From contig MERQ01000068.1 in NCBI GenBank assembly GCA_001770655.1, positions 17,621 to 81,620 of the forward strand: DNA of 64,000 bases, read 5' to 3'. The notes beneath the pieces are model-generated. The model was not told where the DNA came from and made no database searches. It saw nothing but the letters and a program-made list of their open reading frames with translations. A program made the translations under genes and the position numbers. Origin of the DNA: Betaproteobacteria bacterium RIFCSPLOWO2_12_FULL_68_20 (GTDB lineage: Bacteria; Pseudomonadota; Gammaproteobacteria; Burkholderiales; SG8-39). Shown here in pieces: positions 1 through 64,000 of the stretch (the first letter of the stretch is position 1; each line of letters opens with the position of its first letter).

Positions 1-33
1 GCGCCGCTGAGAAGAAGTAGGCATCCCGGCCGG

Positions 34-63
34 AAAAAAAGGCCGCCCGCGGGCGGCCTTTTT
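34..63. terminator. Bidirectional rho-independent terminator
   Basis: A7-GGCCGCC-cgcg-GGCGGCC-T5, lying between a + strand CDS ending at 20 (...AAEKK*) and the 3' end of the minus-strand tRNA. Confidence 0.85.
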
Positions 64-70
64 CATTCAG

Positions 71-147
71 TGGCGCGCCCGGCGGGATTCGAACCCACGA
101 CCCTTGGCTTCGGAGGCCAATACTCTGATCCGCTGAGCTACGGGCGC
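71..147 (-). tRNA. tRNA-Arg (anticodon CCG)
   Basis: Reverse complement GCGCCCGTAGCTCAGCGGATCAGAGTATTGGCCTCCGAAGCCAAGGGTCGTGGGTTCGAATCCCGCCGGGCGCGCCA: cloverleaf, anticodon loop CTCCGAA, T-loop GTTCGAAT, encoded CCA end. Confidence 0.97.
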
Positions 148-192
148 TTTCAAGTTAAAATCATACCGTTATCTCATCCTCAGGCCAAAGTT

Positions 193-339
193 GTGAGCGA
201 GCACGACCAGCATTCCTCCTTCATCAAGACCCCGCAGCAGCTGGTTATCGTGATCCTGCTCGCTTTCGTCGTGCCGATCGTCGCGATCGTGCTGCTCATC
301 GAGTTCATCCTGGGTTCGCCGAGCGCCGACCCGGCGTAG
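193..339 (+). pseudogene. 48-aa single-TM peptide resembling the N-terminal anchor of betaproteobacterial cytochrome c5; heme domain absent
   Basis: MSEHDQHSSFIKTPQQLVIVILLAFVVPIVAIVLL resembles the cytochrome c5 leader; TAG at 337-339; no CxxCH motif before gshB begins. Confidence 0.6.
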
Positions 340-367
340 CCCGGCGGCGCGCCGGACCCGAGGGCTG

Positions 368-1309
368 ATGCAGCTCCTCTTCGTCATCGATCCGCCGGGC
401 TCGCTCAAGGCCTACAAGGATACGACCGTGGCCATGATGCGCGCGGCGCAGGCGCGCGGCCACGCGGTGCACGTTTGCGAGCAGACGAGCCTCGCCTGGC
501 GCGACGCTCGCGTGTCGGCCGAGGCGACGCGCATCGCGCTCGCCGGCGGCGACCAGGACTGGTACCGCGCGCACAGTAGCGCCAACCGGCCGCTCGCCGG
601 GTTCGACGCGGTGCTGATGCGCAAGGATCCCCCGTTCGACCTGGAGTACGTGACCAGCACCTGGCTGCTCTCGGCCGCAGTGCGCGAGGGCGCGCGCGTG
701 TTCAACGCGCCGGATGCGATCCGCGACCACAACGAGAAGCTCGCGGTGGCCGAGTTCCCGCGCTTCGTCGCGCCGACGCTGGTTTCGCGCGAGGCCGAGC
801 GCATCCAGGCGTTCGTCGACGCCGAGCGCGACGTGGTGCTGAAGCGCCTCGACGTGATGGGCGGCGAGAACGTCTTCCGCGTGCGCGCCGACGATCCCAA
901 CCGCAACGTGATCGTCGAGGTGATGACGCAGGGCGGCGCGCGCACCGTGATGTGCCAGCGCTACATTCCCGAGATCGCGCAGGGCGACAAGCGCGTGATC
1001 CTGATCGACGGAAAGCCCGTGCCGCACGTGCTCGCGCGCATCCCCAAGCCGGGAGAGTCGCGCGGCAACCTCGCCGCCGGCGCGCGGGGGGTGGCGCAGC
1101 CGATCTCCGCGCGCGAGCGCGAGATCGCCGACGCGGTCGGCCCGGTGCTCGCCGCCCGCGGGCTGTTGCTGGTCGGCCTGGACGTGATCGGCGACTGGCT
1201 CACCGAAGTCAACGTCACCAGCCCCACCTGCTTTCGCGAGATCCAGGACCAGGCCGGGTTCGACGTCTCGGGCATGTTCCTCGACGCGCTCGAAGCGAGG
1301 CTCAGGTGA
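368..1309 (+). CDS. gshB: Glutathione synthetase
   Basis: KDTT..MM, MRKDPPFD, NEKL, GDKR, RGNLAAG and EVNVTSPT motifs; 313 aa. Confidence 0.96.
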   Translation: MQLLFVIDPPGSLKAYKDTTVAMMRAAQARGHAVHVCEQTSLAWRDARVSAEATRIALAGGDQDWYRAHSSANRPLAGFDAVLMRKDPPFDLEYVTSTWLLSAAVREGARVFNAPDAIRDHNEKLAVAEFPRFVAPTLVSREAERIQAFVDAERDVVLKRLDVMGGENVFRVRADDPNRNVIVEVMTQGGARTVMCQRYIPEIAQGDKRVILIDGKPVPHVLARIPKPGESRGNLAAGARGVAQPISAREREIADAVGPVLAARGLLLVGLDVIGDWLTEVNVTSPTCFREIQDQAGFDVSGMFLDALEARLR

Positions 1310-1710
1310 TCGGGGTCCTCATCGTCACGCACGGCACCATCGGCGAATCGCTGCTTTCGAGCGCGGCGCAGATCCTGGGCGAGGCGCCCGCGCAGGCGGC
1401 GGCGCTCGGCGTGTCGCGCAGCGACGATCCGGACCGGGTGCTCGAGCGGGCGCGCGCCTTGGTGGCGCAGCTCGACCGCGGCGAGGGCGTGCTGGTGCTC
1501 GCCGACATCTTCGGCGCCACGCCCTGCAACCTGTGCGTGCGGCTGCTCGAAGACGGCCGCGTCGAGGGCGTCTCGGGCGTGTCGCTGCCGATGCTGCTGC
1601 GCGTGCTCACGCGGCGCGAGGGCCCGCTCGCCGACGCGGTGCGGCGCGCGCTCTCGGGCGCCGCGGAGGGCGTGGTGCACATGAACACCGACCGGTGCTG
1701 CGATGGCTAG
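1306..1710 (+). CDS. PTS EIIA component, mannose/fructose family
   Basis: GTG start overlaps the gshB stop; IGVLIVTHG, DIFGATPCN and GVSLPML motifs. Confidence 0.92.
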   Translation: MIGVLIVTHGTIGESLLSSAAQILGEAPAQAAALGVSRSDDPDRVLERARALVAQLDRGEGVLVLADIFGATPCNLCVRLLEDGRVEGVSGVSLPMLLRVLTRREGPLADAVRRALSGAAEGVVHMNTDRCCDG

Positions 1711-1972
1711 CGCGCAGGCCGAGATCGTCAACAAGCTGGGGCTGCACGCGCGCGCCGCGGCCAGGCTCACCAACGTGGCGAGCGGTTTCGAGGCGGACAT
1801 CTGGCTCACCCGCAACGAACGCCGTGTCAACGCGAAAAGCATCATGGGCGTGATGATGCTCGCCGCCGGAAAGGGCACCACGGTGCTGATCGAGGCCGAG
1901 GGGGCCGACGCCGACCAGGCGATCGCCGCCCTGCTGGCGCTGATCTCCGACCGGTTCGGCGAAGGGGAATGA
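1703..1972 (+). CDS. ptsH: Phosphocarrier protein HPr
   Basis: NKLGLHARAA (His15) and NAKSIMGVMML (Ser46). Confidence 0.96.
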   Translation: MASAQAEIVNKLGLHARAAARLTNVASGFEADIWLTRNERRVNAKSIMGVMMLAAGKGTTVLIEAEGADADQAIAALLALISDRFGEGE

Positions 1973-3693
1973 ACTTCGTTCTCCACGGCGCGAGCCTCTC
2001 GCGCGGCGTCACCATCGGCCATGCGCACCTGGTGTCGACCGCACGGCTGGAAGCGGCGCATTACGAGATCCCCGCGCAGGCCGTCGAGGCCGAGGTCGAG
2101 CGCTTCGACGCCGCCGTGCGCCGGGCGCGCGAGGAGCTGGCCGCGCTGCAAGCGCACATCCCCGCCGACGCCCCGGCCGAGTTCGGCGCGTTCCTCAACC
2201 TGCACCGCATGATTCTCGGGGACTCGTCGCTCTCGCAAGTGCCGAGGGAGCTGATCCGCGCGCGCCGCTGCAACGCCGAGTGGGCGCTGGTGCAGCAGAT
2301 GGAGAAGCTGGTCGAGCAGTTCGAGGAGATCGACGACAGCTACCTGCGCGAGCGAAAGGCCGACATCCAGCAGGCGGTCGAGCGGGTGCTGAAGGCGCTG
2401 CTCGGCGGGCACGCGCTGCCCGAAGCCGCCCTCAGCGAGGAGCGCAAGCTGATCGTGGTGGCGCACGACCTGTCGCCCGCCGACATGATCCTTTTCAAGC
2501 GCCACCACTTCGGCGGCTTCGTCACCGACGCGGGCGGCATCACCTCGCACACCGCGATCCTCGCGAGGAGCCTCGGCATCCCGGCCATCGTCGGGCTGCA
2601 TATCGCGCGCCAGACGATCCGCGAGAAGGAGCTGCTGATCGTGGACGGCGAGCAGGGCGTGCTCATCGTCGACCCCGATCCGCTGGTGCTCGCCGAGTAC
2701 CAGCTGCGCCAGTCGCAGCTCGACCTCGAGCGCCAGAAGCTCAGGCGCCTGAAGTCGGCGCGCGCCGCGACCGTGGACGGGACCGCGGTCGAGCTGCTCG
2801 CCAACATCGAGCTGCCGCAGGACGTTCCCGAGGCGCTCGACGCCGGCGCCGAGGGCATCGGTTTGTTCCGAACGGAGTTCCTGTTTCTCAACCGCGGCGA
2901 CCTGCCCTCGGAGGACGAGCAGTTCGAGGCCTACCGCGAGGTGGTCGAGGCGATGGGCGGGCGACCGGTGGTGCTGCGAACGCTCGATATCGGCGCCGAC
3001 AAGGCGCTCGCCGGAGACGGCGAGGTGCGCCCCAACCCGGCGATGGGGCTGCGCGCGATCCGCTTCTGCCTCGCCGAGCCGCAGATGTTCCTCGCGCAAC
3101 TGCGCGCCATCCTGCGCGCCTCGCACTACGGAAAGGTGAGGATCCTGCTGCCGATGCTCTCGCACCTGCACGAGGTCGAGCAGGCGCTCGCGCTGGTCAA
3201 GCAGGCGAAGCAGCAGCTCGCCGAGGGTCATGTCCCGTTCGACCGGCGCATCGAGGTCGGCGGCATGATCGAGATCCCGGCCGCGGCGCTCGCGCTGCCC
3301 ATGTTCATGCGGCGCCTGGACTTCCTCTCGCTCGGCACCAACGACCTCATCCAGTACACGCTCGCCATCGACCGCACCGACGACGCGGTGGCCCACCTGT
3401 ACGATCCGCTTCACCCGGCGGTGCTCGCGCTGGTGGCGAAAACCATCCAGACCGCGACGCGGGGCGGCGTGCCGGTCGCCGTGTGCGGCGAGATGGCCGG
3501 CGACCTGAAGCTCACGCGCCTGCTGCTCGGCTTCGGCCTGCGCAGCTTCTCGATGCACCCGGCGCAGCTGCTCGCCATCAAGGAGCGGGTGCTGCGCACC
3601 GAGCTCGCCGAGGTGCAGCCGCTCGCCCAGCGCGTGCTGCGCGCGAGCGACCCGGCGAAAACCAGAGAGCTTCTGGCAAAGCTCAACTCCTAG
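1969..3693 (+). CDS. ptsI: PEP-protein phosphotransferase (Enzyme I)
   Basis: GGITSHTAILAR, GIGLFRTEFLF, SLGTNDLIQY and VCGEMAGD motifs; no GAF domain. Confidence 0.95.
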   Translation: MNFVLHGASLSRGVTIGHAHLVSTARLEAAHYEIPAQAVEAEVERFDAAVRRAREELAALQAHIPADAPAEFGAFLNLHRMILGDSSLSQVPRELIRARRCNAEWALVQQMEKLVEQFEEIDDSYLRERKADIQQAVERVLKALLGGHALPEAALSEERKLIVVAHDLSPADMILFKRHHFGGFVTDAGGITSHTAILARSLGIPAIVGLHIARQTIREKELLIVDGEQGVLIVDPDPLVLAEYQLRQSQLDLERQKLRRLKSARAATVDGTAVELLANIELPQDVPEALDAGAEGIGLFRTEFLFLNRGDLPSEDEQFEAYREVVEAMGGRPVVLRTLDIGADKALAGDGEVRPNPAMGLRAIRFCLAEPQMFLAQLRAILRASHYGKVRILLPMLSHLHEVEQALALVKQAKQQLAEGHVPFDRRIEVGGMIEIPAAALALPMFMRRLDFLSLGTNDLIQYTLAIDRTDDAVAHLYDPLHPAVLALVAKTIQTATRGGVPVAVCGEMAGDLKLTRLLLGFGLRSFSMHPAQLLAIKERVLRTELAEVQPLAQRVLRASDPAKTRELLAKLNS

Positions 3694-3698
3694 CCCGC

Positions 3699-4892
3699 AT
3701 GCCGGGACCCCTTTCGGGCGTGCGCGTGCTCGACCTCACCACCGTGGTGATGGGGCCGTACGCGACGCAGATCCTCGGCGACTTCGGCGCCGACGTGGTG
3801 AAGGTCGAGCCCCCCGAGGGCGACGTGATGCGCTACGCCTGGCCGTTTCGCCATCCGGGCATGGGAAGCATCTTTCTCAACACCAACCGCAACAAGCGCT
3901 CGATCGTGCTCGACCTGAAGCAGGCGCCGGCGCGCGCAGCTTGCCTCGCGCTCGCGGCGAGAGCGGATGTCCTCGTCTACAACATTCGTCCGCAGGCGAT
4001 GGCGCGCCTGAAGCTGTCCTACGAGGACGTGAGGGAGGTCAACCCGGAGATCATCTACGCCGGCTGCTTCGGCTACAGCCAGCGCGGCCCGTACGCCGCC
4101 AAGGCCGCCTACGACGACCTGATCCAGGGCGCCGCCGGGATTCCGTGGCTGCTGAAGAAGCAGGGGGCGGCCGAGCCGCGCTACGCGCCGATGATCGTCG
4201 CGGACCGCGCCGTCGGGCAGCAGGTGGCGAGCGCGGTGAGCGCGGCGCTCTACCACCGCGAGAAGACCGGCCGCGGCCAGAGGATCGACGTGCCGATGTT
4301 CGAGCACCTGCTGCAGATGGTGCTCGGCGACCACCTGGGCGGCTATACGTTCGAGCCGCAGCACGGCGAGCCCGGCTACCACCGCATCCTCGCGCCGGAC
4401 CGCCGGCCCTACGAGACGCGCGACGGCTACGTCTGCGCGCTCATCTACAACGACAAGCAGTGGAAGGCGTTTCTCGAGATCATCGGCAAGCCGGAGATTC
4501 TCTCCCGGCCGGAGTTCGCGACCCAGGAGGCGAGAAGCAGGAATTACGACAGCGCTTACGCGATGGTCGCCGAGGAGCTGAAGCGGCGCACCAGCGAGGA
4601 GTGGGTCGAGGCCTTCGAGCGCGCCGACATTCCGGTGCAGCGGATGAACAGCCTGGACGACATCGTCGCCGACCCGCACCTGGCGGCGATCGGCTACCTG
4701 AAGAGCGTCGAGCACCCGAGCGAGGGCCGCATCAGGTCGCTCGCGGTGCCCTCGGAGTGGTCGGAGTCGCAGCCCGAAGTCCGGCGCCACGCGCCGCGGC
4801 TGGGGGAGCACACGCGCGAGGTGCTGCGCGAGGCGGGGTATTCCGACGCGGCCGTCGAGGCCTTGCTCGCGAGCGGGGCGGCTCGGATATAA
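3699..4892 (+). CDS. CaiB/BaiF family (class III) CoA-transferase
   Basis: MPGPLSGVRVLDLT, GADVVKVEPPEGD, NRNKRSIVLDLK and APRLGEHTREVL motifs. Confidence 0.92.
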   Translation: MPGPLSGVRVLDLTTVVMGPYATQILGDFGADVVKVEPPEGDVMRYAWPFRHPGMGSIFLNTNRNKRSIVLDLKQAPARAACLALAARADVLVYNIRPQAMARLKLSYEDVREVNPEIIYAGCFGYSQRGPYAAKAAYDDLIQGAAGIPWLLKKQGAAEPRYAPMIVADRAVGQQVASAVSAALYHREKTGRGQRIDVPMFEHLLQMVLGDHLGGYTFEPQHGEPGYHRILAPDRRPYETRDGYVCALIYNDKQWKAFLEIIGKPEILSRPEFATQEARSRNYDSAYAMVAEELKRRTSEEWVEAFERADIPVQRMNSLDDIVADPHLAAIGYLKSVEHPSEGRIRSLAVPSEWSESQPEVRRHAPRLGEHTREVLREAGYSDAAVEALLASGAARI

Positions 4893-4900
4893 TCCGCGGC

Positions 4901-4953
4901 CAGCGCCGATTTGATGTCCAGCTTGCGGGCGCTAAACAAATGCCGCTAAAGAG
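4901..4953 (+). ncRNA. SAM-II riboswitch upstream of metX
   Basis: P1 AGCGCC/GGCGCT, GATTTG loop, TTGCG, then AAAT..GCTAAAGAG pseudoknot strand covering the RBS; directly upstream of metX; TATAAT at 4888-4893. Confidence 0.85.
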
Positions 4954-4959
4954 ACGCGC

Positions 4960-6096
4960 TTGAACGCCCCCCACGATCCGTCCTCCGTCGGCGCCGTCGT
5001 CGCGCAGAAGGCGAGCTTCGACTCGCCGCTCGCGCTGCGCGGCGGCGCGACGCTGCCCTCGTTCGAGATCGCCTACGAGACCTACGGCGAGCTGAACGCG
5101 GCGCGCTCGAACGCCGTGCTGGTGTGCCACGCGCTCAACGCCTCGCACCACGTCGCGGGCACCTACGCAGACGACCCCGACAACGTCGGCTGGTGGGACA
5201 ACCTGGTCGGCCCGGGCAAGCCGCTCGACACGCGCCGCTTTTTCGTCGTCGGCAACAACTACATCGGCAGCTGCTTCGGCTCGACCGGCCCGGCCTCGGT
5301 GAATCCCGCGACCGGCAGGCCCTGGGGGGCGGATTTCCCGGTGGTCACGGTCGAGGATTGGGTGGCTGCGCAGGCGCGGCTTGCCGACCACCTCGGCATC
5401 GAGCGTTTCGCGGCGGCGATCGGCGGAAGCCTCGGCGCCATGCAGGCCTTGCAGTGGACGCTCTCCTACCCGGAGCGGATCCGCCACTCGATCGTCATCG
5501 CCGCCACCCCGAAGCTCACCGCGCAGAACATCGCCTTCAACGAGGTGGCGCGCGCCGCCATCCTGACCGACCCGGACTTCCACGGCGGGCATTACTACGA
5601 CAAGGGCGTGGTGCCGGCGCGGGGGCTGCGCATCGCGCGCATGATTGGCCACATCACCTACCTTTCCAACGACGCCATGATGGAGAAGTTCGGCCGCCAG
5701 CTCAGGCGCGCCGCGCTCGGCTTCGACTTCGACATCGACTTCGAGATCGAGTCGTATCTGCGCTACCAGGGCGACAAGTTCTCCACCTATTTCGATGCGA
5801 ACACGTACCTGCGCATCACCAAGGCGCTCGACTACTACGACCCGGCGGCGGACTTCGGCGGAGACCTCGCGGCGGCGCTGGCGCGCGCGCGGGCCGCGTT
5901 CCTGGTCGTGTCGTTCAAGTCCGACTGGCGCTTCCCGCCGGATCGCTCGCGCGAGCTGGTGAAGGCGCTGCTGGAGAACCGCCGCATCGTGTCCTACCTC
6001 GAGCTCGGTTCCCCGGGCGGTCACGACGCGTTCCTGCTCGACGACGCGCGCTACCACGCCGCGCTGCGCGCCTATTTCGACAACATCGAGCTGTGA
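4960..6096 (+). CDS. metX: Homoserine O-acyltransferase MetX
   Basis: [18 protein letters not shown] nucleophile elbow, FDANTY and GHDAFL motifs. Confidence 0.95.
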
Positions 6097-6701
6097 GCCC
6101 CGCCGAACAGTCGCTCCTCGCCGCCCGCCCGGACCTCGCCGCGGTGGCGCAGTGGGTGGCGCGCGGCGCGCGCGTGCTCGACCTCGGCTGCGGCGACGGG
6201 TCGCTGCTTCGCTACCTGTGGCAGGCGCGCGAGGCGCCCGGCTACGGGGTCGAGATCGAGGACGACAGCGTGATCGCGTGCGTGAAGAACGACGTCAACG
6301 TGCTGCAGCTCGACCTCGAGAGCGGGCTGTCCCTTTTCCGCGACGGCACGTTCGACTGCGTGATCCTCTCCGAGACGCTGCAGACCATCCACCGCACCGA
6401 GCAGCTGCTGCGCGAGATGCTGCGCGTCGGGCGCGAGGCGATCGTGAGCTTCCCCAACTTCGGCCACTGGGCGGCGCGATTGCAGGTGCTGTTCGGCAGG
6501 ATGCCGGTGTCCGAGGCGCTGCCCTACCAGTGGTACGAGACTCCGAACGTGCACATGTGCACCCTCGCCGACTTCGAGGACCTGTGCCGCAGGCTCGGCA
6601 TTCGCATCCGCGAGCGGCTGGTGCTGCACCAGGGAAGGTCGGTGGGCCTGCTGCCGAACCTCCTCGGCAGCCACGCGGTCTATCGCTGTACGGCTCAATA
6701 G
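6093..6701 (+). CDS. metW: Methionine biosynthesis protein MetW
   Basis: [19 protein letters not shown] and [12 protein letters not shown] motifs; coupled to metX. Confidence 0.94.
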
Positions 6702-6717
6702 AGGGAAGGAGAGCGAC

Positions 6718-7122
6718 ATGAAGATCGACGGCGGCTGCCATTGCGGCAACATCACCTATGAAGCGGAAGTCGACCCGGAGAAGGTCGCGATCTGCCACTG
6801 CACCGATTGCCAGACCATGTCTGGATCGGCCTTCCGCGCGGTCGTGCCCGCTGCGAGCGACAAGTTCAAGCTGCTCAGCGGGCAGCCGAAGATCTACGTG
6901 AAAACCGCCGAAAGCGGCAACCCGCGCGCCCAGGCGTTCTGCCCCGAATGCGGCACGCACCTCTACTCCGCGGCCGTGAAGGACACGCCGAGCTACGGCA
7001 TCCGCCTCGGCACGGTGCGCCAGCGCGCGCAGCTCACGCCCAAGCGCCAGGTTTGGTGCCGCTCGGCGCTCGGCTGGGCGATGGAGGCGGGTTCGATCCA
7101 GCCGCAACTCGATAGGCAGTAG
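6718..7122 (+). CDS. GFA family Zn-binding protein
   Basis: GGCHCG, CHCTDCQ and FCPECGT motifs; strong SD. Confidence 0.92.
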   Translation: MKIDGGCHCGNITYEAEVDPEKVAICHCTDCQTMSGSAFRAVVPAASDKFKLLSGQPKIYVKTAESGNPRAQAFCPECGTHLYSAAVKDTPSYGIRLGTVRQRAQLTPKRQVWCRSALGWAMEAGSIQPQLDRQ

Positions 7123-7129
7123 CAGGCGC

Positions 7130-8170
7130 GTGGCCCGGCTGCGCGAGCTGCTCGGCATCGAGCTGCCGATCATCCAGGCACCGATGGCGGGCGCGCAGGC
7201 GAGCGCGCTCGCGGTCGCCGTGTCGAACGCCGGCGCGCTCGGGTCGCTCCCCTGCGCGATGCTGGCGCTCGACGCGATGCGCAAGGAGCTTGCCGCGATC
7301 ACGGCGCAGACGGCGAAGCCTTACAACGTCAATTTCTTCTGTCACGCGCCGCCCGCGCCCGATGCCGCCCGCGAGGCGGCGTGGCGCGAGGCGCTCGCGC
7401 CGTACTACCGGGAATACGGGATCGACCCGGGCGCGATCCCCGAAGGGCCGGGGCGCGCGCCGTTCAGCAGCGACGCGGCCGACATGCTGGAGGAATTCAG
7501 GCCCGCGGTCGTCAGCTTTCATTTCGGCCTTCCTGCGCCGGAGCTGCTCGCGCGAGTGAAGAAGCTGGGCGCGAGGATATTTTCTTCGGCGACGACGCTC
7601 GAAGAGGCGCGCTGGCTCGAGGCGCGAGGAGTGGACGCGCTGATCGCGCAAGGGCTCGAGGCCGGCGGGCACCGCGGCATGTTTCTCACCGACGATGTGA
7701 ATACCCAGATCGGCACGTTCGCGCTGCTGCCGCAGATCGTGCGCGCGGTGAAGGTCCCGGTGATCGCGGCGGGCGGCATTGCCGATGCCAAAGGCGTCGC
7801 GGCCGCGCTCGCGCTCGGCGCGGCGGGCGTGCAGGTCGGCACGGCGTATCTCCTCTGCCCCGAGGCGCTGACAGGTGCCGCGCACCGCGCCGCGCTGAAG
7901 AGCGACGCCGCGCGCCACACCGCGCTCACCAACCTCATCACCGGCCGCCCGGCGCGCGGCATCGTGAACCGCTTGATGCGCGAGCTCGGGCCGATGCGCG
8001 CCGGCGTCCCCGCCTTTCCGCTCGCCACCGCGGCGATCGCGCCGCTGCGCGCCAAGGCCGAAGCGAAGGGCGCGGGGGATTTTTCGCCGCTGTGGTCGGG
8101 ACAGAACGCGAGCGGATGCAGGGAAGTGCCGGCCGCCCGGCTCACGCGCGAGCTCGCTGCCGATCTCTAG
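7130..8170 (+). CDS. Nitronate monooxygenase family flavoprotein
   Basis: PIIQAPMAG, QGLEAGGHRG, PVIAAGGIAD and LWSGQ motifs. Confidence 0.92.
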   Translation: MARLRELLGIELPIIQAPMAGAQASALAVAVSNAGALGSLPCAMLALDAMRKELAAITAQTAKPYNVNFFCHAPPAPDAAREAAWREALAPYYREYGIDPGAIPEGPGRAPFSSDAADMLEEFRPAVVSFHFGLPAPELLARVKKLGARIFSSATTLEEARWLEARGVDALIAQGLEAGGHRGMFLTDDVNTQIGTFALLPQIVRAVKVPVIAAGGIADAKGVAAALALGAAGVQVGTAYLLCPEALTGAAHRAALKSDAARHTALTNLITGRPARGIVNRLMRELGPMRAGVPAFPLATAAIAPLRAKAEAKGAGDFSPLWSGQNASGCREVPAARLTRELAADL

Positions 8171-8180
8171 GGAGACGCCC

Positions 8181-8480
8181 ATGGCTCCGGATCCGATGAA
8201 CCCGGCGAGCGAAAGCTCGCGCTCCGACTCGATGCTGCGCCGATTGCTGGGAGCGATGTCGGTTTTCACCATGCTCATGACGGTGCCGCAGGTGCTCACC
8301 ATCTGGGTCGGCCACCAGGCGGCCGGCGTGTCGGTCATCTCCTGGAGCGCCTATCTCCTCTCGGCGGTGCTCTGGCTGTGGTTCGGGATCCGCAAGCGCG
8401 ACAAGAACATTTATTTGCCCTGCGTGGGCTGGATCGGGCTCAACGGTGCCGTGGTCGCCGGCGCCCTCGTTTACGGATGA
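8181..8480 (+). CDS. Small 3-TM PQ-loop / SemiSWEET-like membrane protein
   Basis: MTVPQV, A.GVS..SW and LWLWFGI..RD pattern with three hydrophobic segments; start may be 8196 or 8232. Confidence 0.7.
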   Translation: MAPDPMNPASESSRSDSMLRRLLGAMSVFTMLMTVPQVLTIWVGHQAAGVSVISWSAYLLSAVLWLWFGIRKRDKNIYLPCVGWIGLNGAVVAGALVYG

Positions 8481-8487
8481 TTTGACG

Positions 8488-8844
8488 ATGACGATCGCCG
8501 CGGATATCGCCGTAGTCGTGGTGGCCCTGCTGCACCTGTATTTTCTCGTCCTGGAGATGTTTCTCTGGGACAAGCCGCTCGGCCGCCGCATCTTCGGCCT
8601 CAGCCCGGAGTTCGCGAGCGCGTCGAAATCGCTCGCCATGAACCAAGGCCTGTACAACGGGTTTCTTGCCGCGGGCCTTGTCTGGGGGTTGAGCCTCGGC
8701 GCGGCCGGAAATCCGGTCAAGATCTTCTTTCTCGCCTGCGTCGTGGTCGCGGGAATCTTCGGCGCGGCCACCGCGAGCCGCAATATCCTCTGGGTGCAGG
8801 CTGCTCCCGGCGCCGCGGCGCTCGCGCTGGTGTGGCTGTCCTGA
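8488..8844 (+). CDS. DUF1304 family membrane protein
   Basis: HLYFLVLEMFLW and LAMNQGLYNGFLAAGL motifs. Confidence 0.88.
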   Translation: MTIAADIAVVVVALLHLYFLVLEMFLWDKPLGRRIFGLSPEFASASKSLAMNQGLYNGFLAAGLVWGLSLGAAGNPVKIFFLACVVVAGIFGAATASRNILWVQAAPGAAALALVWLS

Positions 8845-8853
8845 CGGTCCGGG

Positions 8854-8882
8854 TTGACCGGCGCTTCCGCGTTCCTTATCAT
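8854..8882 (+). promoter_or_regulatory. sigma70-type promoter of the RHH two-gene module
   Basis: TTGACC-17 bp-TATCAT, followed by an AT-rich palindromic stretch (8892-8912) and SD GAGGT. Confidence 0.7.
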
Positions 8883-8923
8883 GTTCATGTGCATATGTTG
8901 ATCAATTCGAATCGAGGTCGGCG

Positions 8924-9199
8924 ATGAAGACCGAGCGCGTGGTGATCCTGATGACGCCCGAGCAGAAGCGCGCCATCGCACATCGCGCCAAAGCACTTGA
9001 CGTGTCCGTGGCCGAGCTCGTTCGGCGTTCCGCGGAGGGATTCGGCAGCGGCGCGGACGAGGCGACCCTGGCGGCGCTCGCCGCCGAGCTGCACGGAGCG
9101 GTCAAGGAGAGCCGGGCCGCCCTGCGCGCGGCGATCGGCGAAGCCGAAGCGACCTTGGCGCAACTCGGCAGGCGCCGCAAGGACCGGCAGGCCGCCTGA
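8924..9199 (+). CDS. Ribbon-helix-helix (CopG-like) DNA-binding protein, putative antitoxin
   Basis: N-terminal beta strand TERVVILM, helix, then turn-helix DVSVAELVRR; helical C-terminal half. Confidence 0.75.
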   Translation: MKTERVVILMTPEQKRAIAHRAKALDVSVAELVRRSAEGFGSGADEATLAALAAELHGAVKESRAALRAAIGEAEATLAQLGRRRKDRQAA

Positions 9200-9396
9200 T
9201 GGCTGCGCTCGACCAGATCATCGGCGGCGTCAAGGAGGTGCTCAAGATGAGCGGCGAGATCAAGCGCTTGTCCGATTCCGTGCGCGAGCTCAGCACCGAA
9301 GTGCGCGATATCGACCGGCGAGTGGTGCGCCTCGAGACGATGGTCGAGCTCGCGCAGGCTTCGCGCGGCGCGAAGCGCTTGCCGCCCAAAGGCTGA
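9199..9396 (+). CDS. Uncharacterised 65-aa coiled-coil protein
   Basis: TGATG coupling to the upstream gene; heptad-like IKRLSDSVRELSTEVRDIDRRVVRLETMV; host-like codon use. Confidence 0.75.
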   Translation: MAALDQIIGGVKEVLKMSGEIKRLSDSVRELSTEVRDIDRRVVRLETMVELAQASRGAKRLPPKG

Positions 9397-9414
9397 TCCC
9401 GCCTCCCGGCCGGC

Positions 9415-10875
9415 TTGCAGACACGACCGAAGCTGCTGAAGTCGAAGTTCTTCTGGGTCGCGCTGCTGTATTTCGCCGAAGGATTTCCGTTCGGCGTCTT
9501 CTACGAAGTCTTTCCCGTCTATTTTCGCCAGCAGGGCGTCGAGCTCAAGTCGATAGGCCTGATCAGCCTGCTCGGGCTGGCGTGGACGCTCAAGTTCCTG
9601 TGGGCACCGGCCATCGATCACTACCGCCGTCATCGCCTGTGGATGGCGACGGTCGACCTCGCGATGGGGGGCGTCATGCTGGCGTTCGCGTTCGTCGCGG
9701 GCCTCGGGCCCTGGGTATGGGCGGCGATCGGCTTGTTCACCATTCTCTCGGCGACCAACGACATCGCCATCGACGGCTACACCATCGAGCTCCTAGATCG
9801 GAACGAATTGGGGCTCGCGAACGGCATCCGGATCGGCTTCTACCGCGTCGGCCTTCTCGCGTCGGGCCTGGCGCTCGTACTCTCCGACTGGATCGCGTGG
9901 CCGGGCGCGTTCGCCGTCAGCGCCCTGATTCTCGCCGCCTCGGCCGTCGGCTGCCTGATGGCGCCGCGCGAGCCGGTGGTTGCGCGGGTCGACACCGACT
10001 CGCTGCGCACCGAGCTTGCAAGGATCGCCGCGCGGCCGCGCGCCGTGGCCGCGGTGGCCGGCCTGCTGCTGCTCACGCTCTGGCTCATGGATGCAGCCAT
10101 GCAATGGTCACGCGGTACGAGCGATTTCTGGTGGGCGGCCACCAGCGTTGCGGTCGTGCTCCTCATCCTGTCATTCGCGTACTCCCTCGCTCGCCCGGTT
10201 CGGGCCGCGAATGACGCGGGCTCGAGAGGGCCCATGTTCGGGGCGCTGCTCGAACTGCTCGGGCGGCCCGGGATCCTCCCGGTGCTCGGCTTCATCCTGA
10301 TTTTCAAACTGGGTGATGCCTCGATGGGGTTCATGGTGAAGCCGTTCTGGGTCGATGCGGGCTTCTCCGCCACCGAGATCGGCCTGGTGTCGGTCAACAT
10401 CGGAATCGTGCTGTCGGTCGCGGGCGGCCTGGTAGGCGGCTGGTACGCCGACCGCGTGGGGATTTTCCGGGCGCTCTGGGTGCTCGGCCTGTTTCAGGCG
10501 CTCTCCAATCTTGGCTACGCGCTTGCGGCCTGGTTCCTGACAGCCGCGGGTACCCTGGCCGCCGAAGATCGCATCATCGTCTATGCGGCGAGCGCTGCGG
10601 AATCGTTCACCGGCGGTCTCGGTACTGCCGCGTTCCTCGCGTTCCTCATGGCGATCGTCGACAAGCGGCGATCGGCGGCGGAATACGCGCTGCTTTCCTC
10701 CGTATTCGCCTTATCGCGATCCGTTGCCGGCTGGGCGAGCGGATTCGGCGCGCAGGAGCTCGGCTATGCGCCCTACTTCCTTCTGACCTTCCTGCTTTCC
10801 TTTCCCGCTTACCTGCTGCTGCCGTGGGTGGCGCGAATGCTGCAGCGCCCTCCGGAGTCTGCGGCTACGGCCTAG
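9415..10875 (+). CDS. ampG: AmpG family muropeptide MFS permease
   Basis: LYFAEGFP, WTLKFLWAP.ID, SATNDIAIDGY and FKLGDA motifs. Confidence 0.85.
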   Translation: MQTRPKLLKSKFFWVALLYFAEGFPFGVFYEVFPVYFRQQGVELKSIGLISLLGLAWTLKFLWAPAIDHYRRHRLWMATVDLAMGGVMLAFAFVAGLGPWVWAAIGLFTILSATNDIAIDGYTIELLDRNELGLANGIRIGFYRVGLLASGLALVLSDWIAWPGAFAVSALILAASAVGCLMAPREPVVARVDTDSLRTELARIAARPRAVAAVAGLLLLTLWLMDAAMQWSRGTSDFWWAATSVAVVLLILSFAYSLARPVRAANDAGSRGPMFGALLELLGRPGILPVLGFILIFKLGDASMGFMVKPFWVDAGFSATEIGLVSVNIGIVLSVAGGLVGGWYADRVGIFRALWVLGLFQALSNLGYALAAWFLTAAGTLAAEDRIIVYAASAAESFTGGLGTAAFLAFLMAIVDKRRSAAEYALLSSVFALSRSVAGWASGFGAQELGYAPYFLLTFLLSFPAYLLLPWVARMLQRPPESAATA

Positions 10876-11645
10876 AGATTCCACTCGTAATCGATGGCGA
10901 GCGGTGCGTGGTCGGAAAACCGGCGCCGCTTGAAGATCGACTCCTTGCGCGCTCTGGCGGCGATCCCGGGCGTCGCGATCTGGTAGTCGATGCGCCAGCC
11001 GACGTTCTTCGCCCACGCCTGCCCGCGGTTCGACCACCAGGTGTACTGCTCGGGCTTCGCGTTCAGCCGACGGAACACGTCCACCCAGCCCAGCTCGTCG
11101 AACAGCTTCGTCAGCCAGGCGCGCTCCTCGGGCAGGAAGCCGGAATTTTTCCGGTTCGAGCGCCAATTCTTCAGATCGATTTCCTTGTGCGCGATGTTCC
11201 AGTCGCCGCACATGATCACCTCGCGGCCTGATCGCTTCATCTTCTTCAGCTGCGGCACGAAATCCTCGAGGAAGCGGAACTTCGAGGCCTGGCGGTGCGG
11301 CCCCGCCGAGCCCGAGGGCAGGTACAGCGACACCACCGAGAGCCTGCCGAAGCGCGCCTCGAGATAGCGGCCCTCCGGATCGAACTCCTTGCTGCCGAAG
11401 CCCCCGATCACCCGGTCGGGCTCCGCGCTGCTGTAGAGAGCGACACCCGCGTAGCCCTTCTTCTCGGCGTGCGAGAAGGCGGAGTGAAGGCCCTTCGGCG
11501 CGCGCATCACGGGCTCGAGATCGCCTTCCTGCGCCTTGATCTCCTGCAGACACACGACGTCGGCTTTCTGTCCGGCGAGCCAGCGGTAAAAGCCCTTCTT
11601 CGCCGCCGAGCGGATGCCGTTGACATTGAGAGTGATGACTCTCAA
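10872..11645 (-). CDS. xth: Exodeoxyribonuclease III
   Basis: [36 protein letters not shown] and SDHAP motifs. Confidence 0.94.
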
Positions 11646-12331
11646 GCCGAAGGAAAGCTCGCGACGCCGCCGTGCGCCGCCGACCACTCGGCCGGCGCGC
11701 GCAGGAATTTCTCGACTTCGGCGATCTGCGCGCCCTGCAGGTAGCCGCCCTGCTTCACCACCGCGAGCACGTCCCACCAGGTGGCGAGGTAGTGCAGCCG
11801 CACGCCGAGATCGGAGAGGATCTTCTTCGACCCGGGGAAAATGTCGTAGTAGAAGTTGACGTACACGTGCTCGACCACCGCGCCCGCCTCTCTGAGCGCC
11901 TTGCAGAAGTTGATCTTGGAGCGCCCGTCGGTGGTGAGGTCCTCGACGAGAAGAGTTCTGGCGCCCTCGCGCACGTCGCCCTCGATCTGCGCGTTGCGAC
12001 CGAAGCCCTTCGGCTTCTTTCTCACGTACTGCATCGGCAGCCCCAGGCGCTCGGCGATCCACGCCGCGTACGGGATGCCGGCCGTCTCGCCGCCCGCGAT
12101 GACGTCGAATTGCCCCGCGCCCGCGTCGCGCTCGAGCGTCGCCAGCGCGAACTCGATCAGCCGCGAGCGCACCTGCGGATAGAAGATCAGCTTGCGGCAG
12201 TCGATGTACACCGGGCTCGCCCAGCCCGAAGTGAAGATGAAGGGTTTTTCGTCCGAGAACAGCACTGCCTTCACCTCGAGCAGCATTTTCGCGGTGGTCT
12301 CGGCGATGATCTCCTTTTCCTCGGGCGGCAT
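11642..12331 (-). CDS. pyrE: Orotate phosphoribosyltransferase
   Basis: [25 protein letters not shown] and PRPP loop [12 protein letters not shown]. Confidence 0.93.
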
Positions 12332-12430
12332 GGGCGGGGCCGGCGGGCGCGGGCGATTCTACCCCAGCGTCAACTCGCCGCGGGCGCCGCGCGTTACAAT
12401 GGCGACGGCTCCGGGATTCAGGGGGAAGTG

Positions 12431-13039
12431 ATGATTCCGAGACTCGCAGTGCTCGCCGCGGTGCTCGCGCTCGCGCCGCTCGCCGCCGATGCGCAGTCGT
12501 ATCGCTGCGTCGGCAAGGACGGCAAGAAGTACTACGGTTCGACCATTCCGACGCCATGCATCGGACAGCCGATCGAGCAGCTCAACGCCCAGGGCACGGT
12601 GATCAGGCGCATCGACCCGCAGGCAAGCGCCGCCGAGCGCGAGGCGAAGCAGGCCGAGGAGAAGAAGAAGCGCGAAGAGGCCACCGCGGCCAAGGAAGCG
12701 GCGCGCCGCAATCGGGCGCTGCTCGCCACCTACTCGAGCGAGAAGGACATCGAGGATGCGCGCGCGCGCGCGCTCGCCGACAACCAGAAGGCGGTCAAGG
12801 AGATCGAGGCGCGCATCGATCTCATCAGGAAGCGCCGGGAGGGTTACGAAAAAGAGGTGGAGTTCTACAAGGGAAAGAGCAAGCCCCCCGCCAAGCTGAA
12901 CGAGGACATCCAGAACGCCGAGATGCAGCTCAAGGCGCAGGAAGGGCTGCTGGCGGCGAAAAAGAAGGAAGTCGACACGGTCAATGCCAAGTACGACGAG
13001 GACAAGAAGCGCTACATCGAGCTGACGCGGCGCAAGTAG
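12431..13039 (+). CDS. Secreted DUF4124-like coiled-coil protein
   Basis: Signal peptide, YRC..KDG...YG...P..C head, R.LLATYSSE.DI motif and a long coiled coil. Confidence 0.8.
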   Translation: MIPRLAVLAAVLALAPLAADAQSYRCVGKDGKKYYGSTIPTPCIGQPIEQLNAQGTVIRRIDPQASAAEREAKQAEEKKKREEATAAKEAARRNRALLATYSSEKDIEDARARALADNQKAVKEIEARIDLIRKRREGYEKEVEFYKGKSKPPAKLNEDIQNAEMQLKAQEGLLAAKKKEVDTVNAKYDEDKKRYIELTRRK

Positions 13040-13042
13040 CGC

Positions 13043-14476
13043 TCAGCGGGCGAGTTTCCGGCGCAGGATCTCGGTTACCTGGGTTGGGTTCGCCTTGCCC
13101 TTGGTCGCCTTCATTACCTGGCCGACGAGCGAATTGAACGCTTTTTCCTTCCCGGCGCGGTAGTCCTCGACCTGCTTCGGATTCGCGGCAAGCACTTCCT
13201 CCACCAGCTTCTCTATCGCGCCAGCGTCGCTGATCTGCCTCAAGCCGCGCTTTTCGATGATCGCGTCGGCAGCGCCTTCGCCCGCCCACATCGCGTCGAA
13301 GACCTCCTTCGCCAGTTTTCCGGAGAGGGTGCCGTCGGCGATCCGTCCGAGCAGTCCGGCGAGATCCTTTGCGGGCACCTTGCTCTTCGAGATTTCGATT
13401 TCGTCCTGGTTGAGCGCCGCCGCGAGCTCCCCCATCTGCCAATTGGCGCAGAGTCTGGCTTCGGCTCCTGAAGCCTTCACCAGGGCCTCGAAATAGTCCG
13501 CCGCAGCCCGCGAGGCGGCGACGAAGCCGGCTTCATGAGGGGTGAGTCCGTATTCGCGCGCAAAGCGGTCTCGCCGCGCCGCTGGCAGCTCGGGAAGCGA
13601 TCTGCGGATCGCCTCGATGTCCTCCTCGCTCACGACCAGCGGCAGCAGATCCGGATCAGGGAAATAGCGGTAGTCATGCGCTTCCTCCTTGGTGCGCATG
13701 GAGCGCGTCTCGTCGCGCTCCGGGTCATAGAGCCGCGTCTCCTGCTCCACGCGCCCCCCGTCCTCGATGAGCGCGATCTGCCGCCTGGCCTCGTACTCGA
13801 TCGCGCGCTCCATGAAGCGGAAGGAATTGAGATTCTTGATCTCGCAGCGCGTGCCGAGATTCGCGTCTCCGGCGCGCCGCACCGAGACGTTCGCGTCGCA
13901 GCGAAACGACCCTTCCTGCATGTTGCCGTCGCAGATCCCGATCCACACGACCAGCGCGTGAAGCGCGCGCGCGTAAGCGACCGCCTCCTGCGCGCCGCGC
14001 AGGTCGGGCTCCGAGACGACCTCGAGCAGCGGCGTGCCCGCGCGGTTGAGGTCGATTCCCGTGAGGCCGTGGAAGTCTTCATGCAGCGACTTTCCCGCGT
14101 CCTCCTCGAGATGCGCGCGCGTGAGGCGAATCGACTTCTCGCGGCCCTCGACGATTATCTTCAGCTCGCCTCCCTGCACGATCGGCTGCTCGTACTGGCT
14201 GATCTGGTAGCCCTTGGGGAGATCCGGGTAGAAGTAGTTCTTGCGCGCGTAGATCGAGCGCCGCCGGATCTCGGCGCGGATCGCCAGCCCGAAGCGGATC
14301 GCGTGCTCGACCGTGGCGCGGTTGGCGACCGGCAGCACGCCGGGCAGCGCGATGTCCACGGCGCAGGCCTGCGTGTTCGGCGCCGCGCCGAAGGCGGTCG
14401 AGGCTCCCGAGAACGCCTTGCTGCGCGTGAGGAGCTGCGCGTGGGTCTCGATCCCGACCACCACTTCCCAGGCCAC
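13043..14476 (-). CDS. gatB: Asp/Glu-tRNA amidotransferase subunit B
   Basis: [30 protein letters not shown] and YRYFPDPDL motifs. Confidence 0.97.
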
Positions 14477-14481
14477 CGGCC

Positions 14482-15212
14482 TCACCTCGGTCGCGGGCGC
14501 AGCAGCTGGCAGTTGCCGCGCCGGTCGACCAGCACGGTTTCCAGGTACGCCTCGGAGCCGCAGCGCTCGGTGCAATTCTCGGCCGACACTTTCACGTACT
14601 CGCCGAGGTCGCGCAACGTCACGGTGCAGCGGCCCGAGGCGAGCCTCAGCCCGCCCTTCAACTGCTGCTGCTCCAGACCGGCGAGCGCGCAGCCGTGGCC
14701 GCTCGGATCGACCTTCGAGCGCCACTCTAGCGCACGCAATTTGCCGTCTTCCGCGGCGTAGTCGAGCGTCGAGGCGTAACGGTCGTGCGCAATCTCGCAG
14801 CGCACGTTCGCGCTGTAGCCGTCCATCTGCGGAAATTCTTCGCTGAACTCGAAGCGCTCGCGCTCCTGGCCGCCCGGCCCGTAGCGGGTGCCCTTGAAGA
14901 CGCCGCCGCGCCAGGTCCCGCGCAGGGTTGCGGTCGCCGGCCGGCCGAACAGGATCGGCGAGGTACCTTCCTTCAGCGTCGTGACGCCGAGCTGCGGGCT
15001 TCTTTCTCCCTCGAGAAAACGGCGCACGAGCGTGGCGAGCAGCACGTACTCGCCGCTCAGCTGCCAGCCGCCGTCCTGGCGCTGGGTCGCGTGCACGACG
15101 AGCAACGCGCCGCGGCCGCCGAGCCGGCCTACCAGCTCGCGCGACGCGTCGCCGTCCTGCGCCGCCGCTGCCGGCGCGACCAGCAAAGCGAGCAAGGCGA
15201 GAGCCGCGCGAT

Positions 15213-15216
<4 letters not shown>
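14482..15216 (-). CDS. Hypothetical exported Cys-rich protein
   Basis: GTG start overlaps the gatA stop; signal peptide [19 protein letters not shown]; six Cys in the C-terminal half. Confidence 0.75.
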
Positions 15217-18150
<2,934 letters not shown>

Positions 18151-18161
18151 GTCCCGGGGGC

Positions 18162-19091
18162 ATGGAGCAGGCGCCCCCGCCGTTTTTCAAGCGCGGTCCG
18201 GCACCGGTCGTCCGGCTGTTCTTCTTCGCCTCGCTTTCGCTCGCGCTCGCCGTGCTGGATGCGCGCTTTCGCTACGCCGACGGGCTGAGGAGCGCGCTCG
18301 CGCTCGCCGCCTACCCGCTGCAGAAGATCGCCACCGCGCCGATCGCGCTCGCCGAGCGCGTCGGGGGCTACTTCGGCAGACAGTCGCAGCTGCGCGAGGA
18401 GAACTCCGAGCTGCGCGCCACGGCGCTCGCCTACGCCCAGGACGCGCAGCGCTTCGAGGCGGCAGCAGCCGAGCTGACGCAGCTCAGGCGCCTCATCGGC
18501 GCCGCCGAGCGCCTGCCGGTGCGCTCGCTGCCCGCCGAGGTCCTCTACGCCGGGCGCGACCCGTATTCGCACAAGCTGTTCCTCGACCGCGGCGCGGCGC
18601 ACGGCGTGCGCCCCGGAAGCCCGGTGGCCGACGAGACGGGCGTGGTCGGACAGGTGACGCGCGTGCACCCGCTGCTCTCCGAGGTGACCTTGCTCACCGA
18701 CAAGGACCAGGCGATCCCGGTGCAGGTGGTGCGAAACGGCCTGCGCGCGGTCGCCTTCGGCGGCGGCGCCACCGGCACGCTCGAGCTGCGCTTCATGGCG
18801 GCAAACGTCGAGATCCAGAACGGCGATCGGCTGGTGACCTCGGGGATCGACGGCACCTACCCGCCGGGACTCCCCGTGGCGACGGTGGTGCGAATCGAGC
18901 GCGATGCGGCGCGCACGTTCGCGCGCATCGTGGGCGAGCCGGCGGCGGTCGTGGACCGCGGCCGCTACCTGCTCGTGCTCTCGAACGAGGCCGCGGCTCC
19001 GCCCTACCCGGGCGAGGCGCGGACCGGCCGCGAGCGGCGCGCCGACAAGCCCCGGCGCGGGCACGCCAGGGACGCCGATGGCGCCCGATAA
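18162..19091 (+). CDS. mreC: Rod shape-determining protein MreC
   Basis: N-terminal TM plus coiled coil; GVVGQV and LVTSGIDGTYPPGLPVA motifs. Confidence 0.95.
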   Translation: MEQAPPPFFKRGPAPVVRLFFFASLSLALAVLDARFRYADGLRSALALAAYPLQKIATAPIALAERVGGYFGRQSQLREENSELRATALAYAQDAQRFEAAAAELTQLRRLIGAAERLPVRSLPAEVLYAGRDPYSHKLFLDRGAAHGVRPGSPVADETGVVGQVTRVHPLLSEVTLLTDKDQAIPVQVVRNGLRAVAFGGGATGTLELRFMAANVEIQNGDRLVTSGIDGTYPPGLPVATVVRIERDAARTFARIVGEPAAVVDRGRYLLVLSNEAAAPPYPGEARTGRERRADKPRRGHARDADGAR

Positions 19092-19590
19092 GCCCCAGCA
19101 CATCCTGCTGCCGGTGCGCGCGAGCACCATCGCGGCCTCGTTCGCGGCCGCGCTGCTGCTCAATTTCCTGCCGTGGAACGACCTGCGCCTCGCGCCGGAT
19201 TTCGTCGCGCTGGTGCTCACCTTCTGGTGCGTGCGCCAGCCGCGGCTGGTGGGCCTGGGCATCGGGTTCGCGCTCGGGCTGCTCACGGATGCCGGAAACG
19301 GCGTGCTGATGGGCCAGCATGCGCTCGCCTACTCGCTGCTCGCGTTCCTCGCCATCTGGCTGTCGCGCAGGATCCTCTGGTTCGGCGCCGCGCAGCAGGC
19401 GCTGCACGTCGCGCTGCTGCTCGTCGCGGCGCAAGGCGCGGCGCTCGCCGTTCGGCTCGCCGCCGGTGCCGAATTTCCGGGGTGGCCGCTCCTTGTCGGC
19501 CCGCTCGCCGGCGCGGCGCTGTGGCCGCTGGTCAGCTGGCTGCTGCTCCTGCCGCAACGCCGGGCGCTCGAGCCCGAGCAGATGGTGTGA
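19078..19590 (+). CDS. mreD: Rod shape-determining protein MreD
   Basis: PDFVALVL.FW and GLL.D...G..GQHAL motifs; position in operon. Confidence 0.93.
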   Translation: MAPDKPQHILLPVRASTIAASFAAALLLNFLPWNDLRLAPDFVALVLTFWCVRQPRLVGLGIGFALGLLTDAGNGVLMGQHALAYSLLAFLAIWLSRRILWFGAAQQALHVALLLVAAQGAALAVRLAAGAEFPGWPLLVGPLAGAALWPLVSWLLLLPQRRALEPEQMV

Positions 19591-21506
19591 TGCCGATGCG
19601 CGCAGCCGAGCTCAGGAACACCGAGCGCGAGCTCTACCAGTTCCACGTGCGCGTCGGAATCGCCGGGCTCGCGGTGCTTGTCGCCTTCGGCCTGCTCGCC
19701 GCACGGTTCGTGTTCCTGCAGGTGGCGCAGCACGACGCCTACCGCGCCAAGGCCGAGGACAACCGCATCTCGATCGTCCCGGTCGCGCCCAACCGCGGGC
19801 TGATCGTCGACCGCAACGGCATCGTGCTGGCGCGCAACTTCTCGGCGTACACGCTGGAGATTTTCCCGCGCCGGCTGAGCGACCTCGAGCGCACCATCGA
19901 CGAGCTCGCCGAGATCGTGGACATCCAGCCGAAGGACCGCGCGCGCTTGAGGAAGCTTCTGGCCGAGACGAGGAATGCCGAGAGCCTGCCGATCCGCACC
20001 CGGCTCACCGACGAGGAGGTGGCGAAATTCGCCGCCAACCGCTACCGCTTCCCCGGAGTGGACATCAAGGCGCGGCTGTTCCGCCAGTATCCCTTCGGCG
20101 AGACCGCCTCGCATGTGATCGGCTACATCGGCAGGATCAACCGCGACGATCAGGCGCGGCTCGAAGAGGAAGGCCTCGATGCCAACTATCGCGGCACCGA
20201 GTACATCGGAAAAGCCGGAATCGAGGCGAGCTACCAGAACGAGCTGCACGGCACCACGGGCCTGGAACAGGTCGAGATCGACGCCGCCGGCCGTGGCATC
20301 CGCACGCTGTCGCGCACGCCGTCGCAGCCCGGCAACGACGTTGCGCTCACGCTCGACATCCGGCTGCAGGAGGTGGCCGAGGCCGCGTTCGGCGCGCGCC
20401 GCGGGGCGCTGGTCGCGCTCGAGCCCTCGACCGGGGCGGTGCTCGCGTTCGTTTCCAAGCCGGGATTCGATCCAAACCTGTTCGTCGACGGCATCGATCC
20501 CCAGAGCTGGGCCGAGCTCAACAACTCCCCCGACCGACCCCTCAACAACCGCGCCATCGCGGGCCTCTACCCGCCCGGGTCGACCTTCAAGCCGTACATG
20601 GCGCTCGCCGCGCTCGAGCTCGGCAAGCGCACGCCGAGGAGCACCATTTTCGACCCGGGCTATTTCGAGTTCGGCGGCAGGCGCTTCCGCGATTCCAAGC
20701 CCGGCGGTCACGGCGTCGTCGACCTGTACAAGTCGATCGTCAAGTCCTCCGACACCTACTACTACATGCTCGCGAACGACATGGGGATCGACGCCATCGC
20801 CGGCTTCATGAAGCACTTCGGCTTCGGCGCGAAGACCGGCATCGACCTGCAGGGCGAGGCGCTCGGCGTGCTGCCCTCGCCCGAGTGGAAGACCAGGCGC
20901 TTTCGCCGGCCCGAGCAGCAGAAGTGGTATGCCGGCGAGACGATCTCGATCGGCATCGGCCAGGGCTACAACTCCTACACTCCCGTGCAGCTCGCGCAGG
21001 CGATCGCCACGCTCGCCAACAGCGGCGTCACGTTCCGGCCGCGGCTCGTCTCGCACGTCGACAACCTGCGCAGCGGCGGGCGGCGCTACCTCGAGCCGCA
21101 GCTCGCGCACCGCGTGCCGGCGCGCGCCGAGCACCTCGAGTTCGTCAGGAACGCGATGGCCGGGGTCAACCGGGAGGGCACCGGGGCGCGCGCCTTCGCC
21201 GGCGCCCAGTACACGAGCGCCGGCAAGACGGGCACGGCACAGGTGATCGGCCTCAAGCAGGGCGAGAAGTACATCGAATCGAAGGTCGAGGAGCGGCTGC
21301 GCGATCATTCGCTTTTCATCGCGTTCGCGCCGGTGGAGAGCCCGAAGATCGCGCTCGCGGTGGTGGTGGAGAACAGCGGCTTCGGTGCGCGCGCCGCGGC
21401 GCCGGTGGCGCGCACCGTGCTCGACTACTTCCTGCTCGGCAAGCTGCCCGAAATCATGACCAGGCCGACCCCCGAGGACGAGGTGGAGGAGGAGGAAGGC
21501 GACTGA
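19590..21506 (+). CDS. mrdA: Penicillin-binding protein 2
   Basis: RGLIVDRNG, SxxK (STFK), SxD (SSD) and KTGTAQ motifs. Confidence 0.96.
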   Translation: MPMRAAELRNTERELYQFHVRVGIAGLAVLVAFGLLAARFVFLQVAQHDAYRAKAEDNRISIVPVAPNRGLIVDRNGIVLARNFSAYTLEIFPRRLSDLERTIDELAEIVDIQPKDRARLRKLLAETRNAESLPIRTRLTDEEVAKFAANRYRFPGVDIKARLFRQYPFGETASHVIGYIGRINRDDQARLEEEGLDANYRGTEYIGKAGIEASYQNELHGTTGLEQVEIDAAGRGIRTLSRTPSQPGNDVALTLDIRLQEVAEAAFGARRGALVALEPSTGAVLAFVSKPGFDPNLFVDGIDPQSWAELNNSPDRPLNNRAIAGLYPPGSTFKPYMALAALELGKRTPRSTIFDPGYFEFGGRRFRDSKPGGHGVVDLYKSIVKSSDTYYYMLANDMGIDAIAGFMKHFGFGAKTGIDLQGEALGVLPSPEWKTRRFRRPEQQKWYAGETISIGIGQGYNSYTPVQLAQAIATLANSGVTFRPRLVSHVDNLRSGGRRYLEPQLAHRVPARAEHLEFVRNAMAGVNREGTGARAFAGAQYTSAGKTGTAQVIGLKQGEKYIESKVEERLRDHSLFIAFAPVESPKIALAVVVENSGFGARAAAPVARTVLDYFLLGKLPEIMTRPTPEDEVEEEEGD

Positions 21507-22618
21507 TGGAGCTCGCCCGCATTCCGCTGCGGCGCCTGGGCGAGCGACTCGCCGAGGGCATCGACTCGACGCTGCTGGTGCTGGCGCTCTCGCTCTCGTT
21601 CATCGGGCTTGCGGCGCTGTATTCCGCGAGCTACGACAACCCGGCGCGCATCGCCAACCAGCTCGCGCACCTCGCGCTTGGACTCGCCGCGATGTGGCTG
21701 GTCGCGCAGGTGCCGCCGCAGACGCTGATGCGCTTCGCGCTGCCGGCCTACGCGCTCGGCCTGGCGCTGCTCGTGGCGGTAGCGCTCTTCGGCGACGTGG
21801 TGAACGGCGCGCAGCGCTGGCTTCGCGTCGGGCTCGTGCGCTTCCAGCCCTCCGAGATGATGAAGCTCGCCGTGCCGCTGATGCTGGCGTGGACCTTCCA
21901 CAGGAACGAGTCCTCGCTCAGGCTGCGCGACTTCGCGATGGCCGCGTTGCTGCTCGCCGTGCCCGTCGCGCTGATCGTCAAGCAGCCCGACCTCGGCACC
22001 GCGGCGCTGGTGGCCGCGGCAGGCACCTACGTCATCTTCTTCGCCGGGATCGGCTGGAAGCTGCTCGCCGGGCTCGCCGCAGCGGGCCTCGCGAGCCTCG
22101 CTCCGCTGTGGGGACTGCTGCACGAGTACCAAAGGAAACGGATCCTCATGCTGCTCGATCCGACCCAGGACCCGCTCGGATCGGGCTACCACATCATCCA
22201 GTCGACGATCGCGGTGGGCTCGGGCGGCCTCGTCGGCAAGGGCTGGCTGAACGGCACGCAGGCGCACCTGGAATTCATCCCGGAGCGGCACACCGATTTC
22301 ATCTTCGCGGTGTTCGCCGAGGAGTTCGGCCTCGCGGGAGGCGCGCTGCTGCTCCTGCTCTACACGCTGCTGGTCGCGCGCGGCCTGATGATCGCGGCCA
22401 ACGCGCCGACGCTGTTCGCGCGGCTGCTCGCCGGCGCGATCGCGCTCATGTTCTTCACCTACGTGTTCGTCAACCTCGGCATGGTCACCGGGATTCTCCC
22501 GGTGGTGGGCGTGCCGCTGCCTTTCATTTCCTACGGCGGCACGGCGCTGCTCACGGTGTTCATCGGCATCGGCCTCCTGATGAGCGCCCAGCGCCACCGC
22601 AAACTCGTGCAGACGTAG
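21506..22618 (+). CDS. rodA: Rod shape-determining protein RodA
   Basis: FQPSEMMK, QPDLGT, PERHTDFIF and GVPLPFISYGG motifs. Confidence 0.96.
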   Translation: MELARIPLRRLGERLAEGIDSTLLVLALSLSFIGLAALYSASYDNPARIANQLAHLALGLAAMWLVAQVPPQTLMRFALPAYALGLALLVAVALFGDVVNGAQRWLRVGLVRFQPSEMMKLAVPLMLAWTFHRNESSLRLRDFAMAALLLAVPVALIVKQPDLGTAALVAAAGTYVIFFAGIGWKLLAGLAAAGLASLAPLWGLLHEYQRKRILMLLDPTQDPLGSGYHIIQSTIAVGSGGLVGKGWLNGTQAHLEFIPERHTDFIFAVFAEEFGLAGGALLLLLYTLLVARGLMIAANAPTLFARLLAGAIALMFFTYVFVNLGMVTGILPVVGVPLPFISYGGTALLTVFIGIGLLMSAQRHRKLVQT

Positions 22619-22630
22619 CCGGACTGTCGT

Positions 22631-22676
22631 TGTTGCACAGCAGCATCTAATTGAAACCTTTCACCGCATGGTGAAA
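22631..22676. promoter_or_regulatory. Operator-like palindromes upstream of aceA
   Basis: TGTTGCACAGCAGCA (22631-22645, PhaR-like) and TTTCACC-gcat-GGTGAAA (22659-22676, IclR-like) in an AT-rich intergenic region. Confidence 0.55.
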
Positions 22677-22806
22677 TGAAGGTTCCGTAACTCGATGTAA
22701 ATACTTGTTTTCTCTCTGTTCGGTCTCCATCGCAATTATTGTTGCCTTGCGCCAACGCGCTCCGTTACCTTGGCTTCACCGATTCGACCCATCGAGAGGA
22801 GCCAGC

Positions 22807-24117
<1,311 letters not shown>

Positions 24118-24124
24118 GGACAGG

Positions 24125-25894
24125 GTGAGCGAGCCGGCGAGGATTCTGCAAGTCCACGCAGCGCGCGCCAGCCTCGCGCAGGAGGTCGCGCGCGTCATCC
24201 TCGCCGGCTTCGACCGGCACTACTGCCTGTTCCGCGAGGCGTCGGTGCGCGCGAAGCTTCTGTACGAGCGCGCCGACTGGGCGGCGATGGGCGAGCTCGC
24301 GCGCGAGCGCATCCAGATGTACGACAAGCGGGTGCAGGAGGCGGTGGACGAGCTGCTCGCGCGCTTCCCGGAGGCAGAGCGCGAAGAGTCGCTGTGGCCG
24401 GCGATCAAGCTCGCCTACATCGGGCTGCTGCACGAGCACCGCCAGCCGGAGTGCGCCGAGACTTTCTACAACTCGGTCGCCTGCCACGTGCTGCACCGGC
24501 GCTACTACCACAACGAGTTCATTTTCTGGCGCCCGGCGGTGGCCACCGAGCATCTCGAGGGCGAGGCGCCGATCTACCGCTGCTACTACCCCTTGCAGCG
24601 GGGCTTGAGGCAAACGCTGCGCGAGGTCGCGGCCAGCTTCCATCTGGCAAATCCCTGGGAGAATCTGCACCGGGACCTGCGCAGCCTGGTGCACGCGCTG
24701 CGCACGCACTTCCCGCGCCCGCTGCGCGTGCGGCCGGACCTGCAGGTGCAGGTGCTCGCGTCTCTGTTCTTCCGCAACAAGGCCGCGTACATCGTCGGCC
24801 GCATCATCAACGCGCAGCGCGAGCTGCCTTTCGTAGTGCCGATCCTGCAGAACGAGCGCGGCGAGCTCTACCTCGACGCGCTGCTGGTGGGCGAAGCCCA
24901 GCTGCTGGTGCTGTTCTCGTTCGCGCGCGCCTACTTCTTCGTCGACATGGAGGTGCCCGCGGCCTACGTCTCGTTCCTGCGCTGGCTGATGCCGAAGAAG
25001 CCGCGCGCCGAGATGTACAACGCGGTCGGCCTCGCCAAGCAGGGCAAGACGCTGTTCTACCGCGACCTGCACTACCACCTGCGGCACTCGTCGGACCGCT
25101 TCGTCGCGGCGCCGGGCATCAAGGGCATGGTGATGCTGGTGTTCACCCTGCCCTCGTTCCCCTACGTGTTCAAGGTGATCCGCGACCGCTTCGCGCCGCC
25201 CAAGGACATCGATCGCCAGACGGTGATGGACAAGTACCTGATGGTGAAACTGCACGACCGCGTCGGGCGCATGGCCGATACGCTCGAGTACTCGCTCGTC
25301 GCGCTGCCGCTGGAGCGCTTCGAGCCGCAGCTGATCGACGAGCTGAAGCGCGAGTGCGCCTCGATCATCGAGTTCGACGGCGACAGCCTCGTGATCGGCC
25401 ACGTCTACATCGAGCGGCGCATGCGGCCGCTCAACATCCACGTCGAGGAGCTCAAGCGCGACGGCGACGAGGCGCGGCTGCGCGGCGTGCTGCTCGAGTA
25501 CGGCGACGCGATCAAGGAGCTCGCCGGCGCCGGAATCTTCCCGGGCGACATGCTGCTCAAGAACTTCGGCGTGACGCGCCACAACCGCGTCGTGTTCTAC
25601 GATTACGACGAGATCGCGACCATGACGGAAGTGGAATTCCGCAGTATCCCCGCTCCGGCGGACTACGCCGAAGAGCTCGCGGCCGAGCCGTACTGGTCGG
25701 TCGGCCCGCACGACGTGTTCCCCGAGCAGTTCGAGCGGTTTCTAGTGGCCGATCCGCGCGCGAGAGAGATTTTCCTCGAGCACCACGCGGATCTGATGGA
25801 CCCGGCGTTCTGGAACGGCAAGCAGGAGCGCATTCGCGCCGGGGTTCTGGAAGACGTGTTCCCCTATCCCGAGGCGCTTCGGTTCCGGCGCTAG
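24125..25894 (+). CDS. aceK: Isocitrate dehydrogenase kinase/phosphatase
   Basis: AETFYNSV, APGIKGMVM, IFPGDMLLKNFGV and VVFYDYDEI motifs. Confidence 0.97.
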   Translation: MSEPARILQVHAARASLAQEVARVILAGFDRHYCLFREASVRAKLLYERADWAAMGELARERIQMYDKRVQEAVDELLARFPEAEREESLWPAIKLAYIGLLHEHRQPECAETFYNSVACHVLHRRYYHNEFIFWRPAVATEHLEGEAPIYRCYYPLQRGLRQTLREVAASFHLANPWENLHRDLRSLVHALRTHFPRPLRVRPDLQVQVLASLFFRNKAAYIVGRIINAQRELPFVVPILQNERGELYLDALLVGEAQLLVLFSFARAYFFVDMEVPAAYVSFLRWLMPKKPRAEMYNAVGLAKQGKTLFYRDLHYHLRHSSDRFVAAPGIKGMVMLVFTLPSFPYVFKVIRDRFAPPKDIDRQTVMDKYLMVKLHDRVGRMADTLEYSLVALPLERFEPQLIDELKRECASIIEFDGDSLVIGHVYIERRMRPLNIHVEELKRDGDEARLRGVLLEYGDAIKELAGAGIFPGDMLLKNFGVTRHNRVVFYDYDEIATMTEVEFRSIPAPADYAEELAAEPYWSVGPHDVFPEQFERFLVADPRAREIFLEHHADLMDPAFWNGKQERIRAGVLEDVFPYPEALRFRR

Positions 25895-26551
25895 CCGCAT
25901 CACCGCGAGCGCGACCAGCGCGTCGAGCGCGCTGTACAGCGCTCCCGCGAGCCCCGGGGGATTGGTGGTGACCAGCGCCATTCCGGGTACCTGCGCATCC
26001 CAGGCCCAGTTCCCGAGCCACGTGCCGTAGAGCTCGAGCGCGAGCGAGAGCAGGAAAGTCGCCGCGAACAGCCTGCGGTGGCGCGGCGCGGCGAGCAACA
26101 GCAGCGCGAGCAGAAGCCCGAGCGCAGCCGCGAGCGTATCGAAGCCGTAGAGCACCGCGACGGCTGCGTACGCGAGTGCGGCGACGAGCACCGCGTTGGC
26201 CGCCGTGAGCGGCATCGCGCGCGCGAGCTGTAGGCCGAGCAGAAGCAGCATCGCGTGCCCCGGCGGCACGAACAGCGGCACGTTGCCGAGCCGGTAGGTG
26301 TAAAGGCCCCACACGAGCGACAGAAAGAGCTCGCCTGCCGTCGCGATCGCCAGGCAGAAGAAGAACGGCAGCCGCTCGCCGGGCGCAAGGCGCGCGAGCA
26401 GCGCGAGCAGCACCGCCCAGCACGCGGCGCCGATCGCGACCTGGCCGGGAAGCTCGCTTCTCACGTCCACCCAGAGCCCGCCCGCGAGCGTTCCCGCCAC
26501 CAGCAGGATTGCCCCCCGGCCGAGGCGCAGCGGACCGATCAGCCGCTCCAC
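25742..26551 (-). CDS. Hypothetical multi-pass membrane protein
   Basis: About 7 TM segments; WGLYTYRLGNVPLFVPPGH and LELYGTWLGNWAW motifs; the 3' end overlaps aceK and is uncertain. Confidence 0.75.
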   Translation of the reverse strand: MERLIGPLRLGRGAILLVAGTLAGGLWVDVRSELPGQVAIGAACWAVLLALLARLAPGERLPFFFCLAIATAGELFLSLVWGLYTYRLGNVPLFVPPGHAMLLLLGLQLARAMPLTAANAVLVAALAYAAVAVLYGFDTLAAALGLLLALLLLAAPRHRRLFAATFLLSLALELYGTWLGNWAWDAQVPGMALVTTNPPGLAGALYSALDALVALAVMRLAPEPKRLGIGEHVFQNPGANALLLAVPERRVHQIRVVLEENLSRARIGH

Positions 26552-26826
26552 AGCGCCTCCGGGCCGCGCGCGGCGCCCGTCACCGCCACGCGCTTCGTGC
26601 GCGAGCGCTCCCCGGCCACGATGGTGACGTTGCGCCTCGCAGTTCCGAGGATTTCGGAGAGAAAGCGCACCAGCTCTTCATTGGCACGACCTTCGGTGGC
26701 GCGCGCGGCGAGCCTCAGCTTGAGCCGATCGCCGTGCAGGCCCGCTACCTCGGTGCGCCTCGCGCCCGGCTGCACGTGCAGCTCGAGCACGAGCCGCGCG
26801 CCGTCGCGCCGGTAGAACGCGCTCAC
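26539..26826 (-). CDS. yggU: DUF167 / YggU family protein
   Basis: LHVQPGA, EGRANEEL and GERSRTK motifs. Confidence 0.88.
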   Translation of the reverse strand: MSAFYRRDGARLVLELHVQPGARRTEVAGLHGDRLKLRLAARATEGRANEELVRFLSEILGTARRNVTIVAGERSRTKRVAVTGAARGPEALWSG

Positions 26827-27389
26827 CCGAGTCCGCCCGCCCAGGCGCGCAGGTGCCCGACCGGAATCAGCAGCACCTGCACCAGCACGAGCAGGATGAG
26901 CGGCGTGACGTCGACGTTGCCGATGGGCGGGACGACGCGCCGCAGCGGCCGCAGGAACGGCCGCGTGAGCGCGTCGAACACCGGCGCGAGCGGCGCGTAC
27001 GGGTTCACCCAGGACATGACCGCCTGTACGATCACCGCGACAGAAAGGATGTACAGGCTGTAGCGCAGCAGGTCGACGACCGCGGCCGCGAGCAGCGGCA
27101 CGAGGGCGAGGCCCGGGGCGCCGTCCGCGCCCGCGAGCGCCGCGACCGCCCAGAGCCCCGCCGCCTGCGCCACCCATGCCGCGACGAGGGTGGCGAGATC
27201 GAGCCCGGCGAGTGTGGGGATGACGCGCCGCGCCGGCGCCACGATCCAGTTGGTGGTCGCGACGACGAATTCCCCGACCGGGTTGCGAAATGGCACCCGC
27301 AGCCACTGGAAGTGGAAGCGCGCCAGCAGCAGGTACACGAAGAACGCGACCACGGTATCGACCAGCAGAAGGACGATCTGGGAGAGCAT
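26823..27389 (-). CDS. yggT: YggT family membrane protein
   Basis: Two YGGT repeats; SWVNP..P, LTRPFLRPLRR and DVTPL motifs. Confidence 0.9.
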   Translation of the reverse strand: MLSQIVLLLVDTVVAFFVYLLLARFHFQWLRVPFRNPVGEFVVATTNWIVAPARRVIPTLAGLDLATLVAAWVAQAAGLWAVAALAGADGAPGLALVPLLAAAVVDLLRYSLYILSVAVIVQAVMSWVNPYAPLAPVFDALTRPFLRPLRRVVPPIGNVDVTPLILLVLVQVLLIPVGHLRAWAGGLG

Positions 27390-28202
27390 TCAGTCCTTGC
27401 CCAGGGAATCGCCCAGCTCGGCGCCGCGCCGGCTCGCGGCCTGCAGCGCGCGCATGAAGCGCTCGGCGAGCCGCTCTTCCTCGAACACGCGCAGCGCCGC
27501 CTCGGTGGTGCCGCCTTTCGAAGTCACGCGCTCGCGCAGAACGCCCGGGGCCTCTGCGCTCTGCGCCGCGAGCTTCGCCGCGCCGAGCACGGTGTGAAGG
27601 GCGAGCTTGCGGGACACCTCGGGCGCGAGTCCGAGCCGCTCGCCCGCGGCGGCGAGCTGCTCGATGAACCAGAACACGTATGCGGGTCCCGAGCCCGAGA
27701 TCGCGGTCACCGGATCGAGCAGCCGCTCCTCGGGCACCCACACCACCTCGCCCACCGCGCCGAGAATCGCTTCGGCGCGGGCCCGCTCCTCCGCGCTCAC
27801 TTCGGGAAGCGCGTACAGGCCGGCGATGCCGGCGCCGATCAGCGCGGGCGTGTTCGGCATGCAGCGCACCAGCTTGCGGTGCCCCTCGAGCCAGCGCGAG
27901 AGCGCATCCAGCCGCACGCCCGCCGCGATGCTGACCACGAGCTTGCCGCGCACGCTGCCGGCGAGCGAGGCAAGCGCGGAACGCATGTCCTGCGGCTTCA
28001 CTGCGAGCACCAGCGTTCCGGCGGCCTGGGTTGCGGCGTCGGGCGCCGTGCTCACGCGCACATGGTGCTGCGCCGCAAGCCGCTCGCGCGCTGCCGGGCT
28101 CACGTCGATTGCGGTGATCGAGCGCGGATCGTGGCCCTTGGCGATCAAACCGCCGATCAGCGCGCCCGCCATGTTGCCGCCGCCGAGGAAGGCGATTTTC
28201 AC
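27390..28202 (-). CDS. proC: Pyrroline-5-carboxylate reductase
   Basis: IAFLGGGNM, RCMPNTP, SGSGPAY and VTSKGGTT motifs. Confidence 0.96.
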   Translation of the reverse strand: MKIAFLGGGNMAGALIGGLIAKGHDPRSITAIDVSPAARERLAAQHHVRVSTAPDAATQAAGTLVLAVKPQDMRSALASLAGSVRGKLVVSIAAGVRLDALSRWLEGHRKLVRCMPNTPALIGAGIAGLYALPEVSAEERARAEAILGAVGEVVWVPEERLLDPVTAISGSGPAYVFWFIEQLAAAGERLGLAPEVSRKLALHTVLGAAKLAAQSAEAPGVLRERVTSKGGTTEAALRVFEEERLAERFMRALQAASRRGAELGDSLGKD

Positions 28203-28897
28203 GCGGCGCCTCGCACCGATGCCCGAGCGCCGAAAATTGCCGTGCCGATGCGCACCAGCGTCGCGCCTTCCGCGATGGCCGATTCCATGTCGTCCGACAT
28301 CCCCATGGAGAGCGTGTCGAGCTCGAACCCTGCGCCGCGCAATCTCTCGAAGATCTCCCGCACCTGCCTGAAGCGCGCCCTCTGCAGCCCGACATCCGGG
28401 GTGGCCTCCGGGACCGCCATCAGGCCGCGCAGGCGCAAATTAGCCAGCGTCGCGATCGACCGCGCCAGGGCGGGAATCTCTCCGGCGCTCACCCCGCTCT
28501 TGGAGCGCTCGCCGGAAACATTGAGCTGGATGAGGACATTGAGCTCGCCGAGCCCGGCGGGGCGCTGCTCGGAGAGGCGGCGCGCGATTTTCTCGCGCTC
28601 GAGGGTATGCACCCAGTCGAAGCGCTCGGCGACGGGCCGCGTCTTGTTCGACTGAAGCGGTCCGATCAGGTGCCATTCCAGCGGCAAGCCGAGCGCGTCC
28701 ATTTTTTCCAGCGCCTCCTGGACGTAATTCTCCCCGAAGGCCTTCTGGCCCGCGGCGTGCGCCTCGCGCACCAGCGACGGTGGGTGAGTCTTGGACACCG
28801 CGACGAGCGCGACCGAAGACGAGTCGCGCTGCGCCGCCGCCGCGGCGCGCGCGATGCGGTCTTTCACGGCTTGCAGGTTGTCGGTAATTGTTGCCAT
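28199..28897 (-). CDS. yggS: PLP homeostasis protein YggS
   Basis: LVAVSKT, FGENYVQE, WHLIGPLQSNK and LSMGMSDD motifs. Confidence 0.95.
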   Translation of the reverse strand: MATITDNLQAVKDRIARAAAAAQRDSSSVALVAVSKTHPPSLVREAHAAGQKAFGENYVQEALEKMDALGLPLEWHLIGPLQSNKTRPVAERFDWVHTLEREKIARRLSEQRPAGLGELNVLIQLNVSGERSKSGVSAGEIPALARSIATLANLRLRGLMAVPEATPDVGLQRARFRQVREIFERLRGAGFELDTLSMGMSDDMESAIAEGATLVRIGTAIFGARASVRGAA

Positions 28898-28956
28898 AAT
28901 TGCCTGAAACGCTGCGGGAATTCTCCTCATGCCCCGCAACGACCGGGAGGATTGTA

Positions 28957-30000
28957 ATGGATCTCACCGAGCTGCTCGCCTTCGTCGTCAAGAACAAGGC
29001 CTCCGACCTGCATCTTTCCTCGGGTCTGCCGCCCATGATCCGGGTGCACGGCGACGTGCGCCGGATCAACGTGCCCGCCATGGAGCACAAGGACGTGCAC
29101 TCGATGATCTACGACATCATGAACGACGGGCAGAGGAAGTTCTACGAGGAGAACCTCGAGTGCGACTTCTCGTTCGCGGTGCCGAACCTGGCGCGCTTCC
29201 GCGTCAACGCCTTCGTGCAGAACCGCGGCGCCGCGGCGGTGATGCGGACCATCCCCTCGAAGATCCTGTCGCTCGAGGACCTGAAGGCGCCGAAGATCTT
29301 CGCCGAGCTCGCCGACCAGCCGCGCGGCGTGGTGCTGGTGACCGGACCGACGGGCTCGGGCAAGTCGACCACCCTCGCCGCGATGGTCAACCACAAGAAC
29401 GAGAGCGAGCAGGGCCACATCCTGACCATCGAGGACCCGATCGAGTTCGTGCACGAATCGAAGAAGTGCCTGATCAACCAACGCGAGGTCGGACCGCACA
29501 CGCTCTCCTTCGCCAACGCGCTCAGGAGCGCGCTGCGCGAGGACCCGGACGTGATCCTGGTGGGCGAGATGCGCGACCTGGAGACCATCCGCCTCGCGCT
29601 CTCGGGCGCGGAGACCGGACACCTGGTGTTCGGCACGCTGCATACGTCCTCCGCCGCCAAGACCATCGACCGCATCGTCGACGTGTTCCCGGCGGCCGAA
29701 AAGGAAATGATCCGCGCCATGATCTCCGAGTCGATACGCGCCATCATTGCGCAGACGCTTTGCAAGACCAAGGACGGCTCGGGGCGCGTCGCCGCGCACG
29801 AGATCATGGTCGGCACTCCCGCGATCCGCAACCTCATCCGCGAGAACAAGATCGCCCAGATGTACTCCGCGATCCAGACCGGGCGCCAGATCGGCATGCA
29901 GACGCTCGACCAGAACCTGCAGGAGCTGGTGCAGAGAAACGTCATTTCGTCCGCCGAGGCGCGCAGCAAGGCCGCGAACAAAGACAACTTTCCGGGGTAA
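28957..30000 (+). CDS. pilT: Type IV pilus retraction ATPase PilT
   Basis: ASDLHLS, GPTGSGKSTT, LREDPD and AIRNLIRE motifs. Confidence 0.97.
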   Translation: MDLTELLAFVVKNKASDLHLSSGLPPMIRVHGDVRRINVPAMEHKDVHSMIYDIMNDGQRKFYEENLECDFSFAVPNLARFRVNAFVQNRGAAAVMRTIPSKILSLEDLKAPKIFAELADQPRGVVLVTGPTGSGKSTTLAAMVNHKNESEQGHILTIEDPIEFVHESKKCLINQREVGPHTLSFANALRSALREDPDVILVGEMRDLETIRLALSGAETGHLVFGTLHTSSAAKTIDRIVDVFPAAEKEMIRAMISESIRAIIAQTLCKTKDGSGRVAAHEIMVGTPAIRNLIRENKIAQMYSAIQTGRQIGMQTLDQNLQELVQRNVISSAEARSKAANKDNFPG

Positions 30001-30005
30001 CAGCC

Positions 30006-31142
30006 ATGGAACGCGAACAAGCCACCAAGTTCATCTACGACCTGCTTCGCGCGCTGATCGCGAAGAAGGGCTCGGACCTCTTCATCACCGCGGGCTTTCC
30101 GCCGGCGATGAAGATCGACGGCAAGATGACCCCGGTGTCGCAGCAGGCGCTCACCGCCCAGCACACCGGGATGCTGGTGCGCTCGGTGATGAACGACAAG
30201 CAGGCCGCGGAGTTCGAGGCGCACAAGGAGTGCAACTTCGCCATCAATCCCGCGAGCATCGGGCGTTTCCGCGTCAACTGCTTCGTGCAGATGGGGAACG
30301 TCGGCATGGTGCTGCGCGTGATCACCACCACCATCCCGAGCTTCGACGACCTGAAGCTCCCCGCCGTGCTGAAGGACGTGGCGATGACCAAGCGGGGGCT
30401 GGTCATCTTCGTCGGCGGCACCGGCTCGGGGAAATCCACCTCGCTCGCGGCCATGATCGGCTACCGGAACGAAAATTCCCATGGGCACATCATCACCATC
30501 GAGGACCCGGTCGAGTACGTGCATCCGCACAAGAACTGCCTGATCACGCAGCGCGAGGTCGGCGTGGACACCGAGTCCTGGGAGGCGGCGCTCAAGAACA
30601 CCCTGCGCCAGGCGCCCGACGTGATCCTGATCGGCGAGATCCGCGAGCGCGAGGTGATGGAGCACGCGGTGGCTTTCGCCGAAACCGGACACCTGGCGCT
30701 GGGAACGCTGCACGCCAACAACTCCAACCAGGCGATGGATCGCATCATCAACTTCTTCCCCGAGGAGCGGCGCCAGCAGCTGCTGATGGACCTGTCGTTG
30801 AACCTCAAGGCGGTGATCTCGCAGCGCCTGATCCCGGTGAAGGAAGGCAAGGGACGCGCCGCCGCGGTCGAAGTGCTGCTCAACTCCCCGCTCATCTCGG
30901 ACCTCATCTTCAAGGGCGAGATCCACGAGATCAAGGAGATCATGAAGAAGTCGAGGGAGCTGGGCATGCAGACCTTCGACCAGGCGCTGTTCGACCTCTA
31001 CGAGGGCGGGCGCATCGGCTACGAGGACGCGCTGCGCTTCGCCGATTCCACCAACGAGGTGCGCCTCGCCATCAAGCTGCACGGGAAAGAGGCCAAGGAC
31101 AAGGACCTCACCAAGGGCATCGAGCACCTCGATATCGTCTGA
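30006..31142 (+). CDS. pilU: Type IV pilus ATPase PilU
   Basis: GSDLFIT, GGTGSGKSTS, LRQAPDVILIGE and GMQTFDQ motifs. Confidence 0.95.
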   Translation: MEREQATKFIYDLLRALIAKKGSDLFITAGFPPAMKIDGKMTPVSQQALTAQHTGMLVRSVMNDKQAAEFEAHKECNFAINPASIGRFRVNCFVQMGNVGMVLRVITTTIPSFDDLKLPAVLKDVAMTKRGLVIFVGGTGSGKSTSLAAMIGYRNENSHGHIITIEDPVEYVHPHKNCLITQREVGVDTESWEAALKNTLRQAPDVILIGEIREREVMEHAVAFAETGHLALGTLHANNSNQAMDRIINFFPEERRQQLLMDLSLNLKAVISQRLIPVKEGKGRAAAVEVLLNSPLISDLIFKGEIHEIKEIMKKSRELGMQTFDQALFDLYEGGRIGYEDALRFADSTNEVRLAIKLHGKEAKDKDLTKGIEHLDIV

Positions 31143-31163
31143 TGCTTCGTTGAAGACCACGAA

Positions 31164-31192
31164 CGGGGCGCGCGAGCGCCCCTTTTCTTTTG
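31164..31192 (+). terminator. Rho-independent terminator after pilU
   Basis: GGGGCGC-gcga-GCGCCCC followed by TTTTCTTTT. Confidence 0.85.
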
Positions 31193-31205
31193 CGCGGGAG
31201 GGGAA

Positions 31206-31733
31206 ATGAAAGCTCTGGCAGTCACGCTCGGAGCGCTCGCCGCGGTGGCAACCTACGCCGCCACCTACGCGATTTTCGCCGCCGGAAAGGAGGGCTCGCC
31301 GGGATTCTTCGGTCCGGGCGTGCTGGTCGCGGACGTAAACCTCGCGCTCGAGATCGTGCTGGTGCTCGGGTTGACGGTCGGCTTCGGGCTCGCGCGTGCC
31401 GGCCGCATCGAAGCTCATCGCGTGAATCAGACCGTGTGGGCGCTCGTCAATGCCGCGCTGGTCGCGGCGATCATGTTCGGCTCGATGCAGGACGTGAAGC
31501 TATCGAGCGCCGGCGATCTCGCCGACGCGAGAATCGGCATCACTTGGCTGCACGCGGCGATCGGCACGCTCACGCTCATCGCCGGGCTGTGGCTGGTGCT
31601 GCAGATGAACGACATCCTGCCGAAGCCGCTGCACGTCAGTTGGTGGAAGAACCTGATGCGGGCGACGCTCGCCGGCTATTGGGCGGTGGCGCTGCTCGGA
31701 ATCGCGACCTACTACTTCTGGTACGCGGGGTGA
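31206..31733 (+). CDS. DUF420-like membrane protein
   Basis: About 5 TM segments with His at IEAHR and WLHAAIG, and a terminal GIATYY; SD GGAGG. Confidence 0.65.
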   Translation: MKALAVTLGALAAVATYAATYAIFAAGKEGSPGFFGPGVLVADVNLALEIVLVLGLTVGFGLARAGRIEAHRVNQTVWALVNAALVAAIMFGSMQDVKLSSAGDLADARIGITWLHAAIGTLTLIAGLWLVLQMNDILPKPLHVSWWKNLMRATLAGYWAVALLGIATYYFWYAG

Positions 31734-32884
31734 TCCGGCCGCTTGCGGTGGCTGCCGGCGACGATCTCGAACTCGTAGAGCCGGCACTCGAGCGCGCCGT
31801 TGTAGAGCGGCGTGCGGCGCGAGGGCTCGAGGCGGATCAGCTTCGGCAGCCGCAGGTCGGCGGTGAAGAGGTAGCAGCGCCAGCCGGCGAAACGTCGCTT
31901 CAGCGCGTCGCCGAGCGCCGGGTAGAAGCGCGCGAGCTCGTCTTTCGAGCCGATGCGCTCGCCGTAGGGCGGGTTGGCGATCAGCACCCCCGAGCTCGCG
32001 GGAGCTGAACGCTCGAGCACGTCCGCGCGCTCGAGCCTCACCCAGCGCTCGACGCCCGCCTCGGCGAGATTGCGGCGGGCGGCGTCAAGGGCCTTGGGCT
32101 CGGTGTCGCTGCCGTAGAGCTCACAGTTGGGTGCAGCGGGCTTGGTCTCGCTCCTGACGGTCGTCCACAGCTCCGAATCGAAATTCCTCAACTTCTCGAA
32201 CCCGAAACCCCGCTTCGCGCCGGGAGCGCGGCCGCGCGCCATCGCAGCCGCCTCTACCAGCAGCGTTCCCCCGCCGCACATCGGGTCGAGCAGCGGCTCC
32301 TCCGGCCGCCAGCCCGAAAGCATCACGATGCCCGCGGCGAGGTTCTCGCGCAGCGGCGCCTCGGCCTCGCCCGCGCGCCAGCCGCGCTTGAACAGCGGCT
32401 CGCCCGAAGTGTCGAGATACAAGACGCCGCGGTCGTGCTCGAGAAATGCGTGCACCCGCACGTCGGGGCTCACCCGCTCGACATCCGGCCGGCGGCCGGT
32501 CGCTTCGCGAAAGCGGTCGCACACCGCGTCTTTGATGCGCAACGTGGCGAATTCCAGGCTTTTGAGCGGGCTCTTTTGCGCGGTGACGTTGACGCGGATC
32601 GTGCGCTCGACGGAGAAATACGATGGCCAGTCGAGCTGCTTCGCCGCCTCGTACATATCGTTTTCGTCCGCGTAGGCGAAGTCCCCGATTTTCCAGAGTA
32701 TCCGCGAGGCAAGCCTGGACCACAGGTTCGCCCGGTAGCAGGTCTCGAAGGAGCCGGAGAAGAGCACACCGCCAGGAGCCGGCGCCTGCGTCTTTGCCCC
32801 GAGCGAATCTAACTCGCGAGCGAGCAGCGCCTCCAGGCCGCGCGGGCAGCTGGCGAAGAACCGCTCAGAACGGCTTGAAGACAA
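31712..32884 (-). CDS. THUMP-domain rRNA m2G methyltransferase (RlmL-like, single domain)
   Basis: FFASCPRGLE, LFKRGWR, APLRENLAA, DPMCGGGT and NPPYGER motifs. Confidence 0.92.
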   Translation of the reverse strand: MSSSRSERFFASCPRGLEALLARELDSLGAKTQAPAPGGVLFSGSFETCYRANLWSRLASRILWKIGDFAYADENDMYEAAKQLDWPSYFSVERTIRVNVTAQKSPLKSLEFATLRIKDAVCDRFREATGRRPDVERVSPDVRVHAFLEHDRGVLYLDTSGEPLFKRGWRAGEAEAPLRENLAAGIVMLSGWRPEEPLLDPMCGGGTLLVEAAAMARGRAPGAKRGFGFEKLRNFDSELWTTVRSETKPAAPNCELYGSDTEPKALDAARRNLAEAGVERWVRLERADVLERSAPASSGVLIANPPYGERIGSKDELARFYPALGDALKRRFAGWRCYLFTADLRLPKLIRLEPSRRTPLYNGALECRLYEFEIVAGSHRKRPDHPAYQK

Positions 32885-33281
32885 CCAGGAACACCACGGC
32901 GAAGAGCACCAGCGTGGGAAACTCGTTGAACCAGCGGAACCAGACGTGGCTCTTCGTGCTGCGCCCGGCGGCGAAATCGCGCATCAGCCGCCAGCACCAC
33001 AGGTGATAGCCGACGAGGATCGCGACCAGCGCGACCTTGGCGTGGAACCAGCTTCCAGCGCCGCGGAACCAGCCGAGCCACAGCCAGGTTCCGAGCACGA
33101 CCGTCAGCACCGCGCCCGGGGTCATGATGCCCCAAAAGAGCTTGCGCTCCATCAGCTTGAACCGCTCGAGCGAGAGCGGGTCGCTCGCCTGCGCGTGGTA
33201 GACGAACAGCCGCGGCAGGTAAAAAAGCCCTGCGAACCAGGTCACCATGAACACGATGTGCAGCGCCTTGACCCAAAGCAT
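32865..33281 (-). CDS. hemJ: Protoporphyrinogen oxidase HemJ (CopD family)
   Basis: WVKALHI, WFAGLFYLPRLFVYHA and FRWFNEFP motifs. Confidence 0.93.
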   Translation of the reverse strand: MLWVKALHIVFMVTWFAGLFYLPRLFVYHAQASDPLSLERFKLMERKLFWGIMTPGAVLTVVLGTWLWLGWFRGAGSWFHAKVALVAILVGYHLWCWRLMRDFAAGRSTKSHVWFRWFNEFPTLVLFAVVFLVVFKPF

Positions 33282-33282
33282 G

Positions 33283-34065
33283 TCAGGTGGAGAAGCGTTT
33301 GCGCGCGAGGACGATCGCGATCCAGTAGCCCGCCAGAGCATAGACGATCAGCACCGCGAGGTGCAGGGCGACATCGGGCGGCCACTCGCCGGCGACCAGC
33401 GGCCGCACGATCTGCACCCCGTGATACAGCGGCAGCGCCTTGGCCACCGAGGGCAGCGGCTCGGGAAGCTGCGCCGCCGGGAAGAACACGCCCGAGATCA
33501 TCATCATCGGGGTGAGGACGAGGGTCATGTAGAAGCTGAAGAAGTCCCAGCCGCGCGCGAGCACCGTCATCACCAGGCCGATCGAGGAGAACGCCAGGCC
33601 GATGAGGAACGCCACCGGCAGCGCGAGCGCCGCGAGCGGCGATTTGCCAAAGCCGAACACGACGATGACCGCGAGGATGGTGGAGCCCGTGAGCCAGGCC
33701 TTGCACGCCGACCACACCAGCTCGCCCGCCACCACGTCGTCCACGGTGAGCGGCGCGTACAGGATCGCGTCCCAAGTCTTCTGGCCGTGCATGCGCGAGA
33801 ACGCCGAGAACATCGATTCGAACGAGGCGGTGAACATGGTCGCGGTGCACAGCGACCCGGCGGCGAAGAACACGATGTAGGGCATGCCCTCGATCGAGGG
33901 CAGCAGCGCCCCCAGGCCGTAGCCCAGGCCGAACAGCATGATGAGCGGATCGGCAAGGTTGCCGAGGATGGAGGCGGCGACGAGCTTGCGCCACACGAGG
34001 AGGTTTCTGCGCCACACCGGCACCCAGCGAAGCGACGGCGCGGGAAAGACGTAGGTGCGGGCCAT
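33283..34065 (-). CDS. ABC-2 transporter permease, NodJ-like
   Basis: VWRRN..VW, ILGNLADP, FSRM..QKTW and SGVFFP motifs. Confidence 0.88.
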   Translation of the reverse strand: MARTYVFPAPSLRWVPVWRRNLLVWRKLVAASILGNLADPLIMLFGLGYGLGALLPSIEGMPYIVFFAAGSLCTATMFTASFESMFSAFSRMHGQKTWDAILYAPLTVDDVVAGELVWSACKAWLTGSTILAVIVVFGFGKSPLAALALPVAFLIGLAFSSIGLVMTVLARGWDFFSFYMTLVLTPMMMISGVFFPAAQLPEPLPSVAKALPLYHGVQIVRPLVAGEWPPDVALHLAVLIVYALAGYWIAIVLARKRFST

Positions 34066-34066
34066 G

Positions 34067-34975
34067 TCAGTCTCGCAGGTCCCGGCCGGTGAGCTTCAGG
34101 AACACGTCCTCGAGGTTCGCCGGGCGGTGCAGGAACGACAGATCGGAGCGCCCCTCGAGCGCGCCGAGCACCGGCTCGGCCCGCTCGGCGTAGCAGAACA
34201 CCGTCTCGCCTGCGCGCTCGACGCGCGGCGCCAGGCTCAGCGCCTGCTCCGCCCAGGCTTCGAGGCCGGCACCGTAGGCTTCGACCACCTGCGGCTCGAT
34301 GTGCTCGGCGACCAGTGCCCGGGGAGCGCCCTGCGCGATGATGCGGCCGCGGTCCATGATCGCGACGCGGGTGCACAGCCGTTCCGCCTCGTCCATGAAA
34401 TGCGTGGTGAGGACGAGCGTCCTGCCCTCCTGCCGCAACCGCCGCAGCCGCTCCCAGATCAGGTGCCGCGCCTGCGGATCGAGGCCGGTGGTCGGCTCGT
34501 CCATGAACAGCAGCCGCGGCTCGTTCACCAGCGCGCGCGCGAGGATCAGGCGCCGCTTCATGCCGCCCGAGAGGGTCTGGATCTTGGCACTCGCGCGGCC
34601 GGCGAGCCCCGCGAACTCGAGCAGCGCGGGGATGCGGCCGTCGATCTCGTGCCGCTCGAGGCCGAAGTAGCGCCCGTAGACGAGCAGGTTCTCGGCGACA
34701 GTGAAATCCGGATCGAGGTTGTCGAGCTGCGGCACCACTCCCACCTCGGAGCGCGCCTCGCGGGCGTGCGCCGGCACCTCGCGGCCGAGCAGGCGGATGC
34801 TCCCCGAATCCGCTTCGACCAAGCCAAGACAAAGTCTCAGTATGGTGGTCTTGCCGGCGCCGTTCGGGCCCAGCAGCCCGAAGCATTCGCCGCTCGCCAC
34901 CTCCAGGTCGACGCCCGAGACGACCTCCAGGTCGCCGTAGGACTTGCGCAGCCCGCGCACCACCAGCGGATTCAT
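34067..34975 (-). CDS. ABC transporter ATP-binding protein, NodI-like
   Basis: GPNGAGKTT, LSGGMKRR, DEPTTGLDPQARHLIW and ANLEDVFLKLTGR motifs. Confidence 0.92.
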   Translation of the reverse strand: MNPLVVRGLRKSYGDLEVVSGVDLEVASGECFGLLGPNGAGKTTILRLCLGLVEADSGSIRLLGREVPAHAREARSEVGVVPQLDNLDPDFTVAENLLVYGRYFGLERHEIDGRIPALLEFAGLAGRASAKIQTLSGGMKRRLILARALVNEPRLLFMDEPTTGLDPQARHLIWERLRRLRQEGRTLVLTTHFMDEAERLCTRVAIMDRGRIIAQGAPRALVAEHIEPQVVEAYGAGLEAWAEQALSLAPRVERAGETVFCYAERAEPVLGALEGRSDLSFLHRPANLEDVFLKLTGRDLRD

Positions 34976-35115
34976 TTGTCGAGCGTGCCGCCGAAAAGGG
35001 GGTGGGGGTGCGCGATCAGCGCGAAGCCGCGCGCCGCGCCCTCGGGCGCGTCCACCGCGCACTCGATGCGCCCGGCGGGACCTGCGACGAATTCGCGCCG
35101 CGTGCTGGCGCGCAT
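34972..35115 (-). pseudogene. Truncated alpha/beta hydrolase (first 47 aa only)
   Basis: GPAGRIECAVD...ALIAHPHPLFGGTLD followed at once by a stop overlapping the nodI-like ATG; no nucleophile motif. Confidence 0.75.
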
Positions 35116-35423
35116 CACATGCGCAATCGCTCGACCACGCGGCCGTGCCGCAGATGCTCCTCGATGATCTCGTCGACGTCGACGCGGTCGACGTACCGGT
35201 ACCAGACCGCGTCCGGGTAGACCACCACGCACGGGCCTTCCTCGCAGCGATCGAGGCACCCGGCCTGGTTGACGCGCACCTTGTCCGGCCCGGCGAGGCC
35301 AAGCTCCTTCACGCGCTGCTTGGCGTAATCGCGCATGCTCGAGGCGCCCTTGTCGTTGCAGCAGGTTCGCCCGTCGGTGCGCTGGTTGCAGCAGAAGAAA
35401 ACGTGCCTCGAGTAATACGACAT
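35115..35423 (-). CDS. Thioredoxin-like [2Fe-2S] ferredoxin
   Basis: HVFFCCNQR...C and RVNQAGCLDRCEEGP.VVYPD.VWY motifs. Confidence 0.93.
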   Translation of the reverse strand: MSYYSRHVFFCCNQRTDGRTCCNDKGASSMRDYAKQRVKELGLAGPDKVRVNQAGCLDRCEEGPCVVVYPDAVWYRYVDRVDVDEIIEEHLRHGRVVERLRM

Positions 35424-35435
35424 CGAGCGCCGATT

Positions 35436-36503
35436 CTAACCGAGCGCCTCGCGGCCGCGCCGCGAGGCGAGCAGGATCAGGTAGGCGAGCGCGGCGAACG
35501 GCCACGCCGCGCTCGCCAGGCGCGTCAATCCGTTGAAATTGAGGAAATGCCCCTGCTGCCACAGCTTGAATGTGGCGGCGAGATACGGGTTCGGCGGCGC
35601 GAGATTGACCAGCACAGTCGCCGCCATGATCAGCACCGCCGCCGCGGCGAGGCGCGCGGTGCGAGGCAGCGCCACCGCGACGAACGCCGCGGCGAGCCCG
35701 GCGACGAGCCCGGCCTGGGCGCCCGGCGTGAGCCAGGCGAAGACATTTTCGGCGCGCATCAGGATCGCGAGCGCCGCGGTCTTCACGCCGAGCGCAGCCG
35801 CGACCAAGCCCAGCAGTGCCGCGCGCGCCGGCCGGCGCGGCGCGACGAGCGCGGAGAAGACCAGCGCCACCGCCAGCAGGTTCGCTCCCGAGGTGAAGGC
35901 CTCGATGGCGGCGAAGAACCGCGGCGCGCGCGGCGGCCCCTGGGGCGCGGCGAAGAGATCCCTCAGGTCGCCCGAGCCGAACAGCTGCGTGGTCGGGTCG
36001 AGCTGCGTGAACAGCCACAGCCCGAGCAGCGCGAGCCCGAGGTCGGCCGCGGCCCCGGGCGCGAACCATACGGTGCGCAGCCGCTTGAGCGGCCCGCGCT
36101 CGAGCAGCCACGGCGCGAGGCGCACCCCGAGCGCCGCCCCGGCGGCGGCGCCCGCCGCGTTAAACAGCAGATCGAGGTTGGAGGCGATGCGCGCGGGCAG
36201 ATAGCTCTGCGCCGCCTCGAGCAGCATCGAGAGCGCCGCGCCCGAGACCAGCGCGACCGCGGCCGCGCGCGCTCCGCGCACGCGCGGGTAAAGCGCAAGC
36301 ACGACGAGCAGGCCGTACGGCGCGTAGCCCAGCAGGTCCGCCGCGACGTCGAAGCCGGTGACGTAGCGCGGCCATGGCGCGCCCAGGTAGGCGAAGGCCG
36401 ACAGCCCGTGGTCGCGCCAGCCCTGCAGAGGATGGAGCGACGCGTAGGCCGCGAGCGCGACGTAGACCGCGAGCAGGATCCGCGCCAGGGGCGACGCGCG
36501 CAT
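35436..36503 (-). CDS. VanZ family membrane protein
   Basis: YASLHP and EAAQSYLPARIASNLDLLFN motifs; many TM segments. Confidence 0.82.
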   Translation of the reverse strand: MRASPLARILLAVYVALAAYASLHPLQGWRDHGLSAFAYLGAPWPRYVTGFDVAADLLGYAPYGLLVVLALYPRVRGARAAAVALVSGAALSMLLEAAQSYLPARIASNLDLLFNAAGAAAGAALGVRLAPWLLERGPLKRLRTVWFAPGAAADLGLALLGLWLFTQLDPTTQLFGSGDLRDLFAAPQGPPRAPRFFAAIEAFTSGANLLAVALVFSALVAPRRPARAALLGLVAAALGVKTAALAILMRAENVFAWLTPGAQAGLVAGLAAAFVAVALPRTARLAAAAVLIMAATVLVNLAPPNPYLAATFKLWQQGHFLNFNGLTRLASAAWPFAALAYLILLASRRGREALG

Positions 36504-36516
36504 CGCGCGATTCTAC

Positions 36517-37959
36517 TCAGCCGTGCGCCCGGTGCTGAGGGTGCGGGTGCGGCGCTGCGCGGGTAAACAGCGACCCCAGCACCATGCCGGCAAACGAGAA
36601 GCCCAGGCCCACCAGCTGCGGCGGGATCAGCGCATCGGCCGCGAACCCCTCCATCATGAGCCAGGTGACGAGGCCGAGCACCACCGCAAGCAGCGCGCCG
36701 GCCGTGGTCGAGCGCTTCCAGTACAGGCCGAGCACGAGCGGCGCGAATGCCGACACCAGCGTCACCTTGTAGGCGTTCTGCACCATCTGGTAGATGCTCG
36801 CATCGCTCGTCAGCGCGAACACCATCACCGCCAGGCCGAAGATCACCAGCACCAGGCGAAGCGTGAGCAGGAACTGGCGCTCGCCCATGTGCGGCACGAA
36901 CGGGCGCAGCACGTTCTCCGAGAACAGCGACGCCGGCGCGAGCAGGGCGCCCGAGGCCGAGGACATGATCGCCGAGAGCAGCGCGCCGAAGAACATCACC
37001 TGGGCGAACACCGGCGTGTGCCCGAGGATCAGATTCGGCAGGATCAGCTGGTTCTCGTTCGCGTCGCCGGCGAGCAGCGGCTCGACCATTGGCGCATCGA
37101 TCAGCAGCGCCGAATACGCCAGGTAGACCGGCACGAAGGCCATGAAGAAGTACGCGATCCCGCCGATCAGCGATCCGCGCACCGCGGTCGGCGCGTCCTT
37201 CGCCGACGTGATGCGCTGAAAGACATCCTGCTGGGGGATCGATCCGAGCGCCGCGGTGAGGAACGCCGCCGCGAAGGCGAGCACCTCCTTCGCCTCCGCC
37301 CCGGGCCAGAATTGCAGCTTGCCGGCTTCGGCGGCGTGCGCCACCACGACTTCGAAGCCGCCCGCCATGCCGCCGAGCAGGAACGCCAGGTAGCCGAGGC
37401 CGAGCACGATGATCACGGTCTGGAACAGGTCGGTGAACGCCACCGACCACATGCCGCCGAAAAGGGTATAGACCAGCACGCAGCCCGCGCCGAGCACGAT
37501 CCCCCAGGCGAGCGGGATGGCGCCGCCCGAGAGCGTGTGGAGCACCAGGCCGAGCGCGGTGAACTGGGCGGACGTCCAGCCGAGATACGAGACCACGATG
37601 CACACGCTGGTGGCCACCTCGACCGGCTTGTTGTAGCGGTTGCGGTAGAAGTCGCCGATCGTGAGCAGATTCAGGCGGTAGAACGCGCGCGCAAAAAAAA
37701 GCGCCACGATCACCAGGGTCACCGAGAAGCCGAACGGATCGGCGACGATGCCACCGAGGCCCTCCTTGAGGAAAGTCGACGACACCCCAAGCATGGTCTC
37801 GGCGCCGAACCAGGTGGCGAACACCGTGGCCACGCTCATGTACAGCGGCAGGCTGCGGCCCGCGATCATGAAGTCGCGCGGGTTGTGCACCCGCCGCGCG
37901 GCCCACAGGCCGATCGCGATCGACGCGGCGAGGTACAGCAGGATGAAGGCGATCAGCAT
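36517..37959 (-). CDS. Sodium:solute symporter family protein
   Basis: DFMIAGRSLP, ATWFG, YTLFGGMWSVAFTD and LSAIMSS motifs. Confidence 0.92.
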   Translation of the reverse strand: MLIAFILLYLAASIAIGLWAARRVHNPRDFMIAGRSLPLYMSVATVFATWFGAETMLGVSSTFLKEGLGGIVADPFGFSVTLVIVALFFARAFYRLNLLTIGDFYRNRYNKPVEVATSVCIVVSYLGWTSAQFTALGLVLHTLSGGAIPLAWGIVLGAGCVLVYTLFGGMWSVAFTDLFQTVIIVLGLGYLAFLLGGMAGGFEVVVAHAAEAGKLQFWPGAEAKEVLAFAAAFLTAALGSIPQQDVFQRITSAKDAPTAVRGSLIGGIAYFFMAFVPVYLAYSALLIDAPMVEPLLAGDANENQLILPNLILGHTPVFAQVMFFGALLSAIMSSASGALLAPASLFSENVLRPFVPHMGERQFLLTLRLVLVIFGLAVMVFALTSDASIYQMVQNAYKVTLVSAFAPLVLGLYWKRSTTAGALLAVVLGLVTWLMMEGFAADALIPPQLVGLGFSFAGMVLGSLFTRAAPHPHPQHRAHG

Positions 37960-37968
37960 GCGCGCCGG

Positions 37969-39480
37969 CTAGAACAGCGACACGGCGAGCAATATCAACG
38001 CTGCCGTCACCACCACGAGCAGCGCGGCGACGAGGTCGTTCCTGCGCGCGTTCTCCGCGGCGAGACGCTCCAGCGCCCGGTTGAGCGCGCCCAGCCGGTC
38101 CTCGGCCAGCGCGTGGTGGACCAGGCGCGGCAGCTGCGGCAGCGTCGCCGCCCAGAACGGCGCTTCCTGGCGGATCGCTCGCCAAAGCCCGCGCACGCCG
38201 ACCTGCTCGCGCGTCCAGCGCTCGAGATACGGCTTCGCGGTCTGCCAAAGATCCAGGTCAGGGTCGAGCTCGCGCCCCAGCCCCTCGATGTTGAGCAGAG
38301 TCTTTTGCAGCATCACGAGCTGCGGCTGGACCTCCACGTCGAAGCGGCGCGCGGTCTGGAACAGGCGCAGGAGCAGCTTGCCGAAATAGATCTCCTTCAG
38401 CGGCCGCGCGAAGATCGGCTCGCACACCGAGCGGATCGCGGCCTCGAACTCGTCCACGCGCGTGCCGGCGGGAACCCAGCCGGCGTCGAGGTGCGCCTGC
38501 GCCACGCGCCGGTAGTCGCGGTTGAAGAAGGCGAGGAAATTCTGGGCGAGGTAGCTCTTGTCCAGCTCGGTGAGCGTGCCCATGATGCCGAAGTCGAGCG
38601 CGATGTAGCGCCCGCGAGTTTCTCCTTGCGTCGACACCAGGATGTTCCCGGGGTGCATGTCGGCGTGGAAAAAACCGTCGCGGAACACCTGGGTGAAGAA
38701 GATCTCGACCCCGGCGCGCGCGAGCGCCGGGATGTCGACGCCCTGCTCGCGCAGCTTCTGCACCTGCGACACCGGGGTGCCGTGCATGCGCTGCATCACC
38801 ATCACGCGCCGCGAACACAGCTCCCAGTGCACCTCGGGCACCAGCAGGAGCGGCGAATGCTCGAAGTTTCTCCTCAGCTGGCTCGCGTTCGCCGCCTCGC
38901 GCATCAGGTCGAGCTCGTCCTCCAGATGGCGCGCGAATTCGCCCACCACCTCGCGCGGCTTCAGGCGCCGGGCCCCAAGCCGCTCGGCGAGCGCCGCGCC
39001 GGTTTCAAGCAGCGCCATGTCCTTCGCGATTTCCTCCTCGACCCGCGGCCGCAGCACCTTGACCGCCACCTCGCGACCGTCCTTCAGGGTCGCAAGGTGG
39101 ACCTGGGCGATGGACGCGCTTGCCGCGGCGTCGCGCTGGAAGTCCGAGAACAGCTCCGGGACGCGCCTGCCGAGCGAGCGTTCGATCTCGGCGATCGCCT
39201 CCGCCGGGGGAAACGGCGGCACGCGATCCTGGAGCCTCGCCAGCTCGTCGGCGATGTCGAGCGGCAGCAGGTCGCGGCGCGTCGAGAGCACCTGGCCGAA
39301 CTTGACGAATATCGGCCCCAGCGTCTCCAGCGCCTCGCGCAGCCGCTGCGCGCGCGGTTCGCCGGCGCGGCCGGCGAGGAGCCGCGCGAGCGGATTGCGG
39401 GCGAGCCGCGGGACGAACTCGTGCAGCCCGAAGCGCAGGCCGACCGCGAGGATGCGCGCGAGCCGCAGCAGCCTAGCCAA
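37969..39480 (-). CDS. ubiB: Ubiquinone biosynthesis kinase-like protein UbiB
   Basis: [29 protein letters not shown] and LDFGIMG motifs. Confidence 0.96.
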
Positions 39481-40045
39481 GGTCCCGCACCCCCTGCTCG
39501 AGCCGCTCGATGCCTGCGCGCAGCGCCGCCACGGCCTGCACGAGCGCCTCCAGTTCCGCGCGGCGCACGATCAGGCGCTTTTCCTCCGCGGCGTAGGCGG
39601 CGAGGCTCCCGGCGAGCCGCTTCGCGCTATCGGCCTGCCAGGCCGCGAAATTCCGCGCGGCGCCGGAGAGCCGCTGCCCGGCGACATCGCCCAGGAGCCT
39701 CGCGAGGTCCTCCTCGAAGTCCCAGCGAAGATGTCGCAGCAGCAGCTTCACTTCCGCGGCCAGAGCGGGATTTCCGGAGACCTCGATCGCGTCCACGAAC
39801 TCCCGCTCGCCGCGCGGCAGCGCGGCGAGCGCCGGCGCGCCGAGCGTGACGACGGCGGAGGGCTCGCCGCCCATGCCGGCAGGCTCGAGACGACCGCCTT
39901 GGACGATGCCGAAGCGCAGCGCGGGCAGCGGCGCGGCGCGCAGCTCGAGCGTGTCGCCGGCGAACGGCGCGATCCGCTCGCGCGCCCATTGCTCCGAATC
40001 GAGCAGGTGATTCAGCGCCGCGGCAAATGGCGATTCGAGCACCAT
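39473..40045 (-). CDS. ubiJ: Ubiquinone biosynthesis accessory factor UbiJ
   Basis: SCP2-like N-terminus, [15 protein letters not shown] motif and C-terminal coiled coil; directly upstream of ubiB. Confidence 0.85.
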
Positions 40046-40048
40046 GTC

Positions 40049-40079
40049 AAAAAAAAGGCCACCCCCAGGTGGCCTTTTT
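40049..40079. terminator. Terminator-like hairpin between the Tim44-domain gene and ubiJ
   Basis: A8-GGCCACC-ccca-GGTGGCC-T5; on the minus strand it is a stem followed by U8. Confidence 0.8.
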
Positions 40080-40094
40080 ACCCGTTCAGGGCCT

Positions 40095-40967
40095 TCAGTG
40101 CATCTGCTGGATGCCGGCGAGCAGCCAACCCGTCGAACCGTCGGCCGGCTTTGCGAGGTTCCACACCTCTTCGAACCCGTTGGGCGCGGTCCCGGGGACC
40201 GCACGCACCATCCCCGAGAAGCGCACGCTCGCCCAGTGCCTGCCGCCCTCGCTGGTGATCTCGAGCAGATCGGCGTTCAGCGCCACGACATCGGTCTGCT
40301 GTTTCGCGGCGCCGCGCGACAGCACGCCGCTCTTGAGCTCTTCGTACATTTCCGCGGTCGTGAACTCGCGCAGCTCGTCGAGGTTTCCCGCATCGTTTGC
40401 GACCTGGAGCTTCACGAAATTGAGCTTCGCCGCGCGCAGAAACCCGGCGACGTCGAATCCCGGTGGCACGCTTGCAGCGCTCAGCGCGGGCTCCTCCTGC
40501 GAATCGAGACCCGCAGCCTGCGACGGAGGCGGCGCTGCCACAGTCTCGCTGCCGATACCCGCGTACTGCATCGGCTGCGCGGCAGCCCCGGCGCGCGAAC
40601 GCGCCAGCGCCCGGATCGCGACTGCCGCGCCGATCGCGAGCAGCGCGAGCAACACGATCGCGCCAAGTCCGCTGCCGCTCAGGAGGGTGCCGAACAGGCC
40701 ACCGAGCGCCAGCCCGCCGAGGATCGGCATCCACCTGCTCGCGCCCGCGGGCGCCGCGCTTCCCGCCTGCGGCGCAGCCGCGGCCGATTGCTGCGCGGGC
40801 GCAGCCTGTTGCGCCTGGCGGGCGGGCGCCGGGGCGCGCGGTGCGCTGGTGATGCTCCGTTGCACCCCGCTCGCTCTGCCGCCCCCGAGCCGCGCCGCCT
40901 CGGCGTCGCTCGCTGCGAGCGCGCCGCCGAGGAGCACTGCGGCGAGCGCGAGTTGCCAGCCTTTCAT
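40095..40967 (-). CDS. Tim44-domain protein
   Basis: Signal peptide, ARLGGGR, LGGLALGGL, F..LQ.AND and EEVWNL.K motifs. Confidence 0.9.
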   Translation of the reverse strand: MKGWQLALAAVLLGGALAASDAEAARLGGGRASGVQRSITSAPRAPAPARQAQQAAPAQQSAAAAPQAGSAAPAGASRWMPILGGLALGGLFGTLLSGSGLGAIVLLALLAIGAAVAIRALARSRAGAAAQPMQYAGIGSETVAAPPPSQAAGLDSQEEPALSAASVPPGFDVAGFLRAAKLNFVKLQVANDAGNLDELREFTTAEMYEELKSGVLSRGAAKQQTDVVALNADLLEITSEGGRHWASVRFSGMVRAVPGTAPNGFEEVWNLAKPADGSTGWLLAGIQQMH

Positions 40968-41052
40968 GATGCCTTCCCCCGAAAGATCACCGGATGCTGC
41001 CGATCCTACCCCAGTGCGCTGGCGCGCGACAGCGCGCCGCGGGCGGAAACGG

Positions 41053-41793
41053 TCAAATTCGGTAACCGCGATGCACCGCCACCACACCCGCGGCGAGGTT
41101 GAAGACCTCGACCCGCGCGAGTCCGGCGCGCTCCATCATCGATGCGAGCCCCTGCTGGTCGGGATGCATGCGGATGGACTCGGCGAGGTAGCGGTACGGG
41201 GCAGCGTCGCCCACCACCCGCTCACCGATCCAGGGCAGCACCCTGAACGAATACAGGTCGTAGGCGCGCTCGAGCGGCTTCCATACCTTCGAGAATTCGA
41301 GCACCAGCAGCCTTCCGCCGGGCTTGAGCACCCGCGTCATCTCGGCGAGCGCCGCCTCCTTGCGCGTCATGTTGCGCAGCCCGAACCCGACCGTCACGCA
41401 GTCGAACCAGGCGCCGGGAAAGGGCAGTCGCTCGGCGTCGCACTGGACCGCGGGAGCAAGGCAGCCGGTGTCGAGGAGCCGATCGCGCCCGCGCTCGAGC
41501 ATGCGGCGGTTGACATCGGTGACCCAGACCACTCCGCCCGGCGCCACTCGCCTGGCGAGCAGCCGCGCGAGGTCGCCGCTTCCGCTCGCGACATCGAGCA
41601 CTCGCTCGCCGGGTCTCGGGCGGGCAACCCCCACCGCGAAGGCCTTCCAGGCACGGTGCAGTCCCAGCGACATCAGGTCGTTCATGAGGTCGTAGCGCTC
41701 AGCTACGCGATCGAATACCTCGCCTACCCGCGCCGCCTTGTCGCGCTCCGAGACCTGCTCGAACCCGAACTCTGTCTTCAGGCTTTCAGGCAT
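41053..41793 (-). CDS. ubiE: Ubiquinone/menaquinone C-methyltransferase UbiE
   Basis: [24 protein letters not shown] and [12 protein letters not shown] motifs. Confidence 0.96.
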
Positions 41794-42178
41794 CTTTACC
41801 GGAAGTAAGCGATTGCTTTAGTTCCCGGCTTTCGCCTGCCGCCTCCAGCCTGGCGAGGTACTCGGCCCAGAGCGCGTCCTGCCGCTCACCCAACTCGTAC
41901 AGGTAATCCCAGGAATAGATCCCGGTGTCGTGGCCGTCCGAGAAGCTCGGCTGCACCGCGTACGAGCCGACCGGCTCGAGCGAGCGGATGTCGACCTCCC
42001 GCTTGCCGATCTGCAGCACTTCCTGGCCCGGGCCGTGTCCCCGGACTTCGGCCGAGGGCGAATACACCCTCGGGTACTCGTATTGCAGGCGGAAGGTCCT
42101 CCCGTCGGAGAAGGAGATCTCCAGCACCCGGGATTTCTGGTGCAGGCGGATCTCGGTGGGGACGCGGGAGGAAGCCAT
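41786..42178 (-). CDS. DUF971 (GBBH-like N-terminal) protein
   Basis: [13 protein letters not shown] and [15 protein letters not shown] motifs. Confidence 0.92.
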
Positions 42179-42215
42179 CGCCGGGGGCCGGGGGCCAGAT
42201 CATACCCCTCGCCCG

Positions 42216-42249
42216 CTGAAACATATCCGTCATCGAAGGTTCTTACAAT
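42216..42249 (+). promoter_or_regulatory. Pho box promoter of phoBR
   Basis: CTGAAAC-ATAT-CCGTCAT (18-bp Pho box), exactly 10 bp upstream of TACAAT. Confidence 0.72.
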
Positions 42250-42273
42250 TGCCACGTTGCGCAATCGCCTCCG

Positions 42274-42966
42274 ATGGCCGCGAACATCCTGCTGGTCGAA
42301 GACGAGCCCGCGATCCAGGAGCTGATCGCGGTCAACCTCGAGCACGCCGGGCATCACGTCATCCGCGCGCGCGACGCGGAAGGCGCGCTCGGCATCGTGA
42401 GGAACGCCCTCCCCGACCTGTTGCTCATCGACTGGATGCTGCCCGGGATGTCCGGCGTATCGCTCGCGCGGCAGCTGCGTCAGGAAGAGCGCACCAGGGA
42501 GATCCCGATCATCCTGCTCACGGCGCGCAGCGCCGAGGCCGACAAGGTCGCCGGGCTCGAAGCGGGCGCGGACGACTACGTCACCAAGCCGTTCTCGCCG
42601 AAGGAGCTGCTCGCGCGCATCAAGGCGGTGCTGCGGCGTCGCGCGCCGCAGATGACCGACGACCCGATCGAGGTGAACGGCCTGCGGCTCGACCCCGCGA
42701 CGCGGCGCGTGTACGGCAACTCGCGACCGCTCGAGCTGGGTCCGACCGAGTTCAGGCTGCTGCACTTCCTGATGACGCACCCCGAGCGGGTGCACTCGCG
42801 CACGCAGCTCCTCGATCAGGTATGGGGGGACCACGTGTTCGTCGAGGAGCGCACGGTGGACGTGCACATCCGGCGGCTGCGCAAGGCGCTCGAGCCCTCC
42901 GCCCATGACCGGCTTGTCGAGACCGTGCGCGGCTCGGGTTATCGTCTGACCGCAAGTCCGGTCTGA
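42274..42966 (+). CDS. phoB: Phosphate regulon response regulator PhoB
   Basis: DWMLPG, GADDYVTKPFSP, VEERTVDVHIRRLRK and TVRGSGY motifs. Confidence 0.96.
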   Translation: MAANILLVEDEPAIQELIAVNLEHAGHHVIRARDAEGALGIVRNALPDLLLIDWMLPGMSGVSLARQLRQEERTREIPIILLTARSAEADKVAGLEAGADDYVTKPFSPKELLARIKAVLRRRAPQMTDDPIEVNGLRLDPATRRVYGNSRPLELGPTEFRLLHFLMTHPERVHSRTQLLDQVWGDHVFVEERTVDVHIRRLRKALEPSAHDRLVETVRGSGYRLTASPV

Positions 42967-43000
42967 TACATTTGCAGCAGCGAGAGCGGTCGTTCCTCCC

Positions 43001-44320
43001 ATGAACCCCTCCTGGGCAGGCATTCTCGGCGTCGCGTTCGGCGCCGCCGCCGCGGGGCTCGTCGTCTGGCCGTTCGCCGGGGCGACCTGGGCCTGGGCGG
43101 CGGTCGGCGCCGTGCTCGCTCTGCGCGTGCTGTACCACGCGATCCACCTCGCTGCGCTGCACGCGTGGCTGCGCCGGCCGACGCTGGAGACGCTGCCGCG
43201 CGGCCGCGGCGCCTGGGAAGAGGCGCTCGCCGACCTGCACCGGCTGTTCAAGGGGCGCGATGCCGAGCAGCAGCAGTTGCTGCGCACGCTCGCGCGCTTT
43301 CGCGCCGCCGGCCGGGCGCTGCCCGACGGGGTGGTGATCCTCGATCGCGAGAATCACATCGAGTGGGCGAACCCGACCGCCGCGCGGTACTTCGGCATCG
43401 ATGCGCGGCGCGACTTCGGGCAGCCGGTCACGAATTTCGTGCGCCATCCGGATTTCGTGGCCTACCTTGCGGCGGGCGAGTTCGCCGACCCGCTGGTGCT
43501 GCGCTCGGCGAGAAGCGACGCGGTGCTGTCGCTGCGCGTGATCGAGTTCGGCGACGAGCAGAAGCTGCTCAACTCGCGCGACGTCACCGCCGAGGACCGC
43601 CTCGACACGATGCGGCGCGATTTCGTCGCCAACGTCTCGCACGAGCTGAAGACGCCGGTGACGGTGCTCTCGGGCTTCGTCGAGACGCTCGGCGACGAGT
43701 CGCTCGAGCTCTTGCCGCAGCAGAAGCGCCGCTTCCTCGGCCTCATGGCCGAGCAGGCGCGGCGCATGCAGCGCCTAGTCGAGGACCTGCTCACGCTCTC
43801 CGCGCTCGAGTCGGGCGCGGCGCCGGAGGACGAGCAGCCGATCGAGGTGCGGCCGCTCGTCGAGAGGCTTGCCGAGGAGGCACGCGCGCTCTCGGCGGGC
43901 CGCCATCGGATCGAGATCGCGATCCGGGAGGACTGCCGGCTGCTCGGCAGCCCGAAGGAGCTGCACAGCGCGCTTTCGAACCTGGTGTCGAACGCGGTGC
44001 GCTACACGCCCGAAGGCGGATCGGTGCGGCTCGCCTGGAGGATCGAGGGCGCGCGCGGGGTCTTCAGCGTCGCCGACACCGGCATCGGCATCGAGCCGCG
44101 GCACATGCCGCGGCTGACCGAGCGCTTCTACCGCGTCGACAGCGGCCGCTCGCGCGAAACCGGCGGCACCGGGCTGGGACTCGCGATCGTCAAGCACGCC
44201 CTCACGCGCCACCAAGCGAGCCTGGAGATCGAAAGCGAGCTCGGGCGCGGCTCGACCTTCAGCGCCGTGTTTCCGGCCGCCCGCGTCCTGGCGGCCGGGG
44301 TCGCGAAGGTCGCGGCCTGA
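43001..44320 (+). CDS. phoR: Phosphate regulon sensor kinase PhoR
   Basis: PAS domain; DFVANVSHELKTP, LTERFYRVD and GTGLGLAIVKH motifs. Confidence 0.95.
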   Translation: MNPSWAGILGVAFGAAAAGLVVWPFAGATWAWAAVGAVLALRVLYHAIHLAALHAWLRRPTLETLPRGRGAWEEALADLHRLFKGRDAEQQQLLRTLARFRAAGRALPDGVVILDRENHIEWANPTAARYFGIDARRDFGQPVTNFVRHPDFVAYLAAGEFADPLVLRSARSDAVLSLRVIEFGDEQKLLNSRDVTAEDRLDTMRRDFVANVSHELKTPVTVLSGFVETLGDESLELLPQQKRRFLGLMAEQARRMQRLVEDLLTLSALESGAAPEDEQPIEVRPLVERLAEEARALSAGRHRIEIAIREDCRLLGSPKELHSALSNLVSNAVRYTPEGGSVRLAWRIEGARGVFSVADTGIGIEPRHMPRLTERFYRVDSGRSRETGGTGLGLAIVKHALTRHQASLEIESELGRGSTFSAVFPAARVLAAGVAKVAA

Positions 44321-44323
44321 GCG

Positions 44324-45943
44324 TCAGAGAATCTCGTAGGCGACGCGCTCGAAGTCGCTGCCGCGCTCGATGAGCTCGATCAGGCGCGCGCGCACCGGCG
44401 AGTCGACGAACACCTCGATCACGCGCTTGGGCTTGAACCAGCCCGAAGGAAGGACCAGCGCGGGCGGCGAGCCGAGTGCCGCCACTGCGGTGAGCGAAAG
44501 CGCGGGAACGTACTGCTCGTTCTGCACGTTCAGACCCGTCGGCCGCACGGCGACGGCGGCGGGAAGACCCGGGAGCAGCTTCACGCCCGCGTACAGGTCG
44601 CCGTTCTCGGCCTGCGTGAGCCAGCGCACCTGCCCCAGCGTGAAGCTTTTCGAGTCCCCGGGCTTCGCACCGACCAGCTGGCCGTGCGCATAGCGCCTCC
44701 CGCGATTCGCGGCGCGGCGCACCATGCGCAGGCCCTGCGCGCTCTCGTCCTCGAGCTGCCATTGCTCGAGGACGTAGCCGCGCACCTGGCTGTAGTCGTC
44801 CTCTTCGCGCGTGCTCACTCGGCCGAAGGTGGCGAGCTCCTGGCGCTGCTTCTGCGTGAGCTCCTTCTGCTCGCCGGGCTGGCGGAAGGCGCTTCCCGAG
44901 ATGTAATAGTGGATCGCGCCCATCTCGCCGCAGGCCTGCGCCGTGTCGGTGGCGCGGCGGCGATCGGCCGCGCGCGGCGGCTTGGGCTGGCACCATTGCC
45001 GATACAGGAACACCAGCAGCTGCTCGCACGAAGGCTGCACGCAGTCCTCGCCGAGCGCGAGCTTGGCGGGCGACTCGCCCTTCCTGAGCAGGCCGACGCG
45101 GTTGCGCAGGCTCTTCGCGAGCTTGCCCGCGTCGAGGCAGCGCGGCTCGGCCATCTTCGCCACGCCGGGGTTCTCGAAGCGCTCGGGGCAGCGCTCGCCG
45201 GCGAGATCGACCATCAGCGGCGCGATCTCGTCCTCGGGCGGCGGCTGCCTGAGCACCTCCAGCTTCACCGCCCAGCGCTCGAGCAGGAACGCCACGAAGG
45301 TGAGCTGGCGCTGCGCGAGCTCGTTCGGATTGCACATTCCCATCAGCACGGCGCGCGCGTAGGCGATGCGCGACGAGGTGTCGTGGACGTCGCGGTTCAG
45401 GTAGTCCTTCACCTGCTCTTGCGCGACCTCAAGCTGCTCGGCCTTGGCGTACACCTCGTGCAACGAGCGCCATTCGCGCACCGGCACCTGCCGGTAGGCG
45501 CGGTAATGGTGGAACATCTTCAGGCCCGAGTAGGCGAGCAGCCGCTGGCAGATGAGGCCCGCCTGCGCCCGCAGCGCGGCGTCGCCGCCGAGCGCCGCCT
45601 CGAGGCAGCGCAGGTACCCCAGCCGGGTCTGCTCCCACAGCTCGATCGTATCGGCGAACACCGCGGCTTCGGCCTGGGCCATCGGCAGCGCCCGGTTGGT
45701 GAAGCGCTTCGCCTGCTCGATCTGCACGAAGTTGACCGCCTCGCGCAGCGCCTCCATGACCGCGAGCCGGTTCGCCGCCTTGGTGGGGAAGCGGTTGAAC
45801 TCCTGGAGCTCGGCGAGCAGCGCGCTCTGTGCCGCCCCGACGTTGGCGAGCGGCACGTCGCCCAGCCACGCCTTGCACGCCTCCGGGTCGACGAATTCCG
45901 GGGTGGCCTCGGCGGCGAGCGCGGGGAGCTCGAAGTCGCTCAT
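44324..45943 (-). CDS. Conserved protein with a split PilZ-like c-di-GMP motif (FimW-like)
   Basis: Helical N-terminus with W...LP.AN; RxxxR (RAADR) and DxSxxG (DESAQG); C-terminal beta domain ending DFER. Confidence 0.65.
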   Translation of the reverse strand: MSDFELPALAAEATPEFVDPEACKAWLGDVPLANVGAAQSALLAELQEFNRFPTKAANRLAVMEALREAVNFVQIEQAKRFTNRALPMAQAEAAVFADTIELWEQTRLGYLRCLEAALGGDAALRAQAGLICQRLLAYSGLKMFHHYRAYRQVPVREWRSLHEVYAKAEQLEVAQEQVKDYLNRDVHDTSSRIAYARAVLMGMCNPNELAQRQLTFVAFLLERWAVKLEVLRQPPPEDEIAPLMVDLAGERCPERFENPGVAKMAEPRCLDAGKLAKSLRNRVGLLRKGESPAKLALGEDCVQPSCEQLLVFLYRQWCQPKPPRAADRRRATDTAQACGEMGAIHYYISGSAFRQPGEQKELTQKQRQELATFGRVSTREEDDYSQVRGYVLEQWQLEDESAQGLRMVRRAANRGRRYAHGQLVGAKPGDSKSFTLGQVRWLTQAENGDLYAGVKLLPGLPAAVAVRPTGLNVQNEQYVPALSLTAVAALGSPPALVLPSGWFKPKRVIEVFVDSPVRARLIELIERGSDFERVAYEIL

Positions 45944-45983
45944 GCGTGCAATTGTATGTATATAGTCGGCTTCGGCGCTGCCG

Positions 45984-46745
45984 TCACGTGCCGAATATGT
46001 CACGATAGCTGGCGTAGAAGCTCGCGAGCAGGGTCGGCAGGAGCACGATCACCAGCGGCAATGCGAGCGCCATCGCCGGCACGGCGAGCGCGCCGCCGGA
46101 GACCAGCGCCAGCGTCCCGAGAACCACCAACGGCAGCGCAAGCATGAGAGCCGCGGTCACCGCCCCGTAGGCGAGAAAGGCGCCCCAGTTCATGAGGCAG
46201 GCGACGAAGCTGAAAAACAGCGCCTTCGCCGCCCCGCTTGCGTGCCACGCGACAAGCAGCGGTCCGAACCAGAACGCCATCATCACAGGGGTGTAGAGTG
46301 CCGCGGCCGTCGCGAGCGCGGCAAGGAACGCCGATGAGCCGAGCACCTCGTCGGCCGGGCGCTCGCCAAGCAGCATCCAGCGCGCGAGCGCGCCCCCGTC
46401 GGCGAGCGCGGTGGCGCCGAGCACCAGCGCAAGGCAGGCGAAGTACACGACTCCGAGCGCGAGCTGCGCGCGCAGCTTGTCGCGAAATCCTGCGAACAGC
46501 AGCGCGATCCCGGGCGCCTCGTCGCGCGCGCAGGCGCGGGCGGCCGCCATGAATCCCACCGAGAACGGCGGCACCAGCACCGCGGCGGCGGCGACACCGA
46601 GCACCGGCACGAGCGACACCATCGTCATCAGCAGCCAATAGGCGAATACCAGCGCGAGCCACGCAAGCGGCGCGGCGCGGAACAGCCGCCAGCCTTCGCC
46701 GAGCCAGCGCGCGCCGCGTGCGCTGCCAACGATGCGCGCCTGCAC
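45984..46745 (-). CDS. BPSS1780 family membrane protein
   Basis: RGARWL.EGWRLF..AP, MAFWFGP.LV.W and YASYRDIF motifs; downstream of thrB. Confidence 0.82.
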   Translation of the reverse strand: MQARIVGSARGARWLGEGWRLFRAAPLAWLALVFAYWLLMTMVSLVPVLGVAAAAVLVPPFSVGFMAAARACARDEAPGIALLFAGFRDKLRAQLALGVVYFACLALVLGATALADGGALARWMLLGERPADEVLGSSAFLAALATAAALYTPVMMAFWFGPLLVAWHASGAAKALFFSFVACLMNWGAFLAYGAVTAALMLALPLVVLGTLALVSGGALAVPAMALALPLVIVLLPTLLASFYASYRDIFGT

Positions 46746-46750
46746 CGCGC

Positions 46751-47704
46751 CTACTCCGCCCAGGGCAAGCGCTCTGCCGCGATCCGCAGTTCGAGCACCA
46801 GGCGGAAATGCTCCGGGTCGTGCGCGTGCACCAGCATTCCCGGCCGCGGCAGATGATAATCGTGCAGCCGCGAGAGCCAGAAGCGCAGCGCCGCGGCGCG
46901 CAGCATCACCGGCCAGGCGCCGCGCTCGAGCGCGCTGAACGGGCGCACGGCTGCGTAGCTCGAAAGCAGCGCCGCGAGCCGCGTCTCGTCGAGGCGCCGG
47001 TCGGCGGCGGGGTCCGCGAGGCACCAGTCGTTCGCGCACACCGCGAGGTCGAACAGCAGGCACTCGACGCCGGCGAAATAGAAGTCGATCACGCCCGACA
47101 GGCGCCCGCCTTCGAACAGCGCGTTGTCGCGGAACAGGTCCGCGTGCACCGGCCCGCGCGGCAGATCCGCAAATCGGTGCCGCGACTGGAAGGCGAGCTC
47201 CTGGTCGAGCAGCCGCCGGCGTTCTTCATCGAGGAACGGCCGCACCGCGATTGCCGCGACTCGCCACCACCTCGGGCCGCGCGGATTTTCCAGGTAGCCG
47301 GCGAAGGAGCCGCCGGCGAGATGCATGCGGGCGAGAAGCGCGCCGAGCTGGGCGCAGGCGTCGACGCCGGGATGCTCGATCGAGCGTCCCGGCAGCCGCG
47401 TGACCAGCGCCGCCGGCTTGCCCTTCAGGCTCGACAGGTACCGGTCGGACAGATCGGCCATCGGCGCAGGGCACGGGATGCCGTGGCGCGCGAAGTGCGC
47501 CATCAGGTCCAAGTAGAAAGGCAACTCGTCGGCCGGCAACCGCTCGAACAGCGTCAGGACGTAGCGCCCCTGAGCGGTGGTGACGAAGTAGTTGCTGTTC
47601 TCGATTCCCAACCCGATCGGCTCGAACCCGGCGAGCGCGCCGACCGAATAGCCGCGCAGCCAGGCCGAGAGCTCGGCTTCGGAGACGGGTGTATAGACCG
47701 ACAA
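46751..47704 (-). CDS. thrB: Homoserine kinase type II
   Basis: MSVYT, GIENSNYF, HADLFRDN, IDFYFA and LRFWLSRL motifs. Confidence 0.95.
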   Translation of the reverse strand: MSVYTPVSEAELSAWLRGYSVGALAGFEPIGLGIENSNYFVTTAQGRYVLTLFERLPADELPFYLDLMAHFARHGIPCPAPMADLSDRYLSSLKGKPAALVTRLPGRSIEHPGVDACAQLGALLARMHLAGGSFAGYLENPRGPRWWRVAAIAVRPFLDEERRRLLDQELAFQSRHRFADLPRGPVHADLFRDNALFEGGRLSGVIDFYFAGVECLLFDLAVCANDWCLADPAADRRLDETRLAALLSSYAAVRPFSALERGAWPVMLRAAALRFWLSRLHDYHLPRPGMLVHAHDPEHFRLVLELRIAAERLPWAE

Positions 47705-47705
47705 T

Positions 47706-48038
47706 TCAGTCGAAGGTGGTGATCGGCCACATCGGCACGCCCACGCCGCCCTCGAGCGAATCGCGCCGCATCCAAACTCCGTTTCCGCTGGTGTCGACCA
47801 GGTAGAAAGGCTTCCCGCCCGGCGGCGTCACCTTGAGCATGACCACGCGGCCGCCCTGGCGGACTTCCTCGACCGTCGCGCCCTCGGGCACCGGGATGCG
47901 CACGCGCGGCTCGTCCGGCCCCGAAATCGCCGGCGGCGGCGGAGGCTCGGGCAGCGGCTCGAGCTTGGGCGGGCGCTGCTGCTGGGCGAGCGCGCCGGAT
48001 GCCACGATCGCGAGCGCGAGAACGAGTAGGCGGCGCAT
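47706..48038 (-). CDS. DUF2782 family exported protein
   Basis: Signal peptide, Pro-rich linker, VEE.R..G....KVTP..G.PFYL.D and PMW motifs. Confidence 0.85.
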   Translation of the reverse strand: MRRLLVLALAIVASGALAQQQRPPKLEPLPEPPPPPAISGPDEPRVRIPVPEGATVEEVRQGGRVVMLKVTPPGGKPFYLVDTSGNGVWMRRDSLEGGVGVPMWPITTFD

Positions 48039-48063
48039 GTTGTTCCTTGGACAGCCGATTCTA

Positions 48064-48780
48064 CTAGAGGTTGAGCAACACCTCGCGCTCGGCGGGCGAG
48101 GGCTCGAAGCCGCGCTTCTCGTAGAACGCGAAGATCGCGTCCACCACCTGCTGCGGCTCGTCATGTACCTGCACGAGGTCCATGTCGGCGGGGTCGATCA
48201 TGTTCTCCCCGACCAGGCGCTCGCGGAACCAGGCGATGAGCCCGCGCCAATACGGCTCGTGCATCAGGATGATCGGCATCTTGCGCGTCTTGCCGGTCTG
48301 CACCAGTGTGAGCGCCTCGAACAGCTCGTCGAGCGTGCCGAAGCCGCCGGGCAGGATGACGAACGCGGTGGCGAACTTCGCGAACATCACCTTGCGCGTG
48401 AAGAAATGCTTGAAGCGAAGCCCGATGTGCTGGTACCGGTTCGAGTGCTGCTCGCGCGGCAGATCGATGTTGAGGCCCACCGCGAGGCCCTGGCCGTGGA
48501 AGGCGCCCTTGTTGGCGGCTTCCATCACCCCGGGCCCGCCGCCCGAGATCACCGCGAAACCGGCGTCGGAGAGCAGCCGCGCAGTCTTCTCGGCAAGCTG
48601 GTAGTAAGGCGAGCCCGGAGCCACGCGCGCGCTGCCGAATATCGACACGGCGGGACGGATCCCGGCGAGCCGCTCGGTCGCCTCGACGAACTCTGCCATA
48701 ATGCCGAACACCCTCCACGCCTCGCGAGCCGAGATCTCGCGGGCGAGACCCGCGGCCTTCGGTAGCTTTTCGTGTTTCAT
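48064..48780 (-). CDS. LOG family (TIGR00730) nucleotide monophosphate nucleosidase
   Basis: VSIFGSAR, SGGGPGVMEAAN and PGGFGTLDELFE motifs. Confidence 0.92.
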   Translation of the reverse strand: MKHEKLPKAAGLAREISAREAWRVFGIMAEFVEATERLAGIRPAVSIFGSARVAPGSPYYQLAEKTARLLSDAGFAVISGGGPGVMEAANKGAFHGQGLAVGLNIDLPREQHSNRYQHIGLRFKHFFTRKVMFAKFATAFVILPGGFGTLDELFEALTLVQTGKTRKMPIILMHEPYWRGLIAWFRERLVGENMIDPADMDLVQVHDEPQQVVDAIFAFYEKRGFEPSPAEREVLLNL

Positions 48781-48781
48781 C

Positions 48782-51493
48782 GTGTCGGAAAACGATCCTG
48801 AAAAGACGCTGCTGCTGGTCGACGGCTCGTCGTATCTGTACCGCGCGTTCCACGCGCTGCCCGAGCTGAGAAACCCGAAGGGCGAGCCGACCGGCGCCAT
48901 TTACGGCGTGCTAAGCATGCTGCGGCGCCTCGCCGCCGATTATAAGGCGCAGGCGCGCGCCTGCGTCTTCGACGCGAAAGGCAGGACTTTCCGCGACGAC
49001 GCGTACCCGCAGTACAAGGCGCACCGGCCGCCGATGCCCGAGGACCTGGCGAGCCAGATCGAGCCGCTCAAGGAGGCGGTGGCGGCGCTCGGCTGGCAGG
49101 TGCTCGCCGTCGAGGGCGTGGAGGCCGACGACGTGATCGCGACGCTTGCCGAGCAGGCGAAGCGCGCCGGCTGGAGCTGCGTCGTCTCCACCGGCGACAA
49201 GGACCTCGCGCAACTCGTGGACGGGCGCGTGACGCTCGTCAACACCATGTCCAACGAAACGCTCGACGCGCCGGGCGTGATGCAAAAGTTCGGCGTTCCG
49301 GCCGACAAGTTCGTGGACTACCTGACGCTCGTCGGCGACTCGGTGGACAACGTTCCCGGCGTCGAGCAGGTCGGTCCCAAGACCGCGGCGAAATGGATCT
49401 CGCAGTACGGCTCGCTCGACGCGGTGATCGCCCACGCGGGCGAAGTCCCCGGCGCCGCCGGCGAAAACCTGAGAAAAGCGCTCGACTGGCTGCCGAAGGG
49501 CCGCAGCCTGCTGACGGTGAAGCGCGATGTGGCGCTGCCGCTGCGGCTCGAGGATCTGGTCGACGGCAGGGGTGACCCGGAGCGCCAGAAGGCGCTGTTC
49601 GAGCGATTCGGCTTCAAGTCGTGGCTGAGGGAGGTCGAATCCGGCGCGGAGCCCGCAGCGGCGACGCAGCCGTCAGCGCAGGAAACGCAGCGCCGAAAGT
49701 ACGTCGCGATCCTCGACGCGAAGGAGCTGAACGAGCTCGTCGCCGACTTCGATCGGGCGGCCCTGGTCGGCTTCGACACCGAGACCACGGGCCTGGATCC
49801 GATGACCGCGCGGCTCGTGGGCATGTCCTTCGCGTGCGGCGCAAGCGCCGCGTACCTGCCGCTCGCGCACGACTATCCCGGCGCGCCGCCGCAGCTTCCG
49901 GCGGATGCGGCGCTCGCGATCCTGAAGCCCTGGCTGGAAAGCGACCAGCGAAGGAAGGTCGGCCAGAACCTCAAGTTCGACGCGCACGTGCTCGCCAACC
50001 ACGGCGTGCGGCTCGCCGGCATCGCGCACGACACGCTGCTCGAGTCGTACGTGCTCGAGGCGCACGAGCGCCACGATCTCGACTCGCTCGCGCAGCGGCA
50101 TCTGGGCTGGAAGACCATCAGCTACGACGAGGTGACCGGCAAGGGCGCCGCGCGAATCGCGTTTTCCGCCGTGGAGGTCGCGCGCGCGACCGACTACGCC
50201 GCCGAGGACGCCGATTGCGCGCTCGCGCTGCACGACGCGCTCCACCCCCGAATCGCGGCCGACGCGAAGCTGGATTTCGTGTACCGGCAAATCGAGCTGC
50301 CGGTCTTGCCGGTGCTGCTGCGCATGGAGCGCAACGGCGTGCTGCTCGACGCGGCGAAGCTCGATGCGCAAAGCCGCGAGCTCGGCAAGGAGATGCTCGA
50401 GCTCGAGCAGAGGGCCTACCAGCTCGCCGGACAGCCCTTCAATCTCAACTCGCCGAAGCAGATCCAGGAGATCCTGTTCGAGCGCCAGAAGCTCCCGGTG
50501 AAGAAGAAGACGCCCTTGGGCCAGCCCTCGACCGACGAGGACGTGCTGGAGGAGCTCGCGCAGGACTACCCGCTGCCCAAGGTGTTGCTCGAGTACCGCG
50601 CGCTCGCGAAGCTCAAGTCCACCTACACCGACAAGCTGCCGCGCATGGTGAACGCGCAGACCGGGCGCGTGCACACCACCTACTCGCAGACCACCGCCGT
50701 GACCGGCAGGCTCGCCTCGAACGACCCGAACCTGCAGAACATCCCGATCCGCACGCCCGCGGGCCGGCGCATCCGCGAGGCGTTCATCGCGCCGCCGGGA
50801 TCGAAAATCGTCTCGGCCGACTACTCGCAGATCGAGCTGCGGATCATGGCGCACCTCTCGGGCGACGCGGGGCTGCGGCACGCGTTCCTGCACGGACACG
50901 ACGTGCACCGCGCCACCGCCGCGGAGGTGTTCGGGCGGAAACTCGAGGAAGTGAGCGAGGACGAGCGGCGCACAGCGAAGGTGATCAACTTCGGGCTGAT
51001 CTACGGCATGTCGAGCTTCGGCCTCGCGCAGAACCTCGGCATCGAGCGAGTCACGGCGCAGGCGTACATCGACTCGTATTTCTCGCGCTATCCCGGGGTG
51101 AAGCGCTACATGGATCAAACGCGAGAGAAGGCACGCGCGGCAGGCTTCGTCGAGACGGTGTTCGGCAGGCGGCTCTATCTGCCGGAGATGAAGTCGGGAA
51201 GCCCCGCGCGGCGCCAGGCTGCCGAGCGCGCAGCGATCAACGCGCCGATGCAGGGCACTGCGGCCGATCTCATCAAGCTGGCGATGGTTGCGGTTCAGGG
51301 CTGGCTCGATGGCGAGAACAAGAAAACGATGCTCATCATGCAAGTGCACGACGAGCTGGTGCTCGAGGTTCCCGAGACGGAGCTCGCCGAAGTGAAAGAG
51401 AAGGTGCGCGAGCTGATGCAGACGGTGGCGAAGCTGGAGGTGGCGCTCGTCGTCGATGTCGGCGAAGGCGACAACTGGGACCAGGCGCATTGA
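48782..51493 (+). CDS. polA: DNA polymerase I
   Basis: LVDGSSYLYRAFH (5'-3' exo), FDTETT (ExoI), ADYSQIELR, KVINFGLIYG and QVHDELV motifs. Confidence 0.98.
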   Translation: MSENDPEKTLLLVDGSSYLYRAFHALPELRNPKGEPTGAIYGVLSMLRRLAADYKAQARACVFDAKGRTFRDDAYPQYKAHRPPMPEDLASQIEPLKEAVAALGWQVLAVEGVEADDVIATLAEQAKRAGWSCVVSTGDKDLAQLVDGRVTLVNTMSNETLDAPGVMQKFGVPADKFVDYLTLVGDSVDNVPGVEQVGPKTAAKWISQYGSLDAVIAHAGEVPGAAGENLRKALDWLPKGRSLLTVKRDVALPLRLEDLVDGRGDPERQKALFERFGFKSWLREVESGAEPAAATQPSAQETQRRKYVAILDAKELNELVADFDRAALVGFDTETTGLDPMTARLVGMSFACGASAAYLPLAHDYPGAPPQLPADAALAILKPWLESDQRRKVGQNLKFDAHVLANHGVRLAGIAHDTLLESYVLEAHERHDLDSLAQRHLGWKTISYDEVTGKGAARIAFSAVEVARATDYAAEDADCALALHDALHPRIAADAKLDFVYRQIELPVLPVLLRMERNGVLLDAAKLDAQSRELGKEMLELEQRAYQLAGQPFNLNSPKQIQEILFERQKLPVKKKTPLGQPSTDEDVLEELAQDYPLPKVLLEYRALAKLKSTYTDKLPRMVNAQTGRVHTTYSQTTAVTGRLASNDPNLQNIPIRTPAGRRIREAFIAPPGSKIVSADYSQIELRIMAHLSGDAGLRHAFLHGHDVHRATAAEVFGRKLEEVSEDERRTAKVINFGLIYGMSSFGLAQNLGIERVTAQAYIDSYFSRYPGVKRYMDQTREKARAAGFVETVFGRRLYLPEMKSGSPARRQAAERAAINAPMQGTAADLIKLAMVAVQGWLDGENKKTMLIMQVHDELVLEVPETELAEVKEKVRELMQTVAKLEVALVVDVGEGDNWDQAH

Positions 51494-51506
51494 GCGCGGA
51501 ACACCG

Positions 51507-51548
51507 CTTGACCCATAACTTGACCGACACTTGACCGACGGGTAGCAT
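51507..51548 (+). promoter_or_regulatory. Fic promoter with three CTTGACC direct repeats; probably leaderless
   Basis: CTTGACC at 51507, 51519 and 51530; TTGACC(51520)-17 bp-TAGCAT(51543); ATG follows after 7 nt with no SD. Confidence 0.65.
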
Positions 51549-51555
51549 CCGCGGC

Positions 51556-52557
51556 ATGGGCTATCGGCCGCGGTTCGCGATCACGCCGGCGCTGCTGGGG
51601 CGCGTGGAGGCGGTGGCGGCGCTGCGGGAGCGGATCCAGGGGGCGGCGGTGCAGGTGGCGTGGATTCCGGCGCTGCAGAAGGACACGCGCGCGCGCAACG
51701 CGCATTCCTCGACGGCGATCGAGGGCAATCCGCTGACGCTGGAGCAGGTGCGCGCGGTTGAGGCGGGCGAGGCGCTGCCGGTGCCGGCGAGGGTGCGCCG
51801 GGAGGTGGTGAATTATTTCGCGGCGCTGCGGCACATCGAGAAGCAGGCGGCGAAGAAGCGGATCGCGCACGAGGACGTGCTGCGGCTGCACGCGATCATC
51901 GCCGGAGAGGTGATGGACCAGGGCGAAGCGGGGCGCTACCGGACGATAGGCGTGCAGGTCGGCGCCTATGTTCCGCCGCCTCCCGGGGAGGTCTCCGGCC
52001 TGATGCGCGAGTTCCTCGAGTGGTGGAACGACGACGCCCCGGTTCTTTCCCCGGTGCTGAGCTCGGCGATCGTGCACTACCGGTTCGAGGCGATCCATCC
52101 GTTCGCCGACGGCAACGGCCGCGCGGGCCGCGCGCTCGCGCTGTGGGAGCTCTACCGGCGCGGCTTCGACTCGCACCACATTTTCTCGGTGGACGAGTTC
52201 TACTGGGAGGATCGGCCGCGCTACTACGCGGCGCTCGAGGCGGTGCGCGAGCAGGGCGAGGACCTGACGTCGTGGCTGGAATACTGCGCCGAAGGCTTGC
52301 AGCAGACTCTCGAGCGCGTGTGGCAGCGCATCCAGCAGCTCTCGGCCTCGAGAAGCCGGGCGCGGGTGGTGCTGCGCCCGAAGCAGGAGCAATTGCTGCA
52401 GCTGCTGCGCGCGCGGGGAAGCCTGAGCCCGCGCGAGATCTGGGACGGCCTGCGCATCTCCAAGCAGGGCGCGATGGACCTGATCCGCCCGCTGGTGAAG
52501 GCGAAGCTCGTCAAGCGCGTGGGCACGCTGAAGAACGGCCGCTACGTCCTCCGATGA
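51556..52557 (+). CDS. Fic family protein (class II) with C-terminal winged HTH
   Basis: Inhibitory motif SSTAIEGN, catalytic motif HPFADGNGRAGR and a C-terminal HTH with wing (GTLKNGRY). Confidence 0.92.
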   Translation: MGYRPRFAITPALLGRVEAVAALRERIQGAAVQVAWIPALQKDTRARNAHSSTAIEGNPLTLEQVRAVEAGEALPVPARVRREVVNYFAALRHIEKQAAKKRIAHEDVLRLHAIIAGEVMDQGEAGRYRTIGVQVGAYVPPPPGEVSGLMREFLEWWNDDAPVLSPVLSSAIVHYRFEAIHPFADGNGRAGRALALWELYRRGFDSHHIFSVDEFYWEDRPRYYAALEAVREQGEDLTSWLEYCAEGLQQTLERVWQRIQQLSASRSRARVVLRPKQEQLLQLLRARGSLSPREIWDGLRISKQGAMDLIRPLVKAKLVKRVGTLKNGRYVLR

Positions 52558-52598
52558 CGGCGCGCGCCTGCTCCGAAGACCAGCTCGCCGAGCAGCCT
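52554..52598 (+). pseudogene. Probable N-terminal stub of type I restriction subunit HsdR
   Basis: ATGA coupling to the Fic stop; MTARACSEDQLAEQP resembles the HsdR start (Y)(S/T)ED.LVEQP, after which similarity is lost. Confidence 0.5.
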
Positions 52599-52702
52599 TA
52601 CCGCAGCGCCCCGAATACCTTCCTGATGATGTCCGTGCCCGCCCCCACCGGATCCTTGCGGATTTTGAACGCCTCCGCTGAGGATTATCGCGCGCGTTCG
52701 CC

Positions 52703-52801
52703 TGTCGCCGCCCGGCGACGCAACCGGCGCGGCGGCCGCGCGCGAACTTAGCCGCAATTCCTTGATCTGAGACATCAACCGCCGCTGGCACGACGCTTGC
52801 A
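52703..52801 (+). promoter_or_regulatory. sigma54 promoter with candidate IHF site and UAS
   Basis: TGGCAC-GACGC-TTGCA (52786-52801; GG-N10-GC); minus-strand GATCAAGGAATTG near 52755-52767; palindrome TGTCGCC-N4-GGCGACG at 52703-52720. Confidence 0.72.
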
Positions 52802-52871
52802 GCGCATCCACACGCGGGTCCTTTCGGGGCCCGTGCTGCTTTCCGATACGTAGCAAGAAAGGAGAAAGCCA

Positions 52872-53357
52872 ATGAAACTGCGTCATCTCGCCTGCGCCGT
52901 TGCCGCCGCGTTCCTGTCGGCCGGACTCGCCTCCGCGCAGCAACCCGCACCAGCCACCGAATCGTCCAAGTCCGTGCCGCCGAAATTCGCCGCGATGGAC
53001 AAGAATGCCGATGGCTACCTGTCGAAGGACGAGGTCGGCGGCGACTACGCGAAGGCGTTCGCCGAGGCGGACGACAACCGCGACGGAAAGCTCGACCCGG
53101 ACGAGTTCGTCAAGGCCGAGGCGATCCAGGAGCGTCTGCGCGTCGGTTCCTACGTCGACGACAGCCTGATCACCACCAAGGTGAAGACGGCACTGATCAA
53201 GGAGCTCAAGTCAATCGACGTCGGAGTCGAGACCTACAAGGGTACCGTGCTGCTGTCGGGCTTCGTGCGCGACGACGCGACGCGCCAGCGCGCGCTCGAA
53301 GTCGCCAAGTCGGTGTCAGGAGTGACCGCGGTCAAGGACGGCATGGCGGTGCGCTAG
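52872..53357 (+). CDS. Secreted protein with two EF-hands and a BON domain
   Basis: Signal peptide; [12 protein letters not shown] and [12 protein letters not shown] loops; [11 protein letters not shown] and [17 protein letters not shown] motifs; SD AAAGGAG. Confidence 0.9.
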
Positions 53358-54283
53358 GCGACGCCCGCCCGCTCGGCCTGCCGGTCGGCGTGGTAGGAGG
53401 AGCGCACCAGCGGCCCGATCGCCGCGTGCCTGAATCCGAGCGCAGCCGCTTCGCGCTCGAACACCGCGAATGCGTCCGGGTGCACGTAGCGCTCAACCGG
53501 CAGGTGGTGGGGCGATGGCTGCAGGTACTGGCCGATGGTGAGCAGATCCACCTCGTGCGCGCGCAGGTCGCGCATCACAGCGAGGATCTCCTCGTCGGTC
53601 TCTCCCAGCCCGACCATCAGCCCCGACTTGGTGGGGATTTCCGGGTGCGCCTGCTTGAAGCGCTGTAATAGCGCGAGCGAGTGCGCGTAGTCGCCGCCCG
53701 GGCGCGCCCTGCGGTAAAGGCGCGGCACCGTCTCCAGATTGTGGTTCATCACGTCGGGCGGCGCAGCCGCGAGGATCTCCAGCGCCCGCTCCACGCGGCC
53801 GCGGAAATCCGGCACCAGCACCTCGATCGTGGTGCGCGGCGAGCGGCTGCGGATCGCGCGGATGCAGTCGGCGAAATGCCGCGCGCCGCCGTCCCTCAGG
53901 TCGTCGCGGTCGACGCTCGTCACGACCACGTAGGAAAGCTCGAGCCTCGCGACCGCCTCGGCCAGGTGCCGCGGCTCCTCCGCGTCCGGCGCAAGCGGCC
54001 GGCCGTGCGCCACGTCGCAGAACGGGCAGCGGCGCGTGCAGATGTCGCCCAGGATCATGAAGGTCGCCGTGCCCCTGCCGAAGCACTCGGCGATGTTCGG
54101 GCACGAGGCCTCCTCACAGACCGTGTGCAGCTCCTGCTTGCGCAGGATCTGCTTGATCTCGTGAAAGCGCGAGCCCAGGCCCGGCGCGCGCACGCGGATC
54201 CAGGCGGGCTTGGCGAGCGGCGCGCGCGGCACGATGCGGATCGTCTTTGCCGCGCCTTTCTGCTTGACGCCCGCTTCACGCAT
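53354..54283 (-). CDS. lipA: Lipoyl synthase
   Basis: [20 protein letters not shown] and RSSYHA motifs. Confidence 0.97.
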
Positions 54284-54896
54284 GGTCGAGCTTTTCCGCC
54301 AGGATCTCCGCCAGCCGCGCGCCCAGGACCTCCCGGCTTCCCTCGATGCCGAGATCGCGCGTCTGCGTGACCGCGAGCCCGGGAGTGCCGCAGGGGTCGA
54401 TCGCCGCGAATGGCGCGAGATCCATGTCCACGTTCAAGGCGAGGCCGTGGTAGGCCCTGCCTCTTGTGACGCGGATCCCGAGCGCCGCGACCTTGGCGCC
54501 GTCGACATAGATGCCCGGCGCGCGGGGGATGCGCTCGCCGCGCCCGCCGAGGAGATCGATCACCGACTGCTCGAGCATGCGCACGAACTGCCCGACCTTG
54601 ATGCTGCGCCGCGCGAGATCGACGAGCGTGTAGACGACCGCCTGGCCCGGGCCGTGATAAGTGATCTCGCCGCCGCGCTCGACCCGCACCACCGGGATGC
54701 CGTTGGCCAGCCGCGGCCCGTGCGCGGGGTCCGCGCCCTGGCCGAGCGTGTACACCGGCGGATGCTCGAGCACCCACAGCTCGTCCGCTGTCGTCGCGTC
54801 GCGCCGTGCGGTGAAGGCGCGCATCTCTTCCACGGTGCCGGCATATTCGGCGCGCCCGAGCGTCCTGATGCGGATGCGATCGAGGACGGTCGCCAT
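54276..54896 (-). CDS. lipB: Octanoyltransferase LipB
   Basis: [28 protein letters not shown] and PCG motifs. Confidence 0.95.
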
Positions 54897-55168
54897 CAGA
54901 GCACCATGACCACCGAAGGATGGTCGCACAGCTCCTGGTAGAGCGCGTCGAGCTGCTCGCGCGAGGTGGCGCGCACCATGCAAGTGACGCTCAGGTAGCG
55001 GCCCTGCCGGCTCGGGCGCATCTGGATCGTCGCCGGATCGAAATCGGGCGCGTGCCTGAGCACGATCTCCATCACGGTCTGCGCAAAGCGCGGTTCCTTG
55101 CGTCCCATCACCTTGATCGGGAAATCGCACGGATAGGCGAGCAGCGAGGCCTGGCCCGATACCGCCAC
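54896..55168 (-). CDS. ybeD: YbeD / DUF493 family protein
   Basis: YPCDFPIKVMG, S..GRYLSVT and QLDALY..L motifs. Confidence 0.92.
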   Translation of the reverse strand: MAVSGQASLLAYPCDFPIKVMGRKEPRFAQTVMEIVLRHAPDFDPATIQMRPSRQGRYLSVTCMVRATSREQLDALYQELCDHPSVVMVL

Positions 55169-55178
55169 GGCGCACCCG

Positions 55179-56051
55179 CTAGGCCGAGACTGCCTCGCGC
55201 TTGCCGGCGCGCATTACGTTGTGCTTGAAGTCCTGGTAGAGCCGGTACATGCGCCGGAACACGGGCCCGGGCCGCCCGTCGCCTATGCGCCGGCCGTCGA
55301 GCTCGACGATCGCGAGCACTTCCTTCGACGAGGAGGTGACCCACATCTCGTCGGCGCCGCGCGCCTCGGCCTCGCTGATGTCCCTGAACTCCAGCGCAAT
55401 GCCGTCGGCGCGCGCGAGCTCCGCCACCACGTCGTAAGTGATCCCCGGCAGGATGAGACGCGACTTGGGCGGCGACAAGATCACGCCGCGTTCGACGATG
55501 AAGACGTTCGAGGCCGAGGCCTCGGTGAGCCTGCCATCGCGGAACAGGATCGTTTCTGCGCACCCTGCATCGGCCGAGAGCTGGCGCAGCAGCACGTTGC
55601 CGAGGAGGGACACCGACTTGATGTCGCAGCGCAGCCAGCGGTAGTCCTGCGCGCTCAGCGCCGCGGCCCCGTTCTCGACCTGCTCGCGCGGCGGATTGAC
55701 GAGCGGATTGGACATCATGAACACGGTGGGCTCGGCGTCCTTCGGAAACGCGTGGTCGCGCTTGGCGACCCCGCGCGTCACCTGGAAATACACGCCCTGG
55801 TCCTCGAACGGCTGCCCGTCCGCGAGCCCTTGAACGTGGCGGCGCCATTGCTCGCGCGAGTAAGGATTGCGGATTTGCGTGGCGGCGAGACTGCGCTCGA
55901 GCCGCGCCAGGTGCTCATCGAGCCGGAACGGCACGCGCGAATACACCGGCACCAGCTCGTAGACGCCGTCGCCGAAGATGAAGCCCCGGTCGAGCACCGG
56001 GATCTTCGCCTCCTCGAGCGGCAGGAATTTCCCGTTCAGGAAAACCGTCAT
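55179..56051 (-). CDS. D-amino acid aminotransferase (class IV)
   Basis: DRGFIFGDGVYE, RCDIKS and ILPGIT motifs. Confidence 0.9.
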   Translation of the reverse strand: MTVFLNGKFLPLEEAKIPVLDRGFIFGDGVYELVPVYSRVPFRLDEHLARLERSLAATQIRNPYSREQWRRHVQGLADGQPFEDQGVYFQVTRGVAKRDHAFPKDAEPTVFMMSNPLVNPPREQVENGAAALSAQDYRWLRCDIKSVSLLGNVLLRQLSADAGCAETILFRDGRLTEASASNVFIVERGVILSPPKSRLILPGITYDVVAELARADGIALEFRDISEAEARGADEMWVTSSSKEVLAIVELDGRRIGDGRPGPVFRRMYRLYQDFKHNVMRAGKREAVSA

Positions 56052-56058
56052 GTCGCCT

Positions 56059-57180
56059 TCACTTGATCCACAGTCGCAGTGTATCCCACGCTCGGCCGAA
56101 AATCCCCGCCGCGCCCACCGGCTCGAGAGCGACGAGTGGGAATTCGCCGAGCGCTTTTCCGTCGTGCGTGACGCGAAGCAGCGCCACCGACTGGCCTTTC
56201 GACACCGGCGCGACGAGCGGCTGCTGCGACACCAGCTCGGCCTTCAGCCGCTCGGCCTCGCCTTTCGGGACGGTGACCACCAGGTCGCTCTTCAGGCCCG
56301 CTTTCACCTCGGCCGCGGCGCCTTTCCACACCTGCAGCGCCTTCACCTGCTCGCCACCCTTGTAGAGCTTCACGGCGTCGAAAAACTGAAAGCCCCAGTT
56401 GAGGAGCTTGAGCGACTCCTGCGCGCGCGCGGTCTCCGAGGTCGAGCCGAGCAGCACCGAGAGCAGCCGCCTTTCGCCGCGCCGCGACGAGGCGATCAGG
56501 CTGAACCCGGACGCCTCGGTGTGACCGGTCTTCACGCCGTCCACGCTCGGGTCGAGCCACAGCAGGCGGTTGCGGTTGACCTGCGTGATGTTGTTGTAGC
56601 GGAACTCCCTTTGCGAGTAGTACTGCGAGTACTGCTCCGGAAAGTCGCGGATCAGGGCGGCGGCGAGCGCATACAGATCGCGCGCGGTGCTGTAATGCTG
56701 CGGGTCGGGCAGTCCCGAGGCATTCATGAATTTCGTGTTCTTCATGCCGAGCCGGGCCGCCTCGCGGTTCATCATCTGCACGAACGCCTCCTCGCTTCCC
56801 GCCACCGCCTCGGCGAGCGCGATGCAGGCGTCGTTGCCGGACTGCACCACCATGCCGCGGATCAGCTCCTCCACGCTCACCGGCCGGCCCGGCTGGATGA
56901 ACGTGCGCGAACCCGGCGCCCGCCAGGCGCGCTCGGACACGTTCACCTGCTGTCCGAGCGAGAGCTTCTTGCCGCGCAGCGCCGAGTACACCAGGTACGC
57001 GGTCATCAGCTTGGTGAGCGAGGCTGGCTCGACGCGCTCGTCGGGCTTTTCGGCGGCGAGCGGCCGGCCGCTGGTGAGATCGCCGACACTCCACGACCGG
57101 GCGATCACCGCCGGCGGCTGCGGCGCCGCGGCCTGTGCCGCTGTGGCGAAAAGCGAGATGGCGAAGAGCAGACGACGCAT
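56059..57180 (-). CDS. D-alanyl-D-alanine carboxypeptidase (PBP5/6)
   Basis: PASLTKLMT, SGNDA and DGVKTGHT motifs. Confidence 0.94.
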   Translation of the reverse strand: MRRLLFAISLFATAAQAAAPQPPAVIARSWSVGDLTSGRPLAAEKPDERVEPASLTKLMTAYLVYSALRGKKLSLGQQVNVSERAWRAPGSRTFIQPGRPVSVEELIRGMVVQSGNDACIALAEAVAGSEEAFVQMMNREAARLGMKNTKFMNASGLPDPQHYSTARDLYALAAALIRDFPEQYSQYYSQREFRYNNITQVNRNRLLWLDPSVDGVKTGHTEASGFSLIASSRRGERRLLSVLLGSTSETARAQESLKLLNWGFQFFDAVKLYKGGEQVKALQVWKGAAAEVKAGLKSDLVVTVPKGEAERLKAELVSQQPLVAPVSKGQSVALLRVTHDGKALGEFPLVALEPVGAAGIFGRAWDTLRLWIK

Positions 57181-57218
57181 GGGGCGTAACCGAAAAAGCG
57201 GCAATTCTAAATGCGCCC

Positions 57219-58061
57219 TCAGCGGACCAGCAGCAGCGGCTTGAGGTTCAATTCGGTTTCGATACGCTCGGCGACCGAGCGCGCGTCTTCGCTGGTGCGG
57301 TAAGGGCCGAGCTGCAGCCGCCACAGGCTCCCGCCCGCGAACACGTATAGCGCTTCCTTCAGCCAGGCGAGCTCGCGCGCCAGGCGCGCGCGCAGCGACT
57401 CGGCGCCCTCGCGCGCGCCGAACGCGCCGAGCTGCAGGAAGATGCCGCGCGGCTCGGCGGCCGGCGCAGCGGGAGCGGCGGCGAGCACCGCCTCGCCGGG
57501 AACTATGCTCTCCACCTCGACCAACGCGCTGCCGGCCCCGGCGAAGCCGAGCTTCGCCGCCGCGGCGTAGGACAGGTCGATGATGCGGTCGGCGTGGAAC
57601 GGTCCGCGGTCGTTGACGCGCACCACGATGCTCCTGCCGTTGCCGAGATTGGTGACGCGCGCGTAGCTCGGGATCGGCAGCGTCGGGTGCGCGGCGCTCA
57701 TCGCATACATGTCGTAGCGCTCGCCGGTCGAGGTTCTGTTGCCGTGGAAGCGCCTGCCGTACCAGCTTGCGGTGCCGCGCTGGCGATACGGCTGCAACGA
57801 GGCGAGCGGCACATACTCGCGTCCGAACACCTGGTAGGGACGGTTCGCGAAGCGGTGCAGCGGCTCGGCTTTCGGCTCGGCGTCGGGAACGGCGGCGAGC
57901 TCGGCGGCGCTGCGCTCGCCGGGGCCGTCGTCCTTGTAATAGGCCCCGCGTCGGGTGTCCGGCGGCGGGGGGGCGGGCTGCTGCACGGGCTCGGCTTGCT
58001 CGGGCTCGGGCAGCGAGGCACACCCGGCGAGAAGCAGCAAGATCGGCAGCGCCGCTCTCAC
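57219..58061 (-). CDS. rlpA: Septal ring lytic transglycosylase RlpA lipoprotein
   Basis: Lipobox LAGC; ASWYG, AAHPTLP and RVNDRGPF motifs; C-terminal SPOR domain. Confidence 0.93.
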   Translation of the reverse strand: MRAALPILLLLAGCASLPEPEQAEPVQQPAPPPPDTRRGAYYKDDGPGERSAAELAAVPDAEPKAEPLHRFANRPYQVFGREYVPLASLQPYRQRGTASWYGRRFHGNRTSTGERYDMYAMSAAHPTLPIPSYARVTNLGNGRSIVVRVNDRGPFHADRIIDLSYAAAAKLGFAGAGSALVEVESIVPGEAVLAAAPAAPAAEPRGIFLQLGAFGAREGAESLRARLARELAWLKEALYVFAGGSLWRLQLGPYRTSEDARSVAERIETELNLKPLLLVR

Positions 58062-59320
58062 GCCTCGTACACCACGTTTCCGGCGACGATCGTGTAGCGC
58101 ACGCGGCCGGCGAGCTCGTAGCCGAGGAACGGCGTGTTCTTGCCCTGGCTCTTGAGCGACGCGGCGGTCAGGCGCTGCGCCGCGCCCGGGTCGAACACAG
58201 TGACGTCGGCGGGCGCTCCGACCGCGAGCCGGCCCGAAGCGACGCAGAGGATGCGCGCAGGCTCCGAGGTGATGCGCGCGAGCGTCGCGGCGAGCGCAAG
58301 CCCCGACGCTTCGCCCCACTTCAGCGCGAGCGGCAGCAGCAGCTCCAGCCCGGTCGCTCCGGGCTCGGCCTCGGCGAACGGCAGGTTCTTGCCGTCCTCG
58401 TCCACCGGAGTGTGATCGGAGCACAGGCAGTCGGCGGTCCCGTCGACGAGCGCGCGAGCGAGCGCGTCGCGGTCCCGGGCGCTTCGCAGCGGCGGCTCGA
58501 GCCGGCAGTGCGAGTCGAAGTAGCCGATATCCAAGTCGCACAGGTGCACGTGGTGGATGCCGACGTCACAGGTCACCGGCAGGCCCGCCTGCTTTGCGCG
58601 CCGCATCAGCTCGACTCCTGCTGCGCTCGACAGGCGGCAGACGTGCACACGCGCGCCGGTGGCGCGCACCAGCTCCAGGATCGTGCCGAGCGCGATCGTC
58701 TCCGCGAAGGCCGGGATGCCCGGCAGCCCGAGGCGCGTGGCGATCTCCCCGTCGTGCGCGACCCCGCCTTTCGCGAGCCACAGGTCCTCCGCGCGCAGCC
58801 ACACCGGCAGCCGGAAGGTCGCGGCGTATTGCAGGGCGCGCCACAGCACCTGCGTGTCGCCGAGCGGCGCATTCGCCTGCGAGAACGCGACGCAGCCCGA
58901 TTCGGCGAGCTCGGCCATCTCGGTGAGCGCCTCGCCCTTGAGCTTCACCGTGAGCGCGCCGACCGGGTAGAGGCGCGCGCGCGTCAATGCCTTGGCGCGC
59001 CGGCGCAGCATGTCGACCAGGCCCGGCTCGTCGAGCGGAGGGTCGGTGTCGGGCGGGCAGGCGAGGCTCGTCACCCCGCCCGCGACCGCCGCGTCCATCT
59101 CCGATTCCAGCGTCGCCTTGTATTCGTAGCCCGGCTCGCGCAGCCGCGCCGAGAGATCGATGAAGCCGGGCGCGACCACCAGGCCCTTCGCCTCGATCAC
59201 CCGGTCGGCCCTGCCTGCGGGTGCTTCGGCGATCCTTCCGTCGGCGAGGTACAGATCGCCGACCGCGTCGCGCCCGCTCGCCGGATCCACCACCCTGCCG
59301 CCCCTGATGTGCAGCTTCAT
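58058..59320 (-). CDS. Dihydroorotase-like protein (probably inactive PyrC')
   Basis: PGFIDLSARLREPG lacks the metal-binding HxH; coupled to pyrB. Confidence 0.9.
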   Translation of the reverse strand: MKLHIRGGRVVDPASGRDAVGDLYLADGRIAEAPAGRADRVIEAKGLVVAPGFIDLSARLREPGYEYKATLESEMDAAVAGGVTSLACPPDTDPPLDEPGLVDMLRRRAKALTRARLYPVGALTVKLKGEALTEMAELAESGCVAFSQANAPLGDTQVLWRALQYAATFRLPVWLRAEDLWLAKGGVAHDGEIATRLGLPGIPAFAETIALGTILELVRATGARVHVCRLSSAAGVELMRRAKQAGLPVTCDVGIHHVHLCDLDIGYFDSHCRLEPPLRSARDRDALARALVDGTADCLCSDHTPVDEDGKNLPFAEAEPGATGLELLLPLALKWGEASGLALAATLARITSEPARILCVASGRLAVGAPADVTVFDPGAAQRLTAASLKSQGKNTPFLGYELAGRVRYTIVAGNVVYEA

Positions 59321-60270
59321 CAGTTGCCGGCGATCATCGACATCACCGCCATCCTCACCGCGATGCCGAAGGTGACCTGCGGCAGGATCACCGAGTGCGG
59401 CCCGTCGGCGACCGTCGAATCGATCTCGACGCCGCGGTTCATGGGCCCCGGGTGCATCACGATCGCGTCGGGCCTGGCGAGCGCGAGCTTCTCGGCCGTG
59501 AGGCCGTAATGCTTGAAGAACTCCTGCGCCGAGGGCAGCAGCGGCCCGCCCATCCGCTCGTTCTGCAGCCTCAGCATCACCACCACGTCGCAGTCCTTCA
59601 GGCCCGCACGCATGTCGTGAAACACGCGCACGCCGAGCGACTCGACCCCCGCCGGCATCAGCGTCTGCGGTCCGATCACGCGCACCTCGGGCGCGCCGAG
59701 CGTGGTAAGGCCGTGGATGAGCGAGCGCGCGACGCGCGAATGCAGCACGTCGCCGACGATCGCCGCCGTGAGCCGCGAGAAGTCCTTCCGGTAATGGCGG
59801 ATGGTGAACAGATCTAGCAGCCCCTGCGTCGGATGCGCGTGCCGGCCGTCTCCCGCGTTGATCACGTGCTCGTGGGGCTTCACGTGGCGCGCGATCAGGT
59901 ACGGGGCGCCCGAGGAGCCGTGGCGCACGACGAAGATGTCGGCGTGCATCGCCGACAGGTTGGCCACGGTGTCGAGGAGCGACTCGCCCTTGGTCTGCGA
60001 GGACAGCGCGATGTTGAGGTTGATCACGTCGGCCGAGAGGCGCTTGGCGGCGATCTCGAAGGTGGTGCGGGTGCGGGTGGAGGGCTCGAAGAACAGGTTG
60101 AACACGCTTTTGCCGCGCAGCAGCGGCACCGTCTTCACCTCGCGCTCGGTGACGCCGGCGAACGACTCTGCGGTGTCGAGGATCCGCGTGAGCACCTCGC
60201 GCGGCAGCCCTTCAATCGACAGCAGGTGCTGCAGCTCCCCGTTCGCGTTGAGTTGCGGATTACGCTGCAC
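59320..60270 (-). CDS. pyrB: Aspartate carbamoyltransferase catalytic subunit
   Basis: [23 protein letters not shown] and HPGPMNRG motifs. Confidence 0.97.
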
Positions 60271-60766
60271 GTTCGGCCTCGAGTGCGAGGGCGAGCTTGC
60301 CGTCGACGCCGCGCTTGAGGCGCAGGCGCATGCCCGCGGGCACTTCGACCTGCGCGCCGCAATGCTGAGCGCAGATCGGCAGCTGCCTGCCGCCGCGATC
60401 GGCGAGCACCACCAGCGCGATCGAGGCCGGCCGGCCGTAGTCGAACAGCTCGTTCATCGCCGCGCGCACGGTGCGGCCGGTGTAGAGAACGTCGTCCACC
60501 AGCAGCAGCTCGCGGCCGCTGATGTCGAACGGTATCCTGGTGCGCTTGGGGTCGTGCTTGAGGCCCTGCGCGTGGTAGTCGTCGCGATAGAAGGCGATGT
60601 CCATGAACCCCAGCGGAGCCGCGAGCGCGAGCATCGCGTGCAGCCGTTCGGCGAGCCAGGCTCCGCCGGTATGAATCCCGACCATCGCTGCGTTCGGGCC
60701 GACGCGCGGCTTCAGCTCGGCGGCGAGCTTCGCGCAGAGCTTTTCGGCGTCAGGAAGAGCGCTCAT
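60260..60766 (-). CDS. pyrR: PyrR / uracil phosphoribosyltransferase
   Basis: [23 protein letters not shown] and DRGGRQLPI motifs. Confidence 0.93.
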
Positions 60767-61166
60767 CGAAATGCTGCTCGAGGATCAGCTGCGCCGCGAC
60801 CGAGTCGATCGCGGCCTTGCTTGCGCGCCGGCCGCGCAGGCGGCTTTGCGCCTCCAGCGAGCTGTAGCGCTCGTCCACGCAAGCGACCGGCAGGCGGAAG
60901 CGCCCTGCGAGCTGGCGCGCGAACCGCGCGGCGCGGCGCGTCATCGCGTGCGCCGCGCCGTCTGCCCCGAGCGGCAGCCCGACCACCAGCTGCGCCGGCC
61001 GCCATTCGGAGACGAGCCTGGCGATCGCCCCGAAGCGCGCCTCGCCGGAGGCGGCGATCGCGGCAAGCGGATGGGCGGTGCCGAGCTCCGCTTCGCCCAC
61101 CGCGACGCCAATGCGTTTTAGACCGAAATCGAAGGCGAGGACGGTGCCGATCGCCCGCTCAGGCAT
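60750..61166 (-). CDS. ruvX: YqgF/RuvX nuclease
   Basis: [27 protein letters not shown] and [10 protein letters not shown] motifs. Confidence 0.94.
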
Positions 61167-61719
61167 GTCCCGCGCTGTCCTGCAGCCGCGCAAAATCGAC
61201 GCCGAGCAGCTCCATCGCCGCCGGCAACCGCTCCTCGGACGGGGTGTCGAAGATGATCGCGTCGCGCGCCTCGACCGTGAGCCAGGCATTCTGCGACAGC
61301 TCGTGCTCGAGCTGCCCCGGCGACCAGCCGGCGTAGCCGAGCGTGACCAGCATCCTTCTCGGCCCCTCGCCGCGTCCGACGGCCTCCAGGATGTCCTTCG
61401 AGGTGGTGAGCCCGATCAGATCGCGCACCCGCAGCGTGGACTGCCAGTTTCCGGCCGGCTCGTGCAGCACGAATCCGCGGTCGGTCTGCACCGGGCCGCC
61501 GAAGTAGATCGGCGCGTCGCGCATGTCGCGGTCCCCGAGCGTGAGCGACAGGCGCTCGAACAGCGCCTGCAGCGTCATGTCGATCGGGCGGTTGACGACC
61601 AGGCCGAGCGCGCCCTGGTCGTTATGCTCGCAGATGTAGGTGAGCGACTTCGCGAAATACGGATCGGCCATGTTCGGCATGGCGATCAGGAAGTGATTCG
61701 TCAGATTGATCGAGGACAT
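61159..61719 (-). CDS. yqgE: YqgE/AlgH family protein
   Basis: [20 protein letters not shown] and [11 protein letters not shown] motifs. Confidence 0.94.
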
Positions 61720-61780
61720 GCTCGCGCCGGACATTTTACTGCATCGGGCTTTGAACCTCGCGCTTGCCGAAAGTTGCCCC

Positions 61781-61966
61781 TCAGATCTCCACCATCTCAA
61801 AATCCTCCTTGCGGGCGCCGCACTCGGGGCAGGTCCAGTTCATCGGGATGTCTTCCCAGCGCGTGCCCGGCGCGATGCCCTCGTCGGGCAGCCCCGCCGC
61901 CTCGTCGTAGACGAAGCCGCAGATGAGGCACATCCACGTCCTGTATTGCACCTGATTTTCGGTCAT
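61781..61966 (-). CDS. Rubredoxin
   Basis: [10 protein letters not shown]...GIAPGT.WEDIP..WTCPECG motif. Confidence 0.96.
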
Positions 61967-62002
61967 GCCGAGGGACCAGTAAAATGGCCCGGAGTGTAGC
62001 GC

Positions 62003-62818
62003 ATGGCCTCCCCCCCTCCGTTCGTGCTCACCTTCGCCGCCTCCGATCCGACCGGCGGCGCAGGGCTGCAGGCGGATCTCCTGACGCTCGCCGGCATGGG
62101 ATGCCATCCGCTGTCGGTCGTCACCGCGCTCACGGTGCAGGACACGCACGGCGTCGAGGACCTGCTGCCGGTCCAGGCCGAATGGGTGAGCGAGCAGGCG
62201 CGGCACGTGCTCCAGGACATTTCCGTCGCCGCGTTCAAGCTCGGCGTGCTCGGCTCAGCGCCGAACGTCGCCGCGGTCGCCGAGATCCTTTCCGAGCATC
62301 CGCAGGCCCCGGTGATCCTCGACCCGGTGCTCGCCTCGGGGCGCGGCGATCCGCTCGCGAGCGCGCAGATAGTGGCGGCGCTGCGCGAGCTCATCGTGCC
62401 GCAGGCCACCGTCGTCACGCCGAACAGCCTCGAGGCGCGGCGCCTCGCCGCGATGGAAAACGACGACGAGCCGGATCTCGACGAATGCGCCCGGCGGCTG
62501 CTTGCGCTCGGCTGCGAATACGTGCTCGTCACCGGCGCGCATGAGGCGACAGACGAGGTGATCAATACGCTCTACGGCGCCCGCGGCGTGGTGCGCGAGG
62601 ACCGCTGGGAGCGGCTGCCCGGCGCCTACCACGGCTCGGGCTGCACGCTCTCGTCGGCGATCGCCGCCGCGCTCGCGAACGGGCGCGCGGTGCCGGAAGC
62701 GGTACGCGACGCCCAGGAGTACACCTGGCAGGCGCTCGCCGCCGGTTTTCGCGCGGGCGCAGGGCAACTGCTTCCCGACCGCTTCTTCTGGGCGCGCGAG
62801 CTGGAAAGCGAGCGATGA
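62003..62818 (+). CDS. thiD: Phosphomethylpyrimidine kinase
   Basis: [25 protein letters not shown] and [10 protein letters not shown] motifs. Confidence 0.9.
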
Positions 62819-63438
62819 GGCTGCGCGGGCTGTACGCGATCACGCCCGACAACGCGGACAGCGCGGCGCTGATCGAAAAGGCGCGGCAGGCGCTCGAAGG
62901 CGGAATCGCGCTGCTGCAATACAGGAACAAGCTCGCAGGGCCGGCGCAGCGGCTCGCCGAGGCCAAGGAACTCGCGCTGCTGGCGCGTCGCCATGGCGTC
63001 CCGTTCATCGTCAACGACGAAGTCGAGCTCGCGCTCGCCGCGGGCGCCGACGGCGCGCACCTGGGGAGCGACGACGGCGATCTCGCTGGAGCGCGCGCGC
63101 GGCTTGGCGCAAGGCTGCTGGGGGCTTCCTGCCACGCGAGCCTCGAGGTTGCGGGGGCGGCGGTGCGCGCGGGCGTCGATTACGTGGCGTTCGGCAGCGT
63201 GTACCCCTCCCCGACCAAGCCCGGCGCGGTGCGCGCGCCGCTCGCGCTGTTCGGCGAGGCGCGCGCGTTCGGCGTGCCGCTCGCCGCGATCGGCGGCATC
63301 ACGCTCGAGCGCGCGCCCGAGGTCCTGCGCGCGGGGGCCGACCTGCTCGCGGTGATCTCGGACCTGTTTGATGCAACCGACATCGCTGCCCGCGCGCGCG
63401 AGTACGACAGGCTTTTCTCTCATGCCGTCGCGCAGTGA
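62815..63438 (+). CDS. thiE: Thiamine-phosphate synthase
   Basis: [27 protein letters not shown] and AIGGI motifs. Confidence 0.94.
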
Positions 63439-64000
63439 ATCGCTCTACGAGCGGGCGCTGAAGCGCATTCCCGCGGGAGTGAACTCTCCGGTGCGCGCCT
63501 TTCGGGCGGTGGGCGGGACGCCGCTCTTTTTCGAGCGTGCCTCGGGCGCCTATCTCTGGGACGTGGACGGCCGGCGCTACATCGACTACGTCGGCTCCTG
63601 GGGACCGATGGTCGCCGGGCACACGCACCCGGCGGTGGTCGAGGCGGTGCAGGAAGCCGCCTCGCGCGCGCTTTCCTTCGGCGCACCGACCGAGGCCGAG
63701 GTCGAGCTCGCCGAGGCGATCTGCCGCCTGGTCCCTTCGATCGAGCTGGTGCGCCTCGTCTCCTCGGGCACCGAGGCGACGATGACGGCGATCCGCCTGG
63801 CGCGCGGCTTCACCGGCAGGAGCCTGATCGTCAAGTTCGAGGGCTGCTACCACGGCCACGCCGACGCGTTGCTCGTCAAGGCCGGCTCCGGCGCGCTGAC
63901 GTTCGGAAATCCGAGCTCGGCCGGCGTACCCGCCGAAGTGGCCGCGCAAACAATCGTCCTCGATTACAACGACGCGCAAGGGGTGCGGAAGCTGTTCGAT
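63422..64000 (+). CDS. hemL: Glutamate-1-semialdehyde aminomutase (partial; runs off the window)
   Basis: My translation from ATG 63422: [31 protein letters not shown] and FEGCYHGH. Confidence 0.95.

Follow-up and report, generated by a model that had tools for sequence, protein, structure and literature searches.

What kind of system is encoded by the two small, tightly coupled genes at positions 8854 to 9396 of the 64,000-nucleotide stretch of Betaproteobacteria bacterium RIFCSPLOWO2_12_FULL_68_20 DNA analyzed here (the whole of which we call the window)? A first-pass annotation had described a well-spaced sigma70 promoter followed by a 91-aa and a 65-aa gene joined by TGATG, and had read them as a toxin–antitoxin (TA) pair whose toxin is a helix that does not act as an enzyme, or else as a repressor/partner switch. 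The promoter is there, and it is the sole such site between 8400 and 9900 (one found versus 0.3 expected from shuffles); related loci have near-consensus promoters at the equivalent place. Both genes, which we call A and B, are likewise present, and both look coding. The layout of the locus is as follows.

8854–8882, plus strand: sigma70-like promoter TTGACC-17-TATCAT, matching 10 of 12 consensus positions (-35 box TTGACC, 8854–8859; 17-nt spacer; -10 box TATCAT, 8877–8882)
8881–8907, plus strand: candidate operator with ATGTTCA, TGTGCAT and ATGTTGA repeats, over and just 3' of the -10 box
8887–8900, plus strand: ATGTGCATATGTTG, within the candidate operator
8914–8917, plus strand: ribosome-binding site GAGG, 6 nt 5' of the ATG of A at 8924, as read from the sequence
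8924–9199, plus strand: gene A, 91 aa, an RHH head (about residues 1–39, 8924–9040) and one long helix (residues 43–90, 9050–9193); candidate autorepressor or antitoxin-like adaptor
9197–9201, plus strand: TGATG stop/start overlap, in which the A stop and the B start share one base; translational coupling
9199–9396, plus strand: gene B, 65 aa, one long helix (amphipathic) that ends in a basic tail; candidate effector/toxin or co-repressor
9313–9348, plus strand: core motif of B, D39-R-R-V-V-R-L-E-T-M-V-E50, defined by conservation in relatives

The RHH-like head and helical tail that had been claimed for A are borne out by the Pfam matches of its relatives and by its AlphaFold2 model (pLDDT 90.5), in which residues 1–11 are extended, residues 12–24 and 29–39 are helical, and residues 43–90 form one long helix. 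With an extended N-terminus followed by two helices, and with relatives that match RHH profiles, A falls within the RHH (CopG/Arc/MetJ) superfamily. There are 56 relatives of A in the protein collection; among 69 members of the family compared with Pfam, 35 match RHH_1, 29 match NikA-like (E ≤ 0.01) and 2 match MazE_antitoxin. The window A itself scores 26.3 bits against NikA-like (PF21983), 0.7 bit below the 27-bit cut-off, and has weak NCBIfam matches to MobA and TraJ (NF041264 and NF010451). In a Foldseek search of the PDB with the A model, no row reached E ≤ 0.001; the best rows were CopG and RHH antitoxins (among them Rv0298, KacA, AtaR, TacA, ParD and VapB), aligned over about 40 residues that cover the RHH head only. 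The alignment to CopG (1ea4_B) has a probability of 0.97, a target TM-score of 0.87 and an rmsd of 1.1 over 41 columns, with E 0.21. A wide structure search with VIA-align returned generic long helices only (Z ~6).

B is modeled by AlphaFold2 as one helix of 58 residues (residues 2–59, pLDDT 91), in agreement with its earlier description as a near-pure amphipathic helix. The reported absence of a known toxin motif also holds, as B has no match above threshold in Pfam, NCBIfam, PADLOC or PHROGs. Across 90 members of its family, no Pfam family matches more than 5 and no NCBIfam family more than 1, and the family profile finds only generic coiled coils in the PDB (best E 0.0086, GpsB). In the ESM Atlas, the nearest clusters are unnamed “hypothetical protein” entries, the label that B also carries in the single RefSeq record examined, and the nearest named ones (DUF7201, DUF5798 and DUF2730, scores 0.78–0.80) serve as leads only. 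In a HMMER search, the family reaches 934 cluster representatives with an E-value limit of 0.001 and 205 with a limit of 1e-10. Among 12 matches with longer or fused forms, which by eye come from read-through or a frameshift across A and B, or from the joining of B to a neighbor, B was never found as a domain of a characterized protein.

B carries a core motif with the near-invariant consensus D-[KR]-R-x-x-R-x-E-T-x-x-E, outside which the protein is far more variable. Conservation is 0.88 at D39, 0.91 at K/R40, 1.00 at R41, 1.00 at R44, 0.99 at E46, 0.95 at T47 and 0.94 at E50, calculated over 147 representatives at 50% identity or less from a pattern-free HMMER search, whose profile does weight the motif. 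Loci L020–L099 were retrieved with the peptide pattern R[VL]VR[LI]ETMV, and invariance of the motif among these is by construction. The charged residues of the C-terminal motif that face outward are strongly conserved, which suggests that B has a conserved partner beyond the module. On the other hand, R41 and E46, five residues apart at g and e positions, could simply be paired in a salt bridge, as in parallel coiled coils, and have no part in contacting a target.

That A and B form an obligate pair with a patchy distribution in varied contexts had been predicted, and both parts of the prediction came true. The two genes are adjacent in 6 loci in 4 of 41 related genomes. When loci in the genomes of other species were found via B, a DNA-binding partner lay just upstream or was fused in 78 of 80: in 65, a match to the A profile ends at the start of B, and in 13 another RHH or AbrB/MazE-type partner occupies the position of A. 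One of the two remaining loci is at a contig edge and one is without a partner. The coupling is conserved too, with a stop/start overlap of 1 nt in 55 of 81 pairs and of 4 nt (ATGA) in 15, together 70 of 81. The heads are exchanged, as they are in type II antitoxins: the 78 partners comprise 55 RHH heads of type ii, 17 of type i, 2 of AbrB/MazE type, which match Pfam MazE_antitoxin (best E 1.2e-9), and 4 that are ambiguous. Within 4.5 kb of 84 loci, no third gene is conserved, B being the sole conserved neighbor, and the neighbors differ from locus to locus. These comparisons identify the A–B pair as a real, widespread and conserved module.

How the two proteins might meet is suggested by their co-variation, for which the Spearman coefficients are 0.86 between the A tail and the N-terminal half of B, 0.70 between the A RHH head and the B N-terminal half, and 0.52 between the A tail and the B C-terminal half, all among linked genes that share ancestry. 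The first of these values would weakly back a pairing of the A tail with the N-terminal half of B. A complex prediction for A residues 38–91 with B (score 0.08, mark 0.32) weighs neither for nor against binding.

The promoter region carries repeats that appear to belong to the module alone. Related repeats occur upstream of A in all six loci from relatives, and in the closest relative (L020) they include a perfect palindrome, ATGCACATGTGCAT. In the whole 3.48-Mb genome, ATGTGCATNTGTTG with at most one mismatch is found at 2 sites, both at A promoters (control pattern, 0), and in other genomes the exact repeat is present at the module's own promoter in 5 of 5, with a single extra site overall. 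Loci with type-ii RHH heads have TGTGTAT direct repeats 10–13 nt apart in 44 of 54 cases versus 0 of 47 control regions, and those with type-i heads have perfect inverted repeats in 12 of 15 versus 4 of 62 controls. Judged by sequence, the repeats lying over the promoter differ with the head type, and we infer that A binds them as its operator. In PMC7167474, antitoxins are described as binding inverted repeats in their own promoter. Here, too, there are repeats at the module's own promoter, from which we infer autoregulation; their near-confinement to the module's own promoters argues that the module regulates itself and not a regulon.

The module is scattered over diverse genomes. Records with the A–B pair are labeled as several classes and phyla, and two genomes (G000 and G015) have two copies each. 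The window copy lies within 2.7 kb of variable DNA that separates metW from an MFS gene, two genes that are adjacent in two relatives; the metW–MFS junction is variable, and its flanks are not conserved tightly enough for a clean empty-site comparison. The sequencing runs listed as containing this stretch are all DNA runs of soil and groundwater metagenomes, with no RNA run among them. Nearly all copies sit between housekeeping genes, on contigs of up to megabases that are most likely chromosomal. About 14 of 134 nearest neighbors are TA, transposase, integrase or defense-like genes, and the others are assorted housekeeping genes. A Marinobacter plasmid carries one copy, with a GNAT/DUF1778 gene pair 3 kb away and a ParB-domain gene 5.5 kb away. 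Of 72,556 plasmid records, it is the only one in which tblastn found a match to the window B, and no match came from 50,697 phage records; these are fewer matches than expected of a classic addiction module, from a single short query of limited reach.

We tentatively favor, at somewhat less than even confidence, the reading in which A and B make up a self-contained, autoregulated cassette built like a type II TA (addiction or abortive-defense) module. In this mechanism, A would dimerize via its RHH head and repress its own promoter at the repeats, and its long C-terminal helix would take up the variable N-terminal half of B into a heteromeric coiled coil, a pairing that would keep B inactive and may also strengthen repression. 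If A were lost or degraded, free B would act via its invariant C-terminal surface, D-[KR]-R-x-x-R-x-E-T-x-x-E, binding and blocking a conserved cellular component. Its action would be stoichiometric because an enzymatic fold would not fit within B. A further step would make B the first of a new class of type II toxins or abortive-defense effectors, namely a free-standing helix of about 60 residues that acts stoichiometrically, through its invariant surface, on a conserved bacterial target and is neutralized when the tail of an RHH or MazE-type antitoxin pairs with its N-terminal half. Toward this step we are more doubtful than favorable.

Several features liken the module to type II TA systems such as ParDE, RelBE, FitAB, TacAT/KacAT and MazEF. 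First, the genes are co-directional and overlapping, with the small DNA-binding gene first and a coupled second gene. Second, A has the architecture of an antitoxin, a DNA-binding head of a class (RHH, with AbrB/MazE in other loci) that antitoxins use, plus a C-terminal extension. Third, repeats overlap the promoter, and an RHH head can be replaced by one of MazE type. Finally, the distribution is patchy, multi-copy and context-free, as of a mobile element. The difference lies in B, a 58-residue helix that matches neither solved structures nor the toxin families of Pfam, NCBIfam and PADLOC and falls outside the known toxin superfamilies (RelE/ParE, MazF/CcdB, PIN, HicA, Doc/Fic, GNAT, HipA, zeta and RES). 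We know of no type II toxin of single-helix shape, and this counts against the TA reading. In three-component TA systems (omega-epsilon-zeta and PaaR-PaaA-ParE), a third conserved gene encodes the toxin; the A–B module differs in having no such gene. Nor do A or B belong to a known anti-phage defense system as represented in PADLOC-DB 2.0, whose library dates from 2023 (0 families matched by A, 0 by B). A literature search (full text, motif peptides, and homologue accessions and locus tags) returned no description of the pair, which supplements or the TADB, TASmania and NetFlax tables might list.

There are exceptions to the two-gene arrangement. In two Desulforhopalus genomes, a single protein has the RHH head followed immediately by the C-terminal half of B, and the A tail is missing. 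The codon differences between these fusions (25 synonymous-only versus 11 amino-acid-changing, of 92, with 0 in the motif) indicate that the fusion is under purifying selection. With the A tail absent, the conserved B motif is evidently tolerated without the proposed neutralizing helix, which sets the fusion apart from type II TA systems and counts against the TA reading, as does locus L040, which keeps an intact B and no A. The low number of plasmid and phage records matched, 1 and 0, and the possible coiled-coil role of R41 and E46 count against it as well. In the second copy of the window's own genome, A is intact and B lacks a canonical start codon. Decay of the toxin with an intact antitoxin is often seen in TA loci, and this copy counts in favor of the TA reading.

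The strongest rival, which we regard as plausible while leaning against it, is a non-toxic repressor split over two genes, in which A would supply the RHH DNA-binding head and B would be a co-repressor or oligomerization helix. Higher-order coiled-coil assembly would then bridge RHH dimers on adjacent repeats, and B would tune repression and not poison the cell. The A tail and B are both modeled as single long helices; tandem repeats 10–13 nt apart suit cooperative binding by several dimers; the invariant R41 and E46 fit a coiled-coil salt bridge; and B has no toxin-like fold. The Desulforhopalus proteins, with RHH head and B C-terminal helix in one selected chain, and the intact orphan B are also in its favor. 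The Mnt repressor of phage P22, which consists of an RHH head and a C-terminal coiled-coil tetramerization domain, offers a likeness of architecture. As in Mnt, an RHH head is joined to a coiled-coil helix, and the Desulforhopalus fusion has the same one-chain architecture. The A–B module differs in that its helices are divided between two coupled genes and B has a strongly conserved motif. A second likeness is to SinR–SinI, where SinI is homologous to the multimerization tail of SinR: in both cases a DNA-binding regulator with a helical tail adjoins a gene for a small helical protein, here a possible tail partner. However, the A tail and B profiles are dissimilar (hhalign probability 0.4%), so the homology that relates SinI to SinR does not extend to this pair, and the A head is RHH rather than helix-turn-helix.

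Three observations argue against such a split repressor. First, the operator occurs essentially only at the module's own promoter, and a repressor that controls only itself would have no obvious use, except in a cassette that is selfish or that also encodes an effector. Second, the module shows the swapped heads (MazE-type ones among them), the patchiness, the multiple copies and the changing contexts that one typically sees in TA cassettes. Third, oligomerization helices usually retain only their heptad pattern, whereas the outward-facing R44, T47 and E50 of B are nearly invariant. The two alternatives of the first-pass annotation each have support. Swapped DNA-binding domains, operators private to the promoter, two copies in some genomes and the plasmid copy speak for the TA side, and the selected RHH/B C-terminus fusion and the intact orphan B fit a repressor and its partner at least as well.

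It is quite unlikely that the pair is a leftover or accessory of mobilization or partition, in which A would be a relaxosome protein like NikA, MobA or TraJ, or else bind centromeres like ParG, with B as its structural partner and the repeats as an oriT- or centromere-like site. In favor of that reading are the repeats upstream of A, the best Pfam match of the window A, NikA-like at just under its cut-off, which 29 of 69 relatives share, the weak MobA and TraJ matches, and the plasmid copy with a ParB-domain gene 5.5 kb away. However, the NikA-like similarity does not reach beyond the generic RHH head, and a mobilization module has a relaxase and an oriT, whereas no relaxase or transfer gene, ParA-type ATPase or other conserved gene was found within 4.5 kb in 84 loci. 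Moreover, nearly all copies are among housekeeping genes on most likely chromosomal contigs, and only one plasmid record matches.

That one or both genes are chance open frames in GC-rich DNA, as the many long spurious ORFs overlapping the region on both strands of this 69% GC window might suggest, is effectively refuted already by the conservation data: GC at codon position 3 is 0.87 in A and 0.89 in B, codons with synonymous-only differences from the closest relative (L020) outnumber amino-acid-changing ones (35 versus 24 of 91 in A, 21 versus 12 of 65 in B), homologous pairs are also found in much lower-GC genomes and in several phyla, and B has its hundreds of cluster representatives at both thresholds.

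Returning to the TA-like cassette, the consequences depend on what B does. A toxic B would make this a type II module with nothing but a coiled-coil helix as its toxin, pointing to a new, probably stoichiometric, form of growth arrest, and the invariant motif could help to find its conserved target. As a new toxin class, it would represent a widespread TA family, so far without annotation, in environmental Pseudomonadota, Desulfobacterota and Nitrospirota. If B is non-toxic, the module would be a mobile, purely self-regulating repressor pair, the spread of which needs explaining. Either way, B defines a family of 934 cluster representatives (E ≤ 0.001) without a Pfam or NCBIfam model, and its clear operator motif and natural domain swaps should make the family easy to dissect.

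The promoter and two small genes that the first-pass annotation had placed at 8854-9396 are present as described, and so is the claimed TGATG overlap, where the RHH gene A and the helix gene B have one base in common.

8854-8882, + strand: sigma70-like promoter TTGACC-17-TATCAT, the sole such site in 8400-9900 (0.3 expected from shuffles)
8881-8907: repeats ATGTTCA/TGTGCAT/ATGTTGA, candidate operator
8914-8917, + strand: ribosome-binding site GAGG
8924-9199, + strand: ORF A, 91 aa
9199-9396, + strand: ORF B, 65 aa

Both ORFs are genes, not GC-rich noise. Against L020, the closest related locus, A shows 35 synonymous-only and 24 amino-acid-changing differences in 91 codons, and B 21 and 12 in 65. 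Their GC3 is 0.87-0.89, both proteins are basic (pI about 10), and the 79-nt gap that separates A from the gene before it has a GC content of 54% versus 69% for the window. The pair lies at a variable genome site, the metW-MFS junction: metX, metW and the MFS gene sit side by side in two relatives (G014 and G009), 2.7 kb separates metW from the MFS (AmpG-like) gene in the window (6701-9415; GFA-like, nitronate monooxygenase, a 99-aa small membrane protein, DUF1304, then A-B), and in a third relative the site holds a different insert of 2.3 kb, which encodes a 673-aa membrane protein on the opposite strand. The gap from the B stop to the TTG start of the MFS gene is just 18 nt (9396-9415); no terminator-like site was found in it, and transcription from the A-B promoter may read through.

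A and B form a conserved module. Among 41 related genomes of the same family and order, A-like sequences occur in 6, and A lies directly upstream of every B; the six loci include a second copy in the window's genome (contig C35) and two copies in G015. A protein collection held 31 close B relatives and 56 A relatives, nearly all metagenomic and, where named, called "hypothetical protein" or something spurious-looking. When one genome for each species was scanned with a peptide pattern derived from B, 101 relatives emerged and 80 loci were retained; going by record label, these are mostly gammaproteobacterial MAGs, with others from Desulfobacterota, Nitrospirales, Alphaproteobacteria and Burkholderiales and one from Parcubacteria. 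The co-occurrence predicted for the two genes held: a partner stands upstream in all six loci of the relatives, and in the larger set 65 of 80 have an A-profile match, its end almost always at the B start, in 11 of the other 15 the same place is taken by a more divergent partner of RHH type (about 90 aa except for one truncated copy), and in two (L030 and L036) by one that combines a comparable helical tail with an AbrB/MazE-type head; one of the rest is at a contig edge and one (L040) has no partner. The junctions (n = 81) comprise 55 one-base overlaps, 15 four-base overlaps, 9 within 7 nt (one a mis-picked frame in L015, the second copy in the window's genome), and those of L032 (a 14-nt overlap) and L040.

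The surroundings of the module bore out the expectation of patchy spread in varied contexts, with B in 4 of the 41 related genomes and neighbours that differ among loci. When all flanking ORFs out to 4.5 kb were clustered by BLAST, A (72 loci) was the only conserved neighbour. Most of the 134 nearest-neighbour ORFs, drawn from 70 loci, are housekeeping genes of unrelated kinds (polA, uvrA, parC/parE, groEL and mnmG among them); roughly 14 fall into the TA, transposase, integrase or defence-like classes (RelB, ParE, two PIN, two Fic, two integrases, DDE_3, IS200, two DUF4143 ATPases, RloB and HNH). One copy is on plasmid pD15-8W of Marinobacter nanhaiticus, 3 kb from a GNAT/DUF1778 gene pair; in its RefSeq record, the one RefSeq-annotated copy among those found, A and B are each a "hypothetical protein". 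Phage records searched for B gave no match.

Several loci depart from the common arrangement. In L030 (5657-6162, a Methylococcaceae MAG) and L036 (495-1003, a gammaproteobacterial MAG), B follows an AbrB/MazE (SpoVT)-headed partner instead of an RHH one, and the promoters carry a different, TCTAC-containing repeat. L040 (2383-2759) is an intact orphan B; A's place is taken by a truncated ParE/RelE-like gene that runs on the opposite strand and overlaps the first 34 nt of B, and a complete ParE-like gene lies at 1511-1804. In L015 (contig C35 of G000, 412-930), A is intact, and the B-homologous frame opens with ATC directly after A's TAG, its first canonical start being a TTG 10 codons in; small ORFs lie beside the pair at 953-1438 (minus) and 1526-1768 (plus), the latter looking antitoxin-like. 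L022 (600-3395) has tandem A-B pairs at 1201-1643 and 2106-2566, with an integrase fragment and a RelB antitoxin gene on their flanks, and resembles a small island of TA-like cassettes.

The RHH-like head proposed for A finds agreement in RHH-level profiles and in a modelled strand-helix-helix region resembling CopG. Against Pfam, A reaches 26.3 bits for NikA-like, where the cut-off is 27, and matches RHH_1 weakly. Among 69 aligned relatives, Pfam gives RHH_1 for 35, NikA-like for 29 and MazE_antitoxin for 2, and NCBIfam gives generic RHH-level matches only (aCcr1 15, RelB-like antitoxin 9, MobA 4, TraJ 4, MazE 2). The AlphaFold2 model (family alignment; pLDDT 90.5) has an extended N terminus, helices 12-24 and 29-39 and an unbroken helix 43-90. 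Foldseek returned no match to it at E <= 0.001; the top row is CopG (probability 0.97, rmsd 1.1 over 41 columns), the other top rows are the RHH antitoxins Rv0298, KacA, AtaR, TacA, ParD, VapB and CopA, and all align the head alone. In a wide VIA-align search the tail resembled generic long helices. Four short relatives of 59-62 aa (P0080, P0081, P0083, P0084) retain the initial residues and helical tail but lack the RHH core; they would amount to tail-only forms able to bind B but not DNA.

For B, the reported absence of a known toxin motif and its near-pure helical character both stand: Pfam, NCBIfam, PADLOC and PHROGs gave no family and no model, and AlphaFold2 gives one helix, residues 2-59 (pLDDT 91). 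Among 90 scanned relatives, any given Pfam family matches at most 5 members and any given NCBIfam family at most one. A PDB-sequence profile search returned generic coiled coils, and in the ESM Atlas B falls among nameless clusters of 253, 61 and 90 members. A pattern-free HMMER search of 1.84 billion representatives found 934 B-like clusters at E <= 0.001, of which 205 reach E <= 1e-10. The 150 top-ranked of these 934 all measure 45-93 aa, so that B always stands alone as a small protein. Across 147 representatives sharing no more than 50% identity, the C-terminal core is near-invariant (D39 0.88, K/R40 0.91, R41 1.00, R44 1.00, E46 0.99, T47 0.95, E50 0.94), and N-terminal positions are mostly below 0.6. 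On our reading of the heptads (core 38, 42, 45, 49, 52), R41 would be at g and E46 at e, five residues apart, the geometry of an inter-helix salt bridge, and R44, T47 and E50 would point outward.

How might A and B act together? Pairwise identities correlate most highly between the A tail and the N-terminal half of B (Spearman 0.86, versus 0.70 for A head and B N terminus and 0.52 for A tail and B C terminus), a pattern that fits pairing of the A tail with that half, although linked genes covary anyway; tail and B are not homologous (hhalign probability 0.4%). In two Desulforhopalus MAGs (L092, 422-712; L098, 5602-6117), a single 91-aa protein joins a type-i RHH head (TERxxIL-like, the window's type) through a short linker to the C-terminal B half with the motif, without the A tail or the N-terminal B half. 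The two fusions differ synonymously at 25 codons and non-synonymously at 11; by eye, the motif is free of such changes, one falls in the RHH head and the remainder lie in linker and C-terminal tail. The fusion is therefore kept by purifying selection. It shows that the A tail and N-terminal B half are dispensable together, as expected if they are mainly mutual binders, and that the motif is tolerated when tethered to a DNA-binding head.

Every locus examined has a near-consensus promoter upstream of A with repeats over it, and the repeat type tracks the head type. Type-ii RHH partners (RKQFLVS-like strand) go with 2-3 TGTGTAT direct repeats, 10-13 nt apart, spanning -35 to -10 (44 of 54 loci versus 0 of 47 control regions taken 800-900 nt upstream). 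Inverted repeats over the -10 box accompany type-i partners, with perfect arms of at least 7 nt in 12 of 15 loci versus 4 of 62 controls; L020 has the palindrome ATGCACATGTGCAT. From this covariation we infer that A binds the repeats. In the 3.48-Mb window genome, ATGTGCATNTGTTG (at most one mismatch) has exactly two sites, the promoters of the two A-B copies, which might thus cross-regulate; a control pattern has none. Exact TGTGTAT-N5-TGTGTAT is at the module's own promoter in five of five other genomes, with one further site overall, without A and B. Because the motif is almost confined to module promoters, the operator appears to serve the cassette itself, not a regulon. Separately, an identical 19-mer, TGGGTATTGTTGTGTGTAT, occurs at 41 places on both strands of the 4-Mb chromosome of G041, the genome of L053 (e.g. 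C1:125797-125815), and probably belongs to a dispersed repeat or insertion sequence that has nothing to do with the module.

Together these traits are the signature of a type II toxin-antitoxin cassette: the gene order and translational coupling, a DNA-binding head with a partner helix, the head being of either RHH or MazE type through swapping, strong promoters whose operators are private to the module, and a multi-copy, patchy, context-free distribution. Antitoxins bind repeats in their own promoters in the standard picture outlined in PMC7167474. Self-only regulation requires an output, for which B is the sole candidate, and we therefore place first, tentatively and at somewhat short of even confidence, a TA-like module in which B would be a new non-enzymatic helical effector. 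The main rival, possible if less probable, is a non-toxic split repressor with B as oligomerising co-repressor; the Desulforhopalus fusion, the intact orphan in L040, the R41/E46 geometry and the lack of any toxin fold in B argue for it. A mobilisation or partition remnant is very unlikely because no relaxase or ATPase is ever nearby.

Full-text literature yielded no description of the pair, which may already be listed in a large-scale TA prediction. We rate the novelty of the TA-like module as that of a type II TA-like architecture with what would be an unprecedented second component, B.
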